A DNA stretch of 63,731 nucleotides, the filler included, from Aduncisulcus paluster (lineage: Eukaryota): the NCBI GenBank assembly GCA_024181965.1. It is 6 parts of 6 records of this genome, joined end to end, with 100 filler letters (N's around TTAATTAATTAA, not from the genome) between each part and the next. Parts side by side here need not be neighbours in the genome. Positions count along the whole stretch, not along the records: positions 20,109 to 40,124 come from BQXS01009957.1; 5 more parts are not named here. One strand, 5' to 3'. The notes below the pieces were generated by a model. The model was not told the origin of the DNA. It saw nothing but the letters and a program-made list of their open reading frames with translations, and ran no database searches. Position numbers and translations under genes: made by a program. Positions within the stretch are counted from its first letter, which is position 1; every line of letters begins with the position of its first letter. Below, piece after piece: positions 1 to 63,731 of the stretch.

Positions 1-443
1 CAGCAAGATGGGAAACAACGGAAAGGACGGTTAAACCGACAGATTTCTTGTCCAGTCATCATGACAACTTTAGCTTCGAAAGGACGAGAAGGACCACAAC
101 AGAATCTACAGCAGGCGTTTGACTCTTCCTGAAGCTTTAAAACCTTCCTTCCATCAGTGGCAACAACTTCATATTCTTGATTAGCATCACAACCACACAT
201 AATTTCCATAATACTTTTCTGTTGCATAACTCCGAGAGCGGGGTAATATTGGAGGTACTGGAGGGGATCGGTAATAGAAGCAGGACTAGGAATAGGGGCG
301 GGCATTGGGATTTGGGCGGGCATTCCACCAGCCATGGGCATAGGCTGACCCATTGGCATTCCGGGTTGCATCATTCCGGGTTGCATGCCTGGTTGCATCA
401 TACCTGGTTGACCATACATTCCTGGTTGTTGAGTTGTATGCAT
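1..443 (-). CDS. Phospholipid scramblase (PLSCR family), 3' end runs off the window start
   Basis: Not in the ORF track. Manual translation from ATG 443: MHTTQQPGMYGQPGMMQPG...DPLQYLQYYPALGVMQQKSIMEIMCGCDANQEYEVVATDGRKVLKLQEESNACCRFCCGPSRPFEAKVVMMTGQEICRFNRPFRCFPSC. It has a Pro/Gln/Met-rich N-terminus plus the PLSCR signature CCRxCCGPSRPF...GQE...RPxRC. Confidence 0.9.
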   Translation of the reverse strand, partial: MHTTQQPGMYGQPGMMQPGMQPGMMQPGMPMGQPMPMAGGMPAQIPMPAPIPSPASITDPLQYLQYYPALGVMQQKSIMEIMCGCDANQEYEVVATDGRKVLKLQEESNACCRFCCGPSRPFEAKVVMMTGQEICRFNRPFRCFPSC

Positions 444-941
444 TTCTTAGAAATAATAAATATGTCAGGAAATTGTGAAAAGAAAAATCGTTTCCATGTC
501 GGAGTCTATTTTTAGTCAAAAAGGTAGATGATTTGTTATAAACCGTTCTTATAATTGAAGGTAAGACTATCATGTAGTATTCATAAAAATTACCTTCATT
601 TGTCAATATTTCCCTCATGACAGACCCTATTTTTGGAAATTTAGATCCTTGAAAAATGACAGCCACTTATTTTTGACGGCATATTTTTATTATATTATCC
701 CTAATAAAGAAAAATAACTCATCAATAATGATTTTCCTTAATGTTTTATTATAGTAGATCGATTCGAGTAATATTCAACAATTCTGACAAAGAAAATAAT
801 AATATTATTAAGTTATATGTATTTTCAACACTAAATCAAATTATATTTCTTAATTTGCCAAATCCTAGTGGGATGAATTCGAAAAATGATTAATATTCGT
901 CTATTGTATCGATGAAAAAGATCTTAGCACATTAAATTTAC

Positions 942-2447
942 ATGACAGAAATAAGAGCTTTTTTAGAAATTGAAGTAGGTAAGGATTGGGAAGGTGGAGA
1001 AGCCGATTCTTCTCATTTTACTGATAAGGAGATATGTAAACAATATTTAGCTGGATTATGTATAAAAACATTCTATAACGAATGTGAAGCCGAACATAGT
1101 GATGGTCAAAGGAGTAGATTTCAGAAACATAAAGATAAATGGCTTTTTCCATATTACCATGAATTGTTGCATGAATTGAGTATAAGACTCGAGAAAAAGG
1201 AGAAAAAGATACGATCAGCCCAGAATTCTATAAAACGAGAGCGAAGAGCGGCATTCTTCCCGTATGAACTTCGAAAGACAACAGATTTATTAATATCTGC
1301 TGATAGGTTAGATAGGCAGGCTCAAATTCTGGAAATAGAAAGTGGAATGCATGCTTCTTTGCAAACACAATCGGGTATCGATGCAGCTATCGCCAATTCC
1401 ATGACCTCAATGTCATACCGTAGAAAAGCCGACATGACGAGAGGTGATTGTACAAGAATCGCACCCCAACAATATACTGATGGGGCAAAAGTTCCAAAAT
1501 ATGAACGGGATGACCTTTTGATGAGGTTTCCTAGACTTCCCAGAGCAGTTAATCAACAGATAATCATTTGTTCTGTGTGTGGTGGGAAAATATGTGCAGG
1601 TGACTGTACGGAGCGTATAGTTAACCATTTTAAAGGTAAAGCCCATTCACAATGGAGGACTATGAAAGATACATGGGATTTAATTAGTTCTGGTAAGAAA
1701 TCCTATTCAAAGCGACTTGAGGATGAAAAAGAGCTTCGTTTGCAACGGATTGACTTGCGAGAACAACGTCATGCTACTCGTCTTCAAAGAAAAGCTGTCA
1801 GAGATGAGCTTCGGTCTCAACTCCTTTCAGCACGCTCTTCTTCTCACTCTCCCCCCCAGGATCCTCCACAACCAATTGAAGCCTCCTCCGCCCATGTGAT
1901 TAGCAAAGAAGAAGAAGAAGAGGAGAGTGTTGTTAAAGATATTATTATTGAACCAAGTCCCGGAGATATTCATTCACATAATGATGATATTGAGGCTCCA
2001 ACTAAGAATGCCGGAACAACATTGAAGGATTTGGATGAAGAGGAGGAGAAGGATAGAAAAGAATTGTTGGAAGATAGAGAGGAGGAGATGAATGATAGAT
2101 TGGCGGAAGAATTGTACGGAGTATGGATGACTCATCGTTTCTCTGATATTGAAATGCAGGAAGTCAGGAAAGTGGAGCACGACCGAATGGAGCGCAAAAG
2201 AAGAGAGATTGAGGAAGAACGTGGGAAGAGAAGATGTGCTGATGGATGGATCAACCCAGATGTTTTGTGGGCGGATTCACGTGTGGAGAAACAGCTCCAG
2301 CATTTCCACAGAGGCTATAGTCATGATAGTATGTCCAGAAGAGGACATGGACGAGGTCCTCCGAGGCATTTAGGAAGAGATAGAAGACACCATGGCCATT
2401 CCTCCCATGACGAATACCAGAGAAGAGGGAGAGGAAGATGGGGATAA
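942..2447 (+). CDS. LUC7: LUC7-like U1 snRNP-associated protein
   Basis: First zinc finger ICKQYLAGLC...C...H, coiled coil, second finger CSVCG...HFKGKAH, charged Arg-rich tail. Confidence 0.85.
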   Translation: MTEIRAFLEIEVGKDWEGGEADSSHFTDKEICKQYLAGLCIKTFYNECEAEHSDGQRSRFQKHKDKWLFPYYHELLHELSIRLEKKEKKIRSAQNSIKRERRAAFFPYELRKTTDLLISADRLDRQAQILEIESGMHASLQTQSGIDAAIANSMTSMSYRRKADMTRGDCTRIAPQQYTDGAKVPKYERDDLLMRFPRLPRAVNQQIIICSVCGGKICAGDCTERIVNHFKGKAHSQWRTMKDTWDLISSGKKSYSKRLEDEKELRLQRIDLREQRHATRLQRKAVRDELRSQLLSARSSSHSPPQDPPQPIEASSAHVISKEEEEEESVVKDIIIEPSPGDIHSHNDDIEAPTKNAGTTLKDLDEEEEKDRKELLEDREEEMNDRLAEELYGVWMTHRFSDIEMQEVRKVEHDRMERKRREIEEERGKRRCADGWINPDVLWADSRVEKQLQHFHRGYSHDSMSRRGHGRGPPRHLGRDRRHHGHSSHDEYQRRGRGRWG

Positions 2448-2542
2448 TCAGAGAGAGGGAGTATTATTTATCATTTATTTTTGACAAATTCATATATTAA
2501 TTATCCAGTTTTTCCAATTGAGGTAAATAAAGCGATTGAAAT

Positions 2543-3165
2543 TTATCCAGATAGTTTTTCTAAGGCAGTATCAGTGAATATGACTGGAGTATAATGAGAC
2601 TTATCTCGGGCACATTGAGATTCAAAATGACCTAATTGACAGCATCGAGTGCAGAATTGTTTCTTGAAAAATTTTGGATGACCATATTCACAGTTCGGAC
2701 CTTCAGGACAAAACCCTGCCATATATAAGGGACATGGCATGCTCTTAATATGATCTCTGGTACATTTTGATCCATTTTTACAAAAACCTTGGGAGAATGC
2801 AATACAAGCACTTGAATATTTTAAATCAACATCAATATGCCGATACATACATCTGGGATTGGTACATTCATCCCCAAAATGACATTTCTGCATTCTAGCA
2901 AGATCTAATTGATGAATATATTCACATTTGTTCCCTTTCTTGCATCTACCTTTAATATAGTGTTTGCACACATCAGCTTTTCTAATATATGTTGTTCTCA
3001 ATAATAATCCGGCATATTCAGCAATTCCTTCTGGAAAATTAAAGACTCAATAAGAAAACAAATTTAAGACAGGATTACATAATATATTACCCAAATCAAC
3101 ATACCTTCTATTTTTTCCTCGATTTTCTTTTCGAGAGGGGTTAACTTAATGCCTTCTATATTCAT
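2543..3165 (-). CDS. CPSF4: CPSF30/YTH1 cleavage and polyadenylation factor; exons 3165-3105 and 3030-2543
   Basis: Four CCCH fingers (VCKHYIKGRCKKGNKCEYIH ... CPLYMAGFCPEGPNCEYGHPK) plus a C-terminal zinc knuckle. A 74-nt intron at 3104-3031 (GTATGT...TTCCAG) joins ATG 3165 in frame (phase 1). Confidence 0.88.
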
Positions 3166-3470
3166 ATCCCTCCTCCAGAAAACGTTATTAGTTGTATCGC
3201 ATGATTTTGGAAAATAAAACCAATTTATTTTGAAGATTACCGATCAATCTTAAAAATAAATCATGTTAAATATATTTATTGATTGCTGAATTGCTTCAAT
3301 TTTCGAGAAATGTTTCAAAGCCTATTCAACTTTATGTTCAATTCACACTATAATTAATATTCAAAATGCTCCAAACCCAGCATTCAATTATGTAATTTGA
3401 CGATTATAATTCAATATTCCTTGATATCATTCCAGGAGGTTTGATTGTCTTGGTTTGATTAGCTTTCAAT

Positions 3471-5699
3471 ATGGATCCATCACAATATCTTCCTGAAGGA
3501 TATTCTCCATCTAAGAAGGAGCAAGCTACACTTAATTTCATTGCTAAAAAGGCTCCTAGGTCCATCGAAAGGTTTCTTCCTTTGTTAGTTAGTAGTATGA
3601 TTGATTATAATTTGTCTCAGAAGCAAATTACTGCCGGTTTACACCATCTTGTCGATTTCTATCAAAAAGAGAGAAAATATGAGATGACTGAAGAGGAAAA
3701 AGAAAGCTATCACAAATCAATGGGAATTGGGATTGAATATTCTGATTTGGAGATATCAATTGCCGTTGATAAAGTTCTTGAGGAAAACATGGAACAACTT
3801 CTTGAACGTAGATACTTTGCTCCTTCTGCCTTCTATATGAGTCTTGTATCTGCTCTCCTTCCTTGGGTGGACACCAAGAAGACCCTTGCAATCATTGAGG
3901 AGAAAATGGCTCAGATTCTCGGACCTAAGACTGAGGCTGACCTTAAGCCTCCCGCAAAGACAAAGAAACCAAAGAAAGAAAAGGTGAAGAAAGAGAAAAA
4001 GGTCAAGGATAATGAGGAAGAAAAGGAGTCAGAATTCAAAGAAGTTGACCTCGAGAAACTCTGGACTTCTGTTCCTCAATACAATAGATATGAACAGAGA
4101 CCCGAGATTATGGAGGAACATGAAAGGGTAACCGGTGGGAAAGTTTTTACTCGTTTCCCTCCTGAACCAAATGGTTTCTTGCATATCGGTCATTCCAAAG
4201 CTATGTTCCTCAACTTTGGATACGCCCGTAGAGTCGGAGGAAAGACTTATCTGCGTTTTGATGACACTAATCCCAGTGTCGAAAAGGATGATTTTGTTGA
4301 AGGAATTAAGCATGATGTGAAGTGGTTAGGCCATGAACCATTTAATGTTACCTACACAAGTGATTACTTTGACCGTCTTTACGACTGTGCGATTGATCTG
4401 ATTAAGAGAGACCTTGCCTATGTTGATGACCAACAGAAGGTTGACGTTGCTCTCTTCCGAAAGGAGAAGAAGAACCCTCCCTGCCGTGACAAGTACTCTG
4501 TTGAGGAGAACCTTCGTTTATTCGAGATGATGAGAACTGGATGCTTCCCTGCTGGATCCTTCACTCTTCGTTTGAAGATCGATATGGCCCATCCTAATCC
4601 CAACATGCGTGATCCCATCGCTTACCGTATCCAATATTATCCCCACAACCGTACAGGTGACAAGTGGTGCATCTACCCATCCTATGACTTCTCTCACTGT
4701 CTCATTGATGCATTTGAGCATATCTCCCACTCCATGTGTTCCATTGAGTTTGGTAGTCGACGTGATAGTTATGATTGGCTCACTCACATCCTCCCTGTGT
4801 ACAGACCTATGCAATGGGAGTTCAGTAGGCTCGAGCTTGAGGGTGCAGTCATGAGTAAGCGTCACATCAACACTCTTGTGACAGCTGGCGTGCTGTGTGG
4901 GTACGATGATCCTCGTCTCATGACTATCGCTGGTCTCAGACGTCGTGGATTCCCTGCTGATGCTATTAACAAGTTCTGTGTGTCCGTAGGTATCACTCGT
5001 GCCAAGCAAACAACTTCCAAGCATGTTCTTGAGCATGTTATCCGCACTCACCTTGATGCCCATGCCGATAGAGCCTTCCTTGTCATTGATCCAATTAAGG
5101 TTACATTGAGAAACATTGAACCCTCTGAGGTCATTCCCATCATGCGCCCTGTTCATCCCAAGGATAAGTCCAAGGGTGAGCGTGAAATCAACATCAGTAA
5201 GGTGATATACATTGAGCGTGATGACTGGAGAGACGAGGACGAGCCTGGATACTACAGAATGGCTCCTGGAAAGACTGTCTGCCTTCGTTATGGTTATCCC
5301 ATCACTGTAGTTGACTCTGTTAAGGATGAGAGTGGAAAAGTCTGTGAGATTATCTGTGATGTCATCAGGCCTGACCAAAAGCTCAAGAAGAAGGTGAAAG
5401 GTTTCATTCATTGGGTATCTGAGCATGATTCCAAGGATTGTGAGGTTCGTCTCTACACTAATCTTTTCAAGGGCGACAAACCTGATCCTGAGAATTTGAT
5501 TGCTTCCGTTAACACAGGCAGTAAGGTTGTATATCACAAGAGTAAGGCTGATCCTGCGATCATTGGTGCTGCTGAGACCGTTAATACTGCTTTCCAATGT
5601 GAACGTGTCGGTTATTTCGCCATCGATGATGATTCTTCCAAAGATCACATTGTATTAAATAGAACTGTGACTTTGAAGGAAAGTAAGGATAAAATATAA
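3471..5699 (+). CDS. QARS: Glutaminyl-tRNA synthetase
   Basis: TRFPPEPNGFLHIGH (HIGH), LRFDDTNP, WCIYPSYDFSH, MSKR motif, anticodon-binding beta-barrels and a eukaryote-type N-terminal extension. Confidence 0.96.
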   Translation: MDPSQYLPEGYSPSKKEQATLNFIAKKAPRSIERFLPLLVSSMIDYNLSQKQITAGLHHLVDFYQKERKYEMTEEEKESYHKSMGIGIEYSDLEISIAVDKVLEENMEQLLERRYFAPSAFYMSLVSALLPWVDTKKTLAIIEEKMAQILGPKTEADLKPPAKTKKPKKEKVKKEKKVKDNEEEKESEFKEVDLEKLWTSVPQYNRYEQRPEIMEEHERVTGGKVFTRFPPEPNGFLHIGHSKAMFLNFGYARRVGGKTYLRFDDTNPSVEKDDFVEGIKHDVKWLGHEPFNVTYTSDYFDRLYDCAIDLIKRDLAYVDDQQKVDVALFRKEKKNPPCRDKYSVEENLRLFEMMRTGCFPAGSFTLRLKIDMAHPNPNMRDPIAYRIQYYPHNRTGDKWCIYPSYDFSHCLIDAFEHISHSMCSIEFGSRRDSYDWLTHILPVYRPMQWEFSRLELEGAVMSKRHINTLVTAGVLCGYDDPRLMTIAGLRRRGFPADAINKFCVSVGITRAKQTTSKHVLEHVIRTHLDAHADRAFLVIDPIKVTLRNIEPSEVIPIMRPVHPKDKSKGEREINISKVIYIERDDWRDEDEPGYYRMAPGKTVCLRYGYPITVVDSVKDESGKVCEIICDVIRPDQKLKKKVKGFIHWVSEHDSKDCEVRLYTNLFKGDKPDPENLIASVNTGSKVVYHKSKADPAIIGAAETVNTAFQCERVGYFAIDDDSSKDHIVLNRTVTLKESKDKI

Positions 5700-5977
5700 T
5701 TAATCTTGTTGACAGTTGAAATAGATTACAATATTAATAAATAGGCTTGTCGGAGTAGAAATCTATTTTAATATTCGATCCGGTCGAATTCAAGAAAACT
5801 TATAACATGAATATTGAAATAAATCTATTTTATTCAAAATTAATACATTATTTTCGCTAATAAAAATTATTTTGTCTAACGAAGAATTTTCTGGCGATTT
5901 CGCAACAATATTGGATTCATTATTTTATTATTTTATAATTTTATTTGATATAAATTTAATATTGTATTTTTATTACC

Positions 5978-7960
5978 ATGTTTAATCCCATGAATGCACA
6001 ATATCAGAGAATGGGCTATGTCCCAACTCCTACATACACTACGGGTGGTATGCCGGGCGGAATGGGTCCAGGAATGCCTTTAGGAATGGGGCAACCAATG
6101 GTTTCTCAACCTGTTCAACCATCCTATGTTCAACCTACCTCTCAGGCATCAATATACTCTCAACCTCCTCCTGCCCCTATTTCCCAGCCTCATGTTGAAT
6201 CTCTCTACCCAGGCCATGTTCCAGTACCCGGTGGAATGGCTCCTATGCGAGCTAAGCCAATTCTTCCCGTGATTCAAACTCTTGATACCGGAGTTACTTC
6301 GACCCCTGTTGGTGCTGCTCCACCACCAATCGCCCCTCCTGCCCAACCAACTGGGTGGTTTGCCGGATTTCGCTCCGGACTTGCAGCCGTTACCGGAATT
6401 GGAGCAGGAATGGGCTCAAATGATATTGATGCTCTTTATTCGTACGGAACTCCAGAATATTTCCAGGCTCAAAAGGCCAAGAAGAGACAATTTGTTGAAT
6501 CTTTTGCTCTCAATGATACCAATGACTTCCAAGAGCTTAGTCCAGCCGACCTACAACACATCAGTCTTGATTTGCTTGCTGCTGAGAAAGAGTATCACTT
6601 TCGAGGTCGTTTGCCCTTCTGTTGTTCTGGATTGAAGGATATTGGAGAAGTATATGGACATGGTATCCGTTATTACTTCTTTTTCCTTTATTTCCTTTGT
6701 TTTGTCAATTTTATCCAACTTCTCTTCTCTGCCATTCCTGTTGTCCATTATTTCCTCCTCAAGAAGAAAGAAGGCTTTGATCTCCCAGCCTTATCCGAGC
6801 TTTTATTCTACTCTTCCACAACTTTCCCTCTTGTTCACTCCACTTGGCGTATATGTGCCGTTTTGACCATTATTTGGTGGTTTTTGAATGGATTCCTCTA
6901 CGGCATTGTCTTTAACCGCTACAAGAAGAAAGTCAAGGAGGAAGAACAACAAGCTAGAGCCGAGCACATTCGTGATATTGTCGGAAGTACTGTTGTCGGT
7001 GATGTAACTCAACTCGGCCTCGATGACCTTGATGATGTTGACCCTTACACTGTTGGAGCTGATGATGGATCTTCCAGATCGGATGAGAGAGCTGAGAATG
7101 CCGGAATTGGGTCTGTTTCACGATTCTTTAGACAACTATTCTCGTGGTTGATATTCATAGTTTCTCTATGTCTTTCTATCTATCTTGTCTATGTTTTGTA
7201 TCATATCCCCACTTCCTCTAATCCTTTCTGGGCCACAATGCTTCCTTTCATCACATCCATCTCAATCTCTGTCTTGAATGTTATCTGGAAATCTGTTGGA
7301 AAGATCTTGACCGATAAGCTTGAGAGACCCCGTACATGGAGTGCCACAAGAAAGAGTGCTTTGGTGAAGACATTTGTGTTTAAGATGGCCAATCTGGTTG
7401 CTCTATATGCCATTTCTGGTCTTGTTACTTCCGGAGAGGAAGAAGATCAGATCTGTCCCCTCGCCGGTACTGGAAAGCAGTTCACAGTCAATATCATACT
7501 TGACATGACCGCCTTCAATGCTCTTGAGATTGGAATTCCCTTGGTTTTATATGGATTGATGAGAAAATGCTTTGGATCCAAGAAGACAGACGAAGAGATG
7601 AGATCTGTGTTCGATCTCTCTGATGAGTATCTCGAATTGTTCTACAGACTTTCTCAATGCTATTTTGGGACTCTTGGATCTCCTCTTATCGGTGGTCTGT
7701 GTCTTATTGCTAACTTGCTTGAGATTGCTGTTGACAAGAGTCGTTTGTTCTACATCAATCGTATTCCACAGAGAATGGAGAGTGGAATGCGTGGCTTCAT
7801 TATTTTCTATCTCTTTATTGTTGGCTGTTGTGCTTTCTTCGCTTACCCAAATGGAGCCTTGATCGCTATCTACAACCTGTGGGCCCAAGAACCCCCTTCA
7901 GGCAAAGTGTGGGAATTATCCTTCTTCTCAAGGCCTGATTATCAATACTGTTGGGATTAA
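5978..7960 (+). CDS. Transmembrane channel-like (TMC family) protein
   Basis: YGHGIRYYFFFLYFLCFVN resembles the TMC pre-TM1 motif (FGxGVxSYFxFLRWL..N). ICPLAGTGKQF...FDLSDEYLELFYR...G..SPL resembles the TMC domain. Multiple TM helices and a Pro/Gly-rich N-terminus. Confidence 0.7.
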   Translation: MFNPMNAQYQRMGYVPTPTYTTGGMPGGMGPGMPLGMGQPMVSQPVQPSYVQPTSQASIYSQPPPAPISQPHVESLYPGHVPVPGGMAPMRAKPILPVIQTLDTGVTSTPVGAAPPPIAPPAQPTGWFAGFRSGLAAVTGIGAGMGSNDIDALYSYGTPEYFQAQKAKKRQFVESFALNDTNDFQELSPADLQHISLDLLAAEKEYHFRGRLPFCCSGLKDIGEVYGHGIRYYFFFLYFLCFVNFIQLLFSAIPVVHYFLLKKKEGFDLPALSELLFYSSTTFPLVHSTWRICAVLTIIWWFLNGFLYGIVFNRYKKKVKEEEQQARAEHIRDIVGSTVVGDVTQLGLDDLDDVDPYTVGADDGSSRSDERAENAGIGSVSRFFRQLFSWLIFIVSLCLSIYLVYVLYHIPTSSNPFWATMLPFITSISISVLNVIWKSVGKILTDKLERPRTWSATRKSALVKTFVFKMANLVALYAISGLVTSGEEEDQICPLAGTGKQFTVNIILDMTAFNALEIGIPLVLYGLMRKCFGSKKTDEEMRSVFDLSDEYLELFYRLSQCYFGTLGSPLIGGLCLIANLLEIAVDKSRLFYINRIPQRMESGMRGFIIFYLFIVGCCAFFAYPNGALIAIYNLWAQEPPSGKVWELSFFSRPDYQYCWD

Positions 7961-8759
7961 TTGATTCATTGATTAATTGATTTGATTATTTCGATTTTTT
8001 CGTTCTTTGAATAGTTTTTGTGGGTATCACATTATTCATACATATCATTGTAATTATTATTGTTGTTATTAAATTTTACCATTCTATTTAATATATTCAT
8101 CGCTTGGCTCCTGTCTTATGGTCCAAATGTCGACAGACACAGGTTCGCATTAACTTGTACCATATTATTGAATATCCTGCCGTTTTATTTAATGTCTTGG
8201 GGTCTTTGATGATGGTTTCAATCATAACAATCTGAACTGAGTCATAACTCTTGAAAAGAACAATAAACAACTTCTATATCGAGAATTCTAAATTAAATGA
8301 ACATTGATAATTTATTTTTTGAATGAAATTATTGATTTTAATTAATATTCTGAACTCAAGGGCATGATTTTTTTTTTTGGTTCGAGCACAAACTTTGTCA
8401 ACAAAAAAGGCAAAAAATCTTGATTGCCATCTAACTCAGGGGGTTCAATTGAATTAGCAAATTCCAGTAAAACTAAAATAAAACACATTGAATAGATAAA
8501 AAAATTTATTTTGGCTTTTCAAAATTTAACAGGGAGGCCGGAACAATTTCCAACAATTTCAAGCCATTTTATTAATTGATTTCTAAATAAATTCCATTGC
8601 CTTAATTTCACGGCATTGTTGATGCAATATTACTCTTGGAAGTATACAAAATTTCATGTTGAAAGTAAAATGAATCCGAAGAGCCATTTCTTTTGCGTAC
8701 GGAACTTTTCCCGAGATCTTGTCGCTTTTTTCACTCTCATAATAAGCTAACATTGCAAT

Positions 8760-9854
8760 ATGGTTCGGAATAATCTCCACCACTTTGTGTTTCTATTCCA
8801 ATCTCGAGAGTTTTCAACCAAGTCGAAGAATGAAAAGGATAATTTCATTGAAAAAAGAATGACAACGATCAAAAAATGTATGAGGGAGTTTGGCATTTTC
8901 CCTAAAAAAATAGATGTACTTCAGATTCCTATAAAAGGAACCTCAAGGTATTTTTTGATCATATTCCGACCAAATTTCTTTCATTTGACTTCTAAACAAA
9001 GTCTGATTCTTGATACCAATTGTTTTCAATGGATAAGCAAGCAATTAGGACGCAGACAATTCTTTATTTCGATTAAATCTTTTCCGGATACATTCTGCCG
9101 TGGTGTCATGTTTCCCGTCTCTTGCAAAACCCTCAGAAAGCTTGCCAAAATCCATAGAAAACATTTGTTTATTATTCAACCCGATACACCAGAGAAAGGT
9201 AATATTTCTCTCGCTATTGGCTTCTCAAATGAATCACAAATTAGTTCGTTTTGTTCTCATGTTGATAAAATTTTAGTATCAAATGGGAAGAGTGGTTCTT
9301 TTTCTGCTTCTTCTGTCCTTGGACAAGCTGATATCTCCCCATCTTGCTCTGATTCTTTCGATTTTGATTGGCATTGTATTTCTACAGGTAATTCCAATAC
9401 CTTTTCCAATCCTGACATTGAAAAACACACCGAGGAGAGAGATCTCGATTCGGAGGATCTCTGTGATCCTTTACCTCCCACCCACCATGGTGAGTTCTCT
9501 TTCTCGACAGTATCCTCCAAAGTTCCGCCACCAAAGGTATTCTCAACGTCCATTGATGATGAATATCGCCCTATTCCTCATCAATTCATGCCCTTTCGGA
9601 GGAGTTCTGTCCTTCATTCTCCCTCTCTCTCTCCCTCTCCCCTCTCTACCTCTTCTTCACTCCATTTCCCCTCGGTTCCTCCTGTTTTCGGCATGAGAGA
9701 TGACCAGCAACAAAGTGCAAGGAACCACCACACCGAATTATACTCAACCTCGGCAAAACATTGTCAAATGGTCGATGGAGCACATTTGAGGAATGGTCGA
9801 GTTTCATCATCATTCTTCAACTGTTCACTCACCTCCTGCAAGCGATCTTGCTGA
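8760..9854 (+). CDS. Hypothetical protein; folded N-terminus (possibly degenerate RRM-like) and Ser/Pro-rich tail, may continue in another frame to 10188
   Basis: 364-codon ORF with elevated GC. FCRGVMFPVSCKTLRKLA and LAIGFSNESQISSF loosely resemble RNP2/RNP1 elements. Confidence 0.5.
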   Translation: MVRNNLHHFVFLFQSREFSTKSKNEKDNFIEKRMTTIKKCMREFGIFPKKIDVLQIPIKGTSRYFLIIFRPNFFHLTSKQSLILDTNCFQWISKQLGRRQFFISIKSFPDTFCRGVMFPVSCKTLRKLAKIHRKHLFIIQPDTPEKGNISLAIGFSNESQISSFCSHVDKILVSNGKSGSFSASSVLGQADISPSCSDSFDFDWHCISTGNSNTFSNPDIEKHTEERDLDSEDLCDPLPPTHHGEFSFSTVSSKVPPPKVFSTSIDDEYRPIPHQFMPFRRSSVLHSPSLSPSPLSTSSSLHFPSVPPVFGMRDDQQQSARNHHTELYSTSAKHCQMVDGAHLRNGRVSSSFFNCSLTSCKRSC

Positions 9855-11367
9855 TGATAGATTCTATTTCTCCTCAGATTCCTTTCCTCCAGCATGCAGG
9901 GCCCGTCCATCTGTACAGAGGAATGTGTTTGAGTCTAGTACAATTGGAAATCCTCTCCATCCGTCGATCTGTCCACCCTCTTCCTCTCTTTGTATATCAT
10001 CCATGTGTCCCCATGCTCAATTTCATGAGTATGGACGTCGACAGGGGTATGTTGATGCTGAATACCGTTGTGAGGCTGGGTTGGGACGACACATTTCATC
10101 ATCACATGATTTTTATCATAGCACTCATGCCTCCTCGGGGCCCACTGCTTTGAATCATTGTCCTCATCAATTTTTGTTCCAAAAATAGAATTCTTGAAAT
10201 GCCCGGTTTTGTTTTCGTTTTTATGATTATGTTATTATTATATGATTCTTTATGCATACAATTCAAAAAGCATGATTGGTTTATTTTTTATATATCGATA
10301 TATATATATATCACTATTTATATGAACTCTTTTTTTTGTGTGTTTTGTGAGCTTTCTCTCTTGTTTTTAATTATTATTCTAATTCTCTTATGATTTTATG
10401 TGTTATTTCCCTCCTTATTGGTAATTTTATTATTTTATTCTCGGTTCGGCACTTGATTTTGATTTTGGAATTATCTCAAAAATTGATTCCGATTGTTCTA
10501 TGTTTCTCTCGAATTTTTTGTTTTGTTTTTATTTTGGTATGATAATTGAAATTGACCTAATTTAATATATATTATTTTTTTATTTAGATTGAGCGTTCTT
10601 ATTGGAATTATTTCTCTATCTTCTCGAACACTCAGCTGATGATATTATTCTTGTTTAGTTTTTTTGTCGCTGACTCTCTCTCGTTTCCATCGAATAGAAT
10701 ACAATGAATTTCTAAGTACCTATTATTCTTATTGAAGGGAATGTGGTGGGTTCATGCAAATAAGTTTTGTTTTACTTCTATATTTCTCTATGCACTTCCA
10801 TTTTATATTGTGGTGTGAATAGATTTACTTATTTTATTTATGTTATCTTAATTATTTGAAATTTAGTTATAACATTATGGTTGTTGTTTTCTCGGAGAAA
10901 CTACTGTTTGATTTTTTGTTGTTATTCTTTTCTTTTTTTTTTTTTTTTTTTTTCAATCTTCTTCTGGTCTGTCAATTTTAAAAATATTAATTAATTAATT
11001 AAAATTTAAAAGTATTATTTTTTTAATATTTATTATAAATTAATCTTATTATTATATTTTCTTATATATAATATATACAAACAATGTAAAGGCTTTTCCT
11101 TCTCAAAAGCCACGTCAATTTTTCCACATTTTTCAGTTGTTACGATGAGGAATTTTACATTTCAATGATCTGCCTTTCAGTTATTACTAACTAGTTATTC
11201 TATACTTCTTATTCGTTTGAAATTAACCTCAAAATTCCTCGCATTTCTGGTTGTATGTAAAATAAGGTTAAAACACACACTTTGGTTTCTCTCTTTTCTT
11301 TTCATGTAATTCCCTGCCACATTTGCTCTCAACAATATTCCTTGTTTACTATTAGACTAATTATGGT

Positions 11368-11467
11368 NNNNNNNNNNNNNNNNNNNNNNNNNNNNNNNNN
11401 NNNNNNNNNNNTTAATTAATTAANNNNNNNNNNNNNNNNNNNNNNNNNNNNNNNNNNNNNNNNNNNN
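11368..11467. other. Artificial contig spacer
   Basis: 44 N + TTAATTAATTAA (stops in all six frames) + 44 N. Confidence 0.98.
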
Positions 11468-12250
11468 CCCGTAAGAATACATCGCATTGGAGAATACAGT
11501 ATACGATCGCATACGATTCCAATTCCCCGACCGTCCACCTGGACTGGACGTCAGACAACTTCTTGGAGATGAAACAGATTGGGTTCTCTTTCCCAGTTTT
11601 CTTTTCTTGCTGCATTAGAACTCCCCCAATCCCCACCTTTGAAGCATCTGAATACAGGATAGGGGTCTCGTTTTCATTGAATGGGGCTAATACTATTGTT
11701 TTGGAAAGTTGACTTTTGATCTCCTTGAATGCATTCTGGCATTCAGGGGTCCACTCGAATGGTATGTCCTTTTTCGTTAGAGCAGAAATAGGAGCCATTA
11801 GTCTGGCCAACAATGGAATCACATCTTTGAAATAATTGAATATACCGATCACCCTGGAGGCTTCTTTCCTCGAAGAAGGAGCCGGTAAACGTTGGATTCC
11901 TTCTAATCGTTTTGGATTGATATGCCTTCCTTGTTGTGTTATCATCCATCCAAGATATTCAACCTCTTGGGTGCCAATGTGACATTTTTCGGGATTTATC
12001 GTCAACTTCTTCCTTCTTAATCTTTTTAGGACCTCATGCAGTCTTTCTTTGAATTCTTCTATAGAATCCCCATAAACAACGATGTCATCGAGGTAGACAA
12101 GACAGCCATGAAACAACATGTCTGCGAAGATCCCAATCATGATTTTCTGGAAGTGAGCCGGTGCGTTCCGGAGGCCGAAAGGCATGACATTCCATTCATA
12201 GAGTGATTTTGACGTTGCAAATGCTGTGAAATGTTTGCATTCCTCTTTTC
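11468..12250 (-). mobile_element. Ty3/gypsy LTR retrotransposon RT-RNase H fragment
   Basis: TAF..., YEWNVMPFGLRNAPAHFQ, YLDD, EKC...EVEYLG, RNase H SDASKVGIGGVL...SKKL...ELESYAI. The RT N-terminus is missing and the 3' end is cut by the spacer. Confidence 0.93.
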
Positions 12251-12976
12251 CTTTGCTTTCTATTATGACTTCCATCATTTCTCATTTCTCTTTTTTCCGA
12301 CTATTTTTCCAATTCTTCCAAGATTTTCCTTGCAATCTCTTTGTTTTATATCCATATTTTCTCCTAATATTCCTTTTTCGCCTTGCTAATAGGGTTGATT
12401 TTGTTTATATGTAATTTCCTCTATATCTCCATTTATACGACATAATTTTAAGAAATAGTTCTAAAATCCTTTTCTAGCTTCCTTTTTTACCTTAGGACTT
12501 CCTTAATTGAGCTTATTTTCCTTTTCCTTTATAGTAAAACTAACTTCTGGAGAAGACCTCGAAAACGGCATTAGATTTGCTCTACGGCGAAGTCGGTTTT
12601 TTCGATCGTTTTTCTTAATAAAAATTAATTGCCAAATTCACTTTATACCTTCTAAAGGTGCTAAACCTTGAATCTTTTCTTATTTTCCTTAAATTCAAAG
12701 ATTATTTTTTTCTTTTAGATCGATAAAAACACATTTGTAATTTTTTCCTTAAAAATTTTATAAATTTTGTAAAAACCTTTATTCAAGTTAAAATATTCAT
12801 TCTAGGAGCTATTCCTTTCCTCCCATCTTATTTTCAACTTGCCTTTACCCAATTTTCCTTCTAAAAATCCAGATATTACGGAAATACCTTACTTAAGCTT
12901 CCTATTGCTCGGATATTGTTAATTTTTCCTTTATATAACCGCTACCGATTTAAATTATCTCCTTTAGTGAGATAAT

Positions 12977-14690
12977 TCATTGGATCATCTCACCAACCTT
13001 GATATTTGCCTGGCCTTTATCTAATTTACCTTTTAATGCCTTATTACTTTCTAGATACTTATCCAACGCCTCACAATCTTTCACTGTGGGGAAATATTCC
13101 CAGATATTGTTCTCTTGGCTGTAATTTTTCCACTTAACGAGGAATTTTAACGGTAATTTACCTCCATGGCGATGTTTTATAATCTTTTCCACAATGTACT
13201 CTTCCTCATCCTTCCCATTGATGACCATTTCGTCCTTTTCCGAAACAAATGGGTCTTCAATGTATTTGACCATTCGTCTTACTGTATAAGTTCCTCTTCG
13301 CCTCCTTTAACCGGACCAACTTTGTATTTGTTCTCTGTTATTTTTTCCTTCACAATAAATGGTCCATTCAGTGGTGCTTTCTCCTTTTTACCTTGCTTTG
13401 GCTTGGATAATAGTATTTTCTCACCTATTTCGAATTTTAAAGGTTCTATTGCCGACATTTCCCTTTTATCATCACTCATCATTATTTTATCTGTCACATC
13501 CTCTTTAGCAAGTCCTTTTTCCACCAAAACTTTTTGAACTTCCGTTGAATCCGTCTCGATCAGTTCTCCTTCGCGTAAGAACATGCCATAGAAGGGCTGT
13601 ACCCTCGTTATGGAATTAATCCTCTGATTTAGTGTCTTCATTGCCAAATCCGCCAGTTTTTCTAGATCTGGGTCATTTTCCATGTTCCAAATCCGTTGTA
13701 TCTTGCGAATTTCTCGATTAATTCGTTCTACACGGCCATTCGCTTCATGATCATACGGTAATGTTGTTTTCTGTTCAATTACATTTTCTTTTAACCACTC
13801 CTGCATTCGTCCTCCCGTGAATTGTTTTCCTCCATCTGAACGTAAGGTATATGGTTTCCCAAACATTGAGAACCATTTCCTTAATATAATTATTGTTTCA
13901 TCGACAGTAACCGATTTTAAAGGAGCAATTAAAGTAAATCTAGTGAAGTCATCCACCAATACGAGCAAGTACCGGAAATCTTTTTCATCTATATCGCACG
14001 GACCAATGATATCCACCGAAACGCTCAGCCATGTACCAAAAGCACGTAAAGTCCCGTGGCCGTGGGGTTTGGTGCTTTTTAATTTTTGACATTTCAAGCA
14101 TTGTCGGGTGACATCCTTGGCTTTTTCTTTTAAATTGTCGATCTTAATTTCCTTTCTCTTACAGTAATTTTCTATCATTCCGCTTCCAGCATGCCCAAGT
14201 CTTTCGTGAATGTCTCGTATCAATTTATCATCATCTTCCAGCTCGTTTTGTTTCTCCACTTCCATCAAGCATGTCTCCACCGTGTCCTGGGCCCCAACTC
14301 GTGACAGGAAGTCGGCGAAACCGTTGGATTTACCAGGGATGTGCCGGATTTCCATATCGTATGGTGCCAATTGCAGTTTCCATCTCATCAGTTTTGGGAC
14401 TTCTGACTTATACAAGTAAATCAAGTTTTTATGATCTGTTTCCACGATAAACTTCTTTCCCAACAGTAAATACCTGTTTTTAGTTATGGCATATACTACG
14501 GCAAAGCATTCCTGTTCTATTACCGACCAGTTAGCCTCAACTTTCGAAAACTTTTTGCTGAATAGTGCTACGAGTCCTTCTTTTTCTGATCCTATTCTTT
14601 TCTGCCAGATTCCGCCTCCTATTCCTTTCGTGGAGCCGTCGGTCCTTACAATAAACGTTGCTTCTCTGCAGGGGTGTTGTAAGGTGTAGT
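12977..14690 (-). mobile_element. Chromovirus-type Ty3/gypsy pol fragment: RNase H, integrase, chromodomain (one frameshift)
   Basis: The frame stays open upstream of 14463 (VRTDGSTKGIGG...SKKF...EQECFAVVYA...ETDHKNL). HHCC zinc motif (HERLGH...CLKC), DDE (SVD, RSDGG, VERIN) and GPF motif. Chromodomain EEYIVEKIIKHR...FLVKWKNY...WE lies in a shifted frame at 13273-12977. Confidence 0.93.
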
Positions 14691-15376
14691 CATTTTGAGG
14701 ACTTCATTGAGGATTACTGCACTCCTCAATCTATAGATGTAGATACTGATGAAAGGATGAATGGATTCATTAGTACCTTCTCCTCTCCTCTGGGTTTAAA
14801 AGGTATAAAGGCTCTTGGAGTGCGAGCCCAGAATGCTTTGAGAACAATAACGGTGAACGAATCATTTGACATTGGACCCTGTGATCCACATTGGAGACCA
14901 ACACACGGTGTTTGGTGTACCATTGGAGCTGAAGATGGTGGATATAATTTTGTCAAGATAATTTCCCTGCAAAAAGTGCCAAATTCTGAAGCAGATCGGG
15001 TAAAACGCCAAATGATAACATTAAAAAGTCGACATCCCGGTGTAAGTTTCTATTTTATTCGCTATTATAAATCCGATGGCATTGATGAGATTAGTCGTGA
15101 CTGTCTTTTATCTCCATGGGAAGATCAGGAAGGAGACAGCTATGATGTTGAGGCTCAAGGAAGTATGTTGCGTGAAGTCAGAGTTTATGATAATCGTTTA
15201 ATTCGGTTTCATCCCATGAACCAGTTTTATTTCGAATAAAATCACTATTTTTAGGAAATGACCAAAATGAGATCAAATTTGGTCGGGAAAATCAGATCAA
15301 TGTTTGATCCACTTTTGGTCTCGGATCAAAAAAGGATCAAATTTGGTCTGTGAAATTGGTCCATGTTTGCTCTGGG
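14690..15376 (+). mobile_element. Probable 3' end of a CMC/EnSpm(CACTA)-like DNA transposon: 5'-truncated ORF to 15239 plus subterminal repeats
   Basis: The ORF abuts the gypsy fragment and has no real start. It is followed by clustered GATCAAATTTGGTC/TTTGGTC/GACCAAA motifs in both orientations at 15260-15362, ending in ...GGTCTGTG (15352) or ...GCTCTGGG (15376). Confidence 0.45.
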
Positions 15377-15866
15377 ACCATTTTCAGACGAAAATTTCCC
15401 ACCATGTATTTATTTTATGTTGTTGAATTCTTCAAATATGAAGTATTTTCAGTTTTAGAAGATGGTCAATTTTTACGGGAACACCTTGCAAATAACTTAA
15501 TAATAATTATACGGGTGTGCACAAAACAAACGGTTGAAAACGGCAACCGATACCATTTTCTTAAAGTCCATTTTGATGCTGTATTTAATACGAGAAGTCA
15601 TTATAAGCTCCAAATATGCTATTAGAATCGTGATACGATTAACAGAAACCGAGATACAGGAAATTCAGACATATCTCTTTGAAAACTTCTTTAATACTAT
15701 TAATATTACTAATATTACTAGTAGTAATATTTTAATTATCATATTTAAAAGACGCATTAAATGAATTCATTTATCTGGAAATATCGCTCGAGAAATATCT
15801 CTGTAGCAGGAGAAATTGGAAGAAGTGTGACTTGACCAACCAGCAACAATTGCAAAATAATTGCAT

Positions 15867-15959
15867 AAAATTTTAGCACAATAATTTATAATTATTTGAT
15901 GAAAATCAGACAAAATTTTAGCATAATTTAATTATTTGATGAAAATCAGGTAAAATTTC
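15867..15959. repeat. Imperfect tandem duplication (about 40-45 bp unit)
   Basis: AAAATTTTAGCA...TAATTATTTGATGAAAATCAG occurs twice. Confidence 0.75.
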
Positions 15960-16190
15960 AGTGAAATAATACTAGCCATAATGCGTGGAAAAAGACCCTT
16001 CTTTTCGTAATTTCTCCTCCCCTTTGGACCTTATGAACCAATTTGGTGACAGTGAGAGAGGGATGATGGTGAATATTGGAGAGTCTGGTCTTCGACTATA
16101 AGCCCTGAGGGGTTACATCCGCCGCAAGAGCCTCAGCTCTGGGCCTGATATTGATGGTTTCTTGATAACACCTTAATAAACTGTCTGACT

Positions 16191-16477
16191 ACTTGCTCAG
16201 ATTCAGAAGATCACTTTCGATGCAAAGTCTTGCACTTACCATGAGAGCCAGACTGATCAAAAAGATTTGATACTACTCCATACACTAATGTATTTGCCTT
16301 GCAGCTCCATTCACCCCAGTATCAACCCTCTTCTGTCACTTGCTCAGATTCAGAAGATCACTTTCGATTTTTATTTGATTGACATCTCAGTGCCTAACAA
16401 AACTAATCTCTCTTTATTTGATTGACATCTCAGTGCCTAACAACACTATTCTCTTTTTACTTGGTTGACATCTCAGT
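16191..16477. repeat. 31-bp direct repeat plus a 43-bp tandem repeat (about 2.5 copies)
   Basis: ACTTGCTCAGATTCAGAAGATCACTTTCGAT at 16191-16221 and 16338-16368. TTGACATCTCAGT at 16379, 16422 and 16465 (period 43). Confidence 0.85.
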
Positions 16478-16951
16478 AGTACAGTATATGTTTACAATAC
16501 TGTACAAATCGTGTATAGTATGCCTCTATAAAAGTGATTGTGGAGCATGCTATAGTAAAGATACGGAGATTCTGAAAAAGAATGACCTATATAGAGGGTG
16601 GTTAATGAAGGAATATATAAATAGATTCTTGAGAAAGTCAACAGTTCTTGAGATACAGGGGTCAACTTTGAGGTATACAATACTGATAGATGCCCAGGAG
16701 GAAGACGGTGCCACAGAGGAGTCATGACCTTTGAAGATTCAGAACACCTTACACCCTATAAAGCTCTAGACCTGGAGAAGAATGTGTAACGGTACGGGCA
16801 AGTCACTGCATATGGTTCAAACCTTAAGGGAACAAACCCAGATCTTGGTTGAGATGATACATACCTACGGTATACCAGAAGAAGGAGAATAGTTGAGACC
16901 ATCGACGAAACCTTCCTGCATGTAACCGTGGAAGTGATTTCCGTGCGCTGG

Positions 16952-17355
16952 ATCACCATCCCTTTCCGTTTCCCTCTACCAAGGATAGATGATGCTCTGA
17001 AGGTCTTGCAGGATCTTCCGTGTTTGGAACCTTAGATTTCTCTAGTGGGTTTCATTTGGTGCCGATTGCTGAAGAATACCGACATTTGACAGTATTTAGA
17101 ATACCTACGGGCATTTATGAGTACAACTGTATGCCTTTCGGGCTTATGAATGCTCCCGCTCACTTTCAACTTGTAATGCAGTCAGCATTTGTAGATTTGG
17201 TTGCCAATGGAAGATGCATCATATACATTGATGATATCATTATCCTTGGCCACTCTGATGAGGAATTTTGATGAAATTCTTCAAAGATGTGCCTTTGGGA
17301 TTGAGAATCAACTTTGATAAGTGTTCTTTTGGAAAAAGAAGTGTAGAGTTCCTTA
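16952..17355 (+). pseudogene. Degenerate Ty3/gypsy reverse transcriptase
   Basis: FPLPRIDDALK, then a frameshift near 17003, then LDFSSGFH...YEYNCMPFGLMNAPAHFQ...YIDD, then a stop/frameshift at 17271, then INFDKCSFGKRSVEFL. Confidence 0.9.
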
Positions 17356-18040
17356 TCAAGTTTGTACAAAAATAACATTAAATCTGCACAAAAAATCACG
17401 TCAAAATTTATTACATTCCCACGTCAGATTAGTATAAGGTTTAATGGAAGAGCCAGATCTCCAATGTGCTGTGAGTACAACTCAGATCAGCCGGAGAGGA
17501 CATTGTAACCAGATTATGTTGAGACGCCAGAACCCCTAACTTGCTCTTTTTCCCAAGCGGTTTCTTCAAGTGAGGTTCAGGTTCTGGTGGGAAGTGTTGG
17601 TGAGAAGGTCTATTTTTAGAACCATCACATCTCTCTGTTTTATTTCAATAAATGTACCAACCTTAAGCTTAGAGGTAGCAACAAGCCGGGGTAACCTCCG
17701 TGCAAGATAAGCCAGCGAGACTCCTGAGAACCATTGCTCAGTTATCAAAGGCCGGTACGGCGAGAGCTCCCTCGGCTAGGTTCACTTCCAATTAACGAAA
17801 AACTAAGTATTGTAAAGATTTGAAAGAAAAGGGTGTATTGGCTCAGAATAAAATACAGCAATTATGATATTTTATTCTGAATTGTATTATTTTTATCTTA
17901 TTTTAATTTTATTTTCTTGTTCTTTGTAATTCTCGAAGTCTATTTTTAGATTACACGGTTCATCCTTTTTCAAGTAAATTTGCTCAGCTAGTACAAGGGT
18001 ACAGGATGTGAGGAAGGTGAAGGTCACTCCTTTCGAGTTC

Positions 18041-19003
18041 TCCCCCGGTTCGTGGGGGGAACAGATAGATGGTTGGAGGAGAATCGGATTGAGCAGGGGC
18101 ATGCTAAGGGAACTGGAGATGGGGATTTCCCTACCACTCTCATCGAGAGCAGAGGGCCCCGTTCATGACCTCAGAAGAGATTTTCTACCACTAATCGAAG
18201 AGTATTTGAAGATAGGAGTGCTTGTGGAGGCTCCGGTGAAAGCCGCTTTTCCGGTTTCCACGGTCCCAAAGAAAGGGACATCCGAGATAAGATTGATTCA
18301 CGACCTGAGAGGTCTCAACAGAAGGATATCGCCTCAAAAGTTCGCGCTAAAGACCCTGGCCGAAGCCCTCCCAATGCTTCAGAGAGGGGATCGAGCTCAG
18401 AGGAGATGATGAAGGAAGCGCAGTTGTTGATGGAGGTAACGAGGGCACGGAGTATTACGCTGATCCCGCTGTGGATCCCGAGAGAATGGAACAGCGAAGC
18501 AGACAAACTCTCACGCCCGGGCGAAGAGGTGGAGAAGAGACACCCGGACGTAGAGAAAATATTCAAGAGGACGGGTCCGTTGGCCAGAGAGTGGCATAAC
18601 GGCGGGGAGTTATCCCTGTGGAAGATGGCAAGTGTGGCTAGGAAACACCAAGAACGGAAGAGATTATACAAAGAGAATTGAGAATGAAGGTAGCCTCGGT
18701 GCAGCGAGACTTATTAACAGATGGAAGCGTACAAGGGACGAATTACTTTTCATTTCGAACAAGAATTACACCAGTGTGAACCGGAAACTAAAGGAATTGC
18801 GAGAGGCTGAAGAAAGCGGCGAGCGAAGTAATAGGTTCATCGAAGGTGGGAATTCATGGGTTCCGAAGAGGGGTAGTCCAGGACCTTGCCCTAAGACGAG
18901 TAGATTCATATCTAATTATGGCCATGGTGGCTGGGAATCGGAGGAAGTTTTCGAGCATATCAGGCAGGAATGGTACGAGAAGAAATTGGGGTTGATGGAG
19001 TAA
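18041..19003 (+). mobile_element. Internally deleted DIRS/Ngaro-type tyrosine-recombinase retrotransposon (RT, RNase H and YR remnants)
   Basis: RT N-terminus W..IG...GISLP...VPKKGTSEIRLIHDLRGLN...KFALKTL...GD; RNase H end WIPREWNSEADKLSR; YR motifs HGFRRG (18855-18872) and, after a frameshift, HGGWES. Confidence 0.8.
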
Positions 19004-19409
19004 GAAGGGCATTCGGATTTAAATAGGTGGATTAGGGGTGCTTCTTTTAGACTTCACGGACAAGTTCTGGTATAACCAGACTTTTATTAGGAAGCCGAAG
19101 GCCAGAAGAAGCACTAGGAGAAGGTGTATTTCAGCTCGCTGGAAATATCTGATTTTCCTGCCAATTTGACACGAGATAATGAGCAAAGCTGATCATTCTT
19201 TACTTTTGGAGCTTAAAGATGACATTAAACTCATCAAAAGGAGATTTTCTTCAGGGTTACCAATATTAACTAGAGATGCACGAAGCCTCTCAATTCAGGA
19301 CACAACCCATATATTAAACCTGGCATCGGATTTAAATATGTAAATCGATAATAGTTCTAGCATTAGAACTAAATTTAATTCCCTTTTAGTCAAAGATTTA
19401 AAATGGCAA

Positions 19410-20008
19410 TCAAATGCCACTCCGAACAGGCACAATTAGCTTGTCTTTGTCGAATGAAGTGTACCCGAGATCACCCGCAGTAACTGCATTAACTCTTCCG
19501 GATATCCCTTTTATCGGCACAGATAGAGATGGGGATACCAAGGAATATATATAGAAGCCGATAATATTTCTAGGATATTCAGAGCAACTTATCTCCAATT
19601 GTTCCTGATCGTATCGGAATACCCTGCCCTTTATCACGGTGGATGACACGGATGACTTAAATTGGACAATTCCCATCTCATTGTCATAAAAGTAATATCT
19701 ACCCTCTTTAAAGTTGATATCTGGGTAAGATATCGTCGGCTGTTTAAGGTGCAAGAATGGCAGTACTTCAGCGGCCAACTTGTGCTTTTGAGGGGTTGTG
19801 AGGAGCTTAGAATATACAGCCTTCACGTTCTTATTCAACCTTTCACCCACTTGAGCAGAATAATGGGACATTCTTCCACAGTCCTGGATCCATGACTTAA
19901 GATGAACAGGCAAATGAGGTTTCAACTTGCTGATCACCTTCCCAGCTGTAAAGGAGTTAGCCAGGACACAAAGCGGAGCCCAAACAGAACGATGGAGCCG
20001 GATAAGAT
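19410..20008 (-). mobile_element. CMC/EnSpm- or Plavaka-like DDE transposase, C-terminal fragment
   Basis: KPHLPVHLKSWIQDCGRMSHYSAQVGERLNKNVKAVY matches the K.H...H....I...G.....S....E..N/H...K motif around the third catalytic Glu. The frame is open to the contig edge at 20008. Confidence 0.7.
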
Positions 20009-20108
20009 NNNNNNNNNNNNNNNNNNNNNNNNNNNNNNNNNNNNNNNNNNNNTTAATTAATTAANNNNNNNNNNNNNNNNNNNNNNNNNNNNNNNNNNNN
20101 NNNNNNNN
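20009..20108. other. Artificial contig spacer
   Basis: N44-TTAATTAATTAA-N44. Confidence 0.98.
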
Positions 20109-20109
20109 G

Positions 20110-23100
20110 CCTCGAGAGAAACTCACACTTCAAAACATGAGGATTCCTATTTTTGATCAACTTGGAGCCAATATTGTTGATTGTCGTACTGGTCAACCCT
20201 TTCCGATGCCATATTCTACAGATTTTCCTCTAACAATTGAAGAAATTGAACGCCAAATGGAAGCTCAACGCCGGCTCGAGGAGGCAAGTATTCAGAAAAG
20301 TATTCTTCAATCAAAAGAAGGTGATAAAGCAGCATTCTCAAAAGAACATGAGAAACAGAAAGAAGGTGAAAAAGAAGAGCATAAAAAAGGCCAACAGGAA
20401 TCCAAAAAAGAACGACATAAAAGGCGGGTTCGTACGACAAAATTAAAGAAAGTAAGAAGGGAATTCTTGCAACTCAATGATGATATTCTCCGCCAATCAA
20501 CAATCTCATTCCATATTAAGAGTGGAGAAAGTAAGTATGTTAATTGTATTCGGCCGACAGACTGTGTTTTGATGGGTTGTGCAATTTGTGTTGGAGATAG
20601 TGAATATGTCGACTCAACAAAAGAACAGCCTGAAAATAGTGGAGCCAAATCATCAAAGAAAAAAGAATCGAAGTCGAAAGAAAAAGTTAATTTAGACAGA
20701 TTGTTTGCGACGACAGCAGATTGTCCAGTTCTTGTTTCTTCTCCTGAAATTTTATCGGAACGCCACAGAATGTTCCATCAATCAATGTTAAATAATACAT
20801 CTTTGAGTGTTCATAGTGTCAGATCCGCATGGTCACATGCTAGTTTGAAAAAAGAATTACTTCTAACAGAAATATTTAGGAAATCAGAACTCTACGAACC
20901 ACCTAAAAATAAGACAAAACTTCTTCGATTGGGAGTTGAACTTTCTTTCTTTGCTGAAGCAGCCGTTAGAGTATCTATTTTCCCACCTCATGTGATGTTA
21001 AATAGAACTCGCTTTAATTTTGTAATGGATGCTCTTGAAAACTCAATGGCCATTCCGAATCATTTGCCACCAAAGTCATTTTCAATTGTTGGTTATCCAA
21101 GACACGTTCGCAAGACTGCGGCTGCAAGGAAAGGTGCAGAAGTATCCATTTATATCGATGGCCAACCCGATAATTTTACTGAAGTCGGTGAATTGTCATC
21201 TTTAGCAACAAGCGGTGTTTTATATCACCGGACAGTGATTCAAACAGCTGACTGGGAATCTTACAATGTGGCAGTTCCTCTTTTAATCAGATCTCGTCTT
21301 ACTCCGGAGTCTCTTTCTCTCTGTCTTTCGTTTTCGTATTATTTCAAAATGATTAATGCAAGTGAATCAAATGTTCTCATGACATGTGTTGATAAAAAGA
21401 GCAAACCAAGCTTTTTGAAAGCTTTTACTCGTGTCATGCAACCTGGACAACAAGAAGAACTCACAGCATTCAAGTGTAGATATGAGCGAACAACTCCTGA
21501 ACCTGTGATTTGGCTTAGAATTGGTGATGATCTTGGAATAGGCTGCTGCAGTGGTGTGTCAATGCTCAAGACAGGAGAACATTTTATTCCTAAGCTTGGA
21601 AAAGGAACTGATATTGAAAGATTGATTGAAGAAGAAGTTGAAAACAAGAGGAAGAAACATGAATCGAAAAAAGATAAGGCTTCGAAAGATGGAGAAAAGC
21701 CAAGTGATTCCTTACATATTGTCGACACTAATCATTCTGATATAGAGTGTATTTATGAGAGTAGTACTGAAGATGAGGAGACCAGTATTCAAGGTTCTCA
21801 TGAAGAAGAAAAAGAAGAGCAACATATTATTGAAACCATTGATGAAGGTAGTGAATCCAAAGACCTTATTTCCTCTCCCAATGGGACAAGTTCTTCGAGT
21901 GAAGACTCATACCAACTATCTCCTTCATTGGAGACTCAGCTAAGACAGGCTAAAGAGTATTGGAGAATTGTTATCAGTGAACAAAAGGACAATGTCGTAC
22001 AAGTTGTCTTTGGTGAGTGTAAATATGAAGATTTACCGTTTATCATTGAAAATAATACAGATATGGTTGTTCAAATTTGGGAATTAAGTAAGACTTCATT
22101 GTATCTTGGTTCAGGAAAGATAGTGAAGCAAAAGGGAAGCTTTTTAGTGGATAGCCATTCCTCGAGTCTGTTTAGTTTGCCCAATAATATGTCTGAATGC
22201 AAATGGAGTATTGGACCATTTCATACTAAGAGAAAAATACGGCTCAACGAACCAAAAATTGTTGAAATTGATCTCAAAGAGAGAAAGAAGAAAGGAACAG
22301 TCTATCCAGCGACTTGTGTTGTGGTAAAAGTCTTCTTTCGAGGAAGGAAACGAGTGCTCTCAATTTCTGACAAGGCCTCTGAGGATAGTCAAGATGTGGA
22401 TATAGATTTGATACCAACTAAATTCCATCCGATGTTTTTGCTCACTCAAGGGCATATAAGTGATCTTTTTGGATCCATTGGTCTCGTTCTTCCAATGATT
22501 CGTGTGAGAGTATTTGTTGGGAGATCGAAATTAAAAGAATTGATCACGATTTCTCTGGTTAATTTATCTGTTAATTTGGTCACTGGAGTGAAAGCTATTG
22601 GATTTGAAGTTAAGGTTGGGTATGTTCAAGTTGATAATCATGATGAATTTTGTCAATTCTCTGTGCCCTTACAACTCATGGGTTATACAACAGTGAAGAA
22701 AGAGAGCGAGGGTAAAAGAATTACGGCTGCAGAATTAAGTGGGAAAAGTGACCCGGCCTTTTCTCTTCGAATTGTAAAACAAATTCATCTGGGAACGCAA
22801 GGAAGTGACTTCAATGAAGGAATCACTCCTGTTGAAGAATTTGTCATTTCCCTTCCTGGTGTTGTCATTTCCTTGGATGGGAATATTTTACATACTATTC
22901 TTGCTCTTGCTGTTGAATATAGTCCTGTGAAAAATACAAGAATTGATTACCGGATGAATTGGATTCAGAATTTCCAACATGGTCTTCTGCCTGGTGAGAA
23001 GGATTCCATCAGCCAAAATGAACTTGAGGAGAGATTCATGGAATTGATGAAAGGAGAAATGTCCCATGATGATATTTTGGCTTGTATTATCCATAAAAGG

Positions 23101-24195
23101 CATCTCAACGTGGAGAAGTTAATGAAAGAACTCAGCCCACCAGAATTTATTATGTTTATTCGATTATTCGCTCTTAATGCCATCCATATTCTTGTTGATC
23201 TCTTTCCAGCCGCATCTGCCGATGATTGGGGTTCAATTCTTCCACGTGGAATGGTTCCTGTGATAACCGTTCTCACTTCTGCAATTCGACTGAAGGATGC
23301 AATGTTTAGAGTTCCTGGAATGAAACTATATAATTCTTATGTGTGCCCTTCTCAATTAATGGACAATATCATTGTTCACTTCAAGAAAACAATTCTTCAA
23401 CAGTTATTACTTGCCATTGGTTATGTTGGTATTCTTGGAAATCCTGCTGGACTTGTTCGATCAATTGGAACAGGAATGGTTGATTTATTATATGAACCAT
23501 GGGCATATGCTGATTCTCCATGGCTTTGCCTCAAGAGTTTTGGAAGAGGAATGTATTCCCTTGTTATGAATACTTTGAGAGCTGCTTCCTCATCGGTCGG
23601 TGGTATTTTGACTGGTTTTGGGGGACTATTCCAATCTGCGACTTCTCAATCAATGCAACAAAAGAGAAAACAGAGAGAAACTGCTGATTCAAGTGGAGCT
23701 CATGCCAAGGCGAGTGGGCAGGCTCTGGCCGGAATTGGTGAGGGTTGGGCAAATATTGTGAAGAAACCTCAAAGAGGAGGCCAAAAAAGTGTTGGGGCTG
23801 CTTTTAGAGGATTTGGCAGTGGATTAAAAGATGCATTGATGGGTACTTTGGGAGGAGTTTTTGACAGTCTTGGTCATCTTTTTATGAGTATGAGTACTCT
23901 CGGGAAAGGGAAAAGGCATCGAGATATGGTAGGTGCGAGACAAGAAGTCTTAGAAGATGGAACAGTATCAATTATTTATCTCGAAGATGAGGCAGAAGAA
24001 GAACAAGGCCAAGAAAATGGAGGTGAAGAGAAAGAAGAAGATCTGAATGATGATGAAAATGATGAGAAAGAAAGCTTTGAGAGGGATGAAGCTATCAGTG
24101 ATGTCGATTTAACAAAGGAAATTGACGATGAAACCAAAGAGATTGAGAAAGAAAAGGAAGCTTCTGGAATTGGAACAGTGGAATCGAACGATTGA
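20110..24195 (+). CDS. VPS13: VPS13 family lipid transfer protein, C-terminal portion (5' truncated by contig edge)
   Basis: FIIENNT repeat-type motif, VQVDNH, ILGNPAGLVRSIGTGMVDLLYEP and a Gly-rich amphipathic C-terminal (ATG2_C-like) region. The frame is open from the contig edge. Confidence 0.88.
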   Translation, partial: PREKLTLQNMRIPIFDQLGANIVDCRTGQPFPMPYSTDFPLTIEEIERQMEAQRRLEEASIQKSILQSKEGDKAAFSKEHEKQKEGEKEEHKKGQQESKKERHKRRVRTTKLKKVRREFLQLNDDILRQSTISFHIKSGESKYVNCIRPTDCVLMGCAICVGDSEYVDSTKEQPENSGAKSSKKKESKSKEKVNLDRLFATTADCPVLVSSPEILSERHRMFHQSMLNNTSLSVHSVRSAWSHASLKKELLLTEIFRKSELYEPPKNKTKLLRLGVELSFFAEAAVRVSIFPPHVMLNRTRFNFVMDALENSMAIPNHLPPKSFSIVGYPRHVRKTAAARKGAEVSIYIDGQPDNFTEVGELSSLATSGVLYHRTVIQTADWESYNVAVPLLIRSRLTPESLSLCLSFSYYFKMINASESNVLMTCVDKKSKPSFLKAFTRVMQPGQQEELTAFKCRYERTTPEPVIWLRIGDDLGIGCCSGVSMLKTGEHFIPKLGKGTDIERLIEEEVENKRKKHESKKDKASKDGEKPSDSLHIVDTNHSDIECIYESSTEDEETSIQGSHEEEKEEQHIIETIDEGSESKDLISSPNGTSSSSEDSYQLSPSLETQLRQAKEYWRIVISEQKDNVVQVVFGECKYEDLPFIIENNTDMVVQIWELSKTSLYLGSGKIVKQKGSFLVDSHSSSLFSLPNNMSECKWSIGPFHTKRKIRLNEPKIVEIDLKERKKKGTVYPATCVVVKVFFRGRKRVLSISDKASEDSQDVDIDLIPTKFHPMFLLTQGHISDLFGSIGLVLPMIRVRVFVGRSKLKELITISLVNLSVNLVTGVKAIGFEVKVGYVQVDNHDEFCQFSVPLQLMGYTTVKKESEGKRITAAELSGKSDPAFSLRIVKQIHLGTQGSDFNEGITPVEEFVISLPGVVISLDGNILHTILALAVEYSPVKNTRIDYRMNWIQNFQHGLLPGEKDSISQNELEERFMELMKGEMSHDDILACIIHKRHLNVEKLMKELSPPEFIMFIRLFALNAIHILVDLFPAASADDWGSILPRGMVPVITVLTSAIRLKDAMFRVPGMKLYNSYVCPSQLMDNIIVHFKKTILQQLLLAIGYVGILGNPAGLVRSIGTGMVDLLYEPWAYADSPWLCLKSFGRGMYSLVMNTLRAASSSVGGILTGFGGLFQSATSQSMQQKRKQRETADSSGAHAKASGQALAGIGEGWANIVKKPQRGGQKSVGAAFRGFGSGLKDALMGTLGGVFDSLGHLFMSMSTLGKGKRHRDMVGARQEVLEDGTVSIIYLEDEAEEEQGQENGGEEKEEDLNDDENDEKESFERDEAISDVDLTKEIDDETKEIEKEKEASGIGTVESND

Positions 24196-24598
24196 ATTGT
24201 TGATACAATCCTCACAAATGAGGAATAAAATGTGATTCTCAATAATTTCGTTTTTGAAAAGGTTTATTTATATACAGTACTATACTGAACTATAATATAA
24301 TATACTTGATAAAAAATATTCAGTGAGAAAATGAGAAACAGATTGTGACTGATGTTAATTTTGGACCTAAAACGCAAGAATATAAGAAATATACTATTAG
24401 AAATTTGATTGTTTCGTATCTTCTGTGAAAAATAGTTGTTGTAGATCCACAATAACACTTATATTGGAGAAAAGAGATCAAAATGAATCATAATTTTTTT
24501 TTAAAAAAATAAAATAAAATAACAGAATAATCTGAAATGAAATGAAATGAATAAAGATATTAAAGGCAATTTCACGTTACAATCAACGGAAAATAGAA

Positions 24599-25251
24599 TT
24601 ATTTTTCGGATTCTTCACTTTCTTGAATTTCACTTTTTGGAGAAGAAGGTGAGTCTTCAGAAATGAAAACGAGGGAATCGATGTATGTTTTACCACATTT
24701 TTTATCATTCCACATTCCAGTTCCCTCGATTTCAACAACGGTGACTTCATGGAGATCAATAGGAAGGAAAAGCCATTGAGCATTACATTTGAATTTTTTG
24801 AACTTGTATTTCTTGATCCTTTGCTCTCCACTGGATAGAGTAAAAGAAAATACAAGGAATTGAGGGCCATACCATTTGTTAATACAAATATAAGCACCCT
24901 TGAGATTAGAAGATGTAAATGGGAAAAATAAATGAGAAAATGACACACCATATCCGCCCCGAATCATTCTTTGTGCATGTAAACTCTGATCAAATTTATC
25001 AGATTCTTTGGACTCTGATGTGTCTTCGCCAGTGACATTCGAAACATCAGGTAAAACGACAGAAGAATCTGTTCGAGCAATTGGAATGACACTTTCATCG
25101 CCTTCAACTTTAAATATTGGTTTAACGGATTCAACCTAGGAAGAAAAATGACAATTTAAGTGAGAAAATCGAAGAATATTAAAAAAAAAGGGAAAATGAC
25201 AATAAAAACTAAAATACTTACCTTTTGTGAGCTACAACATCCAAGTCCCAT
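24599..25251 (-). CDS. Small, probably dually acylated protein with an unnamed beta-rich domain; exons 25251-25222 and 25135-24599
   Basis: An 86-nt intron at 25221-25136 (GTAAGT...CCTAG), phase 0, gives MGLGCCSSQK|VESVKPIFKVEGD...DQSLHAQRMIRG...SHLFFPF...KGAYICINK...WLFLPIDL...EIEGTGMW...IDSLVF. Confidence 0.8.
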
Positions 25252-25577
25252 TAATTATTGCTAATATAGAGAATTTAAAGTTTTAATTTAAAGGATAAAC
25301 GGGATGAGGGAGAAAAAGTAATCATAATCAAGAAGAAATAGGAATTATTCCAATAAATTTAGATAAAATGCCATTAATGTCCTTTAAAAAAATCAATAAA
25401 AAACATACTCAGTTTTGATTAGCTTCAAAAACTCGCAAAAATTTCTAAAAGATTAGGATTTGAATATAATATAAGTATAACCTAAAATTATTGTTAGTCA
25501 TATAAATATTTGTTAAAATAAGTTATCTAAATCCTCTATATCTCGTGATTAAAGAAAATTCAATTTTTTGAAAAATA

Positions 25578-25650
25578 TTCCGGCACCGGGATTCGAACCC
25601 GGGTCTTGACGGTGAGAGCGTCACATGCTAACCAACTATACCATGCCGGA
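25578..25650 (-). tRNA. tRNA-Glu(CTC)
   Basis: TCCGGCA TG GTAT AGTTGGTTA GCAT G TGACG CTCTCAC CGTCA AGAC CCGGG TTCGAAT CCCGG TGCCGGA A: cloverleaf with anticodon CTC, no intron, followed by a T-run Pol III terminator. Confidence 0.97.
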
Positions 25651-25847
25651 GACACTAAAATGTGTGCAAAACAATATCTAAAAATATCAAATTTTTAAAT
25701 TTCGATTTTATATGCTTTAAAAATAAATTATTAGAAATAAACATATTATTATTTAATAATTCACCAGATAAATTAAATTTATGTTGTCATGCCGAGTGGT
25801 GCACTTAACTATCATTTTTTGGAGAGATCTCAAGTTAGGTATATTCA

Positions 25848-27311
25848 ATGAAAGCAACTTTATTAATAATTTGTACGATTTTTGCTATCTATGCTACTAA
25901 AGTTCATTCATTCTCTTCTGATGATTATTTCCCAATCTACTCATCATATGTCCTTCGTCATGGGGATAGAACCGCTATCTGGCCATTAGACCCTTCGAAA
26001 GATTCCTCTCCAGTTTGGGATAATATGGTAGGTAACCGGAGCGCGGGACAATTGACATCGACCGGTGTGTCAATGGCGTACTCAAAGGGTCAAACCTTCT
26101 ATAATAATATAATTGATGTAGATGGGAACAATTCTTATGCTTTATTACCCTCAACCTACAATTTTTCAACAATTCAATTTAGAGCCACTGGATATGATCG
26201 TACTCTCATGACAGGGTATTCATTCCTTTCCGGGATATTTTATGGAGATAACTCGGCCCCTATTCCAAATAATTCATCTCCGGTTCCAATTCATGCAGTT
26301 TTAAAAACCGATGATCCTCTTTTGCGACCCTATAACACTTGTCCCACTCTGGAAGATTTCCAAGCTTCAATTGATGATATTCCTGAGCTTTGGGCCGAAT
26401 ATGAAGAAAGAAAACCGATTCTTGATGAAGTATCTCAAAAAGTTGGCAGCGAATGCACAGGTCCCTCCACCGTCCAAAGTTCTCTGTTCGATCCCTTGAC
26501 GTGTGATAGATATCATGGTTATTTGCCTGATAATGTTACAGAAGATGAGTATCAGGTTGTCAAAGAGATGTTTTATCTCGTAAATCAATACAAATATTCC
26601 ATTGAAGATCCATATTACCAATTGTATTCCTGTAATTTCCTCCAGGAGCTTCATGATCATATCGATTCTCTTTTTACAGATGAATATCCAACAGCTGATG
26701 CTCACTTTTATTTTGCACACGATTCAACGATTATGGCTTTTAGAGCTGGGTTAGGAATCCCTGCCTACAAAGTTCCTGAATATGTTGCTCACTTGGGATA
26801 TGAGGTCCTTTCAAAGAAATCATCACCTTATCGGCCATCTTGGGTGGAAGATCGTGTCAGTTCACAAGGGTCAAACATGAAAGATTTCTATATCCGCTTT
26901 GTGTTCGGAGACAACTCAGATTCCTTTGATGCTACCCCATTCTCTTCTCCATATATCGATGCATATGTTGCTAGCTTGTCTGATGGAGACACTGAGACAC
27001 TTCCTGAGGGATATTATCGTCTCGATCACTTCATGGATTATGTTTCATCCAGTGTTTGGTCATCAGATAAGTTCGATCAAGTCTGTGGGAATGTTCCCAG
27101 CAATGAAATGGATTGGTATTGGGGCATGCTCATTGGAATTCTTGCTTCCACGGTGCTTTTGGGTGTGTTGATACTTGTGTTGTACTGTCTTCGCTTGAGG
27201 AAGAGCAGAGCTTCACCTGTGGTAGGAGGGGAATATTCTCGTGTGCTGACAGATGCAATGACTGACATTGTTGGTGATCCAGATCTTGCAACAACAACTC
27301 TTCTTGAATAA
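25848..27311 (+). CDS. Histidine acid phosphatase (lysosomal type, type I membrane protein)
   Basis: Signal peptide, RHGDR and AHD catalytic motifs, C-terminal TM helix, tail with YSRV and LL sorting-type signals. Confidence 0.92.
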   Translation: MKATLLIICTIFAIYATKVHSFSSDDYFPIYSSYVLRHGDRTAIWPLDPSKDSSPVWDNMVGNRSAGQLTSTGVSMAYSKGQTFYNNIIDVDGNNSYALLPSTYNFSTIQFRATGYDRTLMTGYSFLSGIFYGDNSAPIPNNSSPVPIHAVLKTDDPLLRPYNTCPTLEDFQASIDDIPELWAEYEERKPILDEVSQKVGSECTGPSTVQSSLFDPLTCDRYHGYLPDNVTEDEYQVVKEMFYLVNQYKYSIEDPYYQLYSCNFLQELHDHIDSLFTDEYPTADAHFYFAHDSTIMAFRAGLGIPAYKVPEYVAHLGYEVLSKKSSPYRPSWVEDRVSSQGSNMKDFYIRFVFGDNSDSFDATPFSSPYIDAYVASLSDGDTETLPEGYYRLDHFMDYVSSSVWSSDKFDQVCGNVPSNEMDWYWGMLIGILASTVLLGVLILVLYCLRLRKSRASPVVGGEYSRVLTDAMTDIVGDPDLATTTLLE

Positions 27312-27680
27312 GGGTTTATTGAGTTAGATTTGTTAGTCTGTTAAGTTTTTTATATTCATCTTCTATGTTCTTTCTATCTAAATCGTGTTATTCATTGAAT
27401 TAAAAGGTTAAANNNNNNNNNNNNNNNNNNNNGTGTTGATACTTGTGTTGTACTGTCTTCGCTTGAGGAAGAGCAGAGCTTCACCTGTGGTAGGAGGGGA
27501 ATATTCTCGTGTGCTGACAGATGCAATGACTGACATTGTTGGTGATCCAGATCTTGCAACAACAACTCTTCTTGAATAAGGGTTTATTGAGTTAGATTTG
27601 TTAGTCTGTTAAGTTTTTTATATTCATCTTCTATGTTCTTTCTATCTAAATCGTGTTATTCATTGAATTAAAAGGTTAAA
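27165..27680. other. Assembly artefact: 248-bp overlap duplicated across a 20-N gap
   Basis: 27165-27412 is repeated at 27433-27680. Confidence 0.92.
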
Positions 27681-28100
27681 ATCGATCATCTATCGTATAT
27701 TATATTATGTTTACTATTTGATGATCGATCGTATCATTTATTGATCAAACTGTTGAAGTTACATATTGAACAGCTATTATATTATTTGGATGATTTCGAC
27801 CTCAATGTTAAATTATCCACGTTGTCCAATTAATTTTTTCCCATCGCCTATATTGATCGGTAACGAACGTTGGCGTATCCAGAATTCTAAAAATATAACT
27901 AAATTTGAATGCTTAAAAGTGATATGTTAAAAGATAATGTGGATTGGCGTGTTTCAAAAAATAGAGTCGAAAGCAACAATTTCAACATTTATTGGATTTC
28001 ATTCTAAAGCAAAAAAGATCGTGTTTCTATTTTAATCATTTGATAAGGTTTATTATAGAAATTCGATATTTCTTATTCGGAATAAGTTATTCGGAATAAG

Positions 28101-28803
28101 TTATTCCCCAAAGATGGGATCTGAAGTTTCTCGCAATTCAGTAACATCTGTTATCAATGGTTTGTAAATTTTAGTAAATTCTTTCACGGATAATCCCAAT
28201 TTAAGATCGATATCCCCTCCGCCAAGCCAAAAGAATCCGGTTTTTGCCCCTTCATGAATCGATTTGTCGAGAACCATCACGAGTCGAGTCCGAGATCCAA
28301 CTGGAGTTACAGCATTATGGGCATATCCGCAGAGTTTAAAGGATGTTTCTTCCTTTGCAAAATTGAAATGGTAAGCACGGGAAGGGATCGAAAGCCCCAC
28401 TTTAGCCCCGGCTTCTTTGATAAATGACAAAAAATTTAGAGGGAGATAGGTTGTCACATAAGGAATGACAATAAGATAAAATTGTTCATAATACTGCTTA
28501 TGATCATCAGATAATTCAGCATAAATAGATTCACGCCAAGAATAATTCTGGATAATCAAAGACTTGCATAACGATGAAATATGAGGTGGGGATAGGGGAT
28601 CAATAGCTTTAGCACGTTGATATATATTCGTGTCATAATAATTTCCAGGAACTTGTGATATTCTAAAAGAAGAAAAGCCATCCCTGATCGCAGAAAGATA
28701 TATGTGAGCAGCAGTAATTTTTGAGGGAATATGAATTAGATCACAGATAGTTTGATATTTCTTTTCGAGTTTTTCTAAACGATCATCAATATCCTTTTCC
28801 ATT
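28101..28803 (-). CDS. YbaK/ProX-like aminoacyl-tRNA editing domain protein
   Basis: LCKSLII motif, GYAHNAVTPVG, FWLGGGDIDLKLGL. The likely start is ATG 28803 (MEKDID). Confidence 0.82.
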
Positions 28804-28987
28804 TTCGTGACGAAAAAGGCAAAAAAAAAAAAAAAAAAAGTGGATGATTGATGCATCCCCGAATAAATTAAGACAGTTCACCAATAATTGATATTATTTT
28901 ATTGTGGCGTATTAATTTTTATGTAAAAATCACCAAGAGTTAGCACTAGATATTATCTAATATTCAGGCAGACGGAAGACAAACTCA

Positions 28988-29026
<39 letters not shown>
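28988..29026. repeat. (AAT)n microsatellite
   Basis: About 13 perfect AAT units. Confidence 0.95.
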
Positions 29027-29055
29027 TACCAATCTATTTCACAATTATCACATTG

Positions 29056-30330
29056 TTATTCTCTCAATACACCAAATGATTCTGGTCCATCTTTATCTAT
29101 AGAACTACTTCTTGAATCATATTGTCTTTTCCGATCGATATGATCATCTCTCCCTCTTCCTCTGCCTCTTCCTCTTCCCCTTCCTCTTCCTCTCCCCCGA
29201 CCTCGTCCTCTGCCTCTGCCTCTTCCTCTACCACGAATGGTGGAATCTTTGTAAGCATGCGACACGTGAGCATAACTTCCAGATGGTTTTTTGGGCCCTC
29301 TTGGGGACTTCGATGAAGAATGACGATGGTCAAGAGGATTGTGTGAATGATCATGGAGATCAGGATGCTGTCCATGAGGGTGTGGGGCTGTCGAGTCACG
29401 TGGATCTGGACCATACGACCGACTATGATCATGTGGATGCCCAGAGCCAGATATTGTAGTCGAAGAATGAGAATGGGACGCCCACGATGTATGCTGATCC
29501 ATTGCAGAAGAAGACCCGGCTATGCTGGGATTCGGAGCAGATGGATACCGTTGTTTGCTCCCTTTACGGCCAACAAATCCTTGTCTTTGGTTTTGTTTTT
29601 GGAATTGGCTAAAAAGTTTCACGGGTTTCTTTTTCCTTCCAAACAAAACGGTTGTTGACACAGAGGCCGATTTCTCAGTAATTTCAGAACCAGTAGGTTT
29701 GGTGAAATGAGGAGGGGGAGGTATAGAACGCGTAGGCTTTTTGGGATGGCATGATGATGAGTGCGACGTGAAAGACGAGGAACAGGAAGTATGATGGGAG
29801 TGAGGATGAGTCGATACACGATCAGTTGAATAGGGTTTGGAGGAATAAGGTTTCCGCGGTTTTCCACGGCCCCTTGAAGATTTGGAATGAACAGAATGTC
29901 TATCTGGATAACGATCGTATCTATCACGAGATCTTTGGGAAAAATCAATGTCTTTAGGGTTCTTGTCAATCTTAATACGTTCGGGTTTGGATTGAGAAAT
30001 TGGCTCTTCTTTGATAATATGGGGTGATTCAACGGTCTTAATTTCTCTTGGAGATTCACTCTTGCTCTCAAATTCTTGATCTTCATTATTAGAATCAGCC
30101 CAGTAATCGTCATCGCTATAATCATCATCAGCTAACCAATCATCTTCTTTTTTGATAGTTTCAGATTTTGAATGAACAGAATGTTTATCTGAAGGTTTAG
30201 ATGGGGAAGAAATAGGCTTAGATTCCTTGGATTTGGGAAGGGGTTGTTCTTTAAGTTCAACATATCCTGGTAATGATCTAGGAGGATTTCTTCCTTTTCC
30301 AGGATTCTTTCTTTTTGTTCCTGGGACCAT
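29056..30330 (-). CDS. Intrinsically disordered Ser/Pro/His-rich protein with a long RG dipeptide tract
   Basis: Long ORF, likely start MVPGTKRK at 30330, with about 15 RG repeats near the C-terminus. Confidence 0.75.
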   Translation of the reverse strand: MVPGTKRKNPGKGRNPPRSLPGYVELKEQPLPKSKESKPISSPSKPSDKHSVHSKSETIKKEDDWLADDDYSDDDYWADSNNEDQEFESKSESPREIKTVESPHIIKEEPISQSKPERIKIDKNPKDIDFSQRSRDRYDRYPDRHSVHSKSSRGRGKPRKPYSSKPYSTDRVSTHPHSHHTSCSSSFTSHSSSCHPKKPTRSIPPPPHFTKPTGSEITEKSASVSTTVLFGRKKKPVKLFSQFQKQNQRQGFVGRKGSKQRYPSAPNPSIAGSSSAMDQHTSWASHSHSSTTISGSGHPHDHSRSYGPDPRDSTAPHPHGQHPDLHDHSHNPLDHRHSSSKSPRGPKKPSGSYAHVSHAYKDSTIRGRGRGRGRGRGRGRGRGRGRGRGRGRGRDDHIDRKRQYDSRSSSIDKDGPESFGVLRE

Positions 30331-30593
30331 GAGAAATGTCAAGGAAAGAAAGATAAATGTTTTGCAAAGCATTTTTTTTTTTCAAAAGAAAAAAATAAAT
30401 ACACCCCGCAAAATCTGGATGATTTTTAGATTTTTTTCAAATTTTATTTTCTTTTATTTCTTGATTAGAAGAAATTATTTGTAATGGAAAGAAGAAGAGG
30501 CAAAAAATCTTTAGGGAAGTTTTAGAGCTTTCCTGGAGGAAATACAGTTAAAATTGATATGTAACAATGCAAATAAATGTGCTTAAATAAGTC

Positions 30594-30749
30594 TGTCTCT
30601 CGCACGAATGCGTAAAGACATTAGCAGAATAGAGCAAGGTACAAGAGTATCCCTGTCTATATGGAGTTCATTCCCTGCCGCAGCATGGGACCGCTCCACA
30701 ATGAAGGGGCCTTCCAGATCACCCACTTCAAAATTCTGAAGGTAAGTTT
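30594..30749 (-). ncRNA. U1: U1 spliceosomal snRNA (divergent)
   Basis: 5' AAACUUACCU; helix H CAGAA/UUCUG; SL1 UGAAG-U-GGGU [GAUCUGGAAG] GCCC-CUUCA (U1-70K loop); SL2 UGUGGAG..UCCC..GGGA..CUCCAUA; SL3 UAGA-CAGG..CCUUG-C-UCUA; SL4 UGUCUUU-A-CGCA[UUCG]UGCG-AGAGACA. Confidence 0.9.
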
Positions 30750-31031
30750 CAGGAAAATAGATCTATATGAAGATAATAACCGAAAATCTAAAAATAGAGT
30801 AGGCGTATTTTATTGTTCTAATAAACGATTTGATTGCATCACAATCAATATTTGAACAAATATATTATTGAAATGTGAATTACATTGGATTTGACCTTGA
30901 CAGAACGAAGAAACAATTATCGCGAATTCGGGGAACATAATATCGAGAAAACGCAATGAATTGATTTTGTCTCTTAACAAGACAAATTTATCATCAAGGT
31001 TGTTTTCAATTCAAGCCTCAAAACAACATAT

Positions 31032-31387
31032 TTAGATATAAATTCCAAAATCGGGTAAAATAAGGGATATTCCTATTCCGAGTGAAATAGATGTTAGTAT
31101 TAGAGTAATAACACATCGAGAGGAACGTTTACATGATAATTTGATGAATGAAATGGAAAGTAAGAATCCGACAATGAGGAAGGCTAGAGCAATGATAATT
31201 CGTTTTTGAGAATCTATATTGGTTTGAATCGGCAATAAATCTTCATTGCCGATGAAAATTTCATCATAATCTTTGGGGATTTCCTTATAATATAATCAAA
31301 AGTATTTATCAAAAGGGAAATAAGTATGATGCATAATAAAATCATTAATCAGAATAAAAATGAACGTACATTTTTTGGATCGCCCAT
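31032..31387 (-). CDS. TMEM258: TMEM258/OST5 oligosaccharyltransferase subunit, 89 aa; exons 31387-31370 and 31283-31032
   Basis: Two TM helices ending SISLGIGISLILPDFGIYI (family end ..LGFG..L....GIYV). An 86-nt intron at 31369-31284 (GTACGT...TATAAG), phase 0, supplies the ATG. Confidence 0.78.
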
Positions 31388-31804
31388 TTTAATCTCGGAT
31401 ATGTTTCCAAATCGTCATAATCAGGGAGAAACTCAAATGCATTTTAGTTCTTTTTACGGATAAACACACTGGAAAATATATGGGACAAATCAACTTAAAT
31501 ATCCATTATTACTCAATTAAATCCAAATTTCTCCCGTTGTTTCAATAAACGCATCAGTAGAAAATAGGCCTATTTCAACTGGAGAACTACTTAGAACCGG
31601 CCTTCTTTTGGGGTGTCTCGATATTAAGCGATTTGCCACCGAAAATTCCGATGGTCATATCGAGAAAGTCTGGATATTTTCGTGAGTGTATCAGCCTTGG
31701 TCTTATCCTGGTTTTCTTTGAATCAAATATTGCTTTTGTTTCAGATTAGCGTTTTATTGTATTTTATCATTCCTTTTTATTTTTTAGTCTAACATTTCAG
31801 TAAC

Positions 31805-33775
31805 ATGACTCTGTTTTTGTATGGAATTGGCTCCAATACTTCTCAACATGAAATTGAAGAATTGGCCCGAAGATTTGGAATGGTAACTAGAGTTTCTAAA
31901 CCAGCTGGGAAGAATATGTTTGTTTTTATTGATTATGCCTCCACTGAAGAGGAAAGCGTCGCTCTGATGGGGTTTAAATCAATAATATTCAAAGGAAATC
32001 AGTTAAATGCTGAAAGAGCACGTGCTTCCAGTTATGCTCATACTCTTAGTCAGCCTTTTACCTCTGTTCCGATGGCGGCTCATTCATATTCCTATACTCC
32101 CGATACTTTCGGTTCTGGGAAGTTTGAGTCATTTCACCCAGGAAGATATCCCCCTTCACAGCATTATGATGGCCACGCTTTTGCAAGTGCCAGTGCCCCT
32201 TTCACTGTTGGCAAGAAAGATCTTTTCCCTCCTCTCAATCCCCAGCGAACCACTGACTTGTCAACATCAACAACTATCGCATCAACCTCTCTTGATTCAC
32301 TTACTTTCCCGCCGGTGCCGTCCACATCTGTTGAATTCTCCTCATCTGAGATCAATCCGGTCGCCATCGGTCCATCCTCACGCAGTCCAAAAGTAACCAT
32401 CATGAAGAGGCCAAAACCTCCCATTGAACAACAAAATCTCTCTGAAGAACCCCCTATTCACTATCAGCGAGGACCACAACATCGTTCACCCTCAATTGAC
32501 GATGGTATTCCTCGATCTGTAAGCCAACAACAAAATTCAAGTGTTTCCAGCATTACACTCCTTTCTTCTCAAGACCATATCTCTGCTATCGCCCCTCCGT
32601 CTCAAGCAATCTCGACTAGTGGGGACAGACCAGCTCCATCCAATGTCCAATCCACTCCCAACAACCCCCAGACTTCCAGACACCCCCAAACACAATCTTT
32701 ACCCGTTGTTCCTGTCCAACACGTCCAACCACCAATTATTGAATCTTCCCACGAATCTTCGGTACCAGATCCAAGTCACGAATACTCTCACCGGAGTTCA
32801 GACTCTCGAAGCGGTGGTATCCCTTCCCCGAATCCCAGTATTGGCAAGGATTCGCTGTCTGATCATGAATTCTCTCAGGATTCAAGCAATGGGTCAAAGT
32901 TGATCAAGGAAGGGGTGCCAGGAATGAGTTCTAGTAATTCCCGTCATCAAATCCCATTTAGCACTTTTCCTGGCTCCGACAAGCAACCTTTTGGAGGGTC
33001 TTTGGACAGAATTATCGATGGTTCCCGTCACTATCAGTCCTCGCGTCAGAAACCGGATGATCCTTGGTTCAGAGGAGGAGTATCTGGCGTTAGAGCTCCT
33101 GGCACGGCTGTCAGTGTTGACTTTGTCAATCGTGTACCGATTCATATCNNNNNNNNNNNNNNNNNNNNTTCCCGTCATCAAATCCCATTTAGCACTTTTC
33201 CTGGCTCCGACAAGCAACCTTTTGGAGGGTCTTTGGACAGAATTATCGATGGTTCCCGTCACTATCAGTCCTCGCGTCAGAAACCGGATGATCCTTGGTT
33301 CAGAGGAGGAGTATCTGGCGTTAGAGCTCCTGGCACGGCTGTCAGTGTTGACTTTGTCAATCGTGTACCGATTCATATCCCCATTCCCAAACCCCAGAAG
33401 CCTGCCAGTGGACCTTGTATCTCCGAACAATCCAAATCCCAGCGCTCTCACTCGCACTCCTTTGATTCAAACTCATGCGATGAGACGGCTGGAGGGGGAC
33501 ATTCTGGCTGTCCCTTCCTTACTCCCACTGATCTTTTTGCTGCCATTCAAAAAAGCACTACTCTTGGTGTCGAAACACTTACTAAGCGAATATTCAAGGA
33601 TGTTCTTCCACTCTACGATGAGAAACAACGCCTTTCTAAGGAACTGGCTGTCAGCACAACGACAAATGAGTCATTGAAGGAGCGTCTTGAGGAGATTGAA
33701 CGAGAAAACGAACATCTCCGTGAAGAAGTAGCTCGTTTGAAGGAAAGACTTGATGAAGTCGACCAATGTCATTAA
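31805..33775 (+). CDS. RRM protein with a long low-complexity region and C-terminal coiled coil
   Basis: RNP2 LFLYGI and RNP1 MFVFIDY; C-terminal heptads. 32938-33148 is duplicated at 33169-33379 across a 20-N gap (artefact; true length about 579 aa). Confidence 0.82.
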   Translation: MTLFLYGIGSNTSQHEIEELARRFGMVTRVSKPAGKNMFVFIDYASTEEESVALMGFKSIIFKGNQLNAERARASSYAHTLSQPFTSVPMAAHSYSYTPDTFGSGKFESFHPGRYPPSQHYDGHAFASASAPFTVGKKDLFPPLNPQRTTDLSTSTTIASTSLDSLTFPPVPSTSVEFSSSEINPVAIGPSSRSPKVTIMKRPKPPIEQQNLSEEPPIHYQRGPQHRSPSIDDGIPRSVSQQQNSSVSSITLLSSQDHISAIAPPSQAISTSGDRPAPSNVQSTPNNPQTSRHPQTQSLPVVPVQHVQPPIIESSHESSVPDPSHEYSHRSSDSRSGGIPSPNPSIGKDSLSDHEFSQDSSNGSKLIKEGVPGMSSSNSRHQIPFSTFPGSDKQPFGGSLDRIIDGSRHYQSSRQKPDDPWFRGGVSGVRAPGTAVSVDFVNRVPIHIXXXXXXXSRHQIPFSTFPGSDKQPFGGSLDRIIDGSRHYQSSRQKPDDPWFRGGVSGVRAPGTAVSVDFVNRVPIHIPIPKPQKPASGPCISEQSKSQRSHSHSFDSNSCDETAGGGHSGCPFLTPTDLFAAIQKSTTLGVETLTKRIFKDVLPLYDEKQRLSKELAVSTTTNESLKERLEEIERENEHLREEVARLKERLDEVDQCH

Positions 33776-34022
33776 AAAGCCCACTTCTCGATACAAATTC
33801 TTCTTTTGACTTTTGAAACAAAAATGTGAACTTTTTTTAATTTTTTTTTTTTTTTTTGAAATTTCATGTCGTCTTGTGTGTTCTTGTGTTGTTGTTACTC
33901 GGAGACTAATGGTTACTACGGTATTATAGATATACTATTATTAGCTATTATAGATACTCACGATTTATCAGTTGTTTTCACTTTTTAATTTTTATTATAT
34001 TGATTATTTTGATCTTCTGATC

Positions 34023-34063
<41 letters not shown>
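34023..34063. repeat. (TAT)n microsatellite
   Basis: About 13 perfect units. Confidence 0.95.
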
Positions 34064-34065
<2 letters not shown>

Positions 34066-34767
34066 TTTTGTTTCTCAATTCTATTTATGGATAATTTTTG
34101 AGAAATGACACTTTCTTTTTATTTGTGCCTCTCTAAGAAAAATATATACAGCAGTTGGGTACTTTTTGTGTGCAGAAAACTAATGGAAAAAGAATGAAAA
34201 AAAAAAAAAAAAAAAAAAAAAACAATTTTATTATTGTTTTTTTTATATTTATTGTATTTCAAGCCACATCTGATTATTATTATATTAATTCTTTTTCTGC
34301 ATCTTTTTTTTTATATTTTTTTTAATATTTTTATTTTTTATTTTTTTCTCTCTGGTTTAGTATTTTTGTTATGTAATTCGTTTATGATAATTTTTTTATA
34401 TGTCCGATTTTGAACCACTCCGTTAGGTTTTGCAAGAAAAGAACGGGAAGGATTGGAAGAATCTATTTTTAGACTCACTCTTTTGAGAAAAACGTTACCT
34501 CAAATTCTTTTCTTTGACTATCCCACATCCAAAAACTACACAAAAAAAAGACAATGTAAATATTTCAAATATTCACTAACTTATCCAGAACAATCGATAT
34601 ATCTCCCCCCAATTTACTTTGAAATATTTCTTTAGTCGGTGACATCTTATGATACAAATTAATTCTTTATTTTTATTTTTTATATTTTAGTTTCATACCG
34701 GGAATTCACCTCCAAAAAGACGATTGTTAATTTAAAATATAACATACTACACTTTTTTTTATAACTT

Positions 34768-34801
<34 letters not shown>

Positions 34802-35345
34802 TTTTTTTTTTTTTGCAACCAACATACATCTCCCATTTTTTATTTGAGTTTGCTTTTCCAACCAGTTGCCTCTCTCGAACTTTTATATTTGCTTTAAATC
34901 TATATACTGTATCCGAACTGTCATGTATTAATCAGTATTGTTCCCTTGTATATGCATCGGCTGTGACATTATTTCATTAGTTGATGGCGGATCTGATCGA
35001 AAAAGAACCTTTTCGAAGAACTTTCTCAAAAGGATATCACTGGTAGGGGCCCATATTCTAAATCTGGGTAGATTATTTATGAATAATTGGTTTGTGTTCT
35101 TCGATTAATTATTCAGGAATAAACATAGTTCGGTTCAAAAAATGTAGTCGAAACCCCAAAATTTCGCTAAAAAAATGACCAGAAATGATACAAAAATAAA
35201 TTTGAATTAAAACCATTAATTTTAAATAATTTTTACCCAAAGTAGTGTTTTATTTATTTAAAATCTTTGAAAATCAAAAATATGGCAAGATATTTACGAG
35301 TTCTTCAATTATGAACTTCCCTGCAATAATAAGGCAATAATAGGC

Positions 35346-36243
35346 TTATTCATACTTAATAGTGGGCCAGGCAAGGGCATCAGCATGCTTTTTACAAGTA
35401 CTCTTGTCTTCGCCAACGACATTGCTCGGACAGTCCATCAAACCAAGGTTGAGGTCAAAACAGGCGTTGATTCCGAAAATGATACTGCTTTGGCATTTAA
35501 CGGACACAGTGACACCATAGTATCCAGCAAGCTGATTCATAAGATCGTCGTAAACCATTCCTTCAGCACCTTGCTCGTAACCGAGTTGGTTGAGAGCACC
35601 TTGGAAATCAAGCATATCAAGGAGGTAGAGGGCCTCGCTCATGTAGTCGTGTTCATCAGAGAAAGTGTCGGGCTCGTATTTGATGGCGCAAGTTCCGTGT
35701 TTGGTGTACTCATGCTCCCACAAGTAATCAACACTGTGGTAAGTTTTGGCTTCAAGGAAGGAGTTTCTGTTAGAATCACATCCGTCTTTACCCTCAGAAC
35801 TATTGTAATCAGGCCACTTGTAAATGAGTTCATTGTAGAGGTCCTGGACAAGGTTCATATCCCAAGAACTTCCACCGCAACTGGAAGGATAGCTTCCATC
35901 GGTGTTGTTGGGCCACAAACCGTGAACGGTAAATGAGTCAGTGCATGGGTTCAGCCAGCAAGAAGAACCACGCTCAGACATTCCACAGAGGGTCTCAGGC
36001 CAGAACTAAAGGAGCAAAAAAAGATAAGAATTTATGATCCTCAAAAAGAAGATAGTATTAACTAAAATAACATACAGTTTCAAACTAAATATAAAAAATA
36101 CAAAGGTAAATTAATGTGTAATTCATGAAAAAGCGGTGGAAACAACTTCTGGCATTAAAACGTACAAGATAGAAATCAAAGTCGGCATACACGACACCAA
36201 TGGTGAGGGCAGCCACAATAGCAAGAATGAAAGAAGTTTTCAT
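35346..36243 (-). CDS. Secreted ribonuclease T2; exons 36243-36166, 36084-36076 (9 nt) and 36005-35346
   Basis: CAS I FTVHGLWP and CAS II LWEHEYTKHGTCA. Exon 1 encodes the signal peptide MKTSFILAIVAALTIGVVYA followed by DFDFYL. Introns of 81 and 70 nt. Confidence 0.92.
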
Positions 36244-36472
36244 AAAATTGTGTCGAAAGAAAGTAAGATTCTGAAAAAATCTGACTATTTTTTTTATATT
36301 CCTTGCTGTATGAAAATCTAATAGGATAATTGGAAGCCAATTATAAATAAATACAATAAATAATATTTATTTTTCTCACTAATTTATTTATTGTATGTCA
36401 AATAAAGTGGAGAAAACAAAAAAGTAACAATATCTATATAAAAGAACAATTATTCAATGATATTCAATTAAT

Positions 36473-38308
36473 CTAAAATAAATCTGTTGGAGAAACAATA
36501 TTTTCCTCCAATTGCTCAAGAATATCGAGAGATTCTTTCTTCATAAGAGCATAATCAGCAGCAGCTCTTCTTTCATCAATTGCGACGACATGTTCACGTA
36601 TTTTCCTCTCCATCCTTGCTAATCTATCAGTCAATGCTTCGACGCGCGCAACACCCTGGCTTTTCTCGATTTCAACTTCAATTCGACTCAATTCACCTTG
36701 GTGAGTACTCAAATCTTGAGCCAGTTCGGATTTACGTGATGAAAATGTGATAGCTTTCTCCTGTAACTCTGCTTCAGGCAGTGTGGACCCATCACTAGCT
36801 CTTGCGGCCATTGTGGAGATCTCCCTCTCTTCCCGTATTAACTCAATTTCCTTCTTACTGGACATGCACCTGTCATGCAAGGCCTCAAGCTCACGGCCAA
36901 CTTTCTCTTCAAGACCGTTGATATTATCGAGCTCATCTGTTAATCGACGTATCTGTTCGTCCACTCTCTCGGCTTGAGAATGTGATTGGGTCTCACTTTC
37001 CTCTCTTTCAGCAGTAATGGCTTGCAACTTGGATGCAATCTTGTCAGCAGATGCAGCCAAAGCAGTGACTTTCTTTGGGAGATCAACCTCGTACTTCTTT
37101 AAATACAATTGTATCTTCTTAAATGTCTCAACAATCTTCTTCTGTTGTGGTGTAAGTGTTGAAGAGGAATCGTCAGATGATGAACGTTGTTGTTTCTCAA
37201 GAACTCTTCTACGCTTCATGATAGAAGACTCTGTATGTGAAATATCTTGGCGAATAGAGGAGATTTCTTCCTCAAGACGAGATTTCTGAGCAAGCAGACG
37301 TTTGCGTTTGGTCTCCTCATCTTCTTCACGCCATTGGACCATGGAAGGGTGGGATGGCATCGTGTTAAGTCCATCTCCAGAAGCATGTTGCTTCTCTTTC
37401 TCTTTCTGAGCTGAGGCTTCCTCCTGTTTTCTCTTATCACGCACTTGTTCGAGAGTTTGGCGTGCATTATGCGTCTGGAGATCTAATTTATGAAGAGAAT
37501 CGATTTGAGTGATCATATTGCTAAGCTCAGGACTAAATCTAGACCTACGACGAATCACATCCACAGCTCCTTTGACTTGAGCAAGCATACCACGGATTTT
37601 GCTCTCACTTTGGCGCAAATGAGTCAATTCCATGTGTGTTTTGGAGAACTGTTCAGCACCTTCCTCAGAGAGAGCATCAGCCACAAGACCGACAAGTTTC
37701 TTTCGAGCAGCTTCAACTTCTCCACGCTTTAGAGCATTTTTACGCTCAAGTTCCATGCGTTTTAATGATGTTTCATTAACAGTTTTGGACAACTCGGCAG
37801 CACGACCATGCACCGATTCTACATCTTTCTTAAGAACAGTAAGGGATATTTGCCCATGTTGACAGCGTTCTTTAAGACTATTCAACTCAATAAGACGTTT
37901 TTTTAGATCTTCAACTTCCTGTTGAACAATTTTTCTCCGAGAGGTAAGCCTAGCTGCTTTTTCTCTATCTTCAGCGACTTCAACGGCTTCTTCTTCTACT
38001 TTTACAATTTCTTCTCGCACTTCACTTATTCTTTTCCGGAGTTCTCCCCTGAAGAAATCAGCATTATAAACTTGGCGACCACCAGTAACTACTTTTGGAC
38101 CTGTATATCCATGTGGAGTCATAAGACGTGTTCTTATTTTTACATCAGTTGTAACAGCAGTTCCAACTGCTTGTTGACGAACAAAACCACGAGATTCTGG
38201 TCTACCAGCACGAGTTCCCATTCTGGTTTTTTGAGTCCCCATTCGAGAAGCAGGTGCACGCATTGATGTCAATGGCCTACTAGATGTCGCTAATCGTTCA
38301 GAAGACAT
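36473..38308 (-). CDS. IFT74: Intraflagellar transport protein IFT74
   Basis: Basic N-terminus with RPxT/RMGT repeats, then TPHGYTGPK...GRQVYNADFFRGELRKRISE, then a long coiled coil. Confidence 0.8.
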   Translation of the reverse strand: MSSERLATSSRPLTSMRAPASRMGTQKTRMGTRAGRPESRGFVRQQAVGTAVTTDVKIRTRLMTPHGYTGPKVVTGGRQVYNADFFRGELRKRISEVREEIVKVEEEAVEVAEDREKAARLTSRRKIVQQEVEDLKKRLIELNSLKERCQHGQISLTVLKKDVESVHGRAAELSKTVNETSLKRMELERKNALKRGEVEAARKKLVGLVADALSEEGAEQFSKTHMELTHLRQSESKIRGMLAQVKGAVDVIRRRSRFSPELSNMITQIDSLHKLDLQTHNARQTLEQVRDKRKQEEASAQKEKEKQHASGDGLNTMPSHPSMVQWREEDEETKRKRLLAQKSRLEEEISSIRQDISHTESSIMKRRRVLEKQQRSSSDDSSSTLTPQQKKIVETFKKIQLYLKKYEVDLPKKVTALAASADKIASKLQAITAEREESETQSHSQAERVDEQIRRLTDELDNINGLEEKVGRELEALHDRCMSSKKEIELIREEREISTMAARASDGSTLPEAELQEKAITFSSRKSELAQDLSTHQGELSRIEVEIEKSQGVARVEALTDRLARMERKIREHVVAIDERRAAADYALMKKESLDILEQLEENIVSPTDLF

Positions 38309-38642
38309 GAAATATATGTTTAAGTATCAGAAAAACTGGGTTAAAACCAACTCTGAGTGGCACACATATTATCCTTCAATTTACTTGCAACTATTAATAT
38401 GCAATAACACTTATGATATATGTTTGCCTAAACTTTTGTCAATCAATTTGTTATTTCATGAAGAAAACTAGATTGCTGTTTTTCTCGGCGAATATTGATA
38501 GCGTTTGCATTTCAGAAGTAAAATATCTCTATATATAGATTTTCTTTCAAATATTAACCAATGTTTCCATTTTAATAACCTCGATATTCAACGGTGAGTT
38601 GTTCTTCCACCATCGAATGTCAATTTTGTCAACAATTCATCA

Positions 38643-39614
38643 ATGGAAATCGAGGAATTAGAAAAGAAATTAAAATCAGAGACAGCTCAATATAAAATTC
38701 AGTTAATCAAGGTGGATCTCGCTGAAAAATATGTTGAAAGGAAGGATCATGAAAAAGCCTTAGCCATAGTAACTGAATTAATCACAGAATTGAGAAAACA
38801 GGACAATAAGCAGCTTTCAATTAGAGTTTTATTACTTGAATCTCAAATTCATCTTGCTTTAATGGGAATTTCTAAGTCAAAAGCTTCTCTGCTTGCAGCT
38901 CGGGGACAAGCACAGCAATTATATGTTGAACCTGCCACTCAAATGGCATTAGATAGGCAAAGTGGTTTGTTGGCAATTGAATCGGGTGATTTTGATTCTG
39001 CATTCTCGTATCTATTCGAATCCTTCAATAATCTCATTGAAGTCGAGACATCTGACGAAGAAATGAGAGAACTTTTACATCTTCTTTTGATTTGTAAGAT
39101 TGGAGCCAAAAGAAACGATGATATTCCAACTTTACTGGCTACAAAATCAGTGGCGAAATTTTGTGATATTTCTGTTGATTTATTGTGTTCACTCGGTAAT
39201 GCTTATGCTCAAGACCAACTTCACGTTTTCGTTGAGCACAAAGCTACCGCTGATTCCAAGAAACTTTTTGAATTCCCATCAATTTCTAGAGTTCTGACAA
39301 ATATGGAGAGAGAGCTTCTGGAATCGCATATTTTGACTGCCGTTAGGCCATACACACGTGTTAGTGTTAAGAAAATTGCCAAAATTGCTGATTTGGAAGA
39401 GGATTTTGTCGAATCCAAACTTAGTGAGTTGATTCTCGATGGGCGTCTTCCTGGAGTTATTGAGCAAGAATCTGGATTTTTAGTTCTTCAAAAGGAAGAA
39501 GGTGATGATCCATTGTACTCTGAGGTGATATCAGTAATTGATGATTTTACTGAACTTGTCTCTGTCTTGGAAAGGAGAGTTACAAAAAATCTTGAACTGA
39601 AAGAACAAGAATAG
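38643..39614 (+). CDS. RPN6: 26S proteasome lid subunit Rpn6/PSMD11-like PCI protein (short N-terminus)
   Basis: ELRKQDNK...LLESQ...QMALDRQSG...AFSYLFESF and a PCI domain PYTRV...VESKLSELILDG...GVIEQ. Confidence 0.85.
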   Translation: MEIEELEKKLKSETAQYKIQLIKVDLAEKYVERKDHEKALAIVTELITELRKQDNKQLSIRVLLLESQIHLALMGISKSKASLLAARGQAQQLYVEPATQMALDRQSGLLAIESGDFDSAFSYLFESFNNLIEVETSDEEMRELLHLLLICKIGAKRNDDIPTLLATKSVAKFCDISVDLLCSLGNAYAQDQLHVFVEHKATADSKKLFEFPSISRVLTNMERELLESHILTAVRPYTRVSVKKIAKIADLEEDFVESKLSELILDGRLPGVIEQESGFLVLQKEEGDDPLYSEVISVIDDFTELVSVLERRVTKNLELKEQE

Positions 39615-39668
39615 GATTCATAATAAATCGTTTTTACTGGAATCATTTTTTTGTGTCTGGTTTTCAAT

Positions 39669-39760
39669 CAGGGGTGTACATCTGGCGGTCACTTGAAATT
39701 GTAAAATGCAGCCACTTGGCAGCCGAAAAATTGAAAAATGCAGCCAATTAGGCAGCCAAT
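39669..39760 (+). mobile_element. Possible hAT-type transposon terminus with subterminal repeats
   Basis: CAGGGGTG start and four GCAGCC motifs (39708, 39719, 39740, 39752). No matching opposite end was seen before the contig edge. Confidence 0.4.
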
Positions 39761-40124
39761 TGTTTTAGTCCAGTCATCAACGGGTAGATTCACTGTATCT
39801 AGTGATATTAGACGATTTTGCACGAATTGGAGGAATAATTAGTCAAATTACTTCCATTAAAAGTAAAAAAGTAAACTTTTGGAAGAAAATATTTAATATA
39901 GCATGCTGTAGGATAATTTTAGGTTGATTCATATTTGAGCAGAATAATAAAAGAACATTGCCTGATATGGCCTTTTTGTATTATTAATATCTTTAAAAAC
40001 ATTTTTTCTTGAGATGGCATTCCATTTATATTCGTAATTCCACCTCAATCAATGATCATCTTCTTATCCAAGAAAGTAGAAGAAAGGATCCGAGAAATGT
40101 CTCATATGAAGTGTATATACAATG

Positions 40125-40224
40125 NNNNNNNNNNNNNNNNNNNNNNNNNNNNNNNNNNNNNNNNNNNNTTAATTAATTAANNNNNNNNNNNNNNNNNNNN
40201 NNNNNNNNNNNNNNNNNNNNNNNN
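40125..40224. other. Artificial contig spacer
   Basis: N44-TTAATTAATTAA-N44. Confidence 0.98.
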
Positions 40225-43200
40225 GAGGATCTTTCTTGTTTGCCCAACTGTTTCTCCTAAATCTGGGCGAAACCGAGGGATTTCCTCTTCTCTAAATTGC
40301 ATTGTTACTACTTTTTTCTTCATTTCCCTGTCATGTTTCCATATTTCAAGATCTCTGGTTGAACGACGCAAATCTTTTGACATGGGATTAATAGATGGCT
40401 TAAAAGGAATCTTCTCCCGTTGTTCTTTCTCAAGAGCCGTTGTAACCGATTTAAGTCTATTTTTAGCCTTTTTTTTATAAAATTCTTGCCTTTCTGAGAA
40501 TGATTTCCCATGTTTTGTTGCCAAAGATAGGGAAAATTGATTGATCGTTGGTTTTCCTGAATGTTCCTCCATTTCTTTGATTCCATCTTCAATCCGCTGC
40601 TTTTTGTCGAAACCGTGGGCAACCTGATTACCCCAAAAATTGTCCTGTCCTTCAACACTAGAAGGAGACAATAAGGCAGTCGACATGGGTGGAATAGGGG
40701 GGGTTCCATCCTCGTATTTAGTTGAAGCTGAGATACTTTCTTTCGTGTGAATCCCGTGTGGACCATGGAAAGGAGTAGAACAAGAAGAAGGGTAGTCACT
40801 TCCATCTCTTCGATCGCCATCGTGATCAGCTCCTAATTCAGAAAATAGACTTGAAATGCCAAACACACTCGCGGCTGCCACAGAGGTCCCACGACTCCCA
40901 GATATCGAATATGATTGGCGCTTGCGTTCTTTTTCTGGCTGTTCTTCTTTACATCGAGAGTGTCTCTCGTCTTCTCCTCCATTTCTCCTCCATAGAGAAG
41001 CTTCTTGAAGACGATTCTGATACTTATTTTTAGCACGGATTTCACTCTTGAGAACAAAAGGTTTGGGAAGCAAATCCTTCTTTCTTTGTTCTTGGTACTG
41101 TCTTTCGCGGATCTTCTTTCTTCCTTGTAAAATTGAACGATAAAACGAATAATGCTTCCGACGAACACAATGACCACGCCACACTCGTTGAATATTTTTG
41201 GCAGCAGTGTGAATAAGTTTAGATTGATCGGCAGCCTCTCTAAAAATAGGAATCAATGTCTTGAGGAACTTTGCAACACAAGAACTTCGCCATACACGTT
41301 GAATAAGCTGGGAAGCTTCATTTCTATTTTTAGATTCCTGAGAAAGATATATTTCCACTGAGATACCAGATTTGTACAATGAATAAATATGTTCAATTTT
41401 CATGACAGCAACTTTACGAATCGCTATTGATTCCAAAATGGCCTTTTCGCTAAGGATACATTCCAGTTCCGGCATTCTCTGGTGGTTGACTGTTGATTCT
41501 ATTCTTAGGGGATTGTGAGAAGATGGAAATCTTTCCTTGCGATGAAACATATCAGAAGTTGATTCATGACTTTCTCTCTCTTTGAATACTGTCATTTCAT
41601 GTCCTGTTCTATGATTTTCAGTGAATTTTATGATTCTTTTATCGTTTATATGAATTCTATTGTATATTCTTTTTATAGAATGGAACCCAAGGGCTCTGAG
41701 AAGGTCTATTCCATCGTCCATATTGTATTTGTTAGGCAATCTTTCAAATCCAAATGACAAATGTGATGTTGAAATTGAACAACAAGAGTCATCTTTGCGT
41801 CCATGTGAATCTATTCTTAGGGGATTGTGAGAAGATGGAAATCTTTCCTTGCGATGAAACATATCAGAAGTTGATTCATGACTTTCTCTCTCTTTGAATA
41901 CTGTCATTTCATGTCCTGTTCTATGATTTTCAGTGAATTTTATGATTCTTTTATCGTTTATATGAATTCTATTGTATATTCTTTTTATAGAATGGAACCC
42001 AAGGGCTCTGAGAAGGTCTATTCCATCGTCCATATTGTATTTGTTAGGCAATCTTTCAAATCCAAATGACAAATGTGATGTTGAAATTGAACAACAAGAG
42101 TCATCTTTGCGTCCATGTGAATCTATTCTTTTTTCAATATGTTCATCGAGTGAGTCGCTATCACTCACACAGGCACAAGATGAATTAGAGTGTAGATCAG
42201 AGAATATTTTTGAGGGATATGGTTCATCAACATGCCAAATACAAAGATTTTCAAACGAATCACCACCATCAAACTCTTCTTCTGCTTTGATTTCATCTGT
42301 TTTCCCACCAATCATCAAATTTCCAGGAAATTCTTCACCTTTCTGTTTGTTTCCTTCCCTCTTCTTCTTCTCATCTTTCGTCCTTTCATCATTATCATCA
42401 TATTTTGAGTTTGCCGGAATAGATCCACTTCCAACAACATGAGATGACTTTTCAGTTCTTTTCCTCGACATTGTTGCATTCCTTCGATGATTCAAGTAAG
42501 CTCGACTCACTCGATCAACACAGCCACATACATCACCAATAATATCAGTGGTAGAGTCAAACAATAAACTCGGAGAGAAGGCAAGGAGATTCCAAATGGA
42601 TGATATGGCAGGGAGGAAAGAGGGAATAGAGGGAGCGGAGATAATAATATCTTTAAATACATCAAGGATTGGTCCATCATTATCTCGACGTGACAAATGT
42701 CCCATTGCTTTGTCATCCTTCCTTGAGTGTGCCGCCCACCCACTCAAATAATTGACTCTGACACCTTGTCCACCATTTACAACTTTCTCAGTTCCAATAA
42801 TAGCACATTGCTGGTGAGAAAGTGTTCGTTTATCGAGTGGATGAGATTGAAAGAAGAGTTGAATCGATTCTAGATCAGAGAGGATTCCCGAAGAAATTAA
42901 GTCTGCAAAAGCACCATGCTGAATCGAGTGTGTCTGTCTGAGTAAAGCTTCTGAAATCAAAGAGAGCGAGACATCAGACCACGAGGTTCCTTGAGTCACA
43001 ATTCCTGGAGAAAGAGTCAAAGAAAGAATAGAACAATCAATATCACAAAGAGGAACTTTAGGAGTATCCTTACATTCAATGCCTGAAGATAAGGAGGAAG
43101 GAGAAGGAGAAGAATGAGAAGGACTGACACCATCAACCGTCTGTATTTGTGAGCTCAAACCAGAGTCAGAATCAGAGTCAATAATTCCAAATAATTCATT

Positions 43201-44607
43201 GAATCTCGAATTAACACAATATACTGTCTTTTTATAGGCTACAATGCATAACTCTCCAGCCAGAATACACACTCCTTCTAACCACATGGTTGTATCTCTT
43301 GAATATTCTTGACTTGAATATCCTTGACTTGAAAATCCTTGACTTGAATGTTGACCCCGCTCAGGTTTATCCCCAGATACAAAGCAGAGAGATGCAGGCA
43401 AAGTACACGACAATGACTGGGATTCTACAGTAGGGGCAGAAGAAGAGGAAACAGGAGCAGAGAGATGGGCAGTGGACGCTGCTCGTGTGTGTGAAAGACC
43501 TTCACAGAGGGACAACGAGAGAGAGTTCAGGGGAAGATGAGCAAAAGAAGCAATATGAAACAGAAGGGAAGAGCATGTTTCTGTAAATTCACGATCTATG
43601 CTGAATGGAAAAGAAGAAGAAGAAGAAGAAGAATCGCTAGAGTCTGCTCTTCTTCGAGAAACAAACCGAATTAACTCCCCACATAACATTGAGGATATAT
43701 ATAATCTAAAAATAGAACAAACATCAGATTTCTTGAGTCCCAAATGGGGGCAAGATACTACTCTCTCAATTTTCTTCCATATTCCGACAGATTGTTGAGA
43801 AATATAATCCTTTTTACCTGCAAATGTTCCGGAAAACCATGCAATATCGTTACATGTGACAGAATGGGAGTGGGATGTGTGTAATGAGAGTTTGTCAGAA
43901 GAAGACATATAAAATTTCTGATAAGGGGCAGATTTAGACTTTGTTGAATCAGCTTTTGGAAGACACAGCGAATATATAGGAATTGAAGAGGAAGAAGAAA
44001 CGAACGGAACCGTTCGGATAGGAACTTTCTTTTTGGGACCTATTGGAGGCTGTAAAATAAAGTTTTGGACGGTATTAGAGGCTCCACAAAGTCCAAGGAA
44101 CGCAGTTAATCCCCATAATGGTGTCTTTTGATCATGTGTCAATACGACATATTCTTGAGGCGCTGGACGAGCTAATAAATCACCAAAAAATTTTAAATGC
44201 CTAATTGTATGTGTTTTTTTGTCGAAATAAACATTTAATGTTAATACTCCTGCTTGTCTACCATCATAATATGAACCAAGTAATCGTAGTAATGAAAGGG
44301 CCGCAAAAATAGCCTTTTTCTTCAATAAATAATCACTTTCTTTTTGAGAATATGTTCTTTTGATGGGTTTATCAGTACTATTATGAGTAGGGGATTGATG
44401 AGAGAAATTATTATGCGAGATGAGATCGACAAAAGTAGATTCAAATGTTTTCTCAATATTCTTATTGGCGTATCCATTAAAACAAATTGCAACGTCTTTT
44501 CCACGTTTTGCCCTCGATATAGCCTCAAGAATGACAGCATTATTTAATTCTCCAAATATGATTGGAGTGAGTGCACAATATTCTTTTAACGATTCATATT
44601 TTCCCAT
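40225..44607 (-). CDS. Large IQ-motif protein with a candidate highly degenerate myosin-like head; 3' truncated
   Basis: ORF of more than 1450 aa from ATG 44607. IQ motifs ASQLIQRVWRS and AAKNIQRVWRGHCVRR. Myosin-ordered remnant motifs in the N-terminal half and an FKPSINPMS tail motif. The ORF is certain; the myosin call is tentative. Confidence 0.6.
41498..42130. repeat. 312-bp in-frame tandem duplication (104 aa) inside the CDS
   Basis: 41498-41809 is repeated at 41810-42121. TCTATTCTT occurs at all three boundaries and there is no N gap. Confidence 0.92.
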
Positions 44608-44899
44608 ATTAAATCGTGACACGTAAATATATAATCTTGTAAAAATTTATATCGAGAGAAAAACAAATTTTGTTGGCCATGGGTGATACAAGTTATTAAA
44701 TTTACCATATCATTTGAAAATGCTTTTAATATTGTGAAATAATGCACTAACTCCAAAGATCTTTTATTATTTTACAGAAAACGGCAAAAGACCAAAACGA
44801 AAAATAATCGAAAAAAAAAAAAAAAAAGATATCAATCCAAAACATTAAAGATAACATGCTATATAACATATCTTCAATACATATAAGATCAAAGTCTCA

Positions 44900-45685
44900 T
44901 TAAAAGTGGCTGTCAGTCATCATTCCAGAAATTTCAGCCTCATCGCTCTTCTTCTTTTCCATGGCAACATATCTTTCCAATTCCTCAAAGAATTCTTTCT
45001 TTTCGTGCAAGATACGATATACTTGTCCGACATAATCATAGTAAGCTCTGTACATGGCAACAACAGGAGGGAGAGTTCTTGTGGACACTCCAGTCTCGTA
45101 TTTGGTGACCATTTCCTTGTAGGATGATTGCATCTTCATGTACTCATCGTGAATACGGGAATACTCAATGTCGACAGTGGCCAATTTGGCAGCAGAGGCT
45201 CTGTCTCCCTTGTCGAGGAGCTGTTTCCTTTCGTGAACGATAGCATCATGTTCATACCGTAAAGTATTGTATTTGTGCTTGAACTTCAAAATTTGATCTT
45301 GGTTAGCCTTCAAAGAGGTCATAGGGGGAGCAATATCTTTGGCAACAATATCAGCAAATTCAGCACGGTATCCCTCAATCTCTTCTTGCATTTCGGCAAG
45401 ACTAACGAGTCCAGAACAGAATCTATCCTTTCCTTCAACAGAAGAGAAGCGTTCTTTCAATCCACGCATACCATCAGCAAGATTCTTACAGGCAGCACTA
45501 GTTGATTTCTCTTGGATTCCAAGACCTTCAACAGACTCGGAAACCTTCTCAAAAGCTGTTCCAATTGAACGATATCTGTCAACATATTTCCGAAATTCAG
45601 GATCTTCTTCAACCTTACGTTGTTTTCCAAACTTTTGCAAAGTGGCTTGTTTAGCAATGCGGAAACTTTTCTTAATGGAGTCCAT
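44900..45685 (-). CDS. BAR-domain protein (N-BAR/arfaptin-like)
   Basis: KKSFRIAKQATLQKFG...EDPEF amphipathic start and three long helices, including KYNTLRYEHDA. Confidence 0.75.
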   Translation of the reverse strand: MDSIKKSFRIAKQATLQKFGKQRKVEEDPEFRKYVDRYRSIGTAFEKVSESVEGLGIQEKSTSAACKNLADGMRGLKERFSSVEGKDRFCSGLVSLAEMQEEIEGYRAEFADIVAKDIAPPMTSLKANQDQILKFKHKYNTLRYEHDAIVHERKQLLDKGDRASAAKLATVDIEYSRIHDEYMKMQSSYKEMVTKYETGVSTRTLPPVVAMYRAYYDYVGQVYRILHEKKEFFEELERYVAMEKKKSDEAEISGMMTDSHF

Positions 45686-45909
45686 TATTAAAAAAAGCCA
45701 AAACTCAATGTAAAAAGAATGTGTGTCAAGGAAAAAACTATCTGCGAGTCGGCAAAATCCGACGTCTTAAATATTACATGTTTGTCACATTATGACACAT
45801 ATTTATTTATTTCTATAAATTTTTTCTTTTTTTTATTGATCATACCACACAGAAAACTGTCAACGCGTTTTTTTTTCAAGTTCTTTCGTAAATATGGATT
45901 CTTGAATAG

Positions 45910-47106
45910 ATGAGTCACTACGAGTCTCAAAAATCCGATATTGAATGGGAATGGGATGAAAAAAGAGCCCGTGTAACTCATGAAATGACTCGTTTAAAGC
46001 AACTAATTGCTGCTGCTGAAAAAAGAGCTGATGATGCTGAAAAAATGAAGCAAATTGCTATAGAAGAAGCCAAAAAAGCAATTGCTGATGCAGTAGCAAC
46101 AAAAACTGCTGCTAAAGAAGTGATGGAACAAGCTGAAAAGATTCGTGATGAGGCTTCCCGGCAAATTCCCGTTACTGTTCCAAATGTGCAAAAAGAACGT
46201 GAATTAGAGAGCAAATTACAACAATATATGGGTGCTTTACTTTCATTAAAAGAACAGTTTAAGCAGCAAACAGATAGTTGTCTTCAATGGAAGAAACAAG
46301 CTGAAAAAGAAACTAAGAAGAGGATAGAGCTTGAGTGTCGAGCTGATGAACTTAATTCTGATCTTGAAAAGACTCAAGATAAGCTCAAAGTTGCTGAAGA
46401 TAGAATTGTTGAGCTTGAAGCCGAACTCCTTATTATTATAAACAAAGATATGAAATCATTAAGTGACAGTATTACTATTATTCAAAAAGATTATTTGGAA
46501 AGTGTTGAAGCCAACAAAGTCATCTCTGGAAAGAAAGAAACTGTGGAAAAGGAACTTTTTGATGAAAGAGAAAAGTTGAAAGAAGAAAAACATATTCGGT
46601 CTTCAATAGAGGAACGATTTGAGGGACAAAAAGAAATTATTATTGAAAAAGAAACACAAATTGAAGATCTTTCTGAAAAAATGGAGGATCTATCCCATTC
46701 TCTCGAAGAATTGACATTACAAAATAAGTCATACCAAAATGAATTAAAAACACTCAAAGAACATATTCAAAAGAGCGAATTAGAATCAGAAGAAACCATT
46801 CGCAGTTCAAAAATCTTTCAAGAACAAGTATCTCAACTAAAAGCCATCATTGATTCAAAAGAAGCTGATATGGTGTCTCTGCGGGTAGAATTACAAAAAC
46901 AAAAACAGGAAAAGGATGGGTTAGAGTCCAAAATGTCGCAACATCTTCAAAAAGTCATCGAGGAGATGAAGATTCAATGTCGAGATGATGCTGTGAAGAA
47001 AAGAAAAGAATTCGACGATCAACAGAAAGAATTAGAAAGAAGACTCGAAAGAATCCTTTGTGAACACGCAGATCTTCACTTTGAAAGTGTTTCTGAACAC
47101 AAATAG
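45910..47106 (+). CDS. Long coiled-coil protein of unknown function
   Basis: 398 aa, E/K/Q/L-rich heptads throughout. Confidence 0.75.
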   Translation: MSHYESQKSDIEWEWDEKRARVTHEMTRLKQLIAAAEKRADDAEKMKQIAIEEAKKAIADAVATKTAAKEVMEQAEKIRDEASRQIPVTVPNVQKERELESKLQQYMGALLSLKEQFKQQTDSCLQWKKQAEKETKKRIELECRADELNSDLEKTQDKLKVAEDRIVELEAELLIIINKDMKSLSDSITIIQKDYLESVEANKVISGKKETVEKELFDEREKLKEEKHIRSSIEERFEGQKEIIIEKETQIEDLSEKMEDLSHSLEELTLQNKSYQNELKTLKEHIQKSELESEETIRSSKIFQEQVSQLKAIIDSKEADMVSLRVELQKQKQEKDGLESKMSQHLQKVIEEMKIQCRDDAVKKRKEFDDQQKELERRLERILCEHADLHFESVSEHK

Positions 47107-47707
47107 TGTCAAATTTAATTTATTACAATAATCATTTTTTCAATCTGACAATTTATTGGGTCGTTCAAATATTTTTAGTTATCTAGCACATTTTTTTATA
47201 TCATACTTATCACAACAATGACCCCCACCCCGATCAAATTTCCTCTTGATTTGATTTTCTCCAGTTCGACATTTCATCTCAATATTGGGAAAGATTAAAG
47301 AGGAAAAACGTGTCATATTTTGAAATAACATTAATATTTAGATATATATTCAATGTTATGAAAGTGACAACTTTGCAATCCCACCACATATTAAATAAAA
47401 TGTTCTACATCAATTATATAGTAGAATTGGTTATAATATGAGGAAGAATGATATTTATATAATTTTAATGTGATATATAAGGGGTTTTGATATGTCAATA
47501 TGGAAGCAAAAAGAAGAATTCGACAAATCACGGTCATATCATGAGTCTAGAGCAATTTAGAAAAATAAAGAAGTTTAAGATTAAGATATAATATTTTATC
47601 AGCGGGAATTAAGAGCTCAATATTTGTCATAACCTGGTTCCGAGGAGTTTGTTCTATTTTGGTTGCAATTCAAGGATAAGAGTATTTATTTTGATCAACA
47701 AGTTAAT

Positions 47708-49137
47708 ATGGAAGATGATTGTTGCTATAAAATGGTGTTTGTTGGATTTGGGGGCTGTGGAAAAACATCTTTAATTCAAAGGATTGTAAAAGATGAATTT
47801 TACGCGGGAAATCTATCAACAATTGGTGCAAAATTTTATGCAAAAACTGTAAATATTCACGGAAAAGTTGCAAAATTCGAAATATGGGATGTCTCAGGAC
47901 AGCGAAAATACACTTCACTAACCCAAATGTACATTCTAGATGCAAACGCAGTAATAATAGTATTTGATACCACTTTTTCTCATTCTTCTTTGAGCGATGC
48001 AAAGGAAATGTTTAATATTATTTTGAAGGTGGCAAGAAAAAACTGTATCATATCATTTGTTGGAAGCAAAATAGATGTTGAAGCTCGAAAAGTTGTTGAT
48101 CGATCCACTATTGAGACATTTGCAAATGCCAATGAAAGTTTATATTTTGAAACAAGTGCAAAAACTGGAGAAGGTGTTAAGGAAATGTTTTCTATAGTTA
48201 CTGAGAAATGTGTTATGAATAGAAAACGAACGGTCCTCTCTGATCCCTCAGAAAAGTATTTTGCACCCTTTCTTGATGAGTATCCTCTTTGTGATATTGA
48301 AACCTCTCGAGTTAAATCGACAGAAGGATATAGCCAGAGCAAATTAGTGAAGTTCTTTCAGGGCAAGACAAGTTTGTCATTAACTCCTGATACGGGAGAT
48401 GTTAATCTACGAATTCCTTTTAAAGAACCACATATTATCAGCCATTTCTATATAAGTAGTCAGAATATTCCAAGTGGGATAAAGAGGTTCAAAATGCATT
48501 TTACAACTGTTGAAAAAAAGTTGTATGTTAAAGAATTTTCTGTATCTTCTGATATTCCTTTTGATCATTACTTCTGGGAAAAGTTCATTGTTGAAATATC
48601 TGTTCCAATTATAGCTTGTTATCTTGAAGTCCTCTCTCCAGATGAAGATGATAAACAACCAAAAGTGCACTTGCATGCCATTCGATTTGTTATCGATAAG
48701 GAAATGGAGAAGCTGAAAGCTGAAGAGAAACTTGCTAAGATTGAGAAACTTCGGCTTAAAGGTGAAGCCAGACGAGCTGCAGAAGTGAAAGAAGAGCGAC
48801 GAGTTGAGATCAATGAATTGTTGAGTGATTTCATCTCTTCCACCAAACAGACTCTGAGTGCTTTGAGAGATGATCTTGATGCAACAAAGAAAGAATTATC
48901 GCACACAAAGGCTGAGCTTGAGGCCGAGAAGACACTTCGAATTCAAGAGAACGAAGAGTTTGAGAAGCAGCTTGAGTTGAAACAAGCCCAGATGGACTCT
49001 TTGTCAAGGGAACTGTCGATGCATCAACAAACGTCTGAGACGAAACGATTGATTCTTTCCCGTGACATTCGATCTCTGCAACGTGAGCTGTTATGTGTCT
49101 CTGCTCGTGTGTCTGGACAACCTTCAATATGTTCATC
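47708..49137 (+). CDS. Rab-like GTPase fused to a beta-rich domain and a coiled coil; 3' truncated
   Basis: G1 GFGGCGKT, G2 STIGAKF, G3 WDVSGQ, G4 SKID, G5 ETSAK, followed by about 300 extra residues. ATG at 47708. Confidence 0.88.
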
Positions 49138-49237
49138 NNNNNNNNNNNNNNNNNNNNNNNNNNNNNNNNNNNNNNNNNNNNTTAATTAATTAANNNNNNN
49201 NNNNNNNNNNNNNNNNNNNNNNNNNNNNNNNNNNNNN
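49138..49237. other. Artificial contig spacer
   Basis: N44-TTAATTAATTAA-N44. Confidence 0.98.
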
Positions 49238-49488
49238 CCTCTACAAAAAATATCTTCCAAAGTAGGGACAGAAGTATCGACATTACCAAGGAATAAAATA
49301 AGTATTAATAAAAGGAAAAAAAATATAGTACCTGCAATAATAAGGCCAGTAATATGTTTTTTGGACCATTCTCTGCATTTCCAACAGCAGGAAACATCAT
49401 CCGGCTTGGAGGGGGGTTCCATAATATCCAAATCATCTTGAAGGGGAACGAATTCCCCAGAACCTGCTTCAAAAGTTGAATCTGTCAT
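49238..49488 (-). CDS. N-terminus of a single-pass membrane protein (truncated)
   Basis: ATG 49488, acidic cytosolic stretch, Cys cluster and one hydrophobic helix; the frame runs into the spacer. Confidence 0.65.
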
Positions 49489-49861
49489 GGAAGAAATAGA
49501 AAATAATTTGTGTATTGTCAGGAAATTGGATTTGTTCTTTTCAAAGGCTCAAAGTTAGTGATACAAACTATTGGAGCAAAATTTTGGGGCTTAAAGTGTA
49601 TGACATTGAGGGATATTATAGTTTTGAAATCTTTCTATCCTTTTTGGTCTGCCATGATCTCAGGAGTTTTGTGACTAATCCACTTGAGTCGGCAAACAAG
49701 GGAAATTTCAAAAAAGAACATAAATTACCTATCACAATTGTACTAATTAAAAACATTGTTGAATTTGAAATTTTGTGATTTTTTTTGAGAAAGAATCATT
49801 TCAATTGATCGATGTCCCTTTGTTTTCTTGGTTGCCAGAGTATAATACATAACACCATAAT

Positions 49862-51567
49862 ATGACCTGGGTTGATATTGCTAAACCCCTTGTTAAAATT
49901 TTCCCCGAAGTTGCTAAACCTATCGCTCCCACTGTTCCTCTTCGTGAAAGAGTTTTCTGGAGTATTGTTGCACTTCTCATATATTTGGTCGCCTCCCAGA
50001 TTCCCCTTTATGGTATTCGCCCCACTAATACTGATCTTTTTCCATATCTTCGTGTCATGTTCGCTAGTAATCGTGGAACTTTAATGGAGCTAGGTATTGG
50101 TCCTACTATGACCGCTGGACTTATCCTCCAATTCCTCACTTCTGCTGGTTTCTTCCGTTACAACGAAAATGACCCAACTGAACGTGCTGTCTACCAAGGT
50201 CTCCAAAAACTCTTCGGTATCGTTATGACCCTTGTTCAAGCTATGATTTACGTATTCTCTGGATCCTACGGACCTGTTGCTGACCTTGGTCTTTTCCATG
50301 CCCTCATTATCATCCTTCANNNNNNNNNNNNNNNNNNNNTGGAACTTTAATGGAGCTAGGTATTGGTCCTACTATGACCGCTGGACTTATCCTCCAATTC
50401 CTCACTTCTGCTGGTTTCTTCCGTTACAACGAAAATGCCCCAACTGAACGTGCTGTCTACCAAGGTCTCCAAAAACTCTTCGGTATCGTTATGACCCTTG
50501 TTCAAGCTATGATTTACGTATTCTCTGGATCCTACGGACCTGTTGCTGACCTTGGTCTTTTCCATGCCCTCATTATCATCCTTCAACTTGTTGCCGCTTC
50601 TGTTTTAGTGTCTCTTCTTGATGACATTTTCCAGAAAGGTTGGGGTATTGGTCAAGGACAATCTCTCTTCATCGCCACAAACACCTGTGAAGCCATCATT
50701 TCCCGTGCTTTCTCCTTCAAGTATGAGGATGGAACTGAGCGTGGTAGAGAATTCCACGGAGCCTTCATTGCTCTCTTCCATGGACTTTTCTTCAAGGACG
50801 ACAAACTCCTTGCTGTCCGTGAGGCCTTCTTGCGTAATCATCTTCCAAACATCCTGAATATTGTTGCTACTGTGATTATTTTCTTCACTGTTATCTTCGT
50901 CCAAGGTCTCCAATGTAAGATTGCTGTATCTCGTAAGAACATTAAGACTGCTCCTATTCCTTACCCAATCAAGCTTCTCTACACCTCAAACACTCCTGTG
51001 ATGCTCCAGAGTGCCCTTACCTCCAACTTCTTCATGATCTCCCAACTCGTCTTCAAGAAGGTTGGAACCAACATTATCACCCGTATTCTTGGAACATGGG
51101 ACCTTACCTCTGGAAAGCAGGGTGCCCCTGAGGGTGGTCTTGCCTTCTACATTTCCCCTCCCACCCATTTGATCCAACTCTTCACTGACGGCTCTGTTCC
51201 CATCTACAAGGTCATCATCAGGCTTGTTGGATACTCTGCCTTTACCATTGGTACTTGCGGTGCCTTCTCTTACTTGTGGATGAAACTTTCTCACATTACG
51301 ACCAAGGATGTCTACGCTAAACTCCAACACCAGCAATTGCACCTCAAGGGATACCGTGACGAAGCTGCCAAGAAATTCCTTAACCGTTACATCCCTACTT
51401 CTGCCGTTGTTGGTGGTCTTGTTGTTGGTGGTTTGACTGTCTTCTCTGAGCTTTTGGGTGCCGTTGGAAGTGGAACTGGTATTCTCCTTGCTGTAGGAAC
51501 TCTTTATACCCTCTATGAAGAGATCACAAAGCAACAAAAGGAAGATCAGGAGAAGAAATTCCACTAA
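49862..51567 (+). CDS. SEC61A: Sec61 alpha translocon subunit (one gene split by a gap-overlap artefact)
   Basis: SQIPLYGI, ASNRGTLMELGIGP, KGWGIG..SLFIATN.CE, YPIKLLYTSNTP, GSGTGILLAV. 50074-50319 is duplicated at 50340-50585 across 20 N. Confidence 0.96.
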
Positions 51568-51788
51568 TCATAAAAATAAATTAATTGTTTAGATGAATGG
51601 AAATCTGCAGATAAACAGCGTTTAATTATTGACGGTAGGCCCTCTATTAATGAAATGGGTTTTAGTATTAAATAAAATGGATAGAAATCACAATTTTGAT
51701 GAACTTGATCAACATGATTTTCCAATTTATTTCCAACTCCATTTTAGTCAATACCAAGAATTGCTATTTTGCCAACAATAGTAACATT

Positions 51789-52709
51789 ATGAGAGGTTTC
51801 AACTTTGGAATTTATTTTACCTTAGCTCTGCTATTATTATTTGGCATTGTTTTTGCCGCTGAAGAAGTCATATTTGAAGAGAAACAAGAAAGTAGAGAAA
51901 ACAATGTTTTCTTGTTTGTGAAGCATAATATTCAGAAATGTGAGGATAGTATTAAGACATTCAATAACGTTGAAGCTAAATATGAGGGAGATGTTCATTT
52001 TTACATTGTGAATCTCGAGGCTGAAAAGAACGTTGAACTCGAAGCTTCTGAGTTCTTTGCCGATGAAAAACTCCCAGTTATTTTTGCTCTCAATCCTACT
52101 GAAAGTATTGAACAGTTTTTCGGTGATTCTACCAACGAAGAACATGTTTTAGATTTCGTCACCACTAAGTTTTCTGCTGCCGACAAATCCGTCTCCAGAA
52201 AAGTTAGTTCTGTTGATGAAATCCATGATATTATGAAACTTGAAAGCATGCCTGTTTTTGTCAACGTTAACTTGACTCAAGGATGCTCCCGTTGTGGTGC
52301 TTTCTCTTCAATATTCCACAAAGCTGCCAAGAACACTTCCATCCCTGTCGTGTGGGCAGAGATTGAATGTGAATCTCTGGATTCCCCCAAGTGTGCAGGA
52401 CTAGACATTGATGCTGTTCCTGGTGCTGTTCTTTTCCTTGATAACGGAAGACAGCTCCCATACCACGGTATCAATGTGAGCGTTATGAGAGGTTGGATCG
52501 CTGAAAGAATCGTTAAACAGGACGATGAGGAGAGAGAATACAACGATAAAAAGGCTCGTGAAGTTGAATGGCCTCCCATTGGAGCTGTTCCACATGTTGC
52601 CACAAGAATCCGTGTTGAACAACTCGAAAGGGAAATATTGAACTTGAAAAAGACTGTTTTGGAAATGTATGAAATCATTCAGAAGATGGGCGCTAAGAAT
52701 GATCTCTAA
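51789..52709 (+). CDS. ER thioredoxin-fold (PDI-like) protein
   Basis: Signal peptide from ATG 51789, two Trx-like domains (CSRC in the second, with a cis-Pro-like AVPG), a short coiled coil and C-terminal KNDL. Confidence 0.75.
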   Translation: MRGFNFGIYFTLALLLLFGIVFAAEEVIFEEKQESRENNVFLFVKHNIQKCEDSIKTFNNVEAKYEGDVHFYIVNLEAEKNVELEASEFFADEKLPVIFALNPTESIEQFFGDSTNEEHVLDFVTTKFSAADKSVSRKVSSVDEIHDIMKLESMPVFVNVNLTQGCSRCGAFSSIFHKAAKNTSIPVVWAEIECESLDSPKCAGLDIDAVPGAVLFLDNGRQLPYHGINVSVMRGWIAERIVKQDDEEREYNDKKAREVEWPPIGAVPHVATRIRVEQLEREILNLKKTVLEMYEIIQKMGAKNDL

Positions 52710-53012
52710 ATAGTCACGTATTAACATATTAATAAATCAATTGGCTTATCCAATATTAACAAGCAATTTTAATGATTTCAATATTTTTCACAATAGTTAA
52801 AAGCTCAAATATCTGTAAAATACCGAATAAATAAGCTGTATTAAAACGATTTCAGTATGAAAAATGAAAGATAGCTTTTCCTCGTTTAATTAACTTCATC
52901 AAGAAATTTAAGTATGTAATTATCATTATTTTGAAACATTATTTTGCATTATACGATATTGCTCATCTTTTTTAATGCTTATTTTGTCTTATAGAGAAAT
53001 TTATTCTAATTT

Positions 53013-54632
53013 ATGTCACCCCAATCATTTTCAAGCATTACTATTAATGGAACGAATTATTTATTATATGTTAAAGAGAATCCCAATGGTATAATTGTTG
53101 CACTTGATGATCCCTTGACTGCACAGCATTGGTATAGAAACTGTTCATGCCAGGATATTGAAGACTTGGTGAAAGGAACAGTTTGGAAACCAACGTTTAG
53201 TAAGTTCTGCGAGATGTTTTTTGATGCTATTTCTGGAGAAAAAAGTGAAGTTTCCCTGGATTGTAAAAGCATGGATTTTCAGTCAATTACATCTCTTGAA
53301 TCTGCGAGAGAAATCGATTCCCAAGCCTCATCAAAGGATTCATTGGCCGTGATATATGTTATTCTTTCCTTTCATACTGAATATATCAAAGCTCACTATC
53401 CTATACGATTGAATAAGTCTGATCCTTCCCCAGATTTCATGCGAGAGTTCGTTCAATACACGAGATCTTTGAAAGATGATGAAATACGACAGAAGAATAG
53501 TGAACTTCGAAAGAAAGATGCCCAGATATTATCGCTAAGAAGAGAGCTTGATTCCATAGTCGATCAAATGGCTTCTATACGTCATTTCGAAGGGGAAGAT
53601 GCATTTAAACGGCATAATGAGGGGTCAATGCATATGGAATCAAGCCAATCTCTGCATTCTTATAGACATTCGACACGTCAGGAATATTCTGAATTAGAAA
53701 AGAAATATTTAAAGATAAAAAAGGAGAACGGTTCCCTAAAGGACAAACTCAATGAAGCAAATAGACAAATATCATCCCATAAACAAGAAATATCCAAACT
53801 TCGACTCGCTCTTGCCTCTTCCTCTTCTTCTTCTTCTTCTTCTTCTTCTTCTCGAGACCGGATGGGAAGGAAAGACCGGACATCATCAAGCCTTCGTAAG
53901 AGGCGTTCAGTGTCAGCTGGCACGCGGAGAAGTGTGAGTCGCGATAGAGCTTATTCTCCCCGCCCTCGATTTGATCCCACGGAGTACACACGGAAGAAGA
54001 AACAGAGAGAAGCTGAGGCAAAACAAAGACGTGAGTCAAAGCATTCGTTCAATCCACATTACTCCAACTCTTCACCCATTCGCGGGAGCTCCATGTCTCC
54101 AAGGAGGAGAAGAAGTCCGTCGCCAAACATCATACACCGACATCCGGCCATATCAAGAAGGGGAATGAGGACAGCCAAGAGAGATTATGCACCCTCAGAG
54201 CATTCTACAACATCTTCTTTCCCTTCTTCCCATTTCCACGAGCATGGATCATACCGAGCTCCTCCGCAGCCTTATGGTCGATCCCCTTCGCCTCAACGCG
54301 ACACGAGACCTTCCTTAACCAAACAACGAGAGTTTTCATTCGATAGACGGCCTCGTTCTTCAAGATCACCTTCGCCGGCAAATGATAAAGAAAGAAAGAG
54401 GAGACAAAATGTCACAACCGGGAAAAAACATTCAATCGTTCCAAGGAAAAAGAAATATTTGACTGAAGATACCCATTCAAAGGATTTACGGGATGAAATG
54501 GATCATACCAGATATGTAGATACGACTCAAACAAAAGGGTCTCATCGAGCTATATCTGAGAAATCAAGCTCCACTTCAGACATGCTGAAAAAGCTTGGAA
54601 ATATGATATGTGATGCACTTGAAGATAAATGA
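53013..54632 (+). CDS. CCDC61: CCDC61/VFL3 basal body protein
   Basis: SAS6/XRCC4-like head (W...IEDL...FSKFCEM..DAI...SEVSLD...YVILSF..E..KAHYPIRL), coiled coil, RPRFDPTEY motif and Arg/Ser-rich tail. Confidence 0.82.
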   Translation: MSPQSFSSITINGTNYLLYVKENPNGIIVALDDPLTAQHWYRNCSCQDIEDLVKGTVWKPTFSKFCEMFFDAISGEKSEVSLDCKSMDFQSITSLESAREIDSQASSKDSLAVIYVILSFHTEYIKAHYPIRLNKSDPSPDFMREFVQYTRSLKDDEIRQKNSELRKKDAQILSLRRELDSIVDQMASIRHFEGEDAFKRHNEGSMHMESSQSLHSYRHSTRQEYSELEKKYLKIKKENGSLKDKLNEANRQISSHKQEISKLRLALASSSSSSSSSSSSRDRMGRKDRTSSSLRKRRSVSAGTRRSVSRDRAYSPRPRFDPTEYTRKKKQREAEAKQRRESKHSFNPHYSNSSPIRGSSMSPRRRRSPSPNIIHRHPAISRRGMRTAKRDYAPSEHSTTSSFPSSHFHEHGSYRAPPQPYGRSPSPQRDTRPSLTKQREFSFDRRPRSSRSPSPANDKERKRRQNVTTGKKHSIVPRKKKYLTEDTHSKDLRDEMDHTRYVDTTQTKGSHRAISEKSSSTSDMLKKLGNMICDALEDK

Positions 54633-54702
54633 GAATAGGTATATGGTAATTGTAGAAATAATATTTATCTTGATCCCTTTTAATTGTCATTTTCTTTTAT
54701 TC

Positions 54703-54858
54703 CTGTCACTCAGTGCAAGAGAGGCTCTCTTGGCATTCAAGAATTGGAACAAGAAGGGTAAAAATATGCTGAGAAAGTGTGCCACTTGTTGTCAACTGTC
54801 ATATCTACCAGATTCTCAACGGTGACTGATCACTCAACCGTTGAGCCGTGACAGCTTT
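54703..54858. ncRNA. Candidate structured non-coding RNA, class unknown
   Basis: GC-elevated intergenic island with several stems: CTCAACGGT/ACCGTTGAG, CAAGAGA/TCTCTTG, CTGTCAC/GTGACAG and CTCAG/CTGAG. Confidence 0.4.
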
Positions 54859-55187
54859 GAGGCAAAACTGAAAATACTGTCTATGAAGCTAACCACTTAG
54901 ACCTTTTCAATTGTAAATCATTTTTAATCCTCAATTATTAATTTTCCATTAATTTCTAACTTCAATAAATATATTAATCTAGTAGTTCGAATTCTTTGAA
55001 AGAAATCTAAGTCTGAGGCGCAATTGATTTTGTGTAAGGAATTTTTTTGTATTATATTTTTTATAAATTGGATTTAATTAAACATTTTCACATTTCTGTT
55101 TATTTTTTTTCATGAATTCGTCGTTATTTTTGTAAAAATACTTATAAATATATATCTACAATAGTTAGGCTTCATTACAAGATTTCT

Positions 55188-56201
55188 ATGGATTTGAAAG
55201 TCAAAAAAGAACTAATATATTCAGGAATTTCCTTCCTTCCTGTAATAACTCTGGCACCAGATAATGAATTCATTCAAATTGATGCTCCTCGTGTTGTTTC
55301 GAAAAACTATTCCAGAGATAGGTCTAAAAATGCCAGAGATTTTCTTAAGAATCAGAAAAATAGTCTTTTGTTTTCCGAATTAACACTCCCCTTCATTGAA
55401 TCTCAAATGGTTCAATATTTGTTGATTAAGCTCTGTGGAAATGGATATAACCCCTCTAAATTTACAATTCAAATCGGAAATGCAGATTTATCCCATGATA
55501 TCGATGTTACTTTCTCGCGAAAACCAGATAAGTTTTGGCTGATAAAAATATCGCTCTTTGACAATTCAATTTCATCTTCAACCCAATGTTCTCCTCTTCC
55601 AATTCCTATATCATATATTAAAATCTTCAATGCCAAACGGTGGAAATCCACAAGATCTAGCATTGCTTTCCATGGTATTCAAGTTGTGGGGGAGAAGAGG
55701 ATATATCGCATTTCAAGACTTTTCTCAGCGTTCGATCTCGTAACATACCTTTCTCGCTGGATGGGTGTGATGTCATTGTGCGAGATTAAGAGACTTGTAT
55801 CCCGTATTGGCACGTATATTGGTAAACCGTGTATTGGTGACTCCTCCTCTTCCTGCCTTTCTACAGGATCTATTGTCAATTCATATCTTCCACCCGATTT
55901 AATCCATCCTTTTCTCGCCGCTTTTATATTTTCCTCCCTTGAAGTCCTTCGTTTTCTTGCTCAACAAGGAATTGTCCCTGTCGATCGATGGTACATTCAG
56001 ATTGGCCTCCATCCCAAGCGGCAATGGTTCATACTCACTCCAAGTCTGACCCTTAAGGATGTTACTTGCTTCATTGGTAACTATATTAGAGATCCTGATA
56101 TCCTGGGTCATGTTTCAATATCCATGGATAAGTTAGTTGTGCTCAAGTATGCTCTTCTTTCAACTCAAACCCAGAGATTATTCGACTCAACGGAATTATA
56201 A
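55188..56201 (+). CDS. Hypothetical protein with an N-terminal beta-rich domain similar to that of the 24599 gene
   Basis: DRSKNARDFLK...FSELTLPF...YLLIKL...PSKFTIQI...FWLIKI...W...IAFHGIQVVG. Confidence 0.7.
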   Translation: MDLKVKKELIYSGISFLPVITLAPDNEFIQIDAPRVVSKNYSRDRSKNARDFLKNQKNSLLFSELTLPFIESQMVQYLLIKLCGNGYNPSKFTIQIGNADLSHDIDVTFSRKPDKFWLIKISLFDNSISSSTQCSPLPIPISYIKIFNAKRWKSTRSSIAFHGIQVVGEKRIYRISRLFSAFDLVTYLSRWMGVMSLCEIKRLVSRIGTYIGKPCIGDSSSSCLSTGSIVNSYLPPDLIHPFLAAFIFSSLEVLRFLAQQGIVPVDRWYIQIGLHPKRQWFILTPSLTLKDVTCFIGNYIRDPDILGHVSISMDKLVVLKYALLSTQTQRLFDSTEL

Positions 56202-56482
56202 TCACATATATGGAAGATAGTTTAATTTATCCAGAATATATCCTTATTTTTGATGTGTATCTTTGGTAAAATTTTGAGGATGTTTAAAAATGGATACAAT
56301 TCCATTTATTTTTCAATTTCATTCGATTATTAAAATTATATCTATTAAATATTATCTCATTCCATTCGATATTCATCCAGAAATGTCCCCTGGCACTGGC
56401 ATTCCATGAGACATGATCCTCCCCAAAAATATTAATTGGGGACATCTATTCCTCTTCTCAAACTGCCAATTTTCCTGTCATA

Positions 56483-56803
56483 ATGTCACTCAAAAGTCCC
56501 TGTTGTGGATTAATTTTGTGTCTCCCCCCCTTTGGAATTCTAGGACTTCAGAGGTTTTATGTTGGAGATTTCTGTATGGGTATTCTATACTTCTGCACTC
56601 TGGGTTTCTTTGGGATTGGATGGATCATTGATCTCTGCATTATCCCTGGCAAAATCAGAGAGATGAACGCATTGCTAACACAACCCAAGACTGTCATTCA
56701 TCAGACAGCTTACCAAGGCACTTCTGCTCCTGTTGCTAGTGATCCTCTCCTTGCTCAATTTGTCCAGAGTTCTATCACACAACGGGCTGTTCAACAGTCA
56801 CAG
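56483..56803 (+). CDS. TM2-domain protein (3' truncated)
   Basis: GILGLQRFYVG...GILYFCTLGFFGIGWIIDL is the TM2 signature. Confidence 0.9.
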
Positions 56804-56903
56804 NNNNNNNNNNNNNNNNNNNNNNNNNNNNNNNNNNNNNNNNNNNNTTAATTAATTAANNNNNNNNNNNNNNNNNNNNNNNNNNNNNNNNNNNNNNNNN
56901 NNN
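56804..56903. other. Artificial contig spacer
   Basis: N44-TTAATTAATTAA-N44. Confidence 0.98.
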
Positions 56904-58641
56904 GAATAAATTGTTCTTCAACCACTGTGCAATAACCACACCCGTACTTGTGTTTCCTATCAAAAGAATAAGAGAAGAAATTACTGAGATCCTGGGTTGG
57001 GGGGCATGCTATACACATCCACCCTGGACCCTTGATTCCTTTCTTCACCATAAACCAATCAAGAGGAGAGATAGAGGAACCAAAGCAGTGGGAATAAGTC
57101 CTTGAACTGCTGGGGAGAGCAGAGGAAGAGACACTGGCAGGGTACTCAACACAGAGCCACACTTGAGGAGACCTATCCACTGTGGGGTCGGATGACACGT
57201 ACTTACAGATCTGCAGGGAGTATCGAAGAGATGCCTTAGGTATTTTCAAATGGCTTCTAACATCACGCATGAGGTGTTGGAATTGAGTCCGTTGTTCTTC
57301 AGAGAGCATGGATAAGGGGATAGAAATTCGACTGGAACTGACAATACTATCCTTACTCGACGAGGCATCTTTATCCTTGGCATCAGAAGCATTGGCATCA
57401 CCAGATGTTTGCTGGGAGGACTGACTTGAAACCTGGGAGGACTGACTTGAAACCTGGGAAGAAGAAGAAGATGTTTGAGGATTCTTTGAAGGGAATGCAC
57501 GAGATACATTGGCTTTCACACGCTCATCTTGGAGCAACTCCTTGAGTGAATATGACTCGTTTGGAAGAATCCAAGCAACCCGACTCATATTCTTGATTCC
57601 AACGACACATGACTGGGTTGACAGGGGAGGTTTCCCCTTTTCAAATGGAAGTGTTAGGACTTTTCCATACATAAATAGCCTATCAGGATATTTGAATTCT
57701 TCATAGTGCGTATGAGTGAAATACATGTAGACGAGATTCTTGTTCTTCGCAACAACGGGTGGGACAGACGATGTGGATGATGTTACGGCTGAAGAGGAGC
57801 CAGGAATACGAGATATAGACCGCGGGGACTGAGGAGACGCAGGGGGGGACCTGGAATACGTTGGTCCACCAAGAGTGGGAGATCTTGGAGGGGAATGTGA
57901 TGGTGGTTGAGTTCCACCCGTTTGAAGAGGTGAGAATCCCATTGGAGAAGAGAAGGAAGGGAGAGGGGAAGCGGGGGTCTCCAGAGAATGCAAGTTCATG
58001 ATATCGAGTTCTTCTTCATCTTCATCTTCTTCGATAGGTTTTCGAGGGGAGGAAGAAGATAACGGAGAGGAAATAACATCAGAAGAAAGCTTATGGGAAA
58101 TATCTTCCTTTTCTTCTTTCCTTTTGCTTTCTTTCGAAGCACGAGATTTTCGAGATTTCGTTTCTCTACGCTTCCGTTTTCTTTTCTTTCCAACAGTATC
58201 ATCAGTAATTCCATCTAATTCTGAAAATAAATCACCTAAAGCTTTCTTACTTTGGAAACTCGGCTTAATGGCAATAGGTTCAGCATTTACAGAGGGTTGA
58301 GAAAATTGTTGGACAATCCGACGAGAAGAAGGACGTTTTTTATCCCGTATATCATATACTTTAGCTTGTGATTTATCAATATGCTTCCCAGAACGTCTTT
58401 TCCCAATCTTCTGCTCTTGAGCATCTTCAACCCAATCTCCTTCACCTTCATCCGCATGTTGGGCTTCTTCTTGTAATATTTTTAATTGTTCATCCTAAGG
58501 TATTGCAAAAATATATTAGAAATAAAGAGAAAGAAAGGAAAACAATTCTAAAAGGTAGAAAAGACAACATACCTCCTTGTCAATGAGATCTTCAAGATCT
58601 TCTGAACTCCAGGCATCACGATCAATTTCCTTTGAATCCAT
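56904..58641 (-). CDS. POLA1: DNA polymerase alpha catalytic subunit, N-terminal part; exons 58641-58573 and 58494-56904 (3' truncated)
   Basis: LFMYGKV...SCVVGIKNMSRVAWILP...TYSHCFGSSISPLDWFMVKKGIKGPGW matches the Pol alpha N-terminal domain. A 78-nt intron at 58572-58495 (GTATGT...CCTTAG), phase 0, is in frame with the tracked ORF. Confidence 0.85.
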
Positions 58642-58875
58642 TTCGAAGACAAAACATGCATTGATTTCGATTTTGTAGTATCAGCTTAAATCAGCAATTA
58701 AAGAGGGGAATCACAATGTGAAATAATTAGAAATACACAAAAAAATTTACTAGTTATTTCTTCTGGGTATTTATGGCCTGAATGGATGCGGAATAGAATT
58801 TTCCACTGAAGTGCTTGAATCAATAAAGTGGAGTGCAACAAATATATTTCAAATATTATTTCAAATTGTGTTAAG

Positions 58876-60429
58876 CTATTTCTTTTGATATACTGCAAGA
58901 ATACCCTCAGATTTTTCACGTTGTTTTAACTGAGCAAGCATTACTTTCAATTCTTCTTCATATTGAGTTTCTTTCCAATCTGAAGCTGTAGATGACCCCT
59001 TCCCTTCAAGATCACGTTTTAACTTCATTGTATCACGATGTTTCATCCGTTTAACAAGGTGATCCATCATTGCATCGAGACTTGAATCGTCACCGTACCT
59101 AGCAATATCAGGAATGGCGGAAAATCCAACAACACATGGCGTCTGGGCCTTCTTTTTCGTTGGATTCTTCATGAGCTGTGCACAGGTTGACAGGGATGGT
59201 GCCAATGATAAGGGTGTCGCCGAAAGGATGGATGATTGTTCGTGAACATGAATCTCTGCCTCTGATCTATCCGAGATGGAGAAGAAGTGGGGCAAATGCG
59301 GTAACGAATGAATGTCAGTGACAGCAAAGTCAACGGGATTCTTTTCGGAGGAATCTCGACGACTCTCAGTTCGACTGCTATCCTCCCTCACTCTTTTAAC
59401 GACACTATTCACGCAAATATCGACCTGTTCAATCTCACCAGATGCCCGGCCTATCAGTAACATTAACGAGTCTGAAGAAACACAACATGATGAAACAGGA
59501 GGAGTAATTGTATGAGAAATAGGTGCAGAAGAAGAAGCTGAGGAAGAAGAGGAAGAAGAGGAAGAAGAAGAGGCTTGATCTTTTCGTTTTATGATAGTTC
59601 CCTCAAGGATAACATGAGCAGCAAAGAATGTTCCTTCTTTACGACTGAGATCATACAGCATGCAACCTCCATCATGCGATCCAACACACAGAGAAAAGGC
59701 AGCAAGGGACATGCATAAGGGGGCGAATGGAGTATGGATGGATGCAGTTGGATGCAAACGCCGATGAGACGGAGTAGATGAAGACGAAATGAGACTGCTA
59801 CTCGCTGAGGAGACACGGTCAGATGCAATTATCGAGCGTGTATCATACATCCGAATGGATCTATCAAGACTGCATGTCAAAAAACAACATGAATGTTCGT
59901 TAGATGTCTCAACAAATACAATACTCCTGATTGGCAAAGTATGATCAAGGCAGACGAAGAGACAATGGAAAGAATCGCTAAAAGAATTGGCACCTAGTAT
60001 TTGAGAGATAGACCAAATATTGACAACACCATCATCAGCTCCGGAACAAAGGAAGGAAGAATCAGGAGAGACGGCAATTCGAGATATCGATCTGGAATGG
60101 GCACGAAAGGTGCCATATTGTTCACCTGTCAATAGACACCACACAATTATATCTCCTTTTTTAGTTCCAGCATATAATATATTTTTGCTCGCAGTGACAC
60201 ATGTAACAACAGAGGGACATGGACATCTATATAATGGAGTTGATTTATCGAGTTTATGAATATGTATAACGGCTTTGGTGGGATGAGCAGTGATCAAATA
60301 ATTTCCATGAATACAAGAAGCCCCACTTCGGACAAAAGCATCTTTATAAGTAATTAAGGGAATGTTGGATTTGAAATCCCATATTTCTGTTCTTTCTTTC
60401 CCTTCAGAAGTGCATAAATATAGTTCCAT
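58876..60429 (-). CDS. WD40 protein, WDR18/Ipi3-like (Rix1 complex)
   Basis: GDIIVWCLLTGE...AHSRSI...SGADDGVVNIW...DHTLPI...TCSLDRSIRMYD and a C-terminal coiled coil. The likely start is ATG 60429. Confidence 0.75.
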   Translation of the reverse strand: MELYLCTSEGKERTEIWDFKSNIPLITYKDAFVRSGASCIHGNYLITAHPTKAVIHIHKLDKSTPLYRCPCPSVVTCVTASKNILYAGTKKGDIIVWCLLTGEQYGTFRAHSRSISRIAVSPDSSFLCSGADDGVVNIWSISQILGANSFSDSFHCLFVCLDHTLPIRSIVFVETSNEHSCCFLTCSLDRSIRMYDTRSIIASDRVSSASSSLISSSSTPSHRRLHPTASIHTPFAPLCMSLAAFSLCVGSHDGGCMLYDLSRKEGTFFAAHVILEGTIIKRKDQASSSSSSSSSSSASSSAPISHTITPPVSSCCVSSDSLMLLIGRASGEIEQVDICVNSVVKRVREDSSRTESRRDSSEKNPVDFAVTDIHSLPHLPHFFSISDRSEAEIHVHEQSSILSATPLSLAPSLSTCAQLMKNPTKKKAQTPCVVGFSAIPDIARYGDDSSLDAMMDHLVKRMKHRDTMKLKRDLEGKGSSTASDWKETQYEEELKVMLAQLKQREKSEGILAVYQKK

Positions 60430-60559
60430 TCTGCCTAATCCTCCCACAAGAGCTGATTTGTTTTCTCTTTTTTTTAGAGACAATAAAACTAAAATACCGT
60501 TGAAAATCTGAATTAATAAACATATAACATTCAATTATTATTATTTATTTCTGCACCGA

Positions 60560-61219
60560 TCACACAATTTTGTTCTTTTTGAAATAAGTTCTAAGATAGA
60601 TAAATTGCCAAAAAGCAAGTCCAGCAAAAAGAAGAATTTCAAAGATTCCAAATATAATAGTACCAGTTCTGGCGGCCTTTGAACTTCCAGCTTGCTTTTC
60701 GTGTCTTGCAGAAGCCTGTTCTTGGGCAGATTGAATATATGAAGTTTTGATGTGAACTCTTCCAAGAGAAGTCTCAACGGATTTCATCCTAAGATCTTGA
60801 GTCGGATTATTGTCGTTTGTACCTTCAAAGCTCATAGATATCTTAATCCTCCTTTTACCTCTCATCCAACGCATTCCTTGCTCAGCTGAGAAACAAATTG
60901 AGTGAGGTCCATCATCTGATGGAGTCCACATCATCATATTTTCACCAACTTTGCCAGAAGAAGTGGCAACCTCGACCTTTGAAGCGTCACGAACACTTAC
61001 AGTGACATTATTGTTAGAAGAACCACTATATGTATTATTTGTTGGGTTTTCAAATTCATAACTGTAAATCATTGTAATAGGATTCCCTTTGACAACGTTA
61101 TGAGAAAAACACTTGGAATCACCGGGTAAGATCATAAAATATAATCCACTATCACAGGCAATAAGTGTGATTATGGCAAGAAAAATGAGAATACTGGCAA
61201 ATTTGTGTTGTAATGCCAT
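60560..61219 (-). CDS. p24/emp24 GOLD-domain cargo receptor
   Basis: Signal peptide, KCF and HSICF GOLD cysteines, coiled coil, TM with WQ, and tail YLRTYFKKNKIV. Confidence 0.93.
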   Translation of the reverse strand: MALQHKFASILIFLAIITLIACDSGLYFMILPGDSKCFSHNVVKGNPITMIYSYEFENPTNNTYSGSSNNNVTVSVRDASKVEVATSSGKVGENMMMWTPSDDGPHSICFSAEQGMRWMRGKRRIKISMSFEGTNDNNPTQDLRMKSVETSLGRVHIKTSYIQSAQEQASARHEKQAGSSKAARTGTIIFGIFEILLFAGLAFWQFIYLRTYFKKNKIV

Positions 61220-61682
61220 ATAGAAGGTGCAAAATAGGCGACGGCTTCTGACTATTTTTACAAAATATCAAAATGGATAATGTGTTAAATTTTCAGATTT
61301 TTCTTGGAGTTTTAATCACGGAAAAATATTTTAAGGATACTTTGCTAATTTCAATTGTCCTGGAGTGGAAGCCGAGTTTATTTCGCCAGATATTAAAATT
61401 ACCATTAATTAAGCATATAAACAGTTTAATAAAATCTGTTTTAAATCCATTAGCATTTCAACATATTCAATTACTTCTTCTAATATCGAGAAAACCTTCA
61501 AACATTGTTAAAGATAGAAACTAATTATGATAGGCCGAATTGAAATTTTAAATTTGTGCATATAACACATTAGTGTTGGTAAATAGAACTTTGATACCAA
61601 TGAAGATTCCTTCTATTTAAAAATACCAAAAGAAGTCTGTTTTTGATCACCTACACCTAATTTTATTTTTTAATATTTAATT

Positions 61683-62525
61683 ATGGAATATCAAACCGGT
61701 CTTCCTCCATCTGTCATTACTGAAAAGGGTGGTTGCTGTTCAAAAGGATGCAGCTGCCTTATTGATTTATTCGCTGGCCTCTTTTATTTAGTATTTTGTA
61801 TTATTATTGCGGGCTGTTTCCTTATTGCCGATGTCGTAATTTTATGGGATTCGGAGGCTAATAATGGGATGGTTCCTTACAATATGTACTCTATGGTTAT
61901 TANNNNNNNNNNNNNNNNNNNNGTCATTACTGAAAAGGGTGGTTGCTGTTCAAAAGGATGCAGCTGCCTTATTGATTTATTCGCTGGCCTCTTTTATTTA
62001 GTATTTTGTATTATTATTGCGGGCTGTTTCCTTATTGCCGATGTCGTAATTTTATGGGATTCGGAGGCTAATAATGGGATGGTTCCTTACAATATGTACT
62101 CTATGGTTATTACGGATATTTGCGTCAATTTTGTCACTCTTATTGCCGGTATTATTAATTGTTGTGGTTCTATCTGTTGCTGTAAAGGCGATGATAAGGA
62201 GAAACACGTTCTAACTCGCATGAAAATATCTTACACCATTGATATCATCAAAGTTTGCATTTACGCTTGGTTTATTTATCAACTTGTTGTCCTTATTGAG
62301 AACCAGGATTGGATTGAAAACGTGTTATCGAAGGATGATATCTACAAGTTCTGTGTCCTCCTTGGAGCCATGGCCATTGTCTTCATTGTGATATTCTTCG
62401 TTTCTCTCCCATTCAGACTCTGCTTCAACTGTTGTAATAAGGGCATTGCAAGGAATGCCTCCGATAAGACATACGTTCGAAGCCCTCTTCTCGCCCATGC
62501 TCAACCTGGTGTGTATGGAGTTTGA
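61683..62525 (+). CDS. Cys-rich multi-pass (about 4 TM) membrane protein
   Basis: Hydrophobic helices flanked by CC clusters. 61713-61902 is duplicated at 61923-62112 across 20 N (true length about 210 aa). Confidence 0.75.
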   Translation: MEYQTGLPPSVITEKGGCCSKGCSCLIDLFAGLFYLVFCIIIAGCFLIADVVILWDSEANNGMVPYNMYSMVIXXXXXXXVITEKGGCCSKGCSCLIDLFAGLFYLVFCIIIAGCFLIADVVILWDSEANNGMVPYNMYSMVITDICVNFVTLIAGIINCCGSICCCKGDDKEKHVLTRMKISYTIDIIKVCIYAWFIYQLVVLIENQDWIENVLSKDDIYKFCVLLGAMAIVFIVIFFVSLPFRLCFNCCNKGIARNASDKTYVRSPLLAHAQPGVYGV

Positions 62526-63537
62526 AAATTGAATTATATTCTTAGATACTTCATAAATTGAATCAGTATTAGTAGATCTCCGAACAATATAAGTCTATTT
62601 GCGTGTTTTATTGAAAGATTTTAACGATGAAACTTCCAATCGTCAATTCAAGCGCCTCACAAGACACCAAAAATAAAAAAGATCTAAAACCGTGTGAGTT
62701 AGCGAATTAATTAATGCTCTAAAGGGGATTATATAAAGCTTAGATGACAATAAGATGGGTTCAGATTGCAGAAATGAAACAAACTGAAGAAATTATAGAG
62801 ATCTAGGGTTTGTGTTGGATATGATTGTGTATTAGACATTTCAATGTCTGAATAATATAAAAATGAATGAAAATTGACATATTTTCAGATAATTACAAAA
62901 TAACGACAAAAATTTATACATAGAACTTCAAAAATGGAAAAAGAAATGGAGTGCTGTTCACGATTGAAAAAAAAGCTTAATAAGAAATAAACAATATAAT
63001 TCCTGCTTTATGGATTGTTTTGAATAGAATTTGGAGGGGCTAATTTTCTCCTTCTTTGTATTTCTATTATTATTGCCATGAGAAGACAAACTCCAGTTAA
63101 AAATCCAAAAATAATAAGAAGCGCTGTATATTCACTTTCTTCCATATAATTTCAAAATAAAACGTGATATTATTAATTTGATATGTCAAAAAGAATCCGA
63201 CTTGAAATTGAATATAATAAGAGCGACTTCGGTTAAAATTGTCGGAGCCAATGAATGGACTATTGAATGGAACCTCCAAACGACATCATTAATACGAAAT
63301 AAAAATGAGATAAAAATGATGAAATAAAAATAAAAATGTATCTTATGGAAAGGGATGTAATAAATATATTACAATATCCAATCAGATCCAACAATAGGAT
63401 ATGGACAGCAATAATGGAAGAAGAATGTATGTATCATAGCTAAATTATTAATTTAAGTGTATTATAAATCAAAATTTACTAATTTTAATCCATATTATCG
63501 AACAATTGACAAAGTCGTAAGTGATGCCATTGAAAAA

Positions 63538-63731
63538 ATGGTAAGGAGGCATACTCCACAGAAAATGAGGATTAAGGTGGTATATTTAGTATTATTTCTG
63601 CACGTTTCGACCGAAGAAATTGCAAAAGCGATCCATGTGGCTGAAAGATCCGTCGAAAGATGGGTTGCAAATTGGAAAAAAGGGCAATTAGAGGAGGAAC
63701 AGGGTACAAGAAGAAGAGTTCGGACAATAAC
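63538..63731 (+). mobile_element. N-terminal HTH of a probable IS630/Tc1/mariner transposase (runs off the window end)
   Basis: Manual translation MVRRHTPQKMRIKVVYLVLFLHVSTEEIAKAIHVAERSVERWVANWKKG...RRRVRTI shows an S..EIA....V..RSV.RW helix-turn-helix followed by a basic linker. Confidence 0.6.

Follow-up and report, generated by a model that had tools for sequence, protein, structure and literature searches.

A divergent U1 snRNA gene in Aduncisulcus paluster and a ten-base gap at the Sm site of its assembled copy

The U1 snRNA gene and its surroundings

The window analyzed here is a stretch of 63,731 nucleotides, spacers included, from the genome assembly of Aduncisulcus paluster (GCA_024181965.1). 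A U1 spliceosomal RNA gene, real but divergent, is encoded on the minus strand at 30594–30749, in the part taken from BQXS01009957.1 (20,109–40,124). The RNA is 156 nt long and runs from 30749 to 30594, so that any RNA position p equals 30750 minus the window coordinate. The elements of the gene are listed below together with the analyses used to place them; X1 and X2 are the two public data sets described in the next section.

30594–30749, minus strand: U1-like snRNA gene (MFE fold and alignment to Rfam RF00003)
From 30749, minus strand: 5′ end with 11 unpaired nucleotides, AAACUUACCUU (MFE fold)
30740–30749, minus strand: single-stranded 5′ splice-site recognition sequence AAACUUACCU (unpaired in the MFE fold; model positions 1–10 with the top posterior probability)
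30734–30738, minus strand: 5′ strand of the 5-bp helix H, CAGAA (MFE fold)
30702–30730, minus strand: SL1, with the loop GAUCUGGAAG at 30711–30720 (MFE fold and RF00003 alignment)
30660–30700, minus strand: SL2, with an apical UGCG loop and without AUUGCAC (fold and motif search; poor RF00003 alignment)
30630–30659, minus strand: SL3 (MFE fold)
30625–30629, minus strand: 3′ strand of helix H, UUCUG (MFE fold)
30619–30624, minus strand: linker CUAA (30621–30624) and the junction point of the ten additional bases at 30619/30620 (contigs of X1 and X2; motif test)
30594–30620, minus strand: SL4, a 27-nt 3′ terminal hairpin with a UUCG loop (MFE fold; model positions 139–166 with high posterior probability)
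30562–30593, minus strand: 3′ trailer of about 32 nt, exactly common to the other gene copy (contig alignment)

The 156-nt RNA was folded with a free energy of −55 kcal/mol (z = −3.26), and 1 of 200 shuffled sequences folds equally well. The MFE and centroid structures are identical, and in both of them helix H closes a four-way junction with SL1, SL2, and SL3. Support for this junction comes from thermodynamics only, the number of relatives available for covariation being 0 in a metagenome scan with an exact-match pattern (the 5′ end combined with the motif of the SL1 loop) that was unlikely to reach relatives. The 10-nt SL1 loop GAUCUGGAAG agrees with the Rfam consensus GAUCAaGAAG at 8 of 10 letters and by this measure resembles the U1-70K binding loop. 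The spacing of 4 nt (CUAA) between helix H and SL4 given in the preliminary description of this locus holds for the window letters. The consensus for an Sm site is RAU(3–6)GR, and this motif is absent between helix H and SL4 in the window form of the RNA. The only match in the window RNA is AAUUUUGA at RNA positions 15–22 (30728–30735, minus strand), which lies within helix H and the base of SL1 and is probably of no consequence. The 3′ trailer at 30562–30593 is a possible precursor tail or 3′-end signal.

The U1 family of Rfam (RF00003) was aligned to 30749–30593 over model positions 1–166 with a score of 22.3 bits and an E value of 4.4e-4, which holds for a small search of 171 bases with the laxest filters. 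The Rfam gathering score for this family is 69.5 bits. U1 was not reported in searches of the whole window at the gathering score, of the whole window at E ≤ 1, or of 751 bases at E ≤ 10. The posterior probabilities are high over the 5′ end, the SL1 loop, and SL4, and low over SL2 and SL3; the Sm-site columns of the model are forced onto CUCUAUUCUGCUAA in the window form. The gene is a nonmember by the criterion of Rfam and a divergent U1 by its anatomy. The motif ACTTACCT occurs twice in the window, a count equaled in 33 of 100 shuffles and therefore not rarer than chance, so that the case for U1 depends on the combination of elements. The identification as U1 with its elements in order, as first proposed from the sequence, is supported by a fold that contains all of the named elements and by the end-to-end alignment with RF00003.

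The low score, the three wider searches that missed the gene, the unenriched ACTTACCT, and the empty metagenome scan (hence no covariation) would also suit a chance look-alike, or some other structured RNA or repeat that begins with ACUUACCU. This explanation is hardly credible given the canonical order of the elements with an intact 5′-end register, gene copies that become similar 2 nt before the predicted 5′ end, and a perfect Sm site at the canonical place in a longer form of the gene, a site that was used neither in the preliminary description nor in the Rfam match. A protein of the LUC7 N-terminus family is also encoded in the window at 942–2447 (plus strand, E = 3.5e-20), on another contig; LUC7 is a U1-associated protein family, and the presence of a homologue also speaks against a look-alike. 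Independent support for the U1 identity comes from the read-derived contigs described in the next section. The U2, U4, U5, and U6 snRNAs were not found in the Rfam search of the window at E ≤ 1. A match to DUF805b, a bacterial cis-regulatory family, at 30770–30805 (plus strand, 23.6 bits where the gathering score is 35.6) was rejected as chance.

The likeness to canonical U1 (RF00003) covers the 5′ ACUUACCU, the helix H four-way junction, the SL1 loop GAUCNNGAAG, and the 3′ hairpin with its UUCG loop. The differences are an A rather than a U at position 2, SL2 and SL3 sequences that barely align, and the lack of an AUUGCAC loop. AUUGCAC is missing from the window form and the longer form alike, and on this point a motif search bears out the preliminary description. 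The noncanonical SL2 loop is real and has precedents in Giardia, yeast, and Trichomonas; in the available text of PMC3510501 the SL2 loops are given as CGCAUAC for Giardia, CACAUAC for S. cerevisiae, and UGCAUAU for T. vaginalis against a consensus of UGCACUC. The apex of SL2 here would read AUGCUGCGGCA if the top 3 pairs were open, perhaps a weak partial match at most. The same text serves as an example of the divergent U1 snRNAs known from intron-poor protists and yeasts, and the Giardia lamblia candidate it describes shares with the present RNA a cloverleaf and a nonconsensus SL2 loop. As far as that text goes, a clear homologue of U1A or U1-70K is not reported for Giardia, and its U1 is without SL IV and an evident U1-70K site, whereas the RNA described here keeps both (PMC3510501). 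The host is a compact, intron-poor, deep-branching eukaryote, and it is called deep-branching because its best non-self GlnRS match is only 45–46% identical.

A candidate spliceosomal intron of 86 nt is found on the same contig as the U1 gene (25221 to 25136, minus strand). It begins with GUAAGUAU and contains a pyrimidine tract and a terminal AG. The upstream exon (25251 to 25222, 30 nt) encodes MGLGCCSSQK, which we take to resemble an N-terminal acylation signal, and the intron opens exactly onto a frame of 178 codons (25135 to 24602) for which no clear Pfam family was found. The 5′ splice site, AAG/GUAAGUAU, could plausibly form 9 consecutive pairs with U1 positions 3–11, by our count. The second ACTTACCT of the window, at 25216, was considered as a second U1 and rejected, being the complement of this candidate splice site. 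The sequence GGTAAGT has 4 matches in the window, and 55 of 100 shuffles equal that number, so it is not enriched.

Several properties of the window bear on how its other features are read. Six separate contigs are joined by spacers at 11368–11467, 20009–20108, 40125–40224, 49138–49237, and 56804–56903; the form N44-TTAATTAATTAA-N44 was read at one of these and is taken for the other four from identical N-run lengths. Open reading frames that span spacers are artifacts, for example the end of 40177–44607. The gaps of twenty N at 27413–27432, 33149–33168, 50320–50339, and 61903–61922 all have 100% duplicated flanks (4 of 4), and the duplications amount to 248 and 211 nt, respectively, at the two gaps of the U1 contig. 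These duplicated flanks are unmerged contig overlaps, and the assembly is a draft. The duplications inflate open reading frames such as 31805–33775 and split a Sec61/SecY gene at 49862–51567. LTR-retrotransposon-type pol pieces (RVT_1, RNase H-like domains, and an integrase core) lie beside a contig joint at 11412–14388 (minus strand). In the reading frame adjoining the U1 gene, the first segment is a weak RRM-like domain at 31805–32200 (plus strand; PF00076, E = 0.0021, 18.3 bits with a cutoff of 20.7), and its remainder is of low complexity. The reading frame at 40225–44607 (minus strand) contains a repeat of about 110 amino acids (RIDSHGRKDD...HNPLRI, twice in tandem) with no N between the copies, which is either a real tandem duplication or an assembly duplication.

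Ten additional bases in read-derived contigs

A search of public runs found the sequence in two of them, X1 and X2, which derive from one sample and hence are not independent. Of the sampled words, 0.90 are present in X1, which is probably a DNA run, and 0.34 in X2, for which the label as RNA is a guess. The contigs of both were compared with positions 30380–30900 of the window. The window flanks are matched by records 1 and 8 with 0 other letters, so the sample is the same strain or one nearly identical to it. The contigs of X2 give no cover at 30380–30548 and 30752–30804, and these two stretches are uninterpretable for that set.

Record 5 of X1 (30592–30721) and record 9 of X2 (30549–30751) both carry 10 additional bases behind plus-strand position 30619 and have no further difference from the window in the gene core. 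In the RNA sense the 10 bases are UUUUUGAAAU, bounded by a 3-nt direct repeat, and their placement at 30619/30620 is ambiguous within this 3-nt microhomology. In the longer form, CUAA/U becomes a linker of about 15 nt that contains AAUUUUUUGA exactly where the window has CUAA. A motif test matched RAU(3–6)GR at RNA position 128 of the longer form. By its letters, AAUUUUUUGA is a textbook Sm site in the position expected of one, and with it the longer form resembles canonical U1 (RF00003) in having an Sm site in the linker from helix H to SL4, which the window copy lacks.

The longer form was folded with and without a constraint. A bound Sm ring would keep RNA positions 127–140 single-stranded, and on this basis these positions were held unpaired; the canonical junction and SL4 were then obtained at −54.6 kcal/mol. 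The unconstrained MFE is −55.9 kcal/mol; in that fold part of the U tract forms an alternative helix H by pairing with the 5′ strand of the canonical one, and the mean unpaired probability is 0.49. The pairing of part of the U tract in the unconstrained fold means that thermodynamics alone cannot decide the accessibility of the Sm site.

The gene is also present at one other locus at least, as judged from unrelated flanks at the loose ends 30549 and 30751. The flank of the other locus (record 2) has a depth of 2612.8 versus 1185.5 and 1266.6 for the two window flanks, a ratio of 2.2. The U1 snRNA genes would number about three, the window locus being one member of this small family. From 2 nt before the predicted 5′ end to about 32 nt past SL4, the loci are similar. 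Record 4 (30562–30621) has a depth close to the sum of both flanks, and record 2 aligns as far as 30549 with 4 other letters. From the start and the depth of record 4, the boundary of copy similarity would lie near 30562, with a fading stretch at 30561–30549 that would hold the 4 mismatches. Within the gene, the window copy is letter-for-letter identical to the other copies except for the 10 nt (records 4–6, 0 other letters). The 30 nt upstream of the gene (30752–30781, minus strand) are unrelated between the copies apart from a few bases, UUUCC..UGAAAC, beside the start; CATATAGA lies about 20 nt upstream of the window copy, and none is present in the 30 nt of the other copy. The promoters of the U1 gene copies may differ.

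The short junction of the window appears in no contig of X1 or X2. The depth of X1 over 30596–30721 is fully explained by records 3–7, the short form is seen only in the window, and the sole X1 contig across 30632–30685 carries the 10 nt. A canonical gene copy, with other flanks and with the longer form in X1 and X2, is found elsewhere in the same sample. The preliminary description had itself named a canonical U1 elsewhere, or a deletion near 30620–30625, as a reason to give up its proposal, and as far as the contigs show this is what was found.

That proposal was of an Sm-independent or remodeled U1 snRNP, or of an atypical Sm site AAUGUCUUUA, or of a site relocated to AUUUAUUUG past SL4. 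It agrees with the window letters, which show no Sm motif in the linker from helix H to SL4, with the exact conservation in the other copy of the 32 nt past SL4, including AUUUAUUUG, and with an SL2 that is without AUUGCAC in every form seen. About two thirds of the copy depth, however, has a textbook Sm site in the textbook place, which makes a special mechanism unnecessary, and the window copy is otherwise identical to the others, with no sign of independent adaptation. The Sm-independent particle is not supported, since the same gene has a canonical Sm site in the same sample and also at another locus; nor are the atypical and relocated sites, given a canonical site at the canonical place in the longer form. 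Taken together these proposals are very improbable. The intact stems had been read as a sign of selection, and their identity to the other copies apart from 10 nt points instead to a recent event.

Origin of the ten-base difference

The word depth of the insertion-bearing contig was compared with two expectations. The mean observed for record 5 is 3329.1. A depth of 3302.6 is expected if 37 words found only in the longer form are missing from the window locus (about 1226), and a depth of 3715 (sd 82, from three estimates of the summed copy depth) is expected if all copies have the 10 nt. The deficit of record 5 is equivalent to 34.6 words at one-copy depth and places it about 10% below the summed copy depth. 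This arithmetic fits about one third of the copies being truly without the 10 nt. Local coverage noise, or the dropping of a single-base variant of another copy, could equally explain the deficit.

A recent slippage-type deletion specific to the window copy is the favored explanation, with a probability of roughly 0.55. It is favored because of the depth arithmetic and because direct repeats of 3 nt flank the missing 10 nt, a pattern typical of replication slippage. Contigs are described only as dropping rare variants, and it counts against the deletion that the contig builder must have dropped a branch carried by one copy in three. Its assignment to the window locus would follow from depth, the short junction being in no contig.

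The alternative is an error of assembly or consensus, in which the locus has a full Sm site, 10 nt of which disappeared during the assembly of a multicopy repeat of 200 nt. Such an error would account directly for the absence of the window junction from every X1 and X2 contig, and the 0.90 of sampled words found in X1 is compatible with only the junction words being missing. The gene is a repeat, the kind of sequence in which consensus errors concentrate, and the exactly duplicated flanks of 211–248 nt or more at 4 of 4 twenty-N gaps attest to errors of this assembly elsewhere. Against this, the depth of the insertion-bearing contig is near the value for a one-copy deletion, and the clean loss of 10 nt between 3-nt direct repeats resembles biological slippage. 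Typical assembler errors differ from a clean loss of this kind. The junction, moreover, is about 60 nt from unique flank, and single reads should have anchored it. An assembly error is a possible explanation that has to be taken seriously, though a doubtful one.

The further suggestion that the window gene is a variant or pseudogene copy is the one favored here. A canonical copy exists elsewhere, and the depth favors a lesion in this one; the short junction, which would establish the lesion directly, is in no contig. Under the deletion and under an assembly error alike, the organism has a canonical U1 with an Sm site. Lack of an Sm site does not characterize the U1 of the organism, and the 10-nt gap is peculiar to one copy or to the assembly.

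The predicted U1 particle and the fate of the short copy

To judge from the sequence of the longer form, the U1 snRNP of the organism most likely has the usual mode of assembly, on an Sm ring. The 5′ ACUUACCU of the family would pair with 5′ splice sites of the GUAAGU type, the SL1 loop is predicted to bind a protein of the U1-70K type, and the Sm ring would assemble on AAUUUUUUGA within the single strand of about 15 nt between helix H and SL4. The loss of 10 nt would remove the uridine tract from the Sm site of the window copy. The short transcript, if made, should be unable to take an Sm ring and for that reason is expected to be unstable, which would leave this copy as a nascent pseudogene. 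In human cells, instability, uridylation, and degradation are the fate of snRNAs that lack an Sm site, according to the available part of PMC7293007. The window copy would be the natural equivalent of those ΔSm RNAs, with the difference that the snRNAs treated in that part of the report are engineered and human.

A short copy that is transcribed and accumulates as a second U1 particle free of the Sm ring, in a lineage without a U1A-type SL2 loop, is most unlikely. Such a particle might be stabilized by AAUUUUGA (RNA 15–22) or by the shared 3′ trailer with AUUUAUUUG.

The situation proposed for the window copy is similar to that of the human vU1 genes, as they appear in the available text of PMC10870369, in that one copy of a multigene family departs from the functional consensus. 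It differs from them in that the sole lesion here is the 10-nt loss at the Sm site, the copy being otherwise identical.

Set against the read-derived contigs, the proposal that this U1 has no Sm site does not hold up, and it lends no support to an Sm-independent splicing machinery. The sequence at 30594–30749 can serve to annotate U1 in an orphan, intron-poor eukaryote, a gene that is missed at the thresholds of Rfam. If the deletion is real, the window copy would be a natural ΔSm allele beside intact copies.
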